From the NCBI GenBank assembly GCA_965113315.1, contig OZ220379.1: a DNA stretch of 64,000 bases; one strand, written 5' to 3'. A model generated the notes under the pieces. It was not told the DNA's origin and did not search any database. It worked only from the letters and a program-made list of their open reading frames with translations. Below, piece by piece: positions 1 to 64,000 of the stretch (position 1 is the stretch's first letter; every line of letters begins with the position of its first letter). The position numbers and the translations under genes are program-made. The stretch is from Podarcis vaucheri (lineage: Eukaryota).

Positions 1-524
1 ACAGTTTATTTACTCGGGTTGACAACATAACTCTGGTGTGTGCGGTTTAAGGGTGAGGTGGGGCAGGAGGGGGGAACTGGCCATATTTTGTGTAAAGTCC
101 TTTGAGAATTAATTCTTCCCAGATTACACTGTAAATAAAGTTAACTGTCATAAAATAAACACAGCCGTGGTGCACGCCATATGTTTTATAATTATTTTGT
201 GGCTTCTCTTCTGTTTGTTTGTTTGCGCTTGCTGAATGGAAACATTCTGATGGTTCTGTGATGAAGTTTATACATTAAAGAAGTAAATCACACTTAAACA
301 ATCAGCCGGCTAGACATGTGAATGGGGTTAAGTGAATTTCGGTTTTGTTTTTCTTTTCCTTCTGTACACATACAAAAGCCTACAATTTTTTTCCAGAAAA
401 CTGTCCTTCCTTCCTTCCTTCCTTCCTTCCTTCCTTCCTGGGATTTGTAGTCACTTCTGCTGCATGTCCAATGGTAGGCAAACTTAGCTCATACATACAC
501 AAAGTGAGGTGTGCGTGTATGTGA

Positions 525-1120
525 TTTATTTTATTTTATAAATTCAGAACTTTTCCAAAGATACAATATAGAGTTCCCCCCTCTTCTCCCCTGGATTCCA
601 GTTTTCTCCCCCCTGATTTCTTGCATCTTATTTTATTTCTCCAAACTCTTTGTTTTCCCTCTTATTTATCCTAATCTCCAATTATATACTTTCATAAATG
701 TTATATCAAACCTTCTAACGTTTTAATATATTTACAGTGGTCTTTTAAATGGTCTATAAATTTATTCCATTCCTGTTCAAACTTTTTCTCATCCTGATCT
801 CTGATCTTCATGGTCATCTTTGCCATTTTGGCATAGTCCATCATCTTAGTTATCTGTTCTTCTTTTGTTGGTACTTTCTCTTCTTTCCATTTCTGGGCAA
901 GCAGCATTCTTGCGGCTGTTGTCGCATACATAAATCGTCTTTTTAAGTCCCTTGGTATTTCATCCCCTGTTAACCAAAGTAAAAAGGCTTCTGTTTTTTT
1001 GACAAAAGTTATCTTAAACATTTTTTTTTGCAATTCATTGTATATCATTTCCCAGAAATCTTTTACTTTTTTACAGGACCACCACATATGGTAAAATGCA
1101 CCTTCCTTACCCTTACATTT
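525..1120 (-). mobile_element. 5'-truncated L1/Tx1-clade LINE, ORF2 C-terminus plus 3' UTR
   Basis: Minus-strand translation KCKGKEGAFYHMWWSCKKVKDFW...AARMLLAQKWK...EWNKF matches the zf-RVT/C-terminal pattern of L1 ORF2; A-rich tail on the minus strand near 525-541. Confidence 0.85.
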
Positions 1121-1529
1121 TGTGTGTAATGTCTCTTAAATCACTCTTGATAGGTTAGAAGGCAGCAGCAAATAGTCTCATTCTAACATGGAGGGATGCC
1201 TTTATTAACAGAGTTGCCATTTCCCCCTACACAGCATTGTGGGGAAGGGAAATCCAATTTTAAAACAAAGGGGTGCATTAAATAAATTCAACAGCTGATC
1301 TGGAGGGAGCTTCCATGTGAGAACAGCAAATACCAAAACTGGAGCAGATGTAGAGTTGAAAGGGAAACAGGTTTGGGCATTGTCAGAGTTCTGCAGAGAC
1401 TGTGACCAATATGAGGATCACATCACCCCTGATAAAACAAAGGCAAATAAAGTTATGGATGGCATGTTCGTCTCAACTAAATACATGAAAGTTGGGCTCC
1501 TGCTTCTATGTATTCTCCCCTACGAAATG

Positions 1530-1950
1530 CAGCAGTTTGAATGGTGTGAATCCCTACTCAGCTCTGAAACTTACTGGGTGACCTTGGGCCAGTCACAGCC
1601 AGAGCCAGAGTGGTGTAGTGGTTAAGAGCGGGGGACTCGTAATCTGGTGAACCTGGTTTGCGTCTCCTCTCCTCCACATGCAGCTGCTGGGTGACCTTGG
1701 GCCAGTCACACTTCTCTGAAGTCTCTCAGCCTCACTCACCTCACAGAGTGTTTGTTGTGGGGGAGGAAGGGAAAGGAGAATGTTAGCCGCTTTGAGACTC
1801 CTCCTGGTAGTGATAAAGCGGGATATCAAATCCAAACTCTTCTTCTTCTTCCCGGCCTAACCTACCTCACAGTGTTGTTCTGAGGATAAAACAGGGAGGA
1901 AGAGAGAAGCATGAGCTCATTGGAAGAAAGATGGGATATCAATGCAATAA
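1530..1950 (+). mobile_element. Older tRNA-derived SINE (MIR/Squam3-related), split by a younger Squam3 copy
   Basis: CTGGGTGACCTTGGGCCAGTCACA at ~1574-1597 continues after the insertion as GCCTAACCTACCTCACAGTGTTGTTCTGAGGATAAA (~1855-1890), ending GGGATATCAATGCAATAAAT. Confidence 0.55.
1601..1851 (+). mobile_element. Squam3 SINE (tRNA-derived, L2-type 3' end)
   Basis: A-box TGGTGTAGTGG, degenerate B-box, ~250 bp body, (TTC)n tail; near-identical inverted copy at 32747-33006. Confidence 0.85.
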
Positions 1951-3851
1951 ATCCCATGAATTAAAGAATGTTCCCTATAATAGCTTAGGGTGGCATTGGG
2001 TGGACATAGGCTGCATAGGATGATGGCCAGAAGGACACCCAAGTCCAGTAAACAAGAGACAAAGTGTGCCAGATTAGGAGAGGCAAAACTTAAAGGCACT
2101 CTTTCTTCTCCATGCCCCGCTCTGGGGGGGGGGGACATAAAAGTTCTCTCAATTAACTCCTACCTGTCCTAAAATTAATTGCTAAATAGTTGGATGTACT
2201 AACAATAGTTGAAGTAGCCAGATCTTTCTGCTGACAACTTAGGTTGTATGAGTTATGCTTGAAAGCTTTAAATTGAATATGTTTTCTGTATGTTAGAATA
2301 TTCCCTTCAAACATATCCTTCCACAAAACCTCTAAATCTGTATTGAGTTGATTTTTCCTGTCTGCCTCTGCTAACACAACTTCATTCTAAATAGAATATG
2401 GTTTTGATTTGTGATAAGCTGCTGAATTCTAAAGAGTTTTTGGGGGCCACCAAATATTTTGGATCATGCAGAGAATATATATTGTAATGTAGTAATTTTG
2501 TATTTATGTTTGTATGATGTGACAATAGATGTGAATGTTAATCACTGCTTGACAATGTTAATAAAATTCATTTAAATATATATATATAAAGGGAGAGGCA
2601 AGACTTGGCCTGTTAGGATCCTGTGGCAGGTGCTGGAAGGCACCAATCCAAGGAGACCTATTGCACCCAGTAGCATGGAATGTGGGGCAGCATGGAGTGT
2701 AAGGCGGTAGTAGGGTGTCCCTCTTTGATGATGAGAAGTCTGTTGAAGGCACTTCAGCAATATCCCTCCCACAGCATAAAGCGCATTAGGCTACCCACCC
2801 GTACCCCACTTTTGGAACATCCAAGCAAATGCTTCAGCCCTGCCTGAGACCTAAAAATATGCAACTTTGGCTGGCTCATGCCAAAAGCTAAGCTGCCAGG
2901 TAAATATCCAGTTTAGATCTTTCTTTGTGGCTGAAATAAAGATGGACCCTTATGGAAAAGCAGGCGGCATGAGGCTGGTTTGTTTTTAAATTCCTCGCTC
3001 CTGCTTTACTTTAAAAGAAACCCATAGTTATGTTTAAGGGTTACTCATGGAGATATTGTTTATTATTTATTATAGCGACATTAAGGCACAGAATTCCATG
3101 AGAAGAAGAAAATCCACAGGAGCTCAGAATCTCAATCTTAATGCTGAGGAAGACACCAGAGAGAGAACAATATTGTATTGTGATTTGTACTTTAGCTTTT
3201 CAGCTTACAGGAAAGAAGGAAGGAGGTGCTATGTGATTTGAATAGGGGCGGCATGTCTTTTGTGGAGAACTTTCAGAATTTGTTCTTATGCTGGGCCAGG
3301 GTCACATTTGCATGACTGTAGTTTATTGCAGTGAGAAAACACAGTCATTAACGCAGCCAATATTTGTAAAATTCATACTACATGCGGGCCAGCTTCATCT
3401 CAAATGCCACAATAGGTAGAATTTCTTCCCAGGCTGGTGCGCTTCCTTACAGATTTGACAAATCAGCTATCACACCATTGGCGAAGCCTGTTAAGAGATT
3501 ATCTTCACCCCAGAAGTTTATTATTTCTTTCATTAAAAAGAAAACTTCTCTGAACATGTCACCCGAGCCCCACCCCCCACCCCCCGCTTTCCTTTGCTGC
3601 GATTTTCTCCTCATTTATTTTTGTCAGCGCTGGATCCATTCAGCATCTGCTCTCCTATGAAAAGCCCCCAGGAAAAAATTAAAAAGCTGTTCGTGCCAAT
3701 TCATTGTTGTTATTAAGAACCGTAATTCACCTCGTAGTTATCTCGGCTCTTTTCGGTTCTTATCTCGGCTTCCATGATGACATTGCCTTCCCGTTCGAGG
3801 CATCGCTCCAGCCCCTGTCTCATCTCTCCCACCTTAATTTGTAGCGATGCA

Positions 3852-4039
3852 NNNNNNNNNNNNNNNNNNNNNNNNNNNNNNNNNNNNNNNNNNNNNNNNN
3901 NNNNNNNNNNNNNNNNNNNNNNNNNNNNNNNNNNNNNNNNNNNNNNNNNNNNNNNNNNNNNNNNNNNNNNNNNNNNNNNNNNNNNNNNNNNNNNNNNNNN
4001 NNNNNNNNNNNNNNNNNNNNNNNNNNNNNNNNNNNNNNN
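3852..4039. other. Assembly gap (N run)
   Basis: Run of N. Confidence 1.
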
Positions 4040-5103
4040 CTCCCCTGCGATTCGGTCCATCACTTGTCATTCACACTAGAGCAATGCCCTGGCTTGCCAC
4101 TGAAGCTCACACAAGCTCCATCAGCTATTCACTCATCGCGGCAGCTGTATTGTTTCAAGTTTCTGACTTACGGGAAATTGCATTGATGCATCTCACACAG
4201 CTAGGCACCGGGCTCATCCCACCCTTATTCCCATGCATGTGGGAAACTCAAATCTTCGCAAAAGTTCCTCCTCATCTTTTAAGAAAGGCTGTATCGACCA
4301 CCGGTACAAGCAATAAGCTTCATAGAGTTCTTTCTGGTGTTAGCTATATTGATCTCAGCGATGTTACCCCAGTGGTTTGTACTGCCCATAATATAGCATA
4401 ATTAAGTTTGCGTAATACTATATGATACACCACATTGATTGTGATGCTCTGCTGATTGCCCGGTGGGAGGGGAAAAAGAAAATTTGCCTCACCTTCTAAA
4501 GAGCTTTGGTCATGGCATTTAGTAGCATCACCTGACCTTAGCGTTTTTGGGGGGGTGAAAGCCATCATTAGGAGTGTGTTGCAGGGTTCATGAATTGTAA
4601 TAAGGGTCCCACAGACAGTGATTTGAAGAGGGAACATAGGGAAGTGTGAAATGTGAATAGCAGGAGCATTTCTTGCCCAGGTGTTCATTCAAGGCAGTTA
4701 CCTTTTAAGTTAACCATGAAGAGAAACTGAAGCACAAAAGCTTTCTGTTTGAAAGACTGCTGTAGACTAAGTCAATTTGTTGTTTTTCCGAAAACAATCT
4801 GTAAAACACCATATGCACTAAGAGAGAGAGTGTGTGTGTACACAAACCCTATATGTTCATTTAGTAGGTTAGTTTCTCTCCTTTGAGGAAGAAGGAGAAC
4901 CTTTGTCCGATGCTTTTCTACCATAAATGGCATTCCAGGTCCTATGCATTTAAATTCCACTCTGTTCCCATGTAGGAAGTGATCCACCCTGAGGTAGGGT
5001 TGGATAGGATTGCACCCTTAATAACATTTTTTTTTAATGCAGTAAAAGCATAGCAATGGTATCAGCCTTGAGTAGTTAATTATGATTAAGGAATGGTAAT
5101 AAT

Positions 5104-5229
5104 CAGGGCTTTTATTTAGCTGGAACTCAGTTCCAGCACTTCTCATGTGGGCGCTATTACCATTCGAAGAGAACAAGGGAGGCATCCCTTGTGAGATCAG
5201 GCACTTCCTTTTCCATAAAAATAGTGCTG
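5104..5229. mobile_element. hAT-type MITE
   Basis: Imperfect TIRs CAGGGCTTTTATTT / AAAATAGTGCTG; 8-bp TSD GTAATAAT (5096-5103) / GCAATAAT (5230-5237). Confidence 0.65.
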
Positions 5230-5237
5230 GCAATAAT

Positions 5238-5305
5238 AACCATAATTTATTTGTATTCTGCCCATCTGACTGGTTTGTCCCAGCCACTCTGAGCGGCTTC
5301 CAACA
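5238..5305 (-). mobile_element. L2 LINE 3'-end fragment (older family)
   Basis: GCCCATCTGACTGG...CCCAGCCACTCTGAGCGGCTTCCAACA, the same terminus as the copies at 6816, 9929, 33948 and 37404. Confidence 0.7.
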
Positions 5306-5839
5306 AAATATAGCAGAACACAGGGAATGAGAATGTGAAGGTGGTTGGACACCTTGCATGTCACAGAGGACCTTGGAATGTGTTTTCTAAACAAGTGATA
5401 GCCATGTTAATAAACTAGATATAGTTGGGGAAAGGTCAAGTTGACAGCCATGTTACTTGACTGAGGAGAAGGGCTGCTTGGGAATTGATGGCAATGTTAA
5501 ATTGGAATAAGCAATGTTGTTACAATGTTCACCAGGGGACAAAAAGATTTTAATTCAGGCTCCAAGCATAAGCTCTGCAGAGCAGGAACTTCTCTCGTTT
5601 AGGAGCACACTAATGGGAATAATGTTCCTGTCAACCACCTTTTCTTAAAATGGAGTACATCGCTTGAGGCCCATAGGTGAGTTAACGACATCAAGTCTCT
5701 TGCAACTCTGCAAATCACAGGGCTCAGTTCTGCCGCTACTTATTTCTGGGAAGTTACACTGGTGTTTACCAATCGTAGATATCACCTATGACAGCAATTC
5801 AGTATGTCAGAGACAAGGTTCATACATGAAGGGCACAGC

Positions 5840-5879
<40 letters not shown>

Positions 5880-6815
5880 AGTCTGCAGATGTCTACACAG
5901 GCGAAACTAAAAGCATGTTTGTTAGGGGCTAGGAAGGAAAGATCTATAAGCAAAAACAAAGATCACCACAGCCAATCACAAGCAAACAATCACACCCTAG
6001 GCCAACCCCAACCTCTCTCTCCACCAAAGGAACACAAGTGAACAACACAAACAACGCTGACACCAAACTCTACACACATTAAACATAATAGAAACACCGC
6101 CACCCGACCCCACCCCCATCCATCTTCCCTCCTGCCACCCCCCTTTTCTTCTCTCTCTCTTTTTTCTTCTCCCCCTAATGCCTCAACAAATGAAATGGAT
6201 TTGTAAAAATGTTACATGAAAAAAAAAAAGAAGAGGACTTTCCCCTCCTTGAGAACTTCATGTACAGTTTCTGGCATTGAGGAGGAAAAACATTGGGTTG
6301 AACTGGCTCTTGCCATTCCATCCTTTGGTGGCATATAGTCTTGTTCTGTATAGGAGAAGTCATTTTGTTTTGAAAGCACACGTCCTGGACATTTCTGGAA
6401 ATCATTAAGTCAGCCCATGCCATTATCTCTGTGCCTGAACATGGATGATGGTGACATTTTCCTGTTTGTTAAATAAAAGCTTCCTTCTTTTCTAATTAAT
6501 AATTAAGCGTTGTAAGGCTTTATTATAAATTTATGTGTCCTCTGGAGCAGTTCTCATTCGCCGCCTTTTCTTAGTTATTTCTCTTCAGCTCGTGTGTATG
6601 TGTGTATTATAATGTCATTTTGATTGCTGTTCACTCGCTTCACTTCGCCTTGTCAGCTTGTGCCCCTTCCTCCCAAATGAGATGACACTCTAATGCAACA
6701 GGAATCCCACCAGCTCAGAAGCATGAGGAGAGCATACAGAAAAATATGTCACATTTGCTTATATTTTTTAAGAAATATAACTCTAATTCTTGGCTTTGGA
6801 GGAAATATAACAGAA

Positions 6816-6835
6816 TTCTTCTTCTTCTTCTTCTT

Positions 6836-6874
<39 letters not shown>

Positions 6875-7320
6875 TTTTATTTATACCCTGTCCATCTGTC
6901 TGAGTTGCCCCAACCACTCTGGGTAGCTTCCAACACATGCAGAAACATAATAAAACATCCCAGATTAAAAACTTTACCTACAGAGGGCTGCCTTCAGATG
7001 TCTTCCAAAAGTTGTGTAGTTCTTTATCTCTTTGACATCTGAAGGGAGGGTGCCACTACTGAGAAGGCCCTCTGCCTGGTTCCCTGTAACCTCACTTATC
7101 GCAATGAGGGAACCACCAGAAGCCCCTCAAAGCCAGACCTCCGTGTCCGGGCTGAGCAATGGGGATGGAGACGCTCCTTCAGGTATACTGGGCTGAGGCC
7201 ATTTCGGGCTTTAAAAGTCAGCACCAACACTTTGAATCGTGCTCGGAAATGTCCTGGGAAGCCAGTGTAGGTCTTTCAAGACCGGTGTTATGTGGTCCCA
7301 GCTGCCACTCCCAGTCACCA
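6816..7320 (-). mobile_element. L2 LINE 3' fragment with compound (TTC)n(TAC)n tail
   Basis: Aligns by eye to 9929-10347, 33948-34228 and 37404-37851; decayed L2 ORF2 end plus stem-loop terminus. Confidence 0.85.
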
Positions 7321-7439
7321 TTATTTTGTGTCCTTCAGTCTTTCTGCAATTATATTGTATTGCACATCTTGTATGGGATCAGGCCGCTTCCCCACTGCAG
7401 CAAGTGTTGGTTCACATATGTAAGCTGCTCTTTCTCATG

Positions 7440-7547
7440 GAGGCCTTTCCCAGCCTGGTGCCCCAGACAGTATGGCTGTGAGAGCTGGCGCTGGCATGAG
7501 TTGTAGTCCAAAACATCTGGAAGGTTGGGGAGGGTTGGGGAAGCCTG
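7440..7547. mobile_element. Short palindromic hAT-like MITE
   Basis: Inverted termini AGGCCTTTCCCA / TGGGGAAGCCTG and an internal GAGTTGTAGTCCAAAACATCTGG motif shared with 22062, 37973 and 44466. Confidence 0.5.
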
Positions 7548-9082
7548 AACTTCAGTGTACCAACATTGCCAACATTAAAGATTGTTCCGCGTACACACGC
7601 AGCCACAGTTGAAAACAGTTGTTTCTTTTTAAAAACACACAACAACAACAACAACAGCCTTGCATTTGCACGTAGGCCCTTCCTCTGTTTCTCCCTGCAA
7701 AAGCAACATCTTGCCAGACATAGCAGGGTTAAACAGAGAGCTCGTCTGGTTTGGTCTTTTGGCATTTTCCAGCTGCTCTTCAAGAGAATATAAAGTGCTT
7801 CGGGAGCATATCCAAACCAGTGGATGTTTAAGAGACTGGGGGGAGGTTAGCTGAAGAGTCACATTCTTGTGTGACTTAGTTACCTTTTGTTGCACTAAAA
7901 GAGAGAGAGAGAGAGAGAGAGAGGGAGGGAAAATGTTGGTGCTGTTCAGTTTTAAACACACACACACACACACACACTTTCAAAGACTAAATGACCTCCA
8001 GGCCTGTTGGCTCCTAAAGCGCAGTTTATCAAGTCTCCTCCGCCTTTTCCCCTGTAAAAATCCAGAGTGAAGTGTGAAAAGCATCAGAAAGCCTCTCTTG
8101 TGCCAGTGCAGCCTTTGAGTCGCTTGCCAGCACCTTCATCTCTTCATATGTTTCTAGCTAAGGTCTAACATGGAACAAAAACCCGACAGCAATAGAGACC
8201 AGATGCTGGTATTTCTTCTCTGTCACTTGGCTGCTGAGCAGATGGAATTTATATCAATCGGGCATGCTTGGAGGAAGAGGCCGTGGCAGCCAACATGTGG
8301 AACTAGGGCTGAGTGACATTTTTGCTAATGTTTTGTCCTTGTAGAACATTATGCTTCCTCTTTGCTTATGAGCTGTGGTTTTCCTGACTCAAACAAGGTT
8401 CCAAGCCCAGCTGGAATGGCTGTGTGTCGTCCCCCCCCCCGTGCCCCCTCCCTTCCTCCCTTCCTAAAGGAGCGCTGGAAGCTATGGAGGAGTGAGGGGC
8501 CCTGAACAATGGAGCTCTTTATTAAAATACCTGACATCTGTATGCAATGCACCCAAATCATTTTAGCCAAGCATTAGAAATTCACTGGGCATTACCAGTC
8601 ACTTTGTGTCCATTTCTGTGCGCGCTTCTTTGATTTATATAATGAGCAAATGCCTCTGGCCCCAAAGGTTTATTTTTAGTTTTGGCTGTTTTATCGGGCA
8701 GGAGCTTCTTTCCTGAGACACATTGTCATAGATCGTCTCAGCAAAAAGAGTAGTAAGAGCAGCAGCAGAAGAAGAATAAAAAAATATATATAGAAAAGTG
8801 ACAGTAAAAAGACGTTCGCCTTTAAACGGAAAGTGGGGGAAACGTAGAAGTTTGGGTAACCTTGCAAATGGCGGTTTTGTTTCTTGAAGCGCCTCGCAGG
8901 CCGTCATTTAAAAAACTGACCAAAGTATTTCATCCATGGAGCTGAGTAGCTGATGGATTTGCAAAAAGCACTACCCCTGCATGTGGAACGATGAACGTCG
9001 TTAGGTTTGTTTGTTTGTTTAAGAGAAGTAAAGACAACAGCAATAAAGAAAAAGACTAGAATTGTGACCTTAACAGCAAGTA

Positions 9083-9324
9083 CAGTGGTACCTCGGGTTA
9101 AGTACTTAATTCGTTCCGGAGCTCCATACTTAACCTGAAACTGTTCTTAACCTGAAGCACCACTTTAGCTAATGGGGCCTCCTGCTGCTGCTGTGCCGCC
9201 GGAGCACAATTTCTGTTCTCATCCTGAAGCAAAGTTCTTAACCTGAAGCACTATTTCTGGGTTAGCGGAGTCTGTAACCTGAAGCGTATGTAACCTGAAG
9301 CATATGTAACCCAAGGTACCACTG
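9083..9324. mobile_element. pogo/Tigger-type (Tc1/mariner superfamily) MITE, family A
   Basis: TIR CAGTGGTACCTCGGGTTA, TA on both flanks, repeated AACCTGAAGC; 242 bp, same length as the copy at 20788. Confidence 0.9.
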
Positions 9325-9928
9325 TAGAAGCACAAATCCCAGGGCTTATCCCACAGCTACTAAGATTCCCCACCTATCCCCATCATGTACCACTTTTGTT
9401 ACATGTTGTGCCATGGTACATTATGCATTATTACAGAACACACACTTAAATGTACAACAACCTCCAGAGATAGTTTCAGCTGAGATGCAATGCCTGGGCC
9501 AGGTGCTCCCAGTGACTGCTCCAAGTGAGGATTTGAACCAGTGTCTCACCAATCCTAGTACAGTAGTTCCCTGCTGCACTGTGTTGACAGTAGTGTGCAA
9601 TTGCACCATCACCTGCAGTTTGCACCAGAAGTCTTGTATTAGCCATCCTCCGATCTAAATGCCTGAGTGTTTGTAGGCAAAGGATGTGACACAATAATTT
9701 GTTGACAAAGGAGCTCAGTGCAACACAGAGACATAAACAGATATGAAACAGTGACTGCACAGAAATGGTGCTTTGCACAATTGCCCTACATTGGTCCAAT
9801 AAATTCACTGAAAAGTTCAGAAGAGTGTGAAATTAATTGGGGGGGAATTGAAGACTTGTGAATTGAAAAAGATTGCCATGTTTCCGTTTGCATATTGTTT
9901 TGGAAAGCACAGATTTGGTAGGTTCACC

Positions 9929-10347
9929 TAATAATAATAATTCTGCACCCATCTGACTGAGTTGCCCCAGCCACTCTGGGCGGCTTCCAGTATATACAAA
10001 AACATGATAAAACATTAAAGATTAAAAACCTCCCTATACAGGGATGCCTTCAGATGTCTTCTAAAAGTTGTGTAGTTGTTTATCTCCTTGAAATCTGATG
10101 GGAGGGCATTCCACAGCGATGGTACCACCACCAAGAATGCCCTCTGCCTAGTTCCCTGTAGCTTTGCTTCTCGCAGTGAGGGAACCGCCAGAAGGCCCTA
10201 GGAGCTGGACCTCAGTGTCCGGGCAGAACGATGGGGGTGGAGATGCTCCTTCAGGTATACTGGGCTGAGGTCATTTAGGTCTTTAAAGGTCAACACCAAC
10301 ACTTTGCATTATGCTCAGAAAAGTACCAGGAGCCAGTGTAGATTCTT
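9929..10347 (-). mobile_element. L2 LINE 3' fragment
   Basis: Same family as 6816-7320; (TAA)n tail at 9929-9940. Confidence 0.85.
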
Positions 10348-11116
10348 TCTGAAATTTAGTGCCAATGTGACACGCAGCCCCAGTGAAGGCAGATGTAGGG
10401 AGGGGATCTGCAAAGAGACAAGGACTGGTGTGCACAGTCTGTTGCCTGTTCTAATTTATTGTGGAGAGAGCATCTTTGATATGCCTACATGCAGGATTAG
10501 CGTAAGCCCCTACTTGTCAGTGATCTCAGGATTGGATCATTCCTTCCATTCCTGGCATCGTTGTGAAGTAATTCCTCTGTGTCTATTTGGTACTTAGCGT
10601 GTAATATTGAAGTATTGTCTTAATAGTATTGGGGGGGGGGCATTCATGTTAACCATCCCAACAGCTGCTTGTTGTTTTCAGTTCACGTTGCGATGCCAAG
10701 CTGATTCTGAGATTACCTGAAGTTTGCTTAATTTTGTGCTAGCAAAGCCTTTTACTGCTGAATCATGTAATTGCCCTAATAGCATCATGGGAGTAAATAT
10801 ACCTTGGTTGTAACTGGATGTGGCAAGTACTACGGCCCTACATTGTAATAATACCTGCAAGCCCTAATACGTACAGTCATTTTGCTAACTGCTTTTAACT
10901 CCTGCTTCTTTTGATTGAAACGGAAAGGACTGAGGTGCAAACTAAATGTTACATGTAAATCTCCAGTCAATATTTTAAGACATGAAAAGCCACATCAGGG
11001 CAATTTCACTTTAGGGTGGCGGCAAGAGCAAACTTGGAATGTTGCTTATTACTATCCCAGATGGTTGTATTTTTGCACAGTGTTGCCATTTTTCTCTATG
11101 GTGCTCCGGCAAGGTC

Positions 11117-11160
11117 TTCCTTCCTTCCTTCCTTCCTTCCTTCCTTCCTTCCTTCCTTCC
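11117..11160. repeat. (TTCC)n microsatellite
   Basis: Direct tandem repeat; a similar tract lies at ~404-439. Confidence 0.95.
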
Positions 11161-11169
11161 TTTCACAAG

Positions 11170-11201
11170 GGCTTCGGCTGGGGAGGGCGGGATATAAATA
11201 A

Positions 11202-11242
<41 letters not shown>
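11170..11242 (+). mobile_element. Extremely 5'-truncated young L2 terminus
   Basis: GGCTTCGGCTGGGGAGGGCGGGATATAAATAAA + (TTA)n, identical to the end of the L2 at 25771-25803. Confidence 0.85.
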
Positions 11243-11733
11243 GTGCAAGGGAAGGAGGAAAGAAATACTTGCATGGCAATTCTGCACACACAAAAATGGT
11301 TAGTAGGTAAGAATTAAACACCCTTTCCTCCAATCAAATTGGCAGTCTTCCAAGCATGCTGTTTGGAAAAATGTTGAAGTTTCATTATATACATTTATGA
11401 ATAAATTATTGTTTGTCCCCCTTCCTCCTAGACTAGGCAAAGCATTGGGAATCCATGACTGTACCTCCCACCTCTTTAATCTTCTTTTAAAGAACGTAGC
11501 TGAAGGTTTTCCATTTGAATCTATTTATTTGCATTTATTTATTTAGAAATTTATATTCCACTTCTTACCATGCAGGTCTTAAAACAGCTCACAGCAATAA
11601 AACATACAACACAGGAAAACATTAATTAAACCTCTAAAATTTATAATCTCAAGATAGCTATATCTATAGATATGCACACACACACACATATGAACTTAGG
11701 GACAATGCCTGTCTTGTGGGAGGGAGTTCCGTA

Positions 11734-11969
11734 GAGCTTTTCCGGGTCATGTGGCCAGCAGGACTAAACCGCTTCTGGCACAACGGGACACCGTGACAGA
11801 AACCAGAGCGCACAGAAACGCCATTTACCTTCCCACCACAGTGGTACCTATTTATTTACTTGCACTGGCCTGCTTTCAAACTGCTAGGTTGTTGGAGCTG
11901 GGACAGAGCAACACCCCGTTGTGTGGAATTGAACCACCGACCTTCTGATCGGCAAGTCCAAGAGGCTCC
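11734..11969 (-). mobile_element. Sauria (Squam1) SINE, partial
   Basis: Reverse complement of the SINE body (GGTACCTATTTAT..ACTTGCAC, CTGCTAGGTTG, CCTTCTGATCGGCAAG); appears to sit within an older L2 remnant spanning ~11520-12140. Confidence 0.8.
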
Positions 11970-13861
11970 TGTGTTTCTAGGAAACCACCCATAGTGCTTG
12001 CCCTGATGATCTCAGTGATCAACTTGGGCTGCACTGGGTAAGGCATCTCTTAAGGTATGCTGGACCGAAGTTAGTCAGGGCTTTGTACACTAACACAAGA
12101 AACCTGAAGGTCAGCTGCTGGTAGGGGACTGTATTGGAGTGGGAATGTATTGCTTAGGAAGGGGTCTTAAAACGTTTCCCCTATGTTGTCCTTCTGATGG
12201 AAACTGCCTTATTCTGCTTTTACTTGCCCTCGTTACTGGATCAGCCTGTTTCTGTCCTGTGTCAGTTTCATTCGTATATACGTTCCATCCAGTTTCTGAA
12301 TAGCTTTGCAATTAAAAAAACAAACATTCTGAAGATGTTTTCTCACAAAATGTACATCTCTGAACACGTTGTGCCCCAAAAGAATGTGTTTCCTTGTGCA
12401 TTTTGGTACAGTTTCTGAGTTAAGAAATCAATTGCAAAATTTAGAGAAGTGTAAGATCCAAAGGGTACTAGCATTCCAATCCAGATGAATACAGATGAAG
12501 TTGGTTTCTGTAAAAGTTTGCAAAAAATTGCTTAAGCATCCCTACCCATTAAATTGTGAAATGACATGGGTGTCAAGGATTAGGGTTAGGGTTTGAGAGA
12601 ATTGTAATGTTGGATAAAGAATGCATCATATTATAGAGAATGCTGATAATTTCAGTTCCTTTTTGTTTTTGTTTCTGGCCTTCATGTTTGTGAACTGAAC
12701 CCAGAAAACATGTTGGCAGTTTTTGCTATAAACGTAGGGAAAGGAACAGGGCCAAATGGGTTACATTCACTCAGCACAACCACAAATTCTTCCCAGCGCT
12801 TTCCCCACTTTTCCATGACTCTCAATGCCTGTTTTCCAGTGTCGGGCAGAAATTTCAAGACAGAATATTCCTACTTCAAAAAAACAAACCCAAACAATCT
12901 TCCAGAAACATGAACTTTGCAACTGCACAAACTTTGTAAGGCATGAAAGCTAATCACGTTTATGCAAAGTTGCTCCATTTATGCAATTTCTGGTTCTGTA
13001 AAATGTTACCATTGCAGGATTTAGTTTCTGACTAGAGAGTCGGTGGAGATTGTAGTGCAGAAGTTGAGGTACTTCATTTGATTAGTCTGTTTTGTATAAT
13101 TGCTCCTTGTATGTTTCGGTAATTCAAATGCTATGGGGACACGATCCATTTTCTCTCCATTGATATTTGCACGTAGAGATCATAGGTTTTCTGTTTGGAG
13201 AATAAGTTTCTTGGGGCTGGAATAAAACCAGGGTGGTTTCTCTGTTTGCTCTTTGACTGGAGTTTCCTGCCATCTTATCTCATAAGAAACCACACTCTAA
13301 TTGCTTCCTTCAAATTCAAATCTCAGGCAAGTGTTTCAGGGAGCATGTTTCTTACTGAAAGCCCAATTCTAATTAATGGCTCTGGTCTACCTTACTTGTA
13401 ATTACAAAGTGGGGGGTGATGGGGAAATACTTACCATTTGAGGTATGACTTCTGATAGGATCCAACACGTGACAGGGTAAATAGGCGAGATTATTGTCCT
13501 AGGAGAATGGGTGTATTAAAAATCTTCCCCTTTGATTTTTACAGATGTCTTTTTTCACTGACATGTGTACCTCTCTACCAGACCTGGAAAACCACAGAGA
13601 TTAACAGATTCTCCCAGAATACTTCATTGTTCTGGTGCCATTTGGAACATCCTTTTGGTTCTGTTCCGCTTCTTTTCCAGCAGGAATTAAGGCTTCAGAA
13701 TATTAACAACAGAAATCTCAAACATTCATAGTGGGTTTTTTAAAAAACAACAACAAACAAACAGAAAAATATCTCCACTAAATTATTTTTGAAACATTTT
13801 TAAGAGAAGAAAGAGATTGATTAAAACTTATCCCAAGTCTTAGCAATTTATATTTATATAT

Positions 13862-13865
<4 letters not shown>

Positions 13866-13902
<37 letters not shown>
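13866..13902. repeat. (CA)n microsatellite
   Basis: Direct tandem repeat. Confidence 0.95.
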
Positions 13903-13905
<3 letters not shown>

Positions 13906-16829
13906 TCCACACACATACGTGCCTGCAAAGAATATTTTTGTAAACTGCTTAGCCTTTTTTTTTTTTTTTACAATCAAGCAATTCAGGGATACCACTTAGA
14001 AAGTTGAAAGTATGCCATTTACCTATTTATCTGCAGGGGGGCAGGGAATGAAAATATTTTAAAATTAATTATCTCTGGTAAGTGAAGTTAAAAACACTAT
14101 GCTACTCTGAGTTTATTTTTAATCACTGATACTCACCTAAGATCTATTCCCTTCCCCACCCAACATCTCTGGAGTAACTACACATTTCTATATTAATTGG
14201 TTGTGCTCCACTAAAATGTAAAGTAAAGCAGAATCCCAATTTCAGAAGTTGAGGATTTCATAAACACATCTAGGAAAAACACAGAATGTTTAAAGATTAT
14301 TTGATGGCTCATGAAATTGATAATGTTCCATCAATCTTATTTTATCCCTTTTAATAGAAACCTGTGGGGTGATGGTTCATTGGCAGTACAACTGAGCTTC
14401 TCAGTCCACATTGCAATAAGGTTGGTTACAAACTTGTACACTGCTAACCCATAGCAGAACTATGTGATCTCAACATCTGCATGATATCTGGACAAGTTTA
14501 AATTCTTGATTCCCCCATGTTGTGTTGGCTTTCAGTATCGTGCCTTGGAAAGCACCACCTGTTCAATCCAGATGTTGTCAGATTCTTAAAAAATCAAACC
14601 CACAAGTGCAACGGAGTCTACAACCTCGTTTGCACATAACAGTAAACCAAACAATGGCCCATTCGTCCATTCATTACAAATTTGTAAAACCGCTTCACAG
14701 CCTAAAGCCATTGAACAATAAGATAAAAATGAGATTAACATACAAATGAGTGCAAATAAGCAAACTGTGTGGGCTTCAGGAGAGAGGAGATTGTGGCTGC
14801 TTTGCTCCTCCTCTGATGGTTCTCTACTGAGCTTTGCTGAGCTGAGCCATCGCTTGTGCTAGTGGGTTCTTGGAACCTGGGCTCATGGTTTAGCTCTCCC
14901 AGACAAACCATGAGCTATAAAGTCTGGAGAGATCAAACCCCAACTTCAGATTCAGACACCGTGCTTAAGCCAAATCATAATGAAGCACAGCAGCAGAATG
15001 CCCAGGAGATTAAGCCAAGGCAAAGTTTCTTTCCAGCTTTGAAGTGCCAAGTTCTACCACGAGTGATTCCTCTTGCTGGAGGCTTTTTGCAATTCTGGTA
15101 AAGGGTCCTTTGCTTTGGGGGAGAGAGGCTCGACTCAGCAGAAGATTTGAGCTTCTGTCCACCATGTTCCCTTGCCGTGCATATGCATAAAAAAAGGAAT
15201 GAAGGAACAAGGTAAATACTGTAACATTTGTGTCTGCCATTCAATTCTGTCTTTCAATTCAGTAAAATAGGGAGAAATCGCCATATAGGGGTATACAGAC
15301 CTCTGTTTCACACCCCTCCTGAGCTCACCTCCCCCAGCACCAGTGACATACATATGCACTGTCTCTTGGTACATCTGCGCATAAACTCAATAAATCTGAA
15401 TCTTATCTGAATCTGCAGCATTTGGTGGGATCTCAGGGAACGCTTGTCAGTCCAAATAGCCTGCGAAATCTCAGATAGGTTTGGAACGGCAGCTCCCAAA
15501 TTTTCCAGCCATGATATGGTAGGGTGATTTACTCTCCCTTGAGCTCTTCACTGTGTTTCATTTACAGTGTGTCACTTCTCCTTTGCTTCAGTTGTGTCAA
15601 GATGACACTGACCAATTTTTCAGCAATGTAACTTGATCTAGTACACATTAATACCAAGCCTAATCAAAACACACACTGCAATATGTGACTCTTTTTTGGA
15701 ACGGTTGCCTCGCAGCTGCCTAAATCCTTTCCGAATTTGCATCGGACTAGAAGTTAACTTTTACATTTTTAAATCAAGGCCAGTTTATATATGGTAGGTG
15801 CCCAGATGCATATTACTGTATACATAATCAGAACATAGGTTCTCTCCAGCTTTCTGGGGAGAGATCTCAGCCTTCGCTTTCAGTGTGAAAGAAAGTAATG
15901 AGTTGCCAAAGTAGGCACAGTATTGTGTCATTTGCATTCATTCAAACTGGGTTCCTAAATGCTTACTAAAAGCCATAATACCGAAGGTGCTTCACATTTC
16001 CAGGCTTAAAGCATGGAAAAGATCACATACTATAATGGCAAAAGGAAGCTCTTTCATGCGGATGTGCATTAAGTGTACTTTTGAGTATGGTGCTAACATG
16101 AATAAGGCACCATTTGAAAGAAGTTAGTGTTGTTTGGCCTAAGTCTGTGGGGTGGAAGAGATTAAACCTTGGGGGCCCATCCATGCTTTTAAAGCCCATT
16201 CCCAATCAAAAAAAGGAAAGGGGGGGAACCCTCAAAGGGCAGGAACACACAGAACGGTTTTTGTCCACAGAACAGCTGATTCCCTTCTCCCTTTTCAAGA
16301 ATTATTCCCCTTTCTGGCTGCTGGGAATATTAGGAAGGAAGCTCAAGAGGGAAGATGTCCTAGACCCTTGTGTTGTCTGCACACCATCCTAATGACTAGG
16401 AGATGGAGAACTCATGTTGTGAGTTCTTGCTGCTCAACCTGCCAGTTTGGTGGCGGCTATGCCAGGAGGAGAGTTGTGTTGGTGTTAGCGATGAGCGGCG
16501 GTTCAGGCCATTGCAGCAACCTTCTCAGCCATGAGCCAAAGCGGCCAGCTGAGGAGAGGCTGCTGTAGCCTCTGAAGCATGAAATGCTTAAGGGTTCTCT
16601 GCCCTTTGAACGTAGGAGATTCAGTTCTCGCTGCTGCTAGGAGTTCTGTCGGAATTCCATTTAACACTCTGCCTATTGCTCTCTCTCGAGGGATAGCGAT
16701 GGGCATAGTGGCCATCAGTGCATGCAAGTTCCTTTTCTTGCTTTGTTTTACATAGCCATGCGTATATTTTAATGTGACTTTCATGGGAGCCATTTAGAAT
16801 TATCACCCATGATAATTAGCACACCTTGA

Positions 16830-16872
<43 letters not shown>

Positions 16873-16901
16873 TTGCATGTGTGTATAAAGATAGCTTAAA
16901 T

Positions 16902-17252
16902 GGGACGCGGGTGGCACTGTGGGTTAAACCACAGCACCTAGGGCTTGCTGATCAGAAGGTTGGCGGTTCAAATCCCTGCAGTAGGTTGAGCTCCCGTTGT
17001 TCGGTCCCAGCTCCTGCCAACCTAGCAGTTCAAAAGCACGTCAAAGTGCAAGTAGGTAAATAGGTACCACTCCGGCAGGAAGGTAAATGGTGTTTCCATG
17101 CGCTGCTCTGGTTCGCCAGAAGTGGCTTAGTCATGCTGGCCACTTGATCCGGAAGCTGTACGTTGACTCCCTCAGCCAGTAAAGTGAGATGAGCGCCGCA
17201 ACCCCAGAGTCGGTCATGACTGGACCTAATGGTGTCCCTTTACCTTTACCTT
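16902..17252 (+). mobile_element. Sauria (Squam1) SINE, full length
   Basis: GGGACGCGGGTGGC start, B-box GGTTCAAATCC, (ACCTTT)n tail; 16-bp TSD TATAAAGATAGCTTAA at 16884-16899 and 17253-17268. Confidence 0.95.
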
Positions 17253-17470
17253 TATAAAGATAGCTTAATAGTCATACATGTAACCCTCCACTCTGTTTTA
17301 GTGCATTTTCCCTTAAGGTTGAAATTGACTGGACCAGAATTCTTTGCAATTTGACCGTATCAATTTCACCACTCAGTTGACTTGGATAAGCCATTTCAGT
17401 TAGGAAAATGGACTGGCTTCTACCTATCTCCCAATGCCACCACAGTTGTATTTGTCTGTACATTTCTTCT

Positions 17471-17540
17471 CATAGAATCATAGAATTGTAGAGTTGGAAG
17501 GGACATCCAGGAGTCATCAAACCCCCTGCAGTGCAGGAAT
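17471..17540 (-). mobile_element. CR1 LINE 3' end
   Basis: CATAGAATCATAGAAT is the reverse complement of the CR1 (ATTCTATG)n tail, followed by GAGTTGGAAGGGAC. Confidence 0.75.
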
Positions 17541-19070
17541 GCATCTACATTTCTCAAGCTACCAGTGCTAAATCAGAGCTAGTGGCATTGTAGAAGGGAG
17601 AATTCACTCCTATTTCCTGACAGAAATAATAGTTTGTACCCGGCCAGAGTTGTTACACTGCACCCATTTAAGTGGCCAAGGACTGAGCAAAAAGCTCTTG
17701 TATTTTCTAGGCTACCCTGAAAAACCAAGCGGGCAAGAAGTACTTCTAAACAGTGGTTGCATTCAAATTGTGTTGTCTTTGCATTTCTTTTTGGTGGGTG
17801 GGAGTCACTCCCCCCACCATAGAATCAGTAACCGTCTATTGCTTAAGGTCACCACAGTTAGCGATCTTTGGCAAGAGACTTCTTCCATTTTTGGTAATGG
17901 CAGCAAGTTTCTTTTTGGACACATTTTCTTCTGAATCTGCGATTATCTCTCAAACCTGTTTCATGTTATCATTGTCAGATTCCTCTTCTTCCAGTTTCTC
18001 AGAACAAAATATTAAAAGAAAGAAAGAAAAGAAGCCAAGCGTGGAATTGAGAGTCATATGGTTATGATTTGAGAATGTCAAGCCTGGGTATTTTATTATT
18101 ATTATTATTCTTTTTTTTAAAAAGTACACACACACCAAACAACGTACCTTTTACTTTGGGCAGCCAACTCGCTGCAGAAACATCAAAGGAAATATGTGCT
18201 GGATCAAGGTGATCCCCCCCTCCCCATCACGTCTTTGCCAGCTGCAGTGTTTATGATTAGAGGCAGACGTCCCAGACACCTCCGAGTCCTTAGTGAACAT
18301 CAGATCTTTAACGGGATCCATCCCAACTGAGTGACACTAAACAGACAGCCAGAGGGGAGTTGGTGGGGTAGTACAGGGGGGCTGGGAGAAGGTTCTTTTG
18401 GTGCTCCATGCTCTCAGAAGCCAGGCTTTGTAACAAACGCCCACTAATGCCAGTTTTTACGTTGCCCAGAGGCCCTGTCTCTCGGCTTCCAGGATGGCTT
18501 TCATTAGCACAGGGGATGCCTAGAGCCCAGCAAACGCTGTCATTGATCCTCTTGCAAGGAGTGCATTATTTGCGCAGCATTCAGGTCACACAGCCTGCTC
18601 AGCTTTGAAGCAGCTCTCCACTTCACGCTCCTGTCAGCTGCATCTTGCCAGCTTCCCGAGGCTGACACAATTCCCCTCTCCAATCTCATTCTTTTGCTCT
18701 CTGCAACTAACTACAACAAATTCCCTTTAGATGATCCCAGTGGTGGAAATATTAACACTTGTTTACTGATCCTGTTGACATAAGAATTCTGCAAATGGCA
18801 AATCATATTGATAGCGGCGCTCCATTACGAATCGTCCCTCTCCTGGTCCCTCTAGTCTTCCCTCTGTTTTTGGGATTGTTTAACAGCATCAGTGCTCAGT
18901 TGCCTTGGGCAGCAGACACATTTATTTTTATGTGTTGAAGGTGGCATGACACAGGCGTTACTTCCTGTAGTGTGTGCATGTATTTCACTTGTCCCACTAC
19001 TAAACCAGTGTTTCTAAACACTAAGGAGACCAGGATGAACAGAAACAATCGTGGGATTAGTGTGTTAAAC

Positions 19071-19428
19071 AGACACCCGTCTGTCTCGGGAGACAATGGA
19101 GGAGTGTGCCTTTCAGAATGAGGTCAAGCTGTTGGAAGGTTGCAGTGCCAGCTGTGGCTGTAGAGACTGATGTGGGGGAGACATGTTTTGTTGCAGCTGG
19201 GGCAGATGAAGGCATCCGGTTGGGCTGCTGCAGATGCACCAGGGCGTTTCTTTTCTCTGTCTTCCTCCCAGCGGTCATTCCTCCTCTGGTCACTGCTATG
19301 GATACATGACTTGACTGCCTGTCTCCAGGCACTGTTGTTGTCTGCAAGGGTTTCCACCAGGCAAGGTTGATGTTGCCTCCATGCCACGTTTGCAGACATC
19401 TTTGTAGCACAGAGTTGGTCTGCCAAGG
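19071..19428 (-). mobile_element. RTE-clade LINE, 3' segment
   Basis: Translates GRPTLCYKDVCKR...WRQAV...FICPSCNKTCLPHISLYSHSWHC (RTE C-terminal zinc finger); continues the segment at 20047-20298. Confidence 0.85.
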
Positions 19429-19431
19429 GGC

Positions 19432-20049
19432 TAGCACCTTAATATCAGCAAGACAAAGGAGATGGTGTTGGACTTTCAAAGGAAGAGAGGAGAATTAGCC
19501 CCTCTGTACATCTGGGAGGACTGTGTGGCGAGAGTCTCTTCCTTTAAATTCCTAGGAGTTTTTCTCAATGAAGACCTTACTTGGAAAATCAATACAACCC
19601 AGGTGGTTAAGAAAGCCCAACAGGGACTCCATCTCCTCAGAGTATTGCAAAAGAACAATGTCAATCAACATTTGATGATCTCCTTCTACTGGTCCACAAC
19701 AGAAGTGTCCTTTCATACTGCATTACGGTGTGGTACGCTGGTTTGACATCAACTGATAGGAAGTACAGAGGGTGGTAAATACACCACAAGGTATTATGGG
19801 CTGTCCCGTGAATCCACTGGATGAAATTGTGGAAGAACGTTGCCTCAGGAGAGTGAGGAAAATTCTCAGGGATGATTCACACCCTGGCCGGCACTTTCTT
19901 GATCTCCTCCCCTCAGGCACTGTGTCAGTGGTGGGTGTGCGACAGTAAACAAGGGGAATTAAGACTAAGAGAGCTGGGTAGGGGGTGCTTGTGTAATCTC
20001 ACTGTAGACAAGTTGTACAAGTGACAATAAAGTGTTTCATTCATTTCAT
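19432..20049 (+). mobile_element. Rex1/Babar-clade LINE, 5'-truncated and decayed
   Basis: LNISKTKEMVLDFQR...VSSFKFLGVFLNEDLTWKINTTQVVKKAQQGLHLLR is typical of the Rex1 RT C-terminal region; AATAAA followed by a (TTCA)-like tail. Confidence 0.85.
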
Positions 20050-20298
20050 CCTTGGGGTTCCTGCCATCTTCCATTCTGTGAACATGACAAAGCCAGAGTA
20101 GACGTTGCTTAGACAGGAGTGCGAACATCCTGGGAGATGTGGGCTTAGGAGAGCACAGCTTTGTTTGGAATTTTGTCCTGCCATTTGATACTCAAACTCC
20201 CTCCTGACACAGAGCACGTGGAAGGTGTTGAGGTGTCGCTCCTGACAGGTGTGAGTTGCCCACGACTCACTTCTATAAAGCAGCTTGCTCAACACGTG
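20047..20298 (-). mobile_element. RTE-clade LINE, upstream segment
   Basis: VLSKLLYRSESW...ERHLNTFHVLCVRR...QRLLWLCHVHRMEDGRNPKD, RTE ORF motifs with frameshifts. Confidence 0.85.
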
Positions 20299-20787
20299 TT
20301 TTACCACTGGCAATCATGACTGCTGTAAAACCTTTGCTCCCAAAGCTGTTGACTGTCTCTCACTCCTGAAAACCAATCTTGCTTCATCTAGGCACACTAC
20401 CACCCAGACTCCAGAGGAAAAGAAGTCAGCTTACAATTAGGTTCCTAACCATGTTACTAGAAATCAAGTTCCACCCTCATTTACCCTCTTATTTGGGTTC
20501 TGTATTTAATGCCTCAGCAGATACAGAGCCAGCCTAATAATCTGGGAAGCAAAGCACTTGGATTTAAAATGGATCGCATCAAGGAGGTCATCACCATCTG
20601 TTCCCCCACCCCATTTTAAAGGAAATTGACAAGAATAGGAGGTGGAAAGAGATAGGCATGCACTATTGTTTTTTTTAAAAATCCAAGTGGGTTCCATGTT
20701 GTTAGTTCTGGTTGAAGCCCAATCCCAAGTCTGAAAAGTTTTGGAGTTTCTGGGATAGAAAAGAGGCAGGCCCCTGGGAACACAATA

Positions 20788-21029
20788 CAGTGGTACCTCG
20801 GGTTAAGTACTTAATTCGTTCCGGAGTTCCGTTCTTAACCTGAAACTGTTCTTAACCTGAAGCACCCCTTTAGCTAATGGGGCCTCCTGCTGCCGCCATG
20901 CCATCAGAGCACAATTTCTGTTCTCATCCTGAAGCAAAGTTCTTAACATGAAGCACGATTTCTGGGTTAGAGGGGTCTGTAACCTGAAGTGTATGTAACC
21001 TGAAGCGTATGTAACCCGAGGTACCACTG
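20788..21029. mobile_element. pogo/Tigger-type MITE, family A
   Basis: Perfect TIR CAGTGGTACCTCGGGTTA / TAACCCGAGGTACCACTG, TA TSD, 242 bp. Confidence 0.92.
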
Positions 21030-22061
21030 TATAGGATCTAGACTAGAGTTGTGGATCAGTCGAAGAAGACGTTTTAACCAGGCAAGAGTCAGTTCGGCGT
21101 TTTGCTCTGTGTCTTGACACTCAGTGCAAGCCCTTTGGCTGAAGCAAGGTAGTGCGAACACGCTCAGCCAACTTGCCTGGCCTGCCGCTCTTGTGTCAGC
21201 AAGACTGAGCTCTTTGTGTGTGCGACCGGAGACACTCCCTCCCTCAAGGGCTCGGCTCGCTTTTCCCTCAGAACTCTTACCTCTAGCAGGTCTAAAAAAA
21301 CAAGGGACCTAAATTGGAGGTTGCGCCTTTACTTAGATTGAAATCTTTTAATTAAGAAAAAGAGCACCAGAAATGTATTCTGCGCTTCAGGGCGATAGTT
21401 TTAAGTGAAGTCCTCCTTTTAGTCTTCATATCCTAGTTATTATCCTCCGTTTACAAAAAATATTTTTATGGTGTTCATAATGCTAAAACAAGTGGGGCTG
21501 ACAGCTTAATTTTCAGAATAATTAACGTGCTGCTCATTGCAATAGCTTTATTTCCTAGCTGCCCCCAAACTTTAAACGTTCTCTCTCTCTCTCTAGATTA
21601 ATACAGTGTACAGAAGTTTCACTACTACCAAGGCCACTTTTGTTTTAAGCCACAATTTGATGCCATAAAAGAAAGGAGCACTGGAAAATAAATCAATATA
21701 TTTTAATTAGGAAGGCAAACCACAGCTTCTTCCCTTTAAAATACACTTGAGGTGTGTCAAATAGCCTTAGTTTCAGTTTTCAAGTCAAATGTCGCAACAT
21801 GAAATGTTTCAGAAAATACTTTCTGTGAATATTCACATTTTCCTCCTCTCCCCAAACTGTTCCTTTAGGTCAGGGATGGGCAATCTCCCCCCACCCTCAT
21901 ATGGGGCCACATTCCCTCAGGGAAAATACTTCAGCAAAACCTTTCAAGCAGCAGCTGTGATCCAAAGGGATATTCAGTTGATACGTTGTTTTGTGTAACT
22001 TGGCCACAAAACAGCTGTCCGTTGTAGAGGTGGGCTCACAGTGATGTTCCTCCTCTTACAT

Positions 22062-22191
22062 TAGGGACGGGGAAGCTGTGGCGTCCAGGTATTGCTGGAC
22101 CACAATTCCCGCCATCCCTGACCATTGGGCATGCTGGCTGGAGCTGCAGTGGGAGACCCAAAAACTGGAGAAGCACAGGTTCTCAACTCCT
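22062..22191. mobile_element. Short palindromic hAT-like MITE
   Basis: Internal CATCCCTGACCATTGGGCATGCTGGCTGG motif shared with other copies; flanks TCTTACAT/TGTCACAT resemble a decayed 8-bp TSD. Confidence 0.55.
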
Positions 22192-23437
22192 GTGTCACAT
22201 CTTTTTTCAACCTGCAACTGCAGTTTGGGTGTTTCGAAGCTGCATGCTTTATTACTGGAGCAAACTATCAGTGCATCAGAGTATATATACAAATACAGCC
22301 CCAGTGACCTATGTCTCACTTTCTACGTAAGTTAATGTTTCTCGGAGCAGTGTTCTCATGCGTGGCCTGCTTTGGCTCATCTGATCCCCCAAGGTCTCTC
22401 TGACCTTGGCATCCTTATGTGATTCATACTTTCTCACATGGGCGAACTGTTCCTAGCATATTTCTGCCCAAGTACTTGGTACAAACAGGGCTTCCATTCA
22501 TTTTAGATTGGACATGGTATGTCTAGATTTATTTGGCACACACGCAGATGGCAGCTCTTCCAGAGAACATCCTTCCTCGGCTGCAAGCAGGTCAGTCGTT
22601 GCAACACGTGATAGTGTGTGTCATTGCACAACACGGATGCCACCTGTTGTTGTGAATGACAGACAGCACTTGATAACTTATTGTGTGTGGTGTGTGTTTG
22701 TGTGTTCCCATGCTGTGGCTTCTTGCAGTAATTCACGAGGAAATTGAATGCGTGCCTGTGGTGAATCGGATTCTGATTCTATACTTCAGTGCCGAGGGAG
22801 GCAAAATGTTATGCAGATACTTCCCTTTAAGTTGTAGAAAGTTCACTACAGCAAGCCAAACATGAGAACATTTTCTTCCCTTCGTTGAACCTGAATTATA
22901 TTACGCATGATATATTTCTCCTGTGTGTGGTCCTCCTCCCCACCCCCTTTTTTCTGGAAGGTGCACGCATAATTGAACAAGGTGTTTTGAAGATGCAAAT
23001 GTTTGGCAAAGGGTTCCCCCCCACCCCCGCTATTTGATAAATCACTCTAGGTTTTTTTTTTGTGTGTGTATGGGTTTTTCTTTTTCTGGAACAGCGTCTC
23101 TTAACAACAACTTGGCAAAGTCAACATCTATTTGATTAATCTTTCTTAGATGATGGAACTGAATGCCTTTGAAGATTCTGGAGAAGATTCAGTGCCTAAT
23201 TTTGGAGTCTTCTGCCATGGACTTTTGAACCTTTTAGGCATTTTGAAGGGGGTAATACGTGATTTCTCGAATCCACCACCATCTAAAATTTATACAGATT
23301 TGTAGGTTCACCCATTTCTATTTCCCCTCTGCCTTTCGGTCCTTGCAAACGCAAAACTCTTTCTGGAAACTTGGATATATTATATTTTTGTAGTGTCTTT
23401 GACAAGGAGAGGATATAGGTATCCAAGCATATAGGTA

Positions 23438-23571
23438 TGGTTGCTGAGTTTTTGAATTAATTTTATAATGAATGATTTTAGAGTGTTGTTTGTGCTGTAC
23501 TTTTGTACTGTTTTATTGTTGTTAGCCGCCCTGAGCCCGGCTTCGGCTGGGGAGGGCGGGATATAAATAAA

Positions 23572-23624
<53 letters not shown>
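23438..23624 (+). mobile_element. Young L2 3' UTR fragment
   Basis: GTTAGCCGCCCTGAGCCCGGCTTCGGCTGGGGAGGGCGGGATATAAATAAAATT identical to 25753-25806; long (TTA)n tail. Confidence 0.9.
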
Positions 23625-23625
<1 letters not shown>

Positions 23626-23709
23626 CAGGACTCAGCTCATTGGGGAGGCTGGAAAAAGTAAGGCTTTCTCAGTCCTGTTATTGCCCAGAGTAACAATATC
23701 TTTGCTTTA

Positions 23710-23847
23710 GTTACAGGTAGGTAGCTGTGTTGGTCTGCCGTAGTTGAAACAAAATTAAAAATAAATAAATCCTTTCATTAGCACCTTAGAGACCAACTAA
23801 GTTAGTTATTGGTATGAGCTTTCGTGTACATGCACACTGCTTCAGAT
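23710..23847 (-). mobile_element. Penelope-like element (PLE) terminal-repeat fragment
   Basis: GTAGCTGTGTTGGTC...AGCACCTTAGAGACCAAC...ATGAGCTTTCGTG...CTTCAG architecture characteristic of vertebrate PLE repeats; ends in a hammerhead-like core. Confidence 0.75.
23811..23847 (-). ncRNA. Degenerate minimal type I hammerhead ribozyme motif
   Basis: Minus strand reads AU-CUGAAGCA-GUGUG(CAUG)UACAC-GAAA-GC-UC-AUACC: CUGAnGA-like box, helix II, GAAA box, palindromic AGCU helix III. Confidence 0.6.
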
Positions 23848-24029
23848 GTGTGCAGATATCTTTGCTACAAGTGTTTTAAAGCATTTCATGCACTCAGAAG
23901 TGTTGTGCAAATTATTCACAGTAACAACAAAACAACACAAAACCCAGAGAGGAAATACCAAACAGATTATACAAGGCAAGGAAACAGAAACACAGCAGCA
24001 GCCTGAATGTCAATGTTTTACATGAGAAC

Positions 24030-24377
24030 GGGCCTCCCTCCCTGTTTGTGGAATGCTTTCCCCATGTTAGCATGCCTGGAAACATCACTGTCTGTTTTTA
24101 GGTGCCAGGCAAATACATTCTTAGTTACCCAGGCTTATGTGGTTGTTTTACTTGGGAGGGTAGTCAGATAAGTTAATGGCCTTTGTTGGGCTCATACTTT
24201 AAGTGGGGTGGGTAGAACTCATTATTTAAAAAAATATTGCTGAATTAGCATCTTAGATTTTGCTTGTTGGTCTGGTTTTAAAGTCTTTGTTGTTTTATTT
24301 GTGCTGTGTAAATCGCCTGAGGCACTTGAGTGCAAAAAGTACAACTAAAATAATCGTAATTGGTTAATAGTTATTAT
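24030..24377 (+). mobile_element. Old, decayed L2 3' fragment
   Basis: TGTGGAATGCTTTCCC...TTTAGGTGCCAGGCAAATACATTC...GTAAATCGCCTGAG resembles L2 ORF2 end and 3' UTR; its tail is the target site of the young L2. Confidence 0.5.
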
Positions 24378-24388
24378 TAGTAGTAGTA

Positions 24389-25630
24389 GACCCATTCCAG
24401 TCCGGCTTCCGCGCTGGTCATGGGACCGAGACGGCTCTGGTCGCCCTAACAGATGATCTCCGCAGGCAGCTGGATCGAGGCGGGTCGGGGCTGCTGATTC
24501 TTCTAGATCTGTCAGCAGCCTTTGACATGGTCGATCACGAACTCCTGGACCACCGCCTTGCCGACGTGGGGATCCAGGGCACAGTCCTTCAATGGCTGCG
24601 CTCGTTTCTCTCTGGTCGGGGACAGAGGGTGGCGCTTGGGGGGGAATTGTCATCACGCCACTCCTTGGTGTGTGGAGTGCCTCAGGGTGCAATTCTCTCC
24701 CCGATTCTTTTTAACATCTTTATGCGCCCCCTCGCCCAGCTTGTCCGGAGTTTTGGGCTGGGTTGCCATCAGTATGCCGATGACACCCAACTCTGTCTGT
24801 TGATGGATGGCCATCCTGACTCGGCCCCAGATACACTGACCAGATGTCTGGAAGCTGTGGCTGGATGGTTACGTGGGAGCCGGTTGAAGTTAAATCCTTC
24901 GAAGACGGAGGTCCTCTGGCTGGGGCGGGACGATATGGGATTGAGGGGGCAACTCCCATCTCTTGCGGGGGTGCAATTAGTGCCAGCACCGGCCGTTAAG
25001 AGTTTGGGTGTAATCTTCGATACCTCCCTCTCTATGGAGGCGCAGATTACAGCTATAACAAAGGCGGCATTTTTTCATCTCCGCCAAGCTAAGCAGTTGG
25101 CCCCTTATCTCTCTCGTCCTGACCTAGCCACTGTGATCCATGCGACGGTCACCTCCAGACTGGATTATTGTAACTCGCTCTACGTGGGGCTGCCCTTGAG
25201 ACTGACCCAGAAACTCCAGCGGGTGCAGAATGCCGCGGCGAGACTCCTTATGGGGTCTTCGCTGCGAGAGCACATTCATCCAGTATTATACCAGCTGCAC
25301 TGGCTCCCGGTGGAGTACAGGATCAGGTTTAAGGTGCTGGTTTTAACCTTTAAAGCCCTATACGGCCTAGGACCCTTGTACCTACGGGACCGCCTCTCCT
25401 GGTATGTCCCACAGAGAAACCTACGGTCAGCAAATAATAACATCCTCAAGGTCCCAGGCCTCAGAGAGGTTAGGCTGGCCTCAACTAGAGCCAGGGCCTT
25501 CTCGGCTGCGGCTCCAACCTGGTGGAATGCTCTGTCACAAGAGACTAGGGCCCTGCGGGACCTGACATCTTTCCGCAGGGCCTGCAAGACAGAGTTGTTC
25601 CGCCAGGCCTTTGGTCAGGGCGCAGCCTGA
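24389..25630 (+). CDS. L2 ORF2 remnant (reverse transcriptase domain and C-terminus; no endonuclease, no native start)
   Basis: In frame from DPFQSGFR (24389) through LDLSAAFD, GVPQGAILSP, QYADDTQL, LNPSKTE, RLDYCNSL, LHWLPV to TGA at 25630; track ORF 24527-25630. Confidence 0.9.
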   Translation, partial: DPFQSGFRAGHGTETALVALTDDLRRQLDRGGSGLLILLDLSAAFDMVDHELLDHRLADVGIQGTVLQWLRSFLSGRGQRVALGGELSSRHSLVCGVPQGAILSPILFNIFMRPLAQLVRSFGLGCHQYADDTQLCLLMDGHPDSAPDTLTRCLEAVAGWLRGSRLKLNPSKTEVLWLGRDDMGLRGQLPSLAGVQLVPAPAVKSLGVIFDTSLSMEAQITAITKAAFFHLRQAKQLAPYLSRPDLATVIHATVTSRLDYCNSLYVGLPLRLTQKLQRVQNAAARLLMGSSLREHIHPVLYQLHWLPVEYRIRFKVLVLTFKALYGLGPLYLRDRLSWYVPQRNLRSANNNILKVPGLREVRLASTRARAFSAAAPTWWNALSQETRALRDLTSFRRACKTELFRQAFGQGAA

Positions 25631-25803
25631 CCCCCTCCTCTGGCAACCTGCACAAAATCTTGCTTAATCGGTTGCCATCAATTTGATTTTAACTAATTTT
25701 ATAATGAAATATTTTTAGAATGTATGATTATTTGATTGTTTATTTGATTGTTGTTAGCCGCCCTGAGCCCGGCTTCGGCTGGGGAGGGCGGGATATAAAT
25801 AAA

Positions 25804-25835
<32 letters not shown>
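24389..25835 (+). mobile_element. Young 5'-truncated L2-clade LINE
   Basis: Uninterrupted RT frame, CpG-rich, 3' stem-loop, (TTA)n tail; TAGTAGTAGTAG on both sides (24378-24389 and 25836-25847). Confidence 0.95.
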
Positions 25836-25837
<2 letters not shown>

Positions 25838-27817
25838 GTAGTAGTAGTGATGTTTCCAATCCCTTGAGCATGGTTAAAGGATCAGCTGTGAAATTGAACA
25901 GATCATTTCCTGTCCCTGGCACAGATTACACCTGGCCTCCTTCTCTAGGCTTGAATCAGCACTGGTTTAACCATGGTTAACGCAAATCAGGACACACTGT
26001 TAACAGTTTGAAATTTCAAAGCCTGGCTTAGCGCTGGCCATCAGTTGAGACAATATCAACAAAGCTTAACAAAGGTGCATTCCCAGAATGGAGCTGGACT
26101 GCAGGGAGGAAGGAGCTGAGCCTGCAAGCTGTTCCCAATCCCTTAACCATGGTTAAAGGATTGTGATAATTACATTCACAGTAGCTGATATTACAGACAA
26201 GGGTAAAGAATGCATTATAAAGTGGGAAATGTGGGAGCTTTTACTGAACACTGATTTTTAAGAGAGGGCACATTATCCATTTATCACGTAGGTTTAAGGA
26301 GAATTTAAGCATATGAAACAAATTTTTAAAAACTTCAAGAACTCTCTTAAATCATATCACAGGCATGCAAAATTTGCACAGTCAGAATTAGAACTCGATC
26401 TTCAGATTTAGGGAAACTCATTTGGTGAGTTACTGGTTTTTATCAGTAAGCTGAAAATGATGATGTTTCATCACAGACTACCCTGGGTATTCACGGAGCA
26501 TTTTAAAACAGAAGAAGACAATATGAAACATAATGCACAATAAACAAGAACATTCAAAATAATTCTCATAAAATACATAAAAGATATAAATAGCAGCATA
26601 CTGACTTCAAAATGACTTTTACCTATCAGCCTTTAAAAACCTGACAAGAATGGCAAGCTTTTACCTTTTTTATCTGGCCAGAGAATCAACTTTAGCTTTA
26701 GCTTTTTTATTTTTGTAGTTGATGGCATCAATAGCACTTGACGCAACTGTATATGTACTGGTCTGTTAAATTGTGTAATGCTGCGTTTATCACAAGATAG
26801 ATGGATAAGTAAATAGGCTTTGCCTTGTGCTCGATTGGGATTTTTCTCTCAGACACACATTTTCCCATCATCAACTGAGAATTAATAAACAAGGCGGGCA
26901 AATTCATCTTCAACAGAATAATTGACTGGAGGAGCCAGTATTCAAAAACCATATCACAATTTTTATTTTAAAAATGAAATCCTCCCCCCCCCTTTCCACC
27001 TTTCTCTCTGACCTTCCTGTGCCCCACTTCACCAGGTCTCCGTATCTCTTGGAATGCAATGATTCAAGAAGAAAGAGACAAGCAGCCTTCTATAAATCAG
27101 AAGGCCGTCCTATTTATCCAGAGCCCTGGTTTTTCCAGCTCAGTAGTCTGCTGATTCTGATGACAGTGCCAGGCTCTTCTTTATCAGTTAATCATCAGCA
27201 CTGCATACTGGAATGCTCGTAATTTGGATTTTTTTTTTCTCTTTTTCATTGTGTCTAAACAGAGATGATAGAGGGTGGGGAAAAGCACATTGACCAAAGT
27301 GCTCAAGAATTATTAAAATGTCCACTAGACAGTCTTAAGGTTTTGCACTTTGGGTGGCAACGTGCTGCTAGTCCCTGCATTCTGCTTATAGCTCTAAACA
27401 GAACAGGTCAAGATGTCATAAATACAAAGTGAGGAACTGCCTTGCTGAGTCTTTTCTTTAAAAAACCCCTATGAAGATTTTGATCATTTGCATTGCCAAA
27501 ATTACTCTGGGCAATGATACAGGATGCTCATGGGTTTAGCCAAAATTCAGAAACCTTGATTTTTTATTTATTTATTTTTTAAGGAAAACATTCATTTGAC
27601 TTCATTAAAGCTTGTGTGTAGCCTTTTTGTGTGTGTCGAAGTTAATACAGCCCATGCATAGAGTACTAGTCTTTGAGAGGCGAGAACATATTATATTTAA
27701 ATTTTATAATAATTTTATATATTTTAAATTATAAAAATTATAAATGTTATAGTGTATAAATTTTATGAAATAGTTTAAAGAAGCAGAAATATTTGCATGA
27801 CAATAAATGAAAACCAG

Positions 27818-28189
27818 GAGTGACGAGGGTGGTGCTGTGGTGTAAACCTCTGAGCCTTGGGCTTGCCGATCCGAAGGTCAAAGGTTCGAATCCCCATGAT
27901 GGGGTGAGCTCCCATTGTTCGGTCCCAGCTCCTGCCAACCTAGCAGTTCGAAAGCACGTCAAAGTGCAAGTAGATAAATAGGTACCACTCCAGTGGGAAG
28001 GTAAATGGCATTTCCATGTGCTGCTCTGGTTTCACCAGAAGCGGCTTAGTCATGCTGGCCACATGACCTGGAAAAACTGTCTGCAGGCAAACGTCAGCTC
28101 CCTTGGCCAGTAAAGCGAGATGAGCACCACAACCCCAGAGTCATTCGCGACTGGACTTAACTGTCAGGGGTCCTTTACCTTTTTTAAAA
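27818..28189 (+). mobile_element. Sauria (Squam1) SINE, full length
   Basis: Perfect B-box GGTTCGAATCC; 13-bp TSD AAATGAAAACCAG at 27805-27817 and 28190-28202. Confidence 0.93.
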
Positions 28190-28782
28190 AAATGAAAACC
28201 AGATGTTTTAACACCAATTACTAATAGATCATGAGGTTACAGTGTAGGCTGCAACTTCTCACCAGTAAATATTTAGTAGATCATGCAAAACCATGTCAGC
28301 AGGGGTAAAACCAGTTCCTCAGAACAGAAATGTTGAAGAATTCTTAAGGAAATGGGAGCAGAAATTGCCAATGTTCTCTTATACATCCAGTGCATGGAAT
28401 TGGAATCACCCCAGTGAATACAATAGGTGTTCACCATTGTTGTTGCATTGATTCTGCAAGCAATATGCAATTGATTACATTTCCTCTCATTTGCATTGCA
28501 TTTCCTTTGCTTGAAATGAATGGAGTGGACTCATGGAATGACAACATAACTTGCATAATTGCACAAGTTATGCAGTTTTGCTACAGTGGACAGTAGAATG
28601 AATAGCATAGTATTGGATGGAAGGCAAACTGCAGTGGAATGGAAACAGTGCAGAATGTGACAAATACCGGGCAGAACAGAAAAGTAGGCCTTATTGCATC
28701 CCTACTTCAGAAGAAGTCACTCCTGCACCTCCTTCGACTGCTTCTGCCATGATTTACATGTCCTGACCTAAAAAAATGAATC

Positions 28783-29154
28783 TTCTTCTTCTTCTTCTTC
28801 TTCTTCTTCTTCTTCTTCTTCTTCTTCTTCTTCTTCTTCTTCTTTGCCGGTGGCTTGTAGCTGAGTAAGATTGTCTTCCATGAATACAATCTTAACAGTG
28901 AGTCTGTAAGTGACTGTGGAGGCTAATTCTGGATCCATATGTTCTTCCACAGTGGAGGCATAGGTTTCCAGGTGGGAGTTGATCACAGTGAGGGTTTGCC
29001 AAGCGTGCCTTCCTCTTAGCACGTTTCTCCCTTTCATCCTGAATTTGAGCGTCATCAAAGCCCATGATACCTTTGGTAAAGGCTGTTCTCCAATTGGAGT
29101 GCTCACATGGCCAGTGTTTCCCAGTTGTCTGTGTTTATACTACATTTTTTAGAC
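28783..29154 (-). mobile_element. RTE-clade LINE 3' end with (GAA)n tail
   Basis: Minus frames give NWETLA...KRAKRKARLANP...LCLHCGRTYGSRISLHSHLQTH; (TTC)n at 28783-28842; possible TSD TGAATC (28777, 29155). Confidence 0.85.
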
Positions 29155-30169
29155 TGAATCCTAGGATGCTGTTGTCCACTGAGAATGGAGGTACACAGTG
29201 CAGGTTGTCCTCTTCCAGAACCATATTAAATGCTGCATTCTAGCATTGGGGCCTGTTCTTCTAATTTACAGGAAAATGAACTGAAGTTGAGTTCTTCCTT
29301 TTGAATTCAGAATATGGTCCCTGGGTGTTTTTCTCTGTTTCATTAGATTTTCCTGAACAATAATCTAAATGTAATCATCTTACCCTTAAGTATATTTAAT
29401 AGGTTTATGGTAGATTTTCCTGAATGATAAATCTAGAATGTAATAATCTTAATGATAAGTATTGTTAATGGGTTTATGGACTGGCGGAGGGGGGGGCGGA
29501 ATACTGATACACCAAAGCATAGTTGGTCATAACAGAGTGGTTGGTGTGATTTATTAAATAATGATACTTAAAATATTTATAAATGTGTTATTGATTTGAT
29601 GTGTGCATATACTTATAATGTACTAGCACTGAAACACAGTAATCAATCAACTCTTTGAAAATTCATTAATCTCCTAGAAGTAAGGCAGAAACCAAAAGGC
29701 AGGTATATTTATAGCAATGACTACTAAAAGATAAAAAAGCTATTCTATGTAGGAGTTTTGAAATTTCATGCAGATGCTATCAAATATCCTTAAATGCAAT
29801 ATGCTGCTGGCATAATGGCAAACATCATGCATTGATCTGACCGTTAGCAGAAGACATTCTACTGCATTGTTACAAAGACGCATTTATTGGACCAGCAACT
29901 AGATCTTTCAAATGTGTGAGTGCCTGCTGGGGGCGGCACACCAAACTATTTTAGACAGGCAATCTTGAAACGTTCTTTACAGTACCAGTGGTCTCAATCC
30001 AACACAGACTTAAGTGCACTTAATTCTATGTTGGATTGTGGCCAGTCTTTCTGGGGATCTGGAGGACCTTCAATCTTCAAGTTGAGGAGCACTGATATAT
30101 TCCGTATCCCTTTAATTTAATTTTAAATCACTTCTATTTCACTCTACCTCCCCAAAGAGATCAGTGTAG

Positions 30170-30470
30170 CAAACAAATTTTTAAAACCCAGTAAAATAGA
30201 ACAGACAATATAAACAGTAGCAGACAACAGCAGACAATATATGTAGGAAGGCTCCAAAGCCTGATTAAAAAGAAAACTTCTAACTTCCCCTCTAAATGTA
30301 GACAGTGAAGGAACCTTATGAATCTCCCAGGGGAAGAAGTTTCAGAGGCAGGAGCCCCCACTGAATAGACAACAAGAGGGGATGAGAAGATTTCAGTTTA
30401 TCACACTGCGTTATATGGAGAAGGGTGGTCTTTCCAGTAACTTGGTCTCAAGTCATTTAGGGCTTTCAAG
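30170..30470 (-). mobile_element. Old L2 3' remnant
   Basis: Decayed motifs (GGGGAAGAAGTTTCAGAGGCAGGAGCCCCCACTGAA, GTCATTTAGGGCTTT) resembling the reverse strand of L2 ends. Confidence 0.45.
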
Positions 30471-31512
30471 TGCAGGAAATTCACTTGGGGAAGTATTTCC
30501 AAGCATTGCAGTTTTCACAGTGCATTGCTTACTACAGGAATACCCCTAAACTATTTTGAAAACCCTATTGTCAGATGTGAAATTATGTGAGAGGCACTTC
30601 CTATAGCTTTCCTAAATGTAGCCGTGTTTTATCCGTGCTTCCTTGATTTGTGAAGGTTACAAGACGGTGGCTGTGCTTACAACTTCTTGCTGTCCCAAAA
30701 TTAGGGGTTGTCCCTGGTGTGCTAAAATTTCCCAAAGCTACGTGTTCATCAGTTCTCACAAGTAAGGGAGTGTGCTGCCTTTATTGTATGAAACAAGCCT
30801 AAATGTACCAGTGCTTCAGTCCCCTCCTGAAAGCTAGATTCCCACAAAAGGAAGAATTACAAATTTCCACTGGCACTACTACTTTTGATGTGTGGCAGCT
30901 GTGCGAGTCAGAACTGCCTAAAGCTGATTGTAATAAAGGATTGCCACAGTTTCTGGCAATTTAATGTTAGCACTAAGAATTTGAGAGTCACTGTTTGAAC
31001 ATTACATTGGTAACTTTTGTATCCTTTTATATTACATTCATGTTAGTGGAGTCCTTCTAAAATGCAAACCCTATATAGAAACCTATGAAGAACAACATTG
31101 TCTAAAGGTATTAAAGGGAACTACCAAGGCTTTGGGAAATTATTTGAGTACAATTGACTAAGAAAGAATTGGAAAGGTATAGGGGGAATACAGACGGGTA
31201 CACTTTGAACAAGTATTCTCAGCTGAGAATAAAAGTGTTGCCTTTTAGGTTCACAGATACAATTTGGCTGAGTTTTTTTTATTTCAACTTGAAAGCAAAG
31301 TAATGTAAGCCTGAGGCTGAGATATTTTTTGCTGATGCCATCTCAAGAGAAAGCTGGGGTTTCCTATGGTTTATTGAGATGAATGGAGGATAACCACCAG
31401 ACTCCTTGAACGTGCCTTCAAGAAGCATGAATGTCCATTATACCAGAAATAGAATTGCCACCTCGGTTCTAAAATCTAGGCCTTTTCCAGCTAATTAGGC
31501 ACCAGGCTGGTA

Positions 31513-31775
31513 CAGTGGTGCCTCGCAAGACGAAATTAATTCGTTCTGCGGGTTTTTTCGTCTTGCGAATTTTTCGTCTTGCGAAGCACAGTCAAGTCGC
31601 AACTGCACCTCTTCAAGTGGTTTTAAGAAAAAGGAAACAAACTTGCAAGACGTTTTCATCTTGCGAAGCAAGCCCATAGGGAAATTCGTCTTGCGCCGCA
31701 ACTCAAAAAATGAAAAACTCTTTCGTCTTGCGAGTTTTTCGTCTTCCGAGGCATTCGTCTTGCGAGGTACCACTG
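31513..31775. mobile_element. pogo/Tigger-type MITE, family B
   Basis: TIR CAGTGGT(G/A)CCTCGCAAGACGAA, TA TSD, multiple internal CGTCTTGCGA repeats. Confidence 0.9.
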
Positions 31776-32398
31776 TATTGCAGAATTTGAGCTTAAGAAC
31801 TGAAACTGGAGCAAAGGCTGGAATCCTTGACAATTCCAACTTTCAGATTTGTGGTCTTCAAGATTGTGGTGTTGTCAAGTCTTTGTAGGCAGCATTTCTC
31901 TCTCCTTTGATCTTAGTACTGTGGTCCTATAGTGTTAAGATTGGAGATAAGCCTCTCCTTGCTTTTAAAAGGCAACAGCAGAGGCTTATTTCCCATCTTA
32001 GAACCCTGGGTATACAACACTAAGATGGAAATAAGCCTATGTCTGCTCCCAGCTTGAACTTTAAATTATTTGTGGTCATGATGCCGGGTGATTGACAGGA
32101 GGTTCAAAAATGCCCCCCGGAAAAAATGGCCAACAGAGGATGATTCAGTTTGGGGTCAAACCCTAGGGCTGAAAAATGTCCCCCACCCCTGCCTTATAAT
32201 ATGGGTTAATAAGGATATGGGCAAGGTGAAATGGAGACCTATCAGGGACATTCATGGATGCAGATAACTTGGGTTTGGGGCATATAGGAAAGAGGGCAAG
32301 GTTTAAGAAATGAGGGAGATGGAGAAAAAAGCAAAGAATAAAATGACAATGAGAAAGGACAGAAGAAGTGATGGTTTTCATGTGATTTAAAGCAAGTA

Positions 32399-32497
32399 CA
32401 GTGGTACCTCGGGTTAAGAATTTAATTTGTTCTGGAGGTCCGTTCTAATCTGAAACTGTTCTTAACCTGAGACACCACTTTAGTAAATGGAGTCTCC

Positions 32498-32530
<33 letters not shown>

Positions 32531-32577
32531 ACCACCACCGCGCGATTTCTGTTCTCATCCTGAAGCAAAGTTGTTAA
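32399..32577. mobile_element. pogo/Tigger-type MITE, family A, right end missing; contains (CTG)n
   Basis: TA-CAGTGGTACCTCGGGTTAAG start, colinear with the 9083 copy until ~32577. Confidence 0.85.
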
Positions 32578-32746
32578 TTCCATGGGATTGTGCTTAACTT
32601 AAACAACCATAGCTTTATCTGTTTCCTTTGCAATGACATCAAACTCGACGCTGAAAGCAAATCCAAACCATATTCACAGGGCACGTGACTTGGTTAGAGG
32701 CATCTAGGGCAGCTTGAATGGATCCTGGCCAGGCTAGTGCTGTGAC

Positions 32747-33006
32747 GAAGAAGAAGAGGAGGAGGAGGAGTTTGGACTTGATATCCTGCCTTTCACTCCC
32801 CTTAAGGAGTCTCAAAGCAGCTAACAATCTCCTTTCCCTTCCTCCCCCACAACACACACTCTGTGAGGTGATTGGGGCTGAGAGACTTCAGAGAAGTGTG
32901 ACTAGCCCAAGATCACCCAGCAGCTGCATGTGGAGGAGCGGGGAAGCAAACCCGGTTCACCAGATTACAAGTCTACCGCTCTTAACCATTACACCACACT
33001 GGCTCT
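32747..33006 (-). mobile_element. Squam3 SINE
   Basis: Reverse complement of 1601-1851 with GAA/GAG tail. Confidence 0.88.
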
Positions 33007-33075
33007 CAAAAAATAATAATCATTACATCATATTGTCTCTGTAAAATATGGTAAATCATAAAAAAGCTTTTAATA

Positions 33076-33157
33076 CCAATCCTATATATGATTACTTGCA
33101 AGTAAGTCCTACTGTATTCACTGGAGCCTACTTTCAGGGAGGTGCGCCTAGGATTGC
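33076..33157. mobile_element. Short palindromic MITE-like element (CAATCCTA...TAGGATTG)
   Basis: Inverted termini CAATCCTA / TAGGATTG; related relics at ~4937-5015, 29989-30044 and ~44817-44880. Confidence 0.5.
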
Positions 33158-33947
33158 TGATATGGACCCTGATGCTTTGAGCAGTACCTGAACGAAGGAG
33201 CACCAGAGCAGTTTCAAGAGAGAGAAAAAACAGGTGGTCTGAAATCCCCGTCTCTCGAAAATGCCTTTTCCGATTTACTTCAAATAGTTTTCTGAAAAAG
33301 TTCTCAATTGCCTAGAGATCACCTGTGGGAACTCTTAGGTGGAAAAGAGCTAACTTTCACGGGGCCTTACAAATCGAAACTGTCCAAGTAACTTAAGTGC
33401 TGATTGTCTGTCAAAGGCTCATTTGTTTAGTAGTCATCATTCACTTTACAGTTTTGCCTCTTGCCAGGGATTAGTGCTGCAGTTATGCTTGCACAATGTA
33501 GTCGCCGAAAACTCACAGGAAAGGCTCTGGGTGGAACTTGGAGGCGTGTGAACAGGCCTGGGGCCCAGCCTACCACGTTAAGAATTTGCATTTAAACTTG
33601 TGTTCTTGGTATTTAATCTTTTTGCTTAGGTTAGGTTTAGCGGAAAACAGTAGGCTGTTGAGGAAATTAACAGCCCTTTTACTTTTGGCTGAGACAGTTT
33701 CTAGCTCTCTGCTGGCTAGTCTAAACAGAGGGCAAAACCTGTTAGGGAGCAGAGCACACCCCTGTTGGCAAAGGCTGGACAGAGCAAACGTGTTTTCTTT
33801 CTCACCTGCAGATTTTTTTCTTTGAAAATAAATTGCAGGAGAAGAAAAGAAGCACTGGGTGAAATTAGACTTTTATTTATTTGCAGGCAAGCTCTGTGAC
33901 TAAATGCCAGAAAAGGAAGCTGGGTGGGTAAGGTAGGAGGTATGGTG

Positions 33948-34228
33948 TAATAATAATATTTATAATAATAATATGCCCCCCTTCATCTGACTAGTTGCCC
34001 CAGCCACTCTGGGCAGCTTCCAGCAAATTAAAACATCAAACTTCTCTGTACAGGGCTACCTTCATATGTCTTCCAAAGTCAGATAGTTGTTTATCTCCTT
34101 GATATATGAAGGGAAGGTGCCTCTGCCTGGTTCCCTGTAACCTCACTTCTTGCAATGAGGGAACCACCAGAAGGTCCTCAAAGCTAGATCTCCATGTCTG
34201 GCTGGATGATGGGGGTGGAGATGGTCTT
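33948..34228 (-). mobile_element. L2 LINE 3' fragment
   Basis: Same family as 6816-7320. Confidence 0.8.
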
Positions 34229-34811
34229 TTACCCTTGTGCTTAGCTCACACCTGAACTTCAGAGGTGGCTGTTGGGCAAGAGAAGTTCCTATTTGAGTGG
34301 TTGCCCAGATTTCTGCTATGTGGTTCCCCTGCAACTCCCCCCCCCTTATTTGTTTAAATTCATGCTTGCTTCATCTTGAATATGCCTTCTGCTGCTCTTC
34401 CCTTTCTACCCACTGCACCTGCATTAATTGTGACAAGCAAAATAGACTTCGTTAAATACGAGAGTTACCACCCCAGTAGACTCACCCCAGGGAAGTCAGA
34501 AAACATGATCACCCTCATCCCAAATGGACAGCATGGGTGGGGGGAATCCTTTCTGGTCTCCAAAGGGTGACAAGCATATGCTTGGGCTGTTTCTGGCCAG
34601 GGGTTGGGGGGAGAACACAATGCTGCCTTTGCCTCAGCTGAACTTGAGATGTACAGCTTTGACTTTTTATAGGCTGGTGAGGTCTCATTCTTGCTATCCA
34701 TACTTAGTTGGATGGAGGGAGTATATGTTGAGAAGGTATGACCTGTGAGTATTTAAAAACAACAGCACTGTTTCTTCTAGAGATTGGAAGGGGAAATGCA
34801 TACTGGATATA

Positions 34812-35360
34812 CAGTGGTACCTTGGTTCTCAAACTTAATCCGTTCCGGAAGTCCGTTCCAAAACCAAAGCGTTCCAAAACCAAGGTGCGCTTTTCCATAG
34901 AAAGTGATACAAAACAGATTAATCTGTTCCAAACTTTTAAAAACAACCCCTAAAACAACAATTTAACATAAATTTTACTATCTAATGAGACCATTGCTCA
35001 ATAAAATGAAAGCAATAAACTTTCACACACACAATCAATCAATCGGTAGCTGAACTGGGTTCCACACAGTCACACACAAAAAAGCCACATAAACGCAAAA
35101 TAAATAGCAAAAACAGACAGACCTCAGTGTCACACTCAAAACAGAGGTGTGGCACTCAAATCAGAAGCGTAACACTCAAATTGTCAGTGTCACACTCAAA
35201 ACTGAATTGTAGCACTCAAAACGGAAGTGTAACAACCAAAACGGAGCATGTCCAGCTTCCAAAAAAGAGTTCACAAACTGGAACAATTACTTCTGGGTTT
35301 GCAGTGTTTGGGTTCCAAGTTGTTTGAGTACCAAGGCATTTGAGAACCAAGGTACCACTG
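34812..35360. mobile_element. pogo/Tigger-type MITE, family C
   Basis: Perfect 22-bp TIR CAGTGGTACCTTGGTTCTCAAA, TA TSD, internal ~20-bp tandem CACTCAAAA units at ~35125-35245. Confidence 0.92.
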
Positions 35361-36967
35361 TACCTTGCTGAGATGCTTGTCATTTCTCAGACTTTGGGGT
35401 AGGAAGGCTATAGAAGCAGATGGAAGTTTAAGGAGCTGGGTGGCAGATGGTTTTTTGGCGCAATGAAGTCTGTGGCTGTTTGATTTTCCAGCTACAGCTT
35501 TAAAAGTCTGGAGGGAGTGTGAAACGTTGATCCCAGGTACGCTTGGGCGGGGGTGGGCGAGTGAGGTCTGCTAGACTGACAGTATTCAGGCTGATTAAAG
35601 ATCATATCAGTTTAAAAGCATTTGCATGAATCTTCATTATTACCCCAATAAACCATTAGTTTGCATTTTAAATAACTCTTGGCTGCATTTATTGTTACAG
35701 GGATATTGCTGCTGAGTGCTGCAGTGGGTATGCAAAATTAGTAGCTGAGTCTTTAAATGTTCAAGATATGAAAAGTTAGGCTTGCACCCTAAAAGGTGGG
35801 CTAGAAATCCAATAAATAATAACAAATAAGTTTATGCAGATTCACTTTTCTTGAGTGGTGTATTTTGTGTATTTGTTTTGACTCAGTTCTTGGTCAATGA
35901 ATAAGTCAATGCCATTGGAGCAATCTGTAAAATGGGTAAAAAAAACTTTTAGCCTCTCTAGAAAATGTTCAGTTCCTTGGTTTAGACTATATAAATATGC
36001 ACATTGCATGTTACGTGTTTTGCGCCTTGATAGGTAATTGTTTAAAATGAGTTGTTATCTCTACATCTATTTCCAATTGCTGGTTTGTGATAGTGGCACA
36101 TGGTAGGTTGATGCTGGTGGCACCATTGTCTCTGGGATCTTTCTTCTCGAGTTAGAATTTCACTCCTAGTTGATCCTGTAATCTATAAATGGATTTTATA
36201 GATCAAATCAGTCATCTGATAACTTTCCCTGGAATTCCTGCTGAGTCATCAGTTATCGCAGTGTAGACCTTCAAGAACTCACTTCCAATTTGCTTACAAT
36301 CATGTTCAAAGTTGTGGATCAGAGACTGCGGTGAACTGAAAGCCTGGCAAGATCAGAGGATTTTGACTCCCAGCCATTCAACCCATTAGTTTAAAACCCA
36401 GAATAATACTTGACAGGGGAGCTACAGCCAACCCTGGCTCTCTGGTGATTATGATTATATCTAGCTGTGCTTTTCCAAATGCATGCTTGTCTTATTCATA
36501 TATTATTTTTAGATTTACTTCTGGAGAGCAAAGTGTGAAGGAAGGGCCTTCATCTCCCTTAACCCAAAATAAGTAATGATTATAGACAGTAGCAGAGATA
36601 TCTCTGGAGAGTGCAGTTCAGAGTTTGCAAAGAGAAACACACTTATCTGTGAGTGATTCAAGATTAGGCTTTCCGGGTAATCATGCCTATGACTTTAAGA
36701 GGTCCAAGGCAACTGCAGCTATTACACCTACCACTTATTCCTCTGCCAACTCATTCACCATTCGCCCTCTTCAGTAAGCTAATCTCTATCTTTCAGCAGG
36801 CTAGGAAGGAGGGGTGGGAGAAGGGACCAATAGGGCCAAAAGGAGGGAAGGCAGAACAGTTGCATCGCCTCTTCTTGCTTCAAGTCTTTTAAATACACAG
36901 ACACGATCTCCATATGCTTGCATGGGGCACATCCACACCATTTAAAGCATTATCAGGCTACTTCAAA

Positions 36968-37299
36968 GGGACGCGGGTAGTGCTGTGGGTTAAACCACAG
37001 AGCCTAGGACTTGCTGATCAGAAGGTCAGTGGTTCGAATCCCTGCGACGGGGTGAGCTCCCGTTGCTTTGTCCCAGCTCCTGCCAACCTAGCAGTTCGAA
37101 AGCGCATCAAAGTGCAAGTAGATAAATAGGTACCACTCCGGCGGGAAGGTAAACGCCAGAAGCAGCTTAGTCATGCTGGCCACATGACCCGGAAGCTGTA
37201 TGCCGGCTCCCTCAGCCAATAAAGCGAGATGAGCGCCGCAACCCCAGAGTCAGCCACGACTAGACCTAACGGTCAGGGGTCCCTTTACCTTTACCTTTT
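36968..37299 (+). mobile_element. Sauria (Squam1) SINE with a short internal deletion
   Basis: 13-bp TSD AGGCTACTTCAAA at 36955-36967 and 37300-37312; GGTAAAC joins directly to GCCAGAAG, lacking the segment present in the 16902 copy. Confidence 0.95.
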
Positions 37300-37403
37300 A
37301 GGCTACTTCAAACAGCCATGGCTTCCCTCAAAGACTTACAGGAGCTGTGGTTTGTTAAGGCTTCTGAGTTGCACAAACTATGGAACAACTATGCTACTTT
37401 AAA

Positions 37404-37817
37404 TGGCTGCCGAGACCATAAAACACCGTCCTGAAAGACCTTCATTGTCTCCCAGTACGTTTCCGAGCACAATTCAAAGTGTTGGTGCTGACCTTTAAAG
37501 CCCTAAATGGCCTCAGCCCTGTATACCTGAAGTAGTGTCTCCACCCCCATCGTCCATCCCGGACACCAGGGTCCAGCTCCAAGGGCCTTCTGGCAGTTCC
37601 CTCACTGCGAGAAGTGAGGTTACAGGGAACCAGGCAGAGGGCCTTCTCGGTAGTGGCGCCCGCCCTGTGGAATGCTATCTGAGTTTTAGAAGACATCTGA
37701 AGGCAGCCCTGTTTAGGGAAGTTTTTAATATTTGATGTTTTATTGTGTTTTTAATATTCTGTTGGGAGCCACCCAGAATGGCTGGGGAGGCCCGGTCAGA
37801 TGGGCAGAGTATAAGAA

Positions 37818-37851
<34 letters not shown>
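37404..37851 (+). mobile_element. L2 LINE 3' fragment
   Basis: Encodes decayed ..LPVRFRAQFKVLVLTFKALNGL.., stem-loop terminus and (TTA)n tail. Confidence 0.88.
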
Positions 37852-37853
<2 letters not shown>

Positions 37854-37972
37854 CATACAGCCTCTGTCCCTAACAACTAAAAAGGGTAGAGTTTCTGAAT
37901 TAGACTCTTAGGACACTTGCCTTCTGAATTGCACCAATATCATAGCTGTTACTCCAGCAGGATCTACAATGT

Positions 37973-38093
37973 CAGGAATGGAGATGTTATGGCCCTCCAC
38001 ATGTTCCTGAACTAAAACTCCCATCATCCCTTGTCTTTGGCCATGCTGGCTGGGCTTGATGGGAGTTGAAGGGCCACAGGTTCCTCATATCTG
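37973..38093. mobile_element. Short palindromic hAT-like MITE
   Basis: AACTCCCATCA...TGATGGGAGTT internal inverted repeat; further decayed copies at ~39000-39090, ~57526-57640 and ~59810-59905. Confidence 0.55.
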
Positions 38094-40350
38094 TGATATA
38101 AATCCCCCAGAACCAGAGAGATCTGATTGACCACCTAGCTTTCATCCAATGCAGCTGATGGGACATGTTGAAGACAATCTTGGAGAAGTATTCAAGATCT
38201 TGCTTTCAGCAACTTGGCTTGTGGGATTTGCAGGACTCCCCTGTTCGTTTTTCTCCAACTCAGATCACCCTGGTTAGATCAGGGAGAGGTTGGTTCAACT
38301 GTTCCTACAAGGACATACCTTCAAGACAGTGCCCTGAGAAACGTAACCCGTCATGATCAGAGCAAGTAACACAGAACCAGAAGACAGCCTGTGCCATACG
38401 GCAGCAGAATTATTCTCTGCTGTGATATGCCTAACATTCTTTGCCTTCATTTCTGAGCGCATACTTCTGTTTCCCTTAGAGGCAACTGTTGTTCAGAAGA
38501 GAGCATACGCCAACTAGCAATGTTTTGGAATGCATTATTATTTTATTGGGGTGTACATTAATTAATCCTGAAATCAGATCCTGTGTGACACTCAAAGTTG
38601 TGTTGAGTAGCACAGAGTTTAAATATTTTAGCTTTACAACTCTGTTATGCTGGCAGCAAACAATAGTGTCTCAGTGAAGTCAGCATATGAACTCTGCTTG
38701 TGATGACATCTGGAAGGCTTGTTTTATCTATAAGCACAGTTGTAGACAAATGAAAGCAGACAGATGTAAGGATGGTGTGGCATCTTTGCCTCAAGCACTC
38801 TCTGGCTGTACATTTTCCAGTGTGTCAAGAACAGGGAGACCCCCCCCCTCTTTTTTTTTTTTTGGAATAAAAATATCTACTCGCATCTGTACACCAGCTA
38901 TCATGCTGCCTTCTCAGTTCTCCAAGGTATGAAATGGCACACATCGTTCAAATTTTTAACACGAGGCCCATTTCAAAACACTGAATATTACCTGGGCTGT
39001 TCAGCTGCAGGACCACAAAAGTACAGCTGCCATCCCTGACCACTGGCCACACTGGCTGGGGCTGATGTTCAGCAACATCTGGAGGGTCACAGAACACCCA
39101 CCCACCCATTTTAGAGGCCAGATCTGGCCCAACAGCACTTTTGGAATTTTTATAGTACAGGTACAACAATTGCCAGTTAACATTTTAATTTAAACAGGGG
39201 GGGGAAATCACATTGAGCTTTTACCAGTTAGAAATTAGAGGGGGGGAGAAGGCATTGATAGAAACAGGTTTGAAGTGATTCGAATTGGGGGGTGAAAACT
39301 GTGCTGTAAGACAATTAGACCCGTCTTTGATAATATTTTATTCTATCTGATTTCCTCCTGTGAACAGAGGCTAGCTTTTCCGTAGCATTGCTTTGTGGCT
39401 GCTTAGGAAGCATCAGTGGAAGAGCTAGTGAAACTTGCAGGAGTTTTTTTAGTAACAGAGAGAATCATTATGCTATTAACCTGGGAAATGTGCCCTTGTC
39501 CATTTCCTGTTGTGTCCCCGCCGCCCTACCATCAATCCATATAGAGTGCTTGGTCTTCAGAGCCCATGGGCCCAGGATAAGTGCCTCTGTGTATAGGAAA
39601 TGGCACTTTTTTGTTTTACATGCTGTTATCGTGGGCCAGGGGAAGCGAGTGTGTAATCGCATCTCTACAGCAAATAACCATTTGTACCTGCGAGGAGCAA
39701 ATGGGCCCACTCAAATGGATGGATCAGGCTTTAATAGCACTTGAGTGAGCTGAGAGACGGACGTAGATGTACCTGTTACACCAGAGACCCAAGGCCCTTG
39801 TACCTTTGCATGACTTTTCACTTAAAAACTACTGTATGTGGTTCAGTGACTCCATCGCTCTATTTGTGTTCCTTTCCTTGTAAGACCTTCAGCTGCTCCT
39901 CAGAGTTTCAGTGTCTGAAATTTTAATGCTGTAATGTTGACCCCTTGGAAATGTTCCTGTATTGGAAAGCACATTAGCCTTAACTTGAAGCATGTAGTTT
40001 AACAGCCAGCAGTAAATATTTTACCTTGTTCCTTCTGAGCTGGCTTTTTCTGGCATTTGAAGAAGAAAAAACACATCCTGAAAACCAGACCTGAGATAGC
40101 AAATCCCATAAACTGTATGTAGGACAAGTGGTACTGCTATTTTTTTGCCTTGTTTCCATTGCTCACTTTTAAGCAATAAAACACAGGAGGGATTGCAAAA
40201 ATTAAGGAACGGGTTCCTTAAATCTGCCCAGAGCTGATTTTCGCAGCATCTTCAGCGAATGCACCTTGCTAATTCTCATCTTGTTCAGAAAACTAGGAAG
40301 GGAAAGTAACTGTACATGGTGCCAGTTCATGATAAGCAAAAAATATAGAG

Positions 40351-40609
40351 AGGTAAGGTAAGGTCATGTGGCCAGAATGACTAAGCCACTTCTGGCGAAA
40401 CCAGAGCTGCGCACAGAAACACTGTTTACCTTCTTGCCGGGGTGGTACCTATTTATCTACTTGCACTTTGATGTGCTTTCGAATTGCTAGGTTGGCAGGA
40501 GCTGGGACAAAGCAACGGGAGCTCACCCCGTCGTGCGGATTCGAACCTCCAACCTTCAGATCGGCAAGCCTAAAGGGCTAAGTAGTTTAGACCACAGCGC
40601 CACTTGCGT
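40351..40609 (-). mobile_element. Sauria (Squam1) SINE lacking its 3' segment
   Basis: Intact 5' part (B-box GGTTCGAATCC) and body up to CACATGACC, then directly a (TTACC)n tail. Confidence 0.88.
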
Positions 40610-43510
40610 TTATCATTTACAGGACCTACTGCTCAGTGATAAGAGCAGAACGTACCAATGTTCTGTGCATTTTGTTTTTACTGTATTAGGAAAAGAGTAG
40701 AACAGCGTGCAGTAAATTTTGCACAGAATAAGTGCTTAATGAATGCAATTCTTATTGGATTAGTGGGGCTCGTCATTACGCAGGATACACGAACACCTAA
40801 TAGTATAAATGGATTGAGAAAAGCTTAGATGGGCTGTGGTGTCTGCCTTTATGCAGCCTTATTTTGCAAAGCTGTTACAACACCAAAACGTTTGGGTCTG
40901 CCATCACCATGATGCTGCTTTACAGAGTACAACCTCCAAATTTGGCATTATCTGGAGTTTCCCGTTATGAAGTGTGTGTCTACCTTGCTCTCTGTACTGA
41001 ATTTCTTTAAACTACATTGAAAACAGAATGTGTACATCTTGACTGAACAATGTACAGAATCCCCTATTATGCTATCTATCTGTGTATCTTCGCCATACCT
41101 TGATGTGAATGTGCACAATTGCTTTTGGTTATGTTGATTCTCTCCTGAATTTGCATTAATGTCATCATATCGTGGCACATGGGAACTGGCTAGAGATCTT
41201 GAAATATTTCACATAGCAAGGCGAGTAATACAAGCATTTATTTTAGTACAGGAGTATAAACTCATTAATAACTTTCCCATTAAACCGTGGCATGTTTGTA
41301 TTTTCCAGTGCACAGGGGACAAAAGCATCTCATTGTCACTGGTATTATCCTGGTGATGCCTTGATGTTCAGTGCAATAAATTAATATGATGGAAAGCCCA
41401 TTTATTTCATCTTGATCAGACAGAGCCATGCTCAGAGCTACATAGCATGTTAGTGCCATCTAATACCCTTCATAGACTTAATTTACATCTTGGACTTCCT
41501 TGTTAATAAGTGTCTGTACATTAAATGATCTGTGCTTACTACATTGAACATTCCTTTAATCTCATAATGCTACTACTAAAGATGTTCTCAAGCTGGAGAA
41601 TCTGTGCGTAAGGAAGAATTTCCTCTGAAGAATAAAATTGGCAGTTAAAAAAAAATCTACTATTAAAAATAGAATCTGGCTACCTTGCTGATGAAGCCCA
41701 GTCTTCTGTTGGTCATGGAAGTCCAAAACAAAAGGAAGGCACTAGATTTAACTGGGCTGTTTCATTAAAAATAAGTTCCATGAAGGAAAACCAGCATGTA
41801 GATTATTGTGCATGTGTGTGGTTTTTTCCTGCATGACACTTTTTGGGCAAAGCCAAGTAGGATTAACTGCCCAGTTGCAGTTTCTCAGAATATAGAGGCT
41901 GCATTTGGATTATCATGCCTCAGTAGTATAATATATCACTAATAGGAACAAACCTTTTGCAGCCCCTTTGCCCCTGCCTTTGCCTGCTATGCAATTAAGC
42001 TTCTAATTAACCATAGTTTCCCATTTGGCCCAAACTGGGAAACTATGGCTACCAGATTTGGGGCAAGGCATGGCTTGAAGGTGCTTTACTACAGGAAGAG
42101 TAAAGAGGTTGCATGCACAGAGAAAGGTTTATTCATATCTCAGTTTGTTGAACCAAGAGCATCCAAAACCATCTCATTCAGGGCATGCGCCATAAAAGTC
42201 CATATGCATGATAATGAAATATAACCCTATGTGCAGGATTCCTGCCTTCCCTTTAGGAGTTTCCAGTATGAAGTGTCTCCAGCTCATGTTGTATCTGTTG
42301 CACCAATTTTCTTTTAAAGCCAAAGTTTTTAGCCCTGACCGTGCTTACTGGGGAATAAGACCCAATGAAATTAAGTGTCTGATATTCTTAGGATTTGTTG
42401 TTGGTTTTTTAAAATATTTTTTATTAACAGGCCAAATCTCATTAGTTCCAAATCACATTAGTTCCAAATTATACAGCCAGATTTTTAAATTTTGTTGGGG
42501 GTACCCATACTTCAAGCTCCGAACAGGGGTCCAAGCATCACTTATATTGCTGCTTTAATTAGACAGTTCTATCCAGTTCTGTCCAGTTAGTCTCTTTATT
42601 ACTTTCTTCATCTTCTTGTTGTTATCATATATTCCTTTCTTTGCGATCTCTGATAATCTTCACAAGCGGGTTGGGAACAAACATCCTCTGTGAGGGTTTT
42701 ACACTCTCCAAAGATCATATCACTTAGGGACAGCCGCCATTCCACACTTCCGTAAAGAATTTATCTTCGGTCTGTCCTTTAATTTTCCCAGGCTTGTCAA
42801 GTATATCAGGAGGACTCTGCTAGGTTTAGATCACATTCCAATCATCATTCACATTCCAGTGATCCTGGTCCTCCTCCCCCCGTCTTTCTTAGACAAGCCT
42901 GTCTTAGCGAGACACCATTTAAAACTACGTCATAAAACTTTACTCCGTTCTCCATTGTTTACCAATCATCTCTTTGATATAATTCACTCCACACAGTTCT
43001 TGAATTCCTGCTTGTGATTAATAAAATGCAATGATCTTCTTTCTGGGGTGGAGGGTTATTAATACTCACATAAGGCAAAGAAAAGAAAAGTTTTTTCCTC
43101 CACCCCCCTTCCGTTTCACTCCAAACATACCAGTCTCTTAATGGGATTCATCACTTGATTTATTTGTCCTGTCCGTTGCTCCGGTCACAGAGATCCATTA
43201 ATCAGCAGTCTTATCTCCCCGAACTTCACTTGATGTATGTGCTTTAGCTTCTTTCCAATTATATATTTCCAATTATATTTTCGAGCTAAAGCGAACCAGC
43301 ACGCGCTGATTGGAGACAGCGTCAGGAAGAGCCAACTTCACCGAGGGCTTGTGCCAAGTGACCGGCCACCCCCTTCTTTCGAATCCGGGGGTGCATTATG
43401 GACACTGCTGGCAAGGCAGTTCCCCCCATCTCCTTAGGGGGGGTGGGAAGGCTGCATACTTCCCATAGCAGCCTCTTAATTACCTCGTGTGGGTCAGAGA
43501 GATGTTATTG

Positions 43511-43521
43511 TCGGCCATCTT
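43511..43521 (-). promoter_or_regulatory. YY1-like motif (L1 internal promoter type)
   Basis: AAGATGGCCGA, the same string as the YY1 site near the 5' end of human L1. Confidence 0.6.
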
Positions 43522-43526
43522 CCAAT

Positions 43527-43542
43527 GCGCCACCTGGTGGCC
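43527..43542 (-). promoter_or_regulatory. CTCF-like motif
   Basis: GGCCACCAGGTGGCGC closely matches the CTCF core consensus; motif match only. Confidence 0.6.
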
Positions 43543-44101
43543 CCCTGATATTCTTAGGATTTGAATGTAAACCAATTGTTCTTCTCTCCTTCCCAGGCTG
43601 TATATGGGCCAGCTCACTTTACTGGGTCAGCTAGAGCTCTGCCTGATTCTATTATGATTGGAGGGGAGTTGAGAGGGATGCTGTATGTGGCAGGGCTGCT
43701 GATTAGAGATTTACTGCTGGTAAATGAGCCATCATAGCTGCTAGAGGGTCGTGTCATGGGCTTTTTAGAAACCAAAGAGTTCTATCTGAAACCAAAGGGG
43801 TGCATTGATTGCCAGATCTGATTTTCCCCTCAGCTCTCCTACCCTACCAGAAGCCTTTCCCAGCCCTGCTGTCTGAGATTCTTTTCAACCAAGCTGTTTG
43901 ATATTTAACTTGGATCTTAAGCATGCTTTGTTACATCTGCATCCACTACCATAGTGCTAAAGTTGACCGTGGACCCTTCCCATAGAAGATGGAAGCTGGT
44001 AGGCTCCTACTCCCTCGTCTTCTTCTGAATATTGAAAAAATCAGGTGTGAAACCATCTGAGTGGTATGGTAGGCCCCTGCTTCTGCTTTATACTGTACAC
44101 T

Positions 44102-44456
44102 TGTCGTTTAGTCGTGTCCGACTCTTCGTGACCCCATAGACCAGAGCACACCAGGCACTTCTGTCTTCCACTGCCTCCCGCAGTTTGGTCAAACTCATGC
44201 TGGTAGCTTCGAGAACACTATCCAACCATCTCGTCCTCTGTCGTCCCCGTCTCCTTGTGTATCTTTCCCAACATCAGGGTCTTTTCCAGGGAGTCTTCTC
44301 TTCTCATGAGGTGGCCAAAGTATTGGAGCCTCAGCTTCACAATCTGTCCTTCCAGCGAGCACTCAGGGCTGATTTCCTTAAGAATGGATAGGTTTGATCT
44401 TCTTGCAGTCCATGGGACTCTCAAGAGTCTCCTCCACCACCATAATTCAAAAGCAT
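44102..44456 (-). mobile_element. BovB (RTE clade) LINE 3' fragment
   Basis: RVPWTARRSNLSILKEISPECSLEGQIVKLRLQYFGHLMRREDSLEKTLMLGKI and terminus GGGGTCACGAAGAGTCGGACACGACT; TSD CTGTACACT (44093-44101, 44457-44465). Confidence 0.93.
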
Positions 44457-44465
44457 CTGTACACT

Positions 44466-44622
44466 AACCTTCCTCAACTGTACACTAACCTTCCTCAACT
44501 GGGAATCTTCTGGATGTTTTAGACTACAGATTCCATCAGCCCTGACCAGCCTAGACCAATGGTCAGGCATGATGGGAGTTCTTATCCAAAACATCTTCAG
44601 GGCACCAAATTGGAGGATGCTG
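44466..44622. mobile_element. Short palindromic hAT-like MITE
   Basis: GATGTTTT...CCTGACCA...TGGTCAGG...AAAACATC nested inverted repeats. Confidence 0.55.
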
Positions 44623-46339
44623 GTGTCCAGTATAAATTTGAATGCAGTTATCAGCCCTCAACTTCCACCATATTTGGGTATTCTGTTTGTGTTTCTGTAG
44701 GCATGATGCCCTCCTCCTTCAAAGAGGTACAAAAGAAGCTGGAATTAAGAGAATAAAAGAAATCACTGTTCAGTACAGGGGTTCAGCAGACTGGCATGGT
44801 GTAGCAGTGAAGACAGCAGTCCTATACTGACTTAACATGGAGCATTGAACTTACTTCTGAGTAAACATACAGAAAACTACACTATAAGAGTGTGATGTGT
44901 GGAGTCTCTTGTTTATACCACACCTCAACCATAAACTTACTTGAAGAACCTTAAGTCAAGCCATTCTCAGACTGTTGGCAATAATACTGACGGGATTGTT
45001 ATAAAGGGATAATATATGCAAAGTGTATTGGATCTTTAAGAAAAATGCTCTATAAATATTATCTCTGCAAGTTGAGCATAAATTTAAGAGGCCAGGAGAT
45101 AACTAGGAAAGGAAGGAAGAAGAGGAATTCATTTCTGCCCTATGTTGAGCTGGTATTGTTTTAACCTGCATGACAAAATTCTAACTTGATCATAACTTAG
45201 GTCTGAGCTGTTAGTGTGTGATTGACATGACAGACTGTCTCTTTTCTGCCTTTGCTATCACCCAGGTAGTTAGTACTTCAGATAATCTGACACTCAGATC
45301 AGAGCAGCTTTCCACATGGAAGAATGGCACTAAGGAGAGGCAGCTGCCAACTCCAGTCCTGTGCCATAACTGCTCATTTCTCAAAAGTACTTCCCCAGAT
45401 GGTCAGGGATAAAAGAAGAGCAGTCATCTAGAACGAACATTGGACAATTCCTTGTGTACTAATAATTGTATTTAGTTGAAGTGTATGCTTGCTCAATTTA
45501 ACTTTCCTTAGTGGTTTACTTTTTGTGGATGTTTATTAGTCACAGTGGCAGCCAAGATGAAGGGGGCATCATAGGACTCCAATATGTGTTGATCCTTTTG
45601 GGTTTCCTTAATTTATTTTATATAGTACATTTGGCAGAAGACAATGTCAGTGACTGCTACACTTGGCATACTCACTTTGAATTCATATTAAATATTGAAA
45701 GATTGTGACAAACTTCAAATAGGAAGATCTCTCGAATGTCTGATCTTCATGTCCAGTGAAAACATGTGGCCTTGACCTCTTGGAACTGCAATGTTCCAGA
45801 ATGCAAATAAGCGATAACTTGTTTGATTGCTCCATCACATCAAAAGCATATTTCCCATGGAAAGTTAGCATATGAGGAGAGGAGAATCCTTTGGCCTAGA
45901 CTCTGACATGTCTTCTTCTATGTTCTAGGAAGCCTTTGAAAGGGTGGGAGGACAAGAATATGATCCCTTCCAACATTTTGGCATGGTGCAAACTCCGTAA
46001 GGCTGAATTATCACGTGTTTTTTCTGAAAGCATTGATTATCTGTTAGTTGTGGTTTTAGATGCACAATCCAAAGCTCTGTTTTGGGTTTCCATTCTTTGC
46101 TATAAAGGAGGGTATGCCATGCATCTGTGTAGATGCTCCAGGCATTGGAAAGAAGCGTGAACAAAAATTGACAAATGTAGCTCTTCTTTCTTGCAAAAAC
46201 CAAAAACCAGCTAATAAAGATAACACAAGACAACTAGCATTGTGACCTTTACTGACTAAACAAAGTAATAAAAGGGATATAATTTAAAAGATTCGTGATC
46301 CCTGTATCATTTCAGCCACCTTTTTTATTTCAGCACTAT

Positions 46340-46594
46340 CCATGCTTTCCTTTAACTATACAGCTCAAGGAGCTTCGCAAATGGTGGTAGATTCACCCCA
46401 CTTGGATTGCTGTATTTGATGGGTTTAAAAATTCATGGAGAATGGTCTATCAGTGGTTGTTAACCAAACTGAAACTCCATTTTTATTATTAGAAGAGAAA
46501 ATGTTGAGCTGGTGAGCTTCCCAGAGGCACCTGACTACTGGAAACAGAATACTAGACTACATGGACCTCAAGAGCTGAACTCTTATGTTCTTAT
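46340..46594 (+). mobile_element. Old CR1 (L3-like) 3' end
   Basis: Decayed AAATTCATGGAG..TCTATCAGTGG, CAGAATACTAGACTACATGGACC and terminal TCTTATGTTCTTA. Confidence 0.55.
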
Positions 46595-47279
46595 TATTTC
46601 TCTCCCATATTATGTACTCCTGTGTTGCATAGCAAAATGCTCCCGTTATTTTGCCTGAAGTGCACAGAACTAGTATTAAAGTATAATGTTTGATTTGCTA
46701 ATTTCTAGAGGATTAGATCTACAAATGTTTGTTGTGTTTTTAATTTGTGAAGTACAGAGAAATAACAGCAGCTTTTAATTACGCATTTTGCAAAATGCCA
46801 CTCAGAATAGTTTTGGAAGAAAATTAAAATTGTGGATCAAACAGTAAATCTGAACAGAGGCTGGAGTGAACTGGAGTGTAATGCTAATGGTTTTGCGTCT
46901 TCCTGGCATTATGTCAATAATGGCTCTAATCACATTAAGTAGAGAGGCCATTAGCTTATTCTCTTCAGTAGCATGCTCCATAGCAACATATTGTTCGTTT
47001 TGAAATAACTGTTCTTATGCTGTGGGATATTTTTTCCCTAGAAGAATTTCCATGTTTGACGTAAGGAGGAGTCCAAAAGTGTGGCCTTTTTATGGTAACT
47101 TTGGTCAATTAAAATTGAAATACCTCTGGCTAGTTTTGCCTCATTTGACTTTGCCTCATTGGATTAAATACTATTTTGCTGACATGGTTACATAGCTATA
47201 CTTGGAGACGGCCATTTTGAAATGGCAAGACCTTCTTGGCCTTCTCTAGTTTCTCAGTTAAGTTTCAAGAGCCTGGGAC

Positions 47280-47690
47280 CTAGAGCAGAAGAATCATCTT
47301 GGTGGATTAAGTCAAACATCCATTCAGTGCAGCACTTTGCCTCCAGCAACAGCCTGCCTGATCCCCTTGGGGAACTTCACAAGCTGGTCATGACATGGAC
47401 ACCCTTTCCAGCTCCTGATAATCTGGGATACGCTGCCAATGAAAACAGATGCTCAGTTTTCAGCTATCATGATAACTGATAGAGCCATTTCCCACACATT
47501 GTCTCCCCTCTTCTAAAACCTCTGCACTAGTGACCACCTCATGGCAATTTGATTTCATAATTTCATTTTTAATTACTTAAACAAAAAGTTCCCTTTTTCT
47601 GGTCCGAACCTTCTGCCTATCATGTCTTCAATGGATGGACCCTGTTTTCTAATATTTTGCAAGACAATGTGATAGTCCCTCCTTCTCTAC
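47280..47690 (-). mobile_element. Old CR1 3' region, highly decayed
   Basis: Loose similarity to the reverse strand of the CR1 3' UTR seen at 54908. Confidence 0.4.
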
Positions 47691-48097
47691 ACAATGTAAA
47701 TATTAAACAACAACATGGCTAACGACCAAGGAAGAGCCTCCAAAATGGCGCCTGCTCAGTTCCTTTGATTCCATGCTAGGAATCCTACCTCATGGACTGC
47801 TTTGCGGAAGCCAGCTGTACAGCTAGTTCATACTATCATCCGACACCTAATGTCAGCTATGTTGACTTATATGGGACTGGTGCTGGTTGAAATACCCTGG
47901 GCATGCATTCGGAAGGGACAGAGCGGCTACAGCATCGGGTTCTGTGTAACATTGCTTAGAAAGACTCTGTAGGCATTTTTTTTTATCTTGTGGCACAAGT
48001 ACAGTGCACACACACATACACACAGAGAGAAACTGTTTTTCATCCCTTGTGCATGTATTCTACCAGGAGTGACTACACTGCTGCAACATCTGGTTCT

Positions 48098-48135
<38 letters not shown>

Positions 48136-48356
48136 TAAAAAACATCTTTAGATGTGCCCTAAATCTTTTGTACCATTAACTATCAGCTATAACTCTGCAA
48201 AATATTTGGATGTCCAACACTGTAGACATTAAAGGCTCTCTTAGAATTGCATGAGCATTCTTACAAATGTATCCATAAAATATGCAAGTGACTGAGTCCA
48301 TTTGATACACAGTTTTGTGTCTTTCCACTGGCCTTTTCTAAGTGTATGCTTGCTTG

Positions 48357-48389
<33 letters not shown>

Positions 48390-48434
48390 ATCTATCTATC
48401 ATCTATCATCTATCTATCTATCATCTATCTATCT
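48357..48434. repeat. (ATCT)n / GATA-type microsatellite
   Basis: Interrupted tandem ATCT. Confidence 0.95.
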
Positions 48435-50300
48435 GCTACCTTTTGAGCTATATATTACTAGGACATGAGGTCTGAAACGCTGCACTCAAAATAGCTATAA
48501 TCAGGGTGGCATACTGCTGGAGGCAAGCCACACCTGGTACACAGTTTCCAGGCATTCTCATTAGTTATATATGTTCCTGGGAATCAAGCAGGCTTGTTTA
48601 GCCATGTGCAATGAAATTTATATTAAGGAGGTGGGGCTCTTCGGGTGTGTAGGCCTTGGAGCAAGCACATAGGTCAGCAACTCCATACATTCCCCTTGGG
48701 CCATGATCCTAGCACACACCTGAGTATCATCTTTGCAAAGGAATCACTGGCACAATGTGATTTTTATCACATAGTTTTGTAACCATGAACTCTTTGCTGA
48801 AAGACTCATGCATGCCCTCCAATAGCTATTTCCAAAAACCATTTCTAGAGTGTGGAAATAAGGCTACTTTTCAATCTCAAAAGTTCACATAGGTTCTGTT
48901 ACCTCAACATTACCTCCTCGTACTGAGGATGGGTGCTGCACTCAATATTAATTCTTTTATTTACATTTTATGAATAAAGCCAGAATGTTTAGCAGTAGAA
49001 GAACATTAAACCAGTTCGGTTTGACCACAAAAAGTTATTAGGGGGCTTTGGAGTGATTTTACTATTTCATAAAAATAGCCAGATATTTATTTTTTTAAAG
49101 CTCTCATAAATACAAAGTGCCTTGACATTATTAATAGCAGCAAGCTATTAAAAACTCCTTTTGAAAAACCCATTGGATTGAGATTCTTGCACACAAGCTC
49201 AGTCCGGCATAAACTTGGTGAGAGTGCATATAATACATTTGCATGCGTGCCAAAGAATTACACAAAGGGTTCCACACACCCAAGACAGATTTGGAATTGA
49301 ATTTCTCAAAAATAGGTCCTGAATGCTGCATGGCTAACTTGTTTTGAAGTGTAGAGAAGTTTCAAACGTAGTTTATGATCAGATAGGGTGGTCTCCTGCT
49401 TGAAGAAAAAAGATCAGAAACACCACTGGGCATGTTCAAGGACTGGGTCACACCTAATAATTGTTTTAGTGCATAATTAGGAAGCAAGCAAGCTCAGGCA
49501 GTAGTCTATGATTCCTTGATTAGCAGTTAATGTTGGTCTTAAGAGTTCATCAGGTATAATCTTGGGATAGGGAAAGGTGATTCACGGTGTCATTTCAACC
49601 AGAAGATAAGAGCTGAAAAATCCTGAATAAATCTTCCTCAGGTTATACATAAAATCATGTTGAACACTAGCAATCACACACCGTGTAGATTCATGAGAGA
49701 TGACTGTTTTTCCAGCTTTGTGGCAGGTAGAAGACATTGTTATGGGCTGAATACGCTTACATCTGAATAAATTCCCAGGGAGGCTGAGAACCACTGACAT
49801 GGTAGGTATGTAAAACCATGTATCTGACATCAAGGGCTGTTGCACTTTTGTAGGCTTATTGACTCAGTGGAGCGCTCAGTCCCAAGTGAGGGGAAATGTC
49901 ACCAGCATCTGCATTCCTGACAAGAAGTTATACCTTGAGATTAAGGACACACACGTAAGCCTGTTTATCCCTATGTCACTGACTTTAACATAGGTTTTGA
50001 AAAGTATATTTTCATAGCAGTGAAATAAGAGCATGTATATAGACAAACACACGCATACACATGCAAATAGATGCATCAGGGTTATCATGAGTTTTGGATC
50101 TGCGATCCTGGAGACAAGGGGCCATTGGTCTTATGTTTCCACGTGGAACTCACTGTAATGTGGTCTTAATGAGCTACTACAGTAAAACCATTATATGATA
50201 ACATCAGCCCCTTAAGAAAGAATAAGGAATTTCCTGTGAAGCTAAGCCTAATCTCGGAAGAAACTGTTGTGAATATGTAATTCTAGCCTTCTAATGTACT

Positions 50301-50729
50301 AACACCTCCAAGTGTCCCTATCTTCCAGGGAAAGTCCTGGATTTACAGAAGCTGTCCCGGTTTCCTATTTGATCTCAGAATGTCCTGCTTTTCCTTAGGA
50401 CATCCCTATTTTCATTGAAGCAATGTTGGAGGGTATGGTAGGAGGTCCCTATTTTCAGCAGAGAAATGTTATAGGGTATGGAGTTATGTGACCTCCAAGC
50501 CAAGGAGATAACTATGCAACCTTAGAAGACATCTGAGGGCAGCCTTGTATAGGGAAGTTTTTTCATGTTTCATGTTTTCATATGTGTTGGAATATGTGTT
50601 TTCATATGCGTCCAGAGTGGCTGGGGCAACCCAGTCAGATGAGTGGAGTGTAAATAACATCATCATCATCATCATTATTATTATAGAATAGGATGTTCCT
50701 ATTTTCATCTGAGAAATGTTGGAGGGTAT
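50301..50729. mobile_element. Composite DNA-transposon-like element containing an L2 3' end
   Basis: Left ACCTCCAA is inverted relative to right TTGGAGGGTAT; three ~41-bp CCTATTTTCA..AATGTT..GGGTAT units; L2 terminus at ~50490-50685. Confidence 0.6.
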
Positions 50730-51057
50730 AACATTTAGGCTAGTGGTTATGTCTTCCATTGGCTGGTTAGTCCAATCTTCTGTTTTGGAGTTTCAGTCTG
50801 AGGCTTCTGTGATTTTATGACCGCAACTGAACCATGAAGTGGAATGGAAGTATAAGATTATAAAAACCTTCCCCTTGTTGCTTTGTGGTAACACAAAGTT
50901 CTTTAAAACGAATGGTGCTCTCTTAATGCTCTCTTTCACACCGCAACTAGGAGAGTGGACTTGATAATTTTGCCAAATCTGTGATCATCACTGATAATGA
51001 CTGAAAAAGTGAGTGGGGGAAATGGGTGGGAAAGCACATAAGTTTCCTTCCTAACTC

Positions 51058-51192
51058 NNNNNNNNNNNNNNNNNNNNNNNNNNNNNNNNNNNNNNNNNNN
51101 NNNNNNNNNNNNNNNNNNNNNNNNNNNNNNNNNNNNNNNNNNNNNNNNNNNNNNNNNNNNNNNNNNNNNNNNNNNNNNNNNNNNNNNNNNNN
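51058..51192. other. Assembly gap (N run)
   Basis: Run of N. Confidence 1.
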
Positions 51193-51688
51193 CCTTCTAC
51201 TTTCTCTAAACCTTGGAGTGTTTTTCTTTTGTTTTGACCGTTCGCCCAGTACTCTTTCAGACCCCTAGCTGAAGGGGAAGCAAGCAAAGTGTAAACCCGA
51301 CTTTTCATTCCATGTTTACACAGATTTGTAAGGAAGCTGTGGAGGTGATCACAGGGAGCCGCTTAGGGGTTCCACATGAGAAAGAGAGGCCTCTCTCATT
51401 TACTCATGCAAATTCAACAGCTTGCTTATCACAGCAGTTAGCTCAGCTGTGAGCATTTCTGTACTGTGTATTTTATCTTATTTTACTTAGGTGATTTATG
51501 TACTGCCCTTTGCACAAATCACAGGCTGGTTTGCAACAGGAAAAGTAGATAAAAATCCATAAAATTATGCAGTCCTTTTTTTAAAAAAAACCACACACAT
51601 AGCAAAGAACGAAATAACCATTACTAATAGCAGCAGCAATCAGGTCTCTTCCCTCACCAAATGCCTGACTCAGAAGATCCATCTTAAC

Positions 51689-51941
51689 CAGGGGTCATCA
51701 AAGTTTTTCAGCAGGGGACCAGTCCACTGTCCCTCAGACATTGGGGGGGGGGGCGGAATATATTTTGAATGAAAAAAATGAATGGATTCCTATGTCCCAC
51801 AAATAACCCAGAGATGCATTTTAAATAAAAGGACACCTACTACTCATGTAAAAACACGCTGATTTCCGGACTGTCCGCGGGCCGGATTTAGAAGGCGATT
51901 GGGCCGGATCTGGCCCCCGGGCCTTTGTTTGCCTACCCATG
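51689..51941. mobile_element. hAT-type MITE
   Basis: Imperfect TIRs CAGGGGTCATCAAA / TTTGCCTACCCATG, GGGCCGGA subterminal repeats, exact 8-bp TSD ATCTTAAC (51681-51688, 51942-51949). Confidence 0.9.
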
Positions 51942-52194
51942 ATCTTAACTAACAACCTAAAGCTCTGCAGATGAGAAGCTGCTACTGAAAAGGCATATAT
52001 AGCATAAGAAGTTAAAATTAGTGGATAGTGTAAGAAACTCAAGGACTACTGGTAAAAATCCCAACTCTCACTTTCCACTTGTGGGGTGTTGGCTCCCCAT
52101 AGCAGCCTGGAAACCACTCTTTTTAAATGAATCAGCATTCTGATTAAATCCGATGGCTGGGGCAGTACTGGACCTTAGTTCCATTGCTTCTGCT

Positions 52195-52196
52195 TT

Positions 52197-52256
<60 letters not shown>

Positions 52257-52257
52257 T
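52195..52257. repeat. (TTTC)n microsatellite
   Basis: Direct tandem repeat. Confidence 0.95.
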
Positions 52258-54460
52258 TGGAATACAAATTTATGGGCATGCATCATTGTGTAACAGGAAA
52301 GCATATTGTGGAGTAGCATTGGAGAGGCAGTCATTAGTGTAGATCCAGTTTGTTGCCTCAGACAGGCACGCTTGTTCCTATCTAGCTGTACCAAAAACTA
52401 TTACTGCTTGTGATACGTAGCGGAAGTTGCCCCCAGTTCCAGTTACCACACAGAGGCAGCTTAAGGTCCAATGTAGTTTACTTCTGTAGAAGATAAGGCT
52501 TCAGTAACACAGTTCCAGACATTGATATATACATACAGCTTGCAGGCTTTGCAGATACATCTATATATGTGTGTGTGTGTTTGTGGCTCCAGAAATTCAA
52601 GACGTAACACAGACTCCAACTCAAGACTGACGCCGAGAGCAATGAGCTGACATGCCTTAATTACTTATATAGATGGCACTGGGCTGCTACTGTAGCTTGG
52701 CTGACCGCGCACCTGTTGGCTTGTCTTATTCGTGGGGTGATTAACGCTCATGAAGGAAGTTAATCCCTTCTCCAGGGCCAGTTCCTCCAGCACATCATAT
52801 ATGAAAAACACCATCTTCTTGCTAGGCTATCCTTAGTTTCTGTTGCTCCATGCACTGCCAATTCTACTAACTCTATTTCTGCCTCCTGCAGCATTGCAGC
52901 TTTGTTTGCTCTCCTGTGTGATCATTTCAATGCATGCAGGATTGCTTTGATGGTGTTCGCATACTATAATTTGTTTTGATTAATGGATTTTTTTCTAAGG
53001 TGTGGTCCTCTTCTTCATCCTGTGTTGATTAAGACCACCAGGTATCAGGTCATCTCGACTGTTTAATTTCCCCAGCCTAAATTAATTACAATGCACTAAG
53101 TTTAAAGCATACCATAAACAAACCTAGTCATTGATTCCATAGCAACGGCAGCGTTGCTGATTTAACATGACTTGGCAACTTATAGGACTTTCCCCACTAT
53201 TTGTTATATAAAGGGGGCGCAGACTCAAATCCTTGCCAAAGTTGATGCAGCCCACATTATTTTAAAATCATGTCTCCATGTAAAGTGGGGCGTATATACA
53301 TTTTTGAACTGCATAAAATGAAATTAAGAGTTGCAAGTATTGCTTTTAATTTGGCTGCATCAAGGCATAATAGGTGGCAGTATATTTTGTGATATTCAGT
53401 AAGTATTGATTGACCTTGTTTCAACAAATTTACTAATTCTGAAAGTAAAAAATTGTATATGCCATACCCCCCACCTGTGGTGGATTGCAGGCCCAAACTC
53501 AGGCTACGTTGTTTTAAATTGTGATTTGCTATGTTAAATTGCATATGAAGTTTAGTTAGGTCTGGAGTGCTGTTGTTATGTGTGAATACTAGTGATGTCC
53601 CACACACAATTTTAAAGAGGCACTTTTCAGTCCTCACATTGGTGAAGTGTGGTTTTCTGCTTTTGCATAAAATATAGTGATAAATTGCATTAACTTCACA
53701 GTGAGACTGTTCAAGGAAGGACCTTCTGTGAATGTTTTTATTGTCTTGCACAAGTAGAGTATGACTCCCCTCCACCAAGCGTATGCACACAGATGTGCAC
53801 ACATTGCTTTTCATACGTTTTCAATCCTGTAGTCATTCTCGTGTACTTTTTAAAAAACTGATCTACCCAGAAACAAATGAAAATAAAGCACGGGGGGGGG
53901 GAGATCAGAAAGCACGGGGGGCAGGGGAGAGATCAGAAAGCAACAAGTTCTACCCCATAACACCAGTTATTAAGCGGTTGGTTTTCCTCCTATCTATCTA
54001 AGGAGAACCCATTTGCCGCTGATTTAATTTGCAATAGATCAGATAAATATGAATGTAAAAGATGCATGTAATAGATTCTAATTGCAATTTTTCTGTAGCA
54101 TTGAGCTCCACTGATTCCAGCCTCTTTCTTAGAACTGGAGTGACAAGACAATGCTTCCTTCTCTAGAAATGTGTTCACAAAGAACAAAAGTCCATTTGTA
54201 TAATCACGGCCAAAACTGATGCTTCTTTTTTCTTTATATAAAGTTGCCCCTTCTTTTTCTTGCTTTGTATTAAGAGGTTGCCCATAGATATATCACTTAC
54301 TTTCATCTGCCTGGCTAGCCGCTGCTAGAAACAAAATTCTGAACTAAAAGGTTTTAATTCGTATCCAGGACAACCTGGATCATGTACTACCAGATGAGCA
54401 ATCCCACATCTTAAGAAAAATATTTGGGAAAGGTGTTACATATACGTGTGTGTGTGTGTT

Positions 54461-54617
54461 GCGCCAGAAGTGGTTTAGTCATGCTGGCCACATGACCTGG
54501 AAAAGGTGTCTGTGGACAAACGCCGGCTTCCTTGGCCTGAAAGCTAGATGAACGCCACAACCTCATAGTCACCTTTGACTGGACTTAACTGTTTAGGGGT
54601 CCTCTACCTTTTACCTT
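54461..54617 (+). mobile_element. Sauria SINE, 3' half
   Basis: GCCAGAAGTGGTTTAGTCATGCTGGCCACATGACC...GACTGGACTTAAC...ACCTTTTACCTT. Confidence 0.8.
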
Positions 54618-54907
54618 ATCTCACATAGCTAATGCCACAAGTGATCAGGCTCATTAACAGTATACACATTTTGAATTTAAGATTACTTTCCTGCTCACCT
54701 TGACCTTAACCACCTGCTGGGTTTGTCCTCACAAAGTGCCACTTGGCTTTTGAATCAACTATAGATCCAAGAAACATTCTTGCACGGAGATGTAAATCGT
54801 CTCTGGAAAAACTCAGTGAAGTTCACCATTTCTACAGGCATCGTTGAGGCCCATGCAAATGAGTCCCATTTTCTCTATTCATAGTGGGTGAAATGAGGCT
54901 TGCAATT

Positions 54908-55125
54908 ACATAAGAACTCAAGAACCGCCCTGCTAGATCATGCCAGTAGCACATCTGGACCAGCATCCCACTCTCACAGTTTACAACCGGATGCCCATGG
55001 AAGCCCACTAGCAAGACCTGAGCAGAGCCACACTTTGGTTTTAACGGCCCTGAAGTGTACAAGAGCGATAAACCCACCATTTGCTGCCTGTTGATAGATT
55101 GTCAAAGCCTTTGTTGGGCTTAATG
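54908..55125 (-). mobile_element. Old CR1 3' end
   Basis: ACATAAGAAC..CCTGCTAGATCA..CATCTGGACCAGCATCC..TCTCACAGT, reverse strand of the reptile CR1 3' UTR pattern. Confidence 0.6.
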
Positions 55126-55747
55126 TCAGCTGCAGGACTTCCTAACCAAAGTCACCAATCCTTGCTACATTTTGAGTGCTACTCCACTTCTTTCAGGGAC
55201 ATGTTAATGTTTATCTTATTAACATTAGGTTTAGCACACTTTTCAGATGCTAACTGTTGTTTAAGGCAACAGTTGTCTCTGTTATGCAAAGTACCAATAA
55301 AATTCCAAACAGGAAAGTTCAAAGGCTAAATAAAGGCCGGATAAAAAGGCAGCATTTCTTTTTACTAATGTTCTTCATCCTACTGCATTTAACTTTACTC
55401 CAAACTTTTGCATTTTACTTTCAAAGCACATTTTAACTGCTTATTGACTTGAAGGCAGGTTTGTATGTCTTTTGTCTTAATGAAAGTAAGAAACCACATG
55501 GAAAAGTAAGGGGCAGATGCTGAGTTTGCATCGACAGGTCCCCAGATGGTTCTGCTGGGATGACAGTCCTTGAGACAGCACTTACTTAAAGGGCAATAAT
55601 AATTTTCAGTTTCCCCCTCTCTTAATTCCCTTCTTTATTCTGCTTCAGCTCATTCTTCCCATCTGTCCTGAAGCCATGATGAGAGGTATTGTATATATGC
55701 ATGAATTTCAGTCTGGATTGTCAGTTTTAAACTTCTTAGGTTACCCA

Positions 55748-55748
<1 letters not shown>

Positions 55749-55793
<45 letters not shown>
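55749..55793. repeat. (TTA)n microsatellite
   Basis: Direct tandem repeat; similar isolated tracts at ~16831-16872 and ~48099-48134. Confidence 0.95.
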
Positions 55794-58325
55794 GTCATAA
55801 TGCTAATAAATCACATGTTACTATAACATAAGCTAAAAACATCTCTGCTGTGCAGTTGTATTACCTACACTAATCTAAAGTTTCTTTTTAAAAACTTTCA
55901 CTTTTCTTAACTGAAGGTAGAGCAGATTTAAACAGAGTGATGCTATTTATAACAACATTTAACAATCAAAACCTTCCCCCTAATATCACTCAGTTTTATC
56001 CCAATGTTGTGGTCAAATATTAGCATAGGTTTCAGAAGTGCATGTAAGTAAATCATAGTGTCAGATGCAATATTAGGCATTACAGGCATACATGCCATTA
56101 CCTCGTGTGTGTAAATGCTATCTATATTCCAAAATGGGGTTTAAATGCATTTTTCAATGCATTCAAAAGAAGAGCTGGACTTCCTTAGTATCTTTCCAGT
56201 ACAGAAGGTGAACAGTGAGAGCAGGAGATAAATCATATTCTGGGAAGAAAATAGTTTTTAGACAACCATCTACACATCAAAATAAAGTTGGGTAAGTTTT
56301 TCTTTGCTATTCTTTGTGACATAGTTAATGCTTTTTTCCAGTTGGTTAGGCCATGTATAATCCAGATAATCTATTAAATGGGCCTCTGTAGACTGAAAAA
56401 TGGAGAAATCCTAAAGGCTTCTTAGGAAACAGGACTGTTATCCTGGCTGAGGTGCTGTGAATAAGACCATTCCTAGTGACACCTGTCCTATTGGAAGAGA
56501 AGGGGCTATAATCTCTATTATTGTCAGTCTGTCACCTACTGCTATTATATCGTGAAACGTTTCTTTAACAAAGACTGGCAGGTTTCAGCACAGTCTTATT
56601 AGCCACTTCACATTCAGAACTCTTGCTAGATGGCTTCCTCCTCAGAGAGCCTTCTAGAGCTTATCAGTTAAGCAGATGGCATTAATGTAGTGGTGTGTGG
56701 CACTAAAATATGGCAGTAGTTTCCCTTTCGCCAAGGAACAATTTTGTATCACTCCACAGAGTTTAAATTTGCCAATAATCAATTTTCGATCTGGACAATT
56801 GAGGTTTTCTCTAATCCCTGGCATAGAGGCAATATTAGTCTGGAGCTTGTCATTTCTAGTGCTGTGCTGTGTGGTATTTTCAGGGTGTCAACTACTGGGA
56901 AATCCCAGTGACAGCAAATCCCTGCCAGAAAATGCAATGCATTAATCTCTGTTGCGCATTAGAGTTGGCCAACTTCTTCGAGGTCATGTCAGCTTGCTTC
57001 AGAAAATAAGCTGAGCTTATTTTTCCTGAAAAAAATTAGTTTAGAAGGCATGACAAATACCAAGGTCATGTTTATAAATGTTCATGGTGTTTTGAAACTA
57101 TTAATTCATCGGGATGGCCACAGGTTAGCCACCTTTTCAATAAGAAAAACAAGCCACTTGTGTTGGACTACCACTCATACAGTGCTTAGTTTTCATGGTA
57201 ATAGAAGTGGGATTTTGTGGGAGGAGCTCAACCCTTCATGAACCCTACACTTCCTCAGACCAGAAGCATTGCCCCTTAGTGCTATATTTTGAAGAGGCTG
57301 GCAGCTGTAGTGACACTAGGTTTTACGGGGGGGGTGTAGAAGCGAACACAGTGGTTGCACACCTCTTTCTGTGCCCAGAGAGGGCTCTGCGGCATCTGAA
57401 CCCACAATCCTGAGTAGGTCACCAGGCTAGCTTCCATCATTGGACCACGATGTAGCCAGGTGCCTCAAGTACCTGCTAATGCTGGTGCCTGACTTCAGAC
57501 CAGACTTGAGTGATTGCAGTCTCACAGCCTGCCCCAATCTGTTGTTCTTCAGATGTTGCTGAAGGACAACACCCATAATACCTAACTATTCACCGTGTTG
57601 GGTGTGGCTGATGCAGGGAGTCGGGTTGAGGGAAGTGGCAGTAGAAGATGTGTCTGCCATCTAGGTTTGTCTGGCCATCAACACACCAGCAGCTGAACCA
57701 AGATCTGTAGCCATCACCTTAAGCGCTGGTCTCTCAGGAACCCCTTTGCAGGCAACAGCAGGAATAAGCTGCAAAGGAAGGAAAAAGCATATGTATCTGC
57801 AGCAGGGGAGAAGCTGGGGAATGGTTCTTTTCCAGAAGGTTTCCATACAAATGCATTAACTTCTTGCTTCAAATGGTCTGGGACTCAGCCCAGGCACTGA
57901 AACCTGAAAATTCAGGCCCTGGACTATGGCGGGCTACATTCAGTCCTAGAAAATGTGATCAACACAGCTGTCAGAAATTAATAACAGCATTACTATTGCA
58001 GCGTCTTTTTATCCCTCTCTTGCTTGTCTCCACCACTTCTGGAGCCTCCTGCCGAATTCCATCTTATTAGCCTCTCAGTACAGAAATTAAAACATGACAA
58101 ATGGTTCCTAGGGAAGGGCGCTGGGTTTATTTCTTTATTTTAGTTCACCCAGCTTTTTCTCCAAAAACAACAACAATAACAAATAAATAATAAGGATCCA
58201 GGCATGGCTCTTGCAGTTTCCCCTTTAATAATAATAATAAAACCCAGAAGTGGTATTTAAGTGATGATACCCAGTAATTTGTTCATTCTTCTGTCAGTGT
58301 AATTTACAAGGCAACGACAGATAAA

Positions 58326-58649
58326 NNNNNNNNNNNNNNNNNNNNNNNNNNNNNNNNNNNNNNNNNNNNNNNNNNNNNNNNNNNNNNNNNNNNNNNNNNN
58401 NNNNNNNNNNNNNNNNNNNNNNNNNNNNNNNNNNNNNNNNNNNNNNNNNNNNNNNNNNNNNNNNNNNNNNNNNNNNNNNNNNNNNNNNNNNNNNNNNNNN
58501 NNNNNNNNNNNNNNNNNNNNNNNNNNNNNNNNNNNNNNNNNNNNNNNNNNNNNNNNNNNNNNNNNNNNNNNNNNNNNNNNNNNNNNNNNNNNNNNNNNNN
58601 NNNNNNNNNNNNNNNNNNNNNNNNNNNNNNNNNNNNNNNNNNNNNNNNN
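58326..58649. other. Assembly gap (N run)
   Basis: Run of N. Confidence 1.
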
Positions 58650-59061
58650 AAATGACTACTGTTAATGTGGAGAAGTGGGCTGCCTACAAAGTCAAGACTG
58701 CTGGGACAAGAGGGTATTAAGTCATGCAGCACAGTTATTATTACCTTGTCCGCCACAACACATTTCCCCCCTCATTTTTCTTTTGCATTTTAAGGTCCAT
58801 AATATGTTCAGATAACTCAACCTGTGCTTCCGTGTATGTCAACATTTCACCAATCTCTGCTTTGTTTTTGTGTGCATGCGTGTCATTCTTGCACTCTGCT
58901 GCTCTTCTTCATGATCCGTCCATCCCAAACGTAACATGTTTCATTTCTGGCACGAATGTGAATGAACACCCAGGAATATTCAAGAACAGGAAGCCTCGTT
59001 GGCATGTGATTGCCAGCATTGCCATTAAAAGAACGCTAAAGACAGGAACTGGATCTCTGAA

Positions 59062-59293
59062 TTCTCTGGTTCTCAAATTTAATCCATTCTGGGAGTCCGT
59101 TTGACTCCCGAAACGGTTCAAAAACCTGATTGGCTGCAGGAGCTTCCTGAACTCAATTGGAAAACGGGGTAGCCACGACGGACGTTAGGCTTCCAAAAAA
59201 CATTCGGAAACCGGAACACTCACTTCCAGGTTTGCGGCATCCAGGAGCCAATTTGTTTGGGAGCCAAGCTGTTCCACTACCAAGGTACCATTG
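59062..59293. mobile_element. pogo/Tigger-type MITE, decayed, related to family C
   Basis: TGGTTCTCAAATTTAATCCATTC on the left and ACCAAGGTACCATTG on the right match the termini of 34812-35360. Confidence 0.7.
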
Positions 59294-62200
59294 AATGGAT
59301 CAGTGGAGAGAATTTTCGACATGGCAGTGAAACCCTGGCTATGGGTGGGCCTACAAAGTCTTTCAAAGGTGTTCCCCACTACAGCAAGCAGATCAGCCAT
59401 GTGAAGATGCTCCTAGACAAATAATTATTTATTATCCTCAGTTTTCTTTGAAGCCTCTGCGTTCAATCTGCCTGCAAGTGCCTATGTGCAAATACAAATA
59501 GCAGAAGTTTCTAGGCAGACCCCTTTCAGGTTGAGGGGGGAGTGGGGCTGCCCTGACAATGACATGAACACCAGCCATACCCCTCTATGGTCTCATGCAT
59601 AGCAGCTGCATGTCTTGGCACAACACACACATACAGGCATAGGAACATAGGGACTGCCCCCCATATGAGGGGGGTCCTGTTTGGCAACCCAACTAGAAGC
59701 ACTTCTGCAAACACTGTGCATGGTGCCAGTACCCCTCTGGCCTGAGGACATTGTAAGGCACTTCTCTTACTCGGAGGACTCCAGTTCAGAATCTCTAGCG
59801 CAAGTTGGGGAAACCTTGGCCTTCTAGATGTTGCTGAATGACAACTCCTATCGTCCCTAGTCATTGGCCATGTTTGATGGGGAGTTGGAGGGCCAAAAGA
59901 TTCCCCTCCTTTGCTCTAATACAACCATAATTTCCCACCGTCTATCAGAGTCCATAACTGTTATATCAGGATGGAACCCTTTTAATGAAGAGGATCCTCT
60001 CAGCCAAGGCAGGGCTACCTACTTTGACAGAGCCGCAGTTAAGCTCAAGCTGGGGATTACTGCTGCAGAAGCAACATCTGAGCACTGCTGTCATGAACTC
60101 TCCAGCCTGAGTCCTGCATGGAGCTGTCCAGTGTACCTTCGCCTCTGCTGAGGTCAGTGCTCACAGCAGAACAGGAAACTGAACCCATATTCGGTAATAA
60201 GCAAGTCTAGCCAGTAATGAGGAAGTCTAGTTGGAGCCATGGAGAGGATAGCAATGTTCTAATCCTTCTGTTATCCCCATCATCGCCATGTATCATCGCC
60301 ACTGATGATGTTTCCTTCTGGCTGCATATCCACATATACCCAACTTTTGAAATGCTTCTCAAATGCAAAGTTCCTGAGCTGGGCTGTGTCCTTGCTGTTG
60401 GGTCCAGGATAGGGGTCAATACTCACTCTGGTATCTGCAGTTATCTAAATGCCTTAAAACAGCTACATCACTGTATCTTTGGTCCTCCATAGAGGGTGAA
60501 TTACTTGTTTATCAATCTGAGTTGATGAAAGCATTTCAGATTCTCGTGATTGAGGAAAGGATGAATCAGAAACAGTTTGTAACCTAGACAGTGCTTTGGG
60601 AAACCTAGACAGCTTTTTTCTGGGAATGTGTCCATGAGACTCTTCTGCTGATCTTCTCTCCTGCTCCCAATTACTTGGCCATGCCTTAGGGTCCCACAAA
60701 GATAGTAAAGGATTTGCAGGAGATGCCATCCTTGGTTCTTGCTATGTTTAAGATAGTGGAAGCAATCTATAGAAAGCAAGGGGAGATGTACTGCTCCAAT
60801 TGTTGTGATTCACTGTGCATTTAAGGATTCTTGAGGTTGTCTAAATGGAGCACTGAATAGGCTTTGGGGGGAAATCTCAGTATACTATTGGTAAAAAAGG
60901 ATGGGTCTTCCTAGAAAGTTCTGTTTTTTGAAGGTGCCACCTTGGCCTGACAGGATTCAATCAAGGGAGGTCAATTACCGTTTTAAAGCCACAAATGTGT
61001 ACCATAACTTAAAAAATACAGTAGCAATACAGATTAGTGCTAAAAGAAGAAGAATGCAGTCTCATCAGGCCTAATCAAGACTGTCCATACCAATGTTATT
61101 AAAAATCAAACAATATGTTTTTCAATCTTAAAACTTGTGTTTTATAAAGTTATTTGAGCTACAGAGCTAAAAACTGTTTTCTGAAAGCAAATCCTAATTG
61201 TATAAATTAGGATTATTTTAGACCTATTCGCACAGGGAGTTCCGCACCCTTGCTAACTAATTTGCTACTGTTGGCAGGAGTTTCCCTTCTCTTCTCCAAC
61301 TAAGTGAGAAGTTCTGCATATATGTGCTACTATTTTATTTTTGGAAAGCAGGAAAGCTGATGGGTTTTTTAAAAAAGAAAAGCTGAGCTGCATATCTGTC
61401 CATTGTCTACTAACCCAGGAGAACAAAAAGTCTTCTGAGTGTCCACATTTTTATTCCACCTTGTGGGGAGAATTTTGACATCACTTTAGGATGCATGTTC
61501 TGTGTGAATCCTGCTTCCATAAATGACCTGAAGTACATACTGAGACTATTCTTGATTTATAAGAACTTTCCAGGTCAAGTTGACCTCAAATCAGCATACC
61601 TCTTGAACCATTGTTCATCCATTTGGATCCTCACTACAAAGTAACTGCAACAGGGGAAAGAGTCATTTGAATTGACCATTAAGCCTTGTTCGGATACTAC
61701 ATTTTTTCTGGATTGGAATCATGTAGACCTCAGGATTGACCTTGTTATTTTCAATGGTGCCACGGTTCTGGTATTCTCAAATATAAACCACTGCAGAAGG
61801 ACTTTAGATACACAAGACCATGGCCCAGGCCTGTGGACCTACTTATATTATGGGCAGCGTACAGTTGTGGATGGTAGCTGGTAGTGGTGTTGGCATGATC
61901 AAGACCCCATGGGAATCAAGTAGAAGCTTGATACCATGAAGCATTTCTTCTGTTTGGGGGCTGTATGTGCAATTGTGACAGACACCCCCCCCCTTTTAAG
62001 CCTATTGGGTGTCTGAGCTGTCAAATCTAATCTTCTGCCTGTGGATTCCATGATGATTGCCATCACATTTTGCTCTATGTAATAATGTTTGGTGATGATG
62101 CCTATTGTTCATTTGTGTGCTGTTTGGTGACTCCTTTGTGTAACAACTTGTGTTTTCCTGTATTCTTCCATCATCTATTCAGCCCAATAAACAATGGCAG

Positions 62201-63049
62201 GACACATTATACTGCTATACTAGGAACTGTTCTAATTTGGGTGAAGGTACTTCCTTGTATCGAAACCTACTACTATCTCAATTAGGACATTTTCTAAATA
62301 ATTGCCCTAGTCCTTCAATAGGAATTAAGGGAGCACATTTCCATATTTCCCAATTGGTTAGCATGCTGCTAGCTGGCTCCTCATTTGGAAGGGGGAAATG
62401 TACACAGCAAAGTAAAGCCTGCCTCTTAAAATTCATGCAGAATTGCACTGCCCCAACTTATTCTCTTTGTTGTCGTGTATTTTCCAACTTTTCTCTCTGC
62501 GCCAGAACTTCATTTAATCATGAGAGACACATTCATTTCACTTTGTGCATTTTCATATAATTTGTTGCAAATGCTTCACCTCATTATACCGCAGTCCTTC
62601 AGGGCCAAGCATTCAGAATGTTGTAAAGAGAGTAATTATTATGGAGATTTAAGGTAGACTGGAGCTTATGGAACACGGAAGATTCATATCAGAATGAGAA
62701 TTACTGGAGACCTCTAGAGAAAATCCGTATCCTGAATGTAGTGGTATTAATTGGGGATCTGGTAGATTGTGCCTTTTGAAATCAGCATGGGACCAGTGCT
62801 TAAGTACTTTGTTAGACAGTCTCTCTGCTGCTAGGGGTGCAGAGATTTAAAGCCAAAGTCTTAGAGGTCTGTGATCATTAGAGGTCTGCTTCAGTTCTAT
62901 ATCATGTGTTAGCCTGATTGTGGTACTCCTTTTTTTGTTTTACTCTGTTTTCTCATCTGTTCCTCATCACCTTTTTCCAGTTCTGTAGCCCCCATGTTTA
63001 TTCCCCTCAGGTCAATACTGCATCTCAGACTCTTACTGCCTGGCAATCT

Positions 63050-63370
63050 TATTTATTTATTTCATAACATTTACAGACTTTTTGATTGTTAACAAAAACA
63101 ACATTTAAAGCGATTTACAAATGGAATGTAAAAAAAAGATCAGTGAATGAAAAAGGTAAAAAAAACTCTTTAAAACACTCAAAAAAATTAAAATTGTCTA
63201 TGATGAGCTAAAAAAAATAATGTTAAAATACATGCCAACATACTACATTTCTGGGTAGGCTTGCCTAAATGAAATTGTTTTTAGCAGGTGCTGAAAAGAG
63301 TCTAGTGAGGGTACCTGCCTCTCAGTAGACTGGGAGTCCCAATGTTTGGGTGCCACCACACTAAAAGATT
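63050..63370 (-). mobile_element. Old L2 3' remnant
   Basis: TTATTTATTTATTT tail, then decayed TTTTTAGCAGGTGCTGAAAAGAG..GGTGCCACCACACTAAA typical of the reverse strand of L2 ends. Confidence 0.5.
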
Positions 63371-63731
63371 GATTTATTACAAATGTTTGTCAAATCCTTG
63401 CATGTCTGAACTGGTACCCAGTTTTCCCTGTGTTCTCTCGGGCATGAGTCACGAAGTAAATTAAAAATATGCAGAAATACAGTGGATAACAACTGTGCTT
63501 GCTCCAGGGTTTTCTTTTGGGGTGGGCGGGCTTTGACATAGGACCATTAGTGCCCCATCAACCAAGGAGAGGTGGGGCCTGCAAACTGAAAATGCTCTTA
63601 AGTGGCTGGATAACAACGCTACATCTTCCAAACATGGAAATGCTTGCACAGCAATTATACCAGCCTGCAGTCTGGTCTTCACAGGCCATCTGGCAGGAAA
63701 CTGACTCATGCCATGATGCAGACCATGCAAC

Positions 63732-63900
63732 TTAGCTGCTCACTAGCATGCAGTGATAGATTTGCAGGCAGAAAGTCTCAGGTTCAAACTATGGCATTTC
63801 CAAATAGGGCTGGTAAATATTCTTGTCTGAAACCCCGAACACCCACGGCAAGTTCCTACAGACAATACGGAGGTACATGGGCCAGTTCATTGATGGTTTA
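63732..63900 (+). mobile_element. Decayed tRNA-derived SINE (Squam2-like)
   Basis: GCAGAAAGTCTCAGGTTCAAA (B-box region)..TAGGGCTGG..TCTGAAACCC..AGACAATAC. Confidence 0.5.
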
Positions 63901-63929
63901 ACTGGCCCACAGATTTCTGCTGATGTGAG

Positions 63930-64000
63930 CAGGGCCGGATTTCAGTTTGAGGAGGCCCTAAGCTACTGAAGGTAATGGGGCCCTTTATATGTCCAGCTGT
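63930..64000. mobile_element. Start of a probable hAT-type MITE, cut by the window edge
   Basis: CAGGGCCGGATTT terminus with GGCCC motifs; the right end lies outside the window. Confidence 0.5.

Follow-up and report, generated by a model that had tools for sequence, protein, structure and literature searches.

Organization of the inserted element

A 1,147-bp element lies on the minus strand at 42398–43544 of the 64-kb window (the whole stretch of Podarcis vaucheri DNA that was analyzed, 64,000 nucleotides), and is flanked by an exact 19-bp direct repeat, with one copy 5' of the element start (43545–43563) and the other past the tail (42379–42397). Alternative lengths of the repeat were scored, and the perfect 19-bp target-site duplication of the original prediction is borne out; the first 1–3 letters could also be assigned to the tail, which gives a duplication of 16–18 bp. 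Sequencing depth steps at both duplications in all three DNA runs described below. The element has the hallmarks of a retroposon: it is multi-copy, has defined ends and an A-rich or simple-repeat tail, and is without terminal repeats.

Read along the minus strand, the element begins with four G residues, a predicted CTCF-like core motif (43527–43540; element positions 5–18), five nucleotides, and a YY1-type word (43513–43521; element positions 24–32) found by word scan and resembling the start motif of mammalian L1 elements (PMC5381506), the arrangement that had been described from the sequence. The 5' head (43447–43535), the part most widely common to the family at 1,341–3,970 times flank depth in the three runs, is followed by the rest of a GC- and CpG-rich leader (43283–43544), which may act as an internal Pol II promoter. 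This CpG-containing leader, also as originally reported, spans the first 262 nt, has a GC content of 58%, and has a CpG observed/expected ratio of 0.54 relative to 0.29 in the window; the body ratio is also high (0.50), and the CpG content of the leader therefore partly reflects the youth of the element. A CCAAT-box word inside the leader (43306–43313) is at chance level as a word. A 14-bp tandem duplication (43252–43282) marks the border of the leader with an A-rich, non-coding body (42555–43282; sense strand 36% A, 25% T), which is the part most variable between copies. A widely shared 3' region (42468–42645; 469–1,413 times flank depth) and a 16-bp tandem duplication (42432–42469) precede an AATAAA poly(A) signal (42420–42425) and a 22-nt A-rich tail (42398–42419). 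The signal and tail had been noted previously; A makes up 64% of the tail, whose last letters are CAA repeats that run into the duplication.

No second copy of the element is present within the 64-kb window. An Rfam scan of the window gave nothing at gathering score, with a best E of 0.86 over the element and no match to a 5' ribozyme, and folding of the first 200 nt (z -1.25) and last 203 nt (z +0.41) indicates no special structure. The anatomical rules for solo LTRs, DNA transposons and DIRS elements rule out all three as candidates, given the 19-bp duplication, the tail, and the lack of terminal repeats.

Copies, empty site and age

Four of 24 listed public runs were aligned to 41400–44050 at 80% likeness, three of DNA (X1, X4 and X10) and one of RNA (X23). 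The X1 flanks have no differences from the window, and X1 may be the source sample and so is not independent; X4, X10 and X23 derive from three other studies, and X10 carries a different organism label. An X4 contig, from a run with the organism label of the best-matching run but from another study, spans the 5' junction.

The related species represented by X10 has an empty site, in which a contig joins 42381 to 43548, skipping 1,166 bp and retaining one copy of the duplication, as expected from the original prediction that relatives should have an empty site with a single copy of the duplication. This is one contig from one individual, with a depth of 15.3 (single-copy level) and a shorter side of 203 letters. 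Between the X10 flanks and the window, 30 of 1,185 letters are different (2.5%), which together with the empty site indicates that the insertion is young. At least 12 near-fixed differences from the family occur in the 1,147 bp (~1%), among the 40 of 345 differences that were listed, which fits an age below the 2.5% split.

Depth rises stepwise at the duplications in all three DNA runs and the whole insert stands 50- to 4,000-fold over the flanks, with the 13 element bins at 101–3,245 (X1), 138–3,970 (X4) and 50–1,341 (X10) times flank depth. These sums of contig depth do not count copies and are read only as 'many', probably hundreds to thousands. Depth is highest over the 5' 90 nt, then over the 3' region, and lowest in the middle. 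Contigs of other copies, among those listed, tile 42640–43464 without a gap and differ by about 9–15%; none of the listed contigs bridges 42621–42640 (there are 4,939 further pieces beyond these), and only 3–7% of the aligned contigs continue into unlike sequence. Colinearity holds across the copies, which are often 5'-complete and group into subfamilies of differing age; together with a depth far above the flanks this identifies a family rather than a one-off deleted L1. Single-base insertions and deletions are common between copies, and one X1 contig omits 992 bp between the element ends, possibly a short derivative.

Coding capacity

ATG-started sense ORFs reach 36 aa at most, in agreement with the original prediction that the strand has no ORF of 60 aa or more, but the claim does not extend to stop-free stretches, two of which reach 62 and 60 aa. 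Reading through the 728-nt body needs eight stop or frameshift breaks, within the range of shuffled sequences (9.4 ± 1.9; 153 of 500 at or below eight), and simulated decay of an intact ORF reached eight breaks in none of 300 trials at 3%, two of 300 at 5% and 22 of 300 at 12%. Because the insertion is younger than the 2.5% split and its eight breaks are random-like, the element was already non-coding at insertion, as judged from this copy.

Protein searches are consistent with this. There is no Pfam match in any of the six frames of the element. One of the three sense frames has no match among 1.84 billion representatives, nor among 572 word-seeded candidates, and a joint profile of the other two sense frames has none among 6,198 candidates; in simulation the joint profile detected nine of ten planted segments with E below 0.001, and the protein candidates were 210–669 aa long, with lizard repeat proteins sparse among them. 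Matches of the three sense frames to PDB sequences are at chance (best E 0.27, none, and 0.1). An endogenous bornavirus-like retrocopy was also considered and is ruled out by the lack of a Pfam match and the high multiplicity.

Five of the 12 listed differences from the family remove stop codons, four of them in one frame, an excess equaled by 0.9% and 0.3% of 20,000 random draws. The excess is unexplained and is not counted as coding evidence, since private mutations make stops equally often either way and 14 of the 17 stops remain. The locus holds a member of a real, young, multi-copy, ORF-less retroposon family.

Transcription

In RNA run X23, about 12% of which was read, 493 of 12.8 million records align to the stretch, two small neighboring repeats included. 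Over the element, first mates on the plus strand exceed those on the minus strand in 12 of 13 bins, with an overall ratio of 3.65:1. One neighboring repeat is balanced and another fully one-sided, so the library appears to be stranded, and if it is of the usual stranded kind, the bias corresponds to the sense strand of the element. None of the 493 records is 99% alike to the window, 464 are under 95%, and 89% run on into unlike sequence; related, diverged copies are transcribed. No shared RNA start point was found among the X23 records. The family is probably transcribed by Pol II.

Motifs at the 5' end

Across the 64 kb, an IUPAC CTCF pattern matches exactly at the CTCF-like core and nowhere else (0.01 expected; one of 100 shuffles reaches one match), and the core is still the single match when one mismatch is allowed, a level that 28 of 100 shuffles reach. 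The YY1-type word by itself is at chance level (one seen, 0.74 expected), and is notable only for where it lies, 24 nt from the element's 5' end. The DNA runs of organism A have no listed difference at 43335–43586, and no run has one in the part of this span inside the element (40 of 345 differences listed; contig ends discounted). The span contains the deepest part of the family, the near-fixed differences were listed elsewhere, and the CTCF core lies near alignment ends. The absence of a listed difference where depth is greatest makes it unlikely, on indirect grounds, that the CTCF-like motif is private to this single copy, although the differences beyond the list could conceal variation in the motif between copies; the core is a credible candidate site, and dispersal of CTCF sites by the family is plausible.

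The original prediction also held that the element lacks tRNA A and B boxes. There is indeed no B box at element positions 30–110 with up to two mismatches, and a tRNA search of the element has no match. An A-box-like 11-mer with one mismatch does exist at positions 13–23, overlapping the CTCF core, at chance level in the window (69 seen, 69 expected). SINE copies elsewhere in the window carry exact B boxes, and SINE-like repeats in the window resemble Sauria SINE. Pattern scans for the element 5' end found none in viral or prokaryote genome contigs; five metagenome matches are attributed to chance, being only 23–24 nt long and in GC-rich, CpG-rich DNA.

Mobilization and alternative explanations

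We favor, with modest confidence, an ORF-less, Pol II-driven retroposon copied by L1 ORF2p. In such a scheme, Pol II would start at the first G, using an internal promoter within the conserved head, with the YY1-type word positioning the start by analogy with mammalian L1 (PMC5381506). The RNA would gain its poly(A) tail at AATAAA, and L1 ORF2p would reverse-transcribe it at a nick by target priming. Selection would preserve the 5' head for its role as promoter, and the CTCF site would most likely serve the element itself by keeping its own promoter open, any effect on the host being a by-product.

L1 as the mover is favored by the long duplication and by the AATAAA and A-rich tail, the order of which is the L1 pattern (PMC5381506), and related lizards have full-length L1 ORF2 proteins. 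In the 19-bp reading, the insertion site, a single site, is one mismatch from TT|AAAA, as are 1.2% of window positions. An L1 ORF2 profile built from seven of 20 fetched proteins, all of one L1 lineage, scores the element at -3.3 bits and a C-terminal profile at 0.2 bits, while the control, the L1 fragment of the window at 701–1135, scores 139 bits; the nearest three proteins to this fragment are at 55% identity, and two are named Podarcis muralis (UniRef). The element 3' end does not align with the L1 3' end in the window (91 of 100 shuffles are as good), and its 5' end matches neither the clade-1 nor the clade-2 start consensus of anole L1 given in the available part of PMC5381506; four 5' motifs were also sought, and not found, in part of the supplement of that paper. 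A 15-residue look-alike of the ORF2 C-terminus was rejected (64 of 500 shuffles as good, best tblastn E 0.12, profile negative), as was a 3'-end alignment to an AT-rich stretch at about 25650–25720, which beats 99 of 100 shuffles but is of low complexity. Among 142 stop-free window frames of at least 78 aa, Pfam has two matches above the curated cut-off, both LINE-fragment-like, and no host exon. The proposed non-autonomous L1 parasite thus stands as regards being retroposed, multi-copy, full-length, non-coding and unrelated to tRNA, whereas its attribution to L1 is weakened by the lack of L1 sequence, the unmatched 5' motifs, and a site and tail that partly fit Bov-B.

Movement of the same non-coding element by the RTE-clade LINE Bov-B, or by another non-L1 LINE, is unlikely but has several points of contact with the data. 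Two to three CAA units close the tail; Podarcis muralis Bov-B ends in (CAA)2–6, and its duplications begin with A some 10 nt past a TTT (PMC13295347). Here a TTT lies 8–11 nt upstream of the duplication, about one helical turn, and starts 9–11 nt ahead of it in the A-starting readings of 16–18 bp, and RTE is among the four clades reported to yield ORF-absent derivatives (PMC5786205). However, a T directly before the first A is absent in all three A-start options, 3.4% of window positions have TTT plus A, an AATAAA signal ahead of an A-rich tail is what L1 shows (PMC5381506), and there is no Rfam 5' ribozyme. No alignment links the 3' end to the Bov-B-like 3' fragment in the window (equaled by 87 of 100 shuffles), in a comparison whose control is itself weak (Sauria-SINE 28, shuffle maximum 33). 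Quite unlikely, in our estimate, is a HAL1-type family whose active members encode ORF1p and of which this copy derives from a dead master or has diverged too far. The layout of about 260 + 730 + 150 nt does fit the parts of anole clade-2 L1 (5'UTR 229, ORF1 762–1,125 and 3'UTR 96–154 nt; PMC5381506), the sense strand is A-rich, and the stop removals fall mostly in one frame; but that excess was picked out after the fact and is not diagnostic, 14 of the 17 body stops of the frame are untouched by the listed differences, eight breaks are still needed, single-base insertions and deletions separate the copies, and there is no ORF1 domain or protein match. For this copy, the HAL1-type comparison made originally fails, as no ORF1p is encoded, whereas HAL1 is defined by it.

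That the element is a very long SINE with an unrecognized Pol III head is improbable: sharing is greatest in the first 90 nt, as in SINEs, and the A-box-like 11-mer lies in this region, but that match is at chance level, the B box and any tRNA or Rfam match are lacking, and described squamate SINEs are 190–350 nt long (PMC10702118) against 1,147 bp here. We regard as very improbable a burst of processed retrocopies from one host RNA, which would account for the duplication, the tail, and a beginning that looks like the context of an mRNA start codon; no frame has a protein match, the RNA reads are few and for the most part below 95% likeness, unlike those expected of one abundant parent transcript, and the 9–15% differences of long contigs of other copies point to several self-propagating subfamilies. 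A one-off, internally deleted ordinary L1 shares the L1-like start word, tail and duplication but is largely refuted and extremely improbable, as other copies are colinear across the body and no ORF2 remnant is present where the control L1 fragment is readily detected. Neither a single copy nor a simply deleted L1, two of the outcomes set against the original prediction, agrees with the depth of all three DNA runs.

Relationship to known elements

The element works like Sadhu of Arabidopsis and like the bipartite ORF-absent LINEs, yet does not show the full set of defining features of either. Sadhu elements are likewise non-coding, A-tailed and duplication-flanked, with no tRNA or 5S head and no A or B boxes, and have a conserved 5' motif, diverged subfamilies, sense transcription and supposed mobilization by a LINE (PMC2848041). 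They differ in being a Brassicaceae family of 39 copies in plants with another 5' motif, absent here, and the available part of PMC2848041 describes no CTCF or YY1 words; no kinship is implied. The bipartite ORF-absent LINEs RIME, NARTc, Bov-A, WALLSI3 and the Vingi derivatives are probably Pol II-driven, lack ORFs, conserve both ends and are moved in trans, but are defined by ends common with an autonomous LINE (PMC5786205), which were not found here in comparisons with the L1 and Bov-B-like 3' ends of the window. HAL1 is similarly short, non-autonomous and of comparable size with L1-type ends, but encodes ORF1p (PMC5753468, PMC5786205), whereas the lizard copy had no coding capacity when it inserted, and L1 sequence is not detectable in it.

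Vertebrate L1 elements share a G-run start, a YY1-type word near the start as in mammals, a short CpG-rich leader as in anole clade 2, and AATAAA with an A tail (PMC5381506). They differ in that the lizard element has a 14-bp CTCF-like core ahead of the YY1 word and lacks ORF1 and ORF2, and the start consensus sequences of anole clades 1 and 2 are unmatched within the available part of that paper. The CTCF-carrying SINEs, rodent B2, dog SINEC-Cf and opossum MAR, also copy a CTCF core with each insertion and have lineage-specific insertions, but they are short, mammalian and bound according to ChIP-seq (PMC3368268), while the lizard element is 1.15 kb, without a tRNA head, and its CTCF core is predicted. 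Squamate tRNA SINEs (Squam1/Sauria, Squam2 and Squam3) have a tRNA-like head with A and B boxes and are 190–350 nt long (PMC10702118), neither of which applies to the element, and a motif search of three supplements of PMC10702118 gave no matches.

Implications of possible CTCF site dispersal

The broadest reading is that an undescribed, Pol II-driven, ORF-less L1 parasite has spread hundreds to thousands of bound CTCF (and YY1) sites through lizard genomes and is still active between close species; we consider this doubtful. The full-text literature searched, which includes few subscription papers, listed no description of such a lizard family or of repeat-borne CTCF sites in reptiles, and Repbase or Dfam may carry the family under an automatic name. 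Repeat-driven spread of CTCF sites has been shown in rodents, dog and opossum and, in the available part of PMC3368268, is only proposed for other vertebrates; were the reading correct, no earlier CTCF expansion by a repeat would have been shown in a reptile. The element would, moreover, be an ORF-absent partner belonging to a LINE clade without any such entry in the 2018 survey, ORF-absent derivatives being listed only for RTE, Ingi, Vingi and R2 in the available part of that survey (PMC5786205). The family would add a class of long, ORF-less, non-Pol III LINE parasites in amniotes, where in 2018 only four non-L1 clades were known from the same part of the survey (PMC5786205).

Presence and absence of family members between species that are 2.5% apart would give matched filled and empty sites at which the effect of a new CTCF site on reptile chromatin could be tested. 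If the motif is methylated and unbound, what is left is simply a lizard repeat family that is unclassified and deserves a name. In the bearded dragon, CTCF and BORIS each have wide expression (PMC2515639), so either could bind the core.

Variant forms of the element

One contig from the public DNA run X1 joins the two ends of the retroposon, passing from 42505 to 43498; it lacks the 992 bp in between and has 12 unrelated letters at the joint, and it possibly represents a short, internally deleted derivative of the element. In the public RNA run X23, 27 reads exit the element at 42523 into sequence that is mixed and weakly similar, and these reads may come either from a diverged subfamily or from a partner with only the last 100 nt in common.

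Small repeats flanking the element

A short repeat at 41998-42061 is covered in X1 at about 10-17 times flank depth, a ratio that is not a copy number. The X23 RNA reads on it lie on a single strand (17-26 vs 0) and carry on into other sequence, as if derived from one transcript located elsewhere. The second small multi-copy repeat, at 43714-43821, is separated by 150 bp from the 5' end of the element; its depth in X1 is about 180 times that of the flanks (likewise not a copy number), and RNA strands over it are balanced in X23.

Other repeats in the window

The tRNA-headed SINE, which we take to be Sauria-like, recurs as sequence repeats in the window, with plus-strand copies at 16904-17252, 27822-28183 and 36970-37292 and minus-strand copies at 40361-40602 and about 11735-11967; three copies have exact B boxes. 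LINE remains include a 5'-truncated L1 fragment (530-1168, minus strand) whose ORF2 C-terminus is open over 144 aa and shares 55% identity with lizard L1 ORF2 proteins. A plus-strand stretch at 24371-25830, presumably a CR1/L2-type LINE, has a reverse-transcriptase frame that stays open for 419 aa (Pfam RVT_1, E 6e-30) and is closed by an ATT-repeat tail; the 3' end of this stretch occurs again at 11170-11242 and 23515-23611. A minus-strand 3' fragment at 44080-44463, assumed to be Bov-B-like, adjoins a perfect 21-bp tandem pair (44457-44501), which is possibly the fragment's insertion-site duplication or else a local repeat. Repeats each beginning with TACAGTGGTACCTC are present at 9070-9326, 20775-21031, 31510-31546, 32386-32577 and 34799-34879, and this family probably consists of non-autonomous DNA transposons. 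Three assembly gaps (N runs) lie at 3852-4039, 51058-51192 and 58326-58649.
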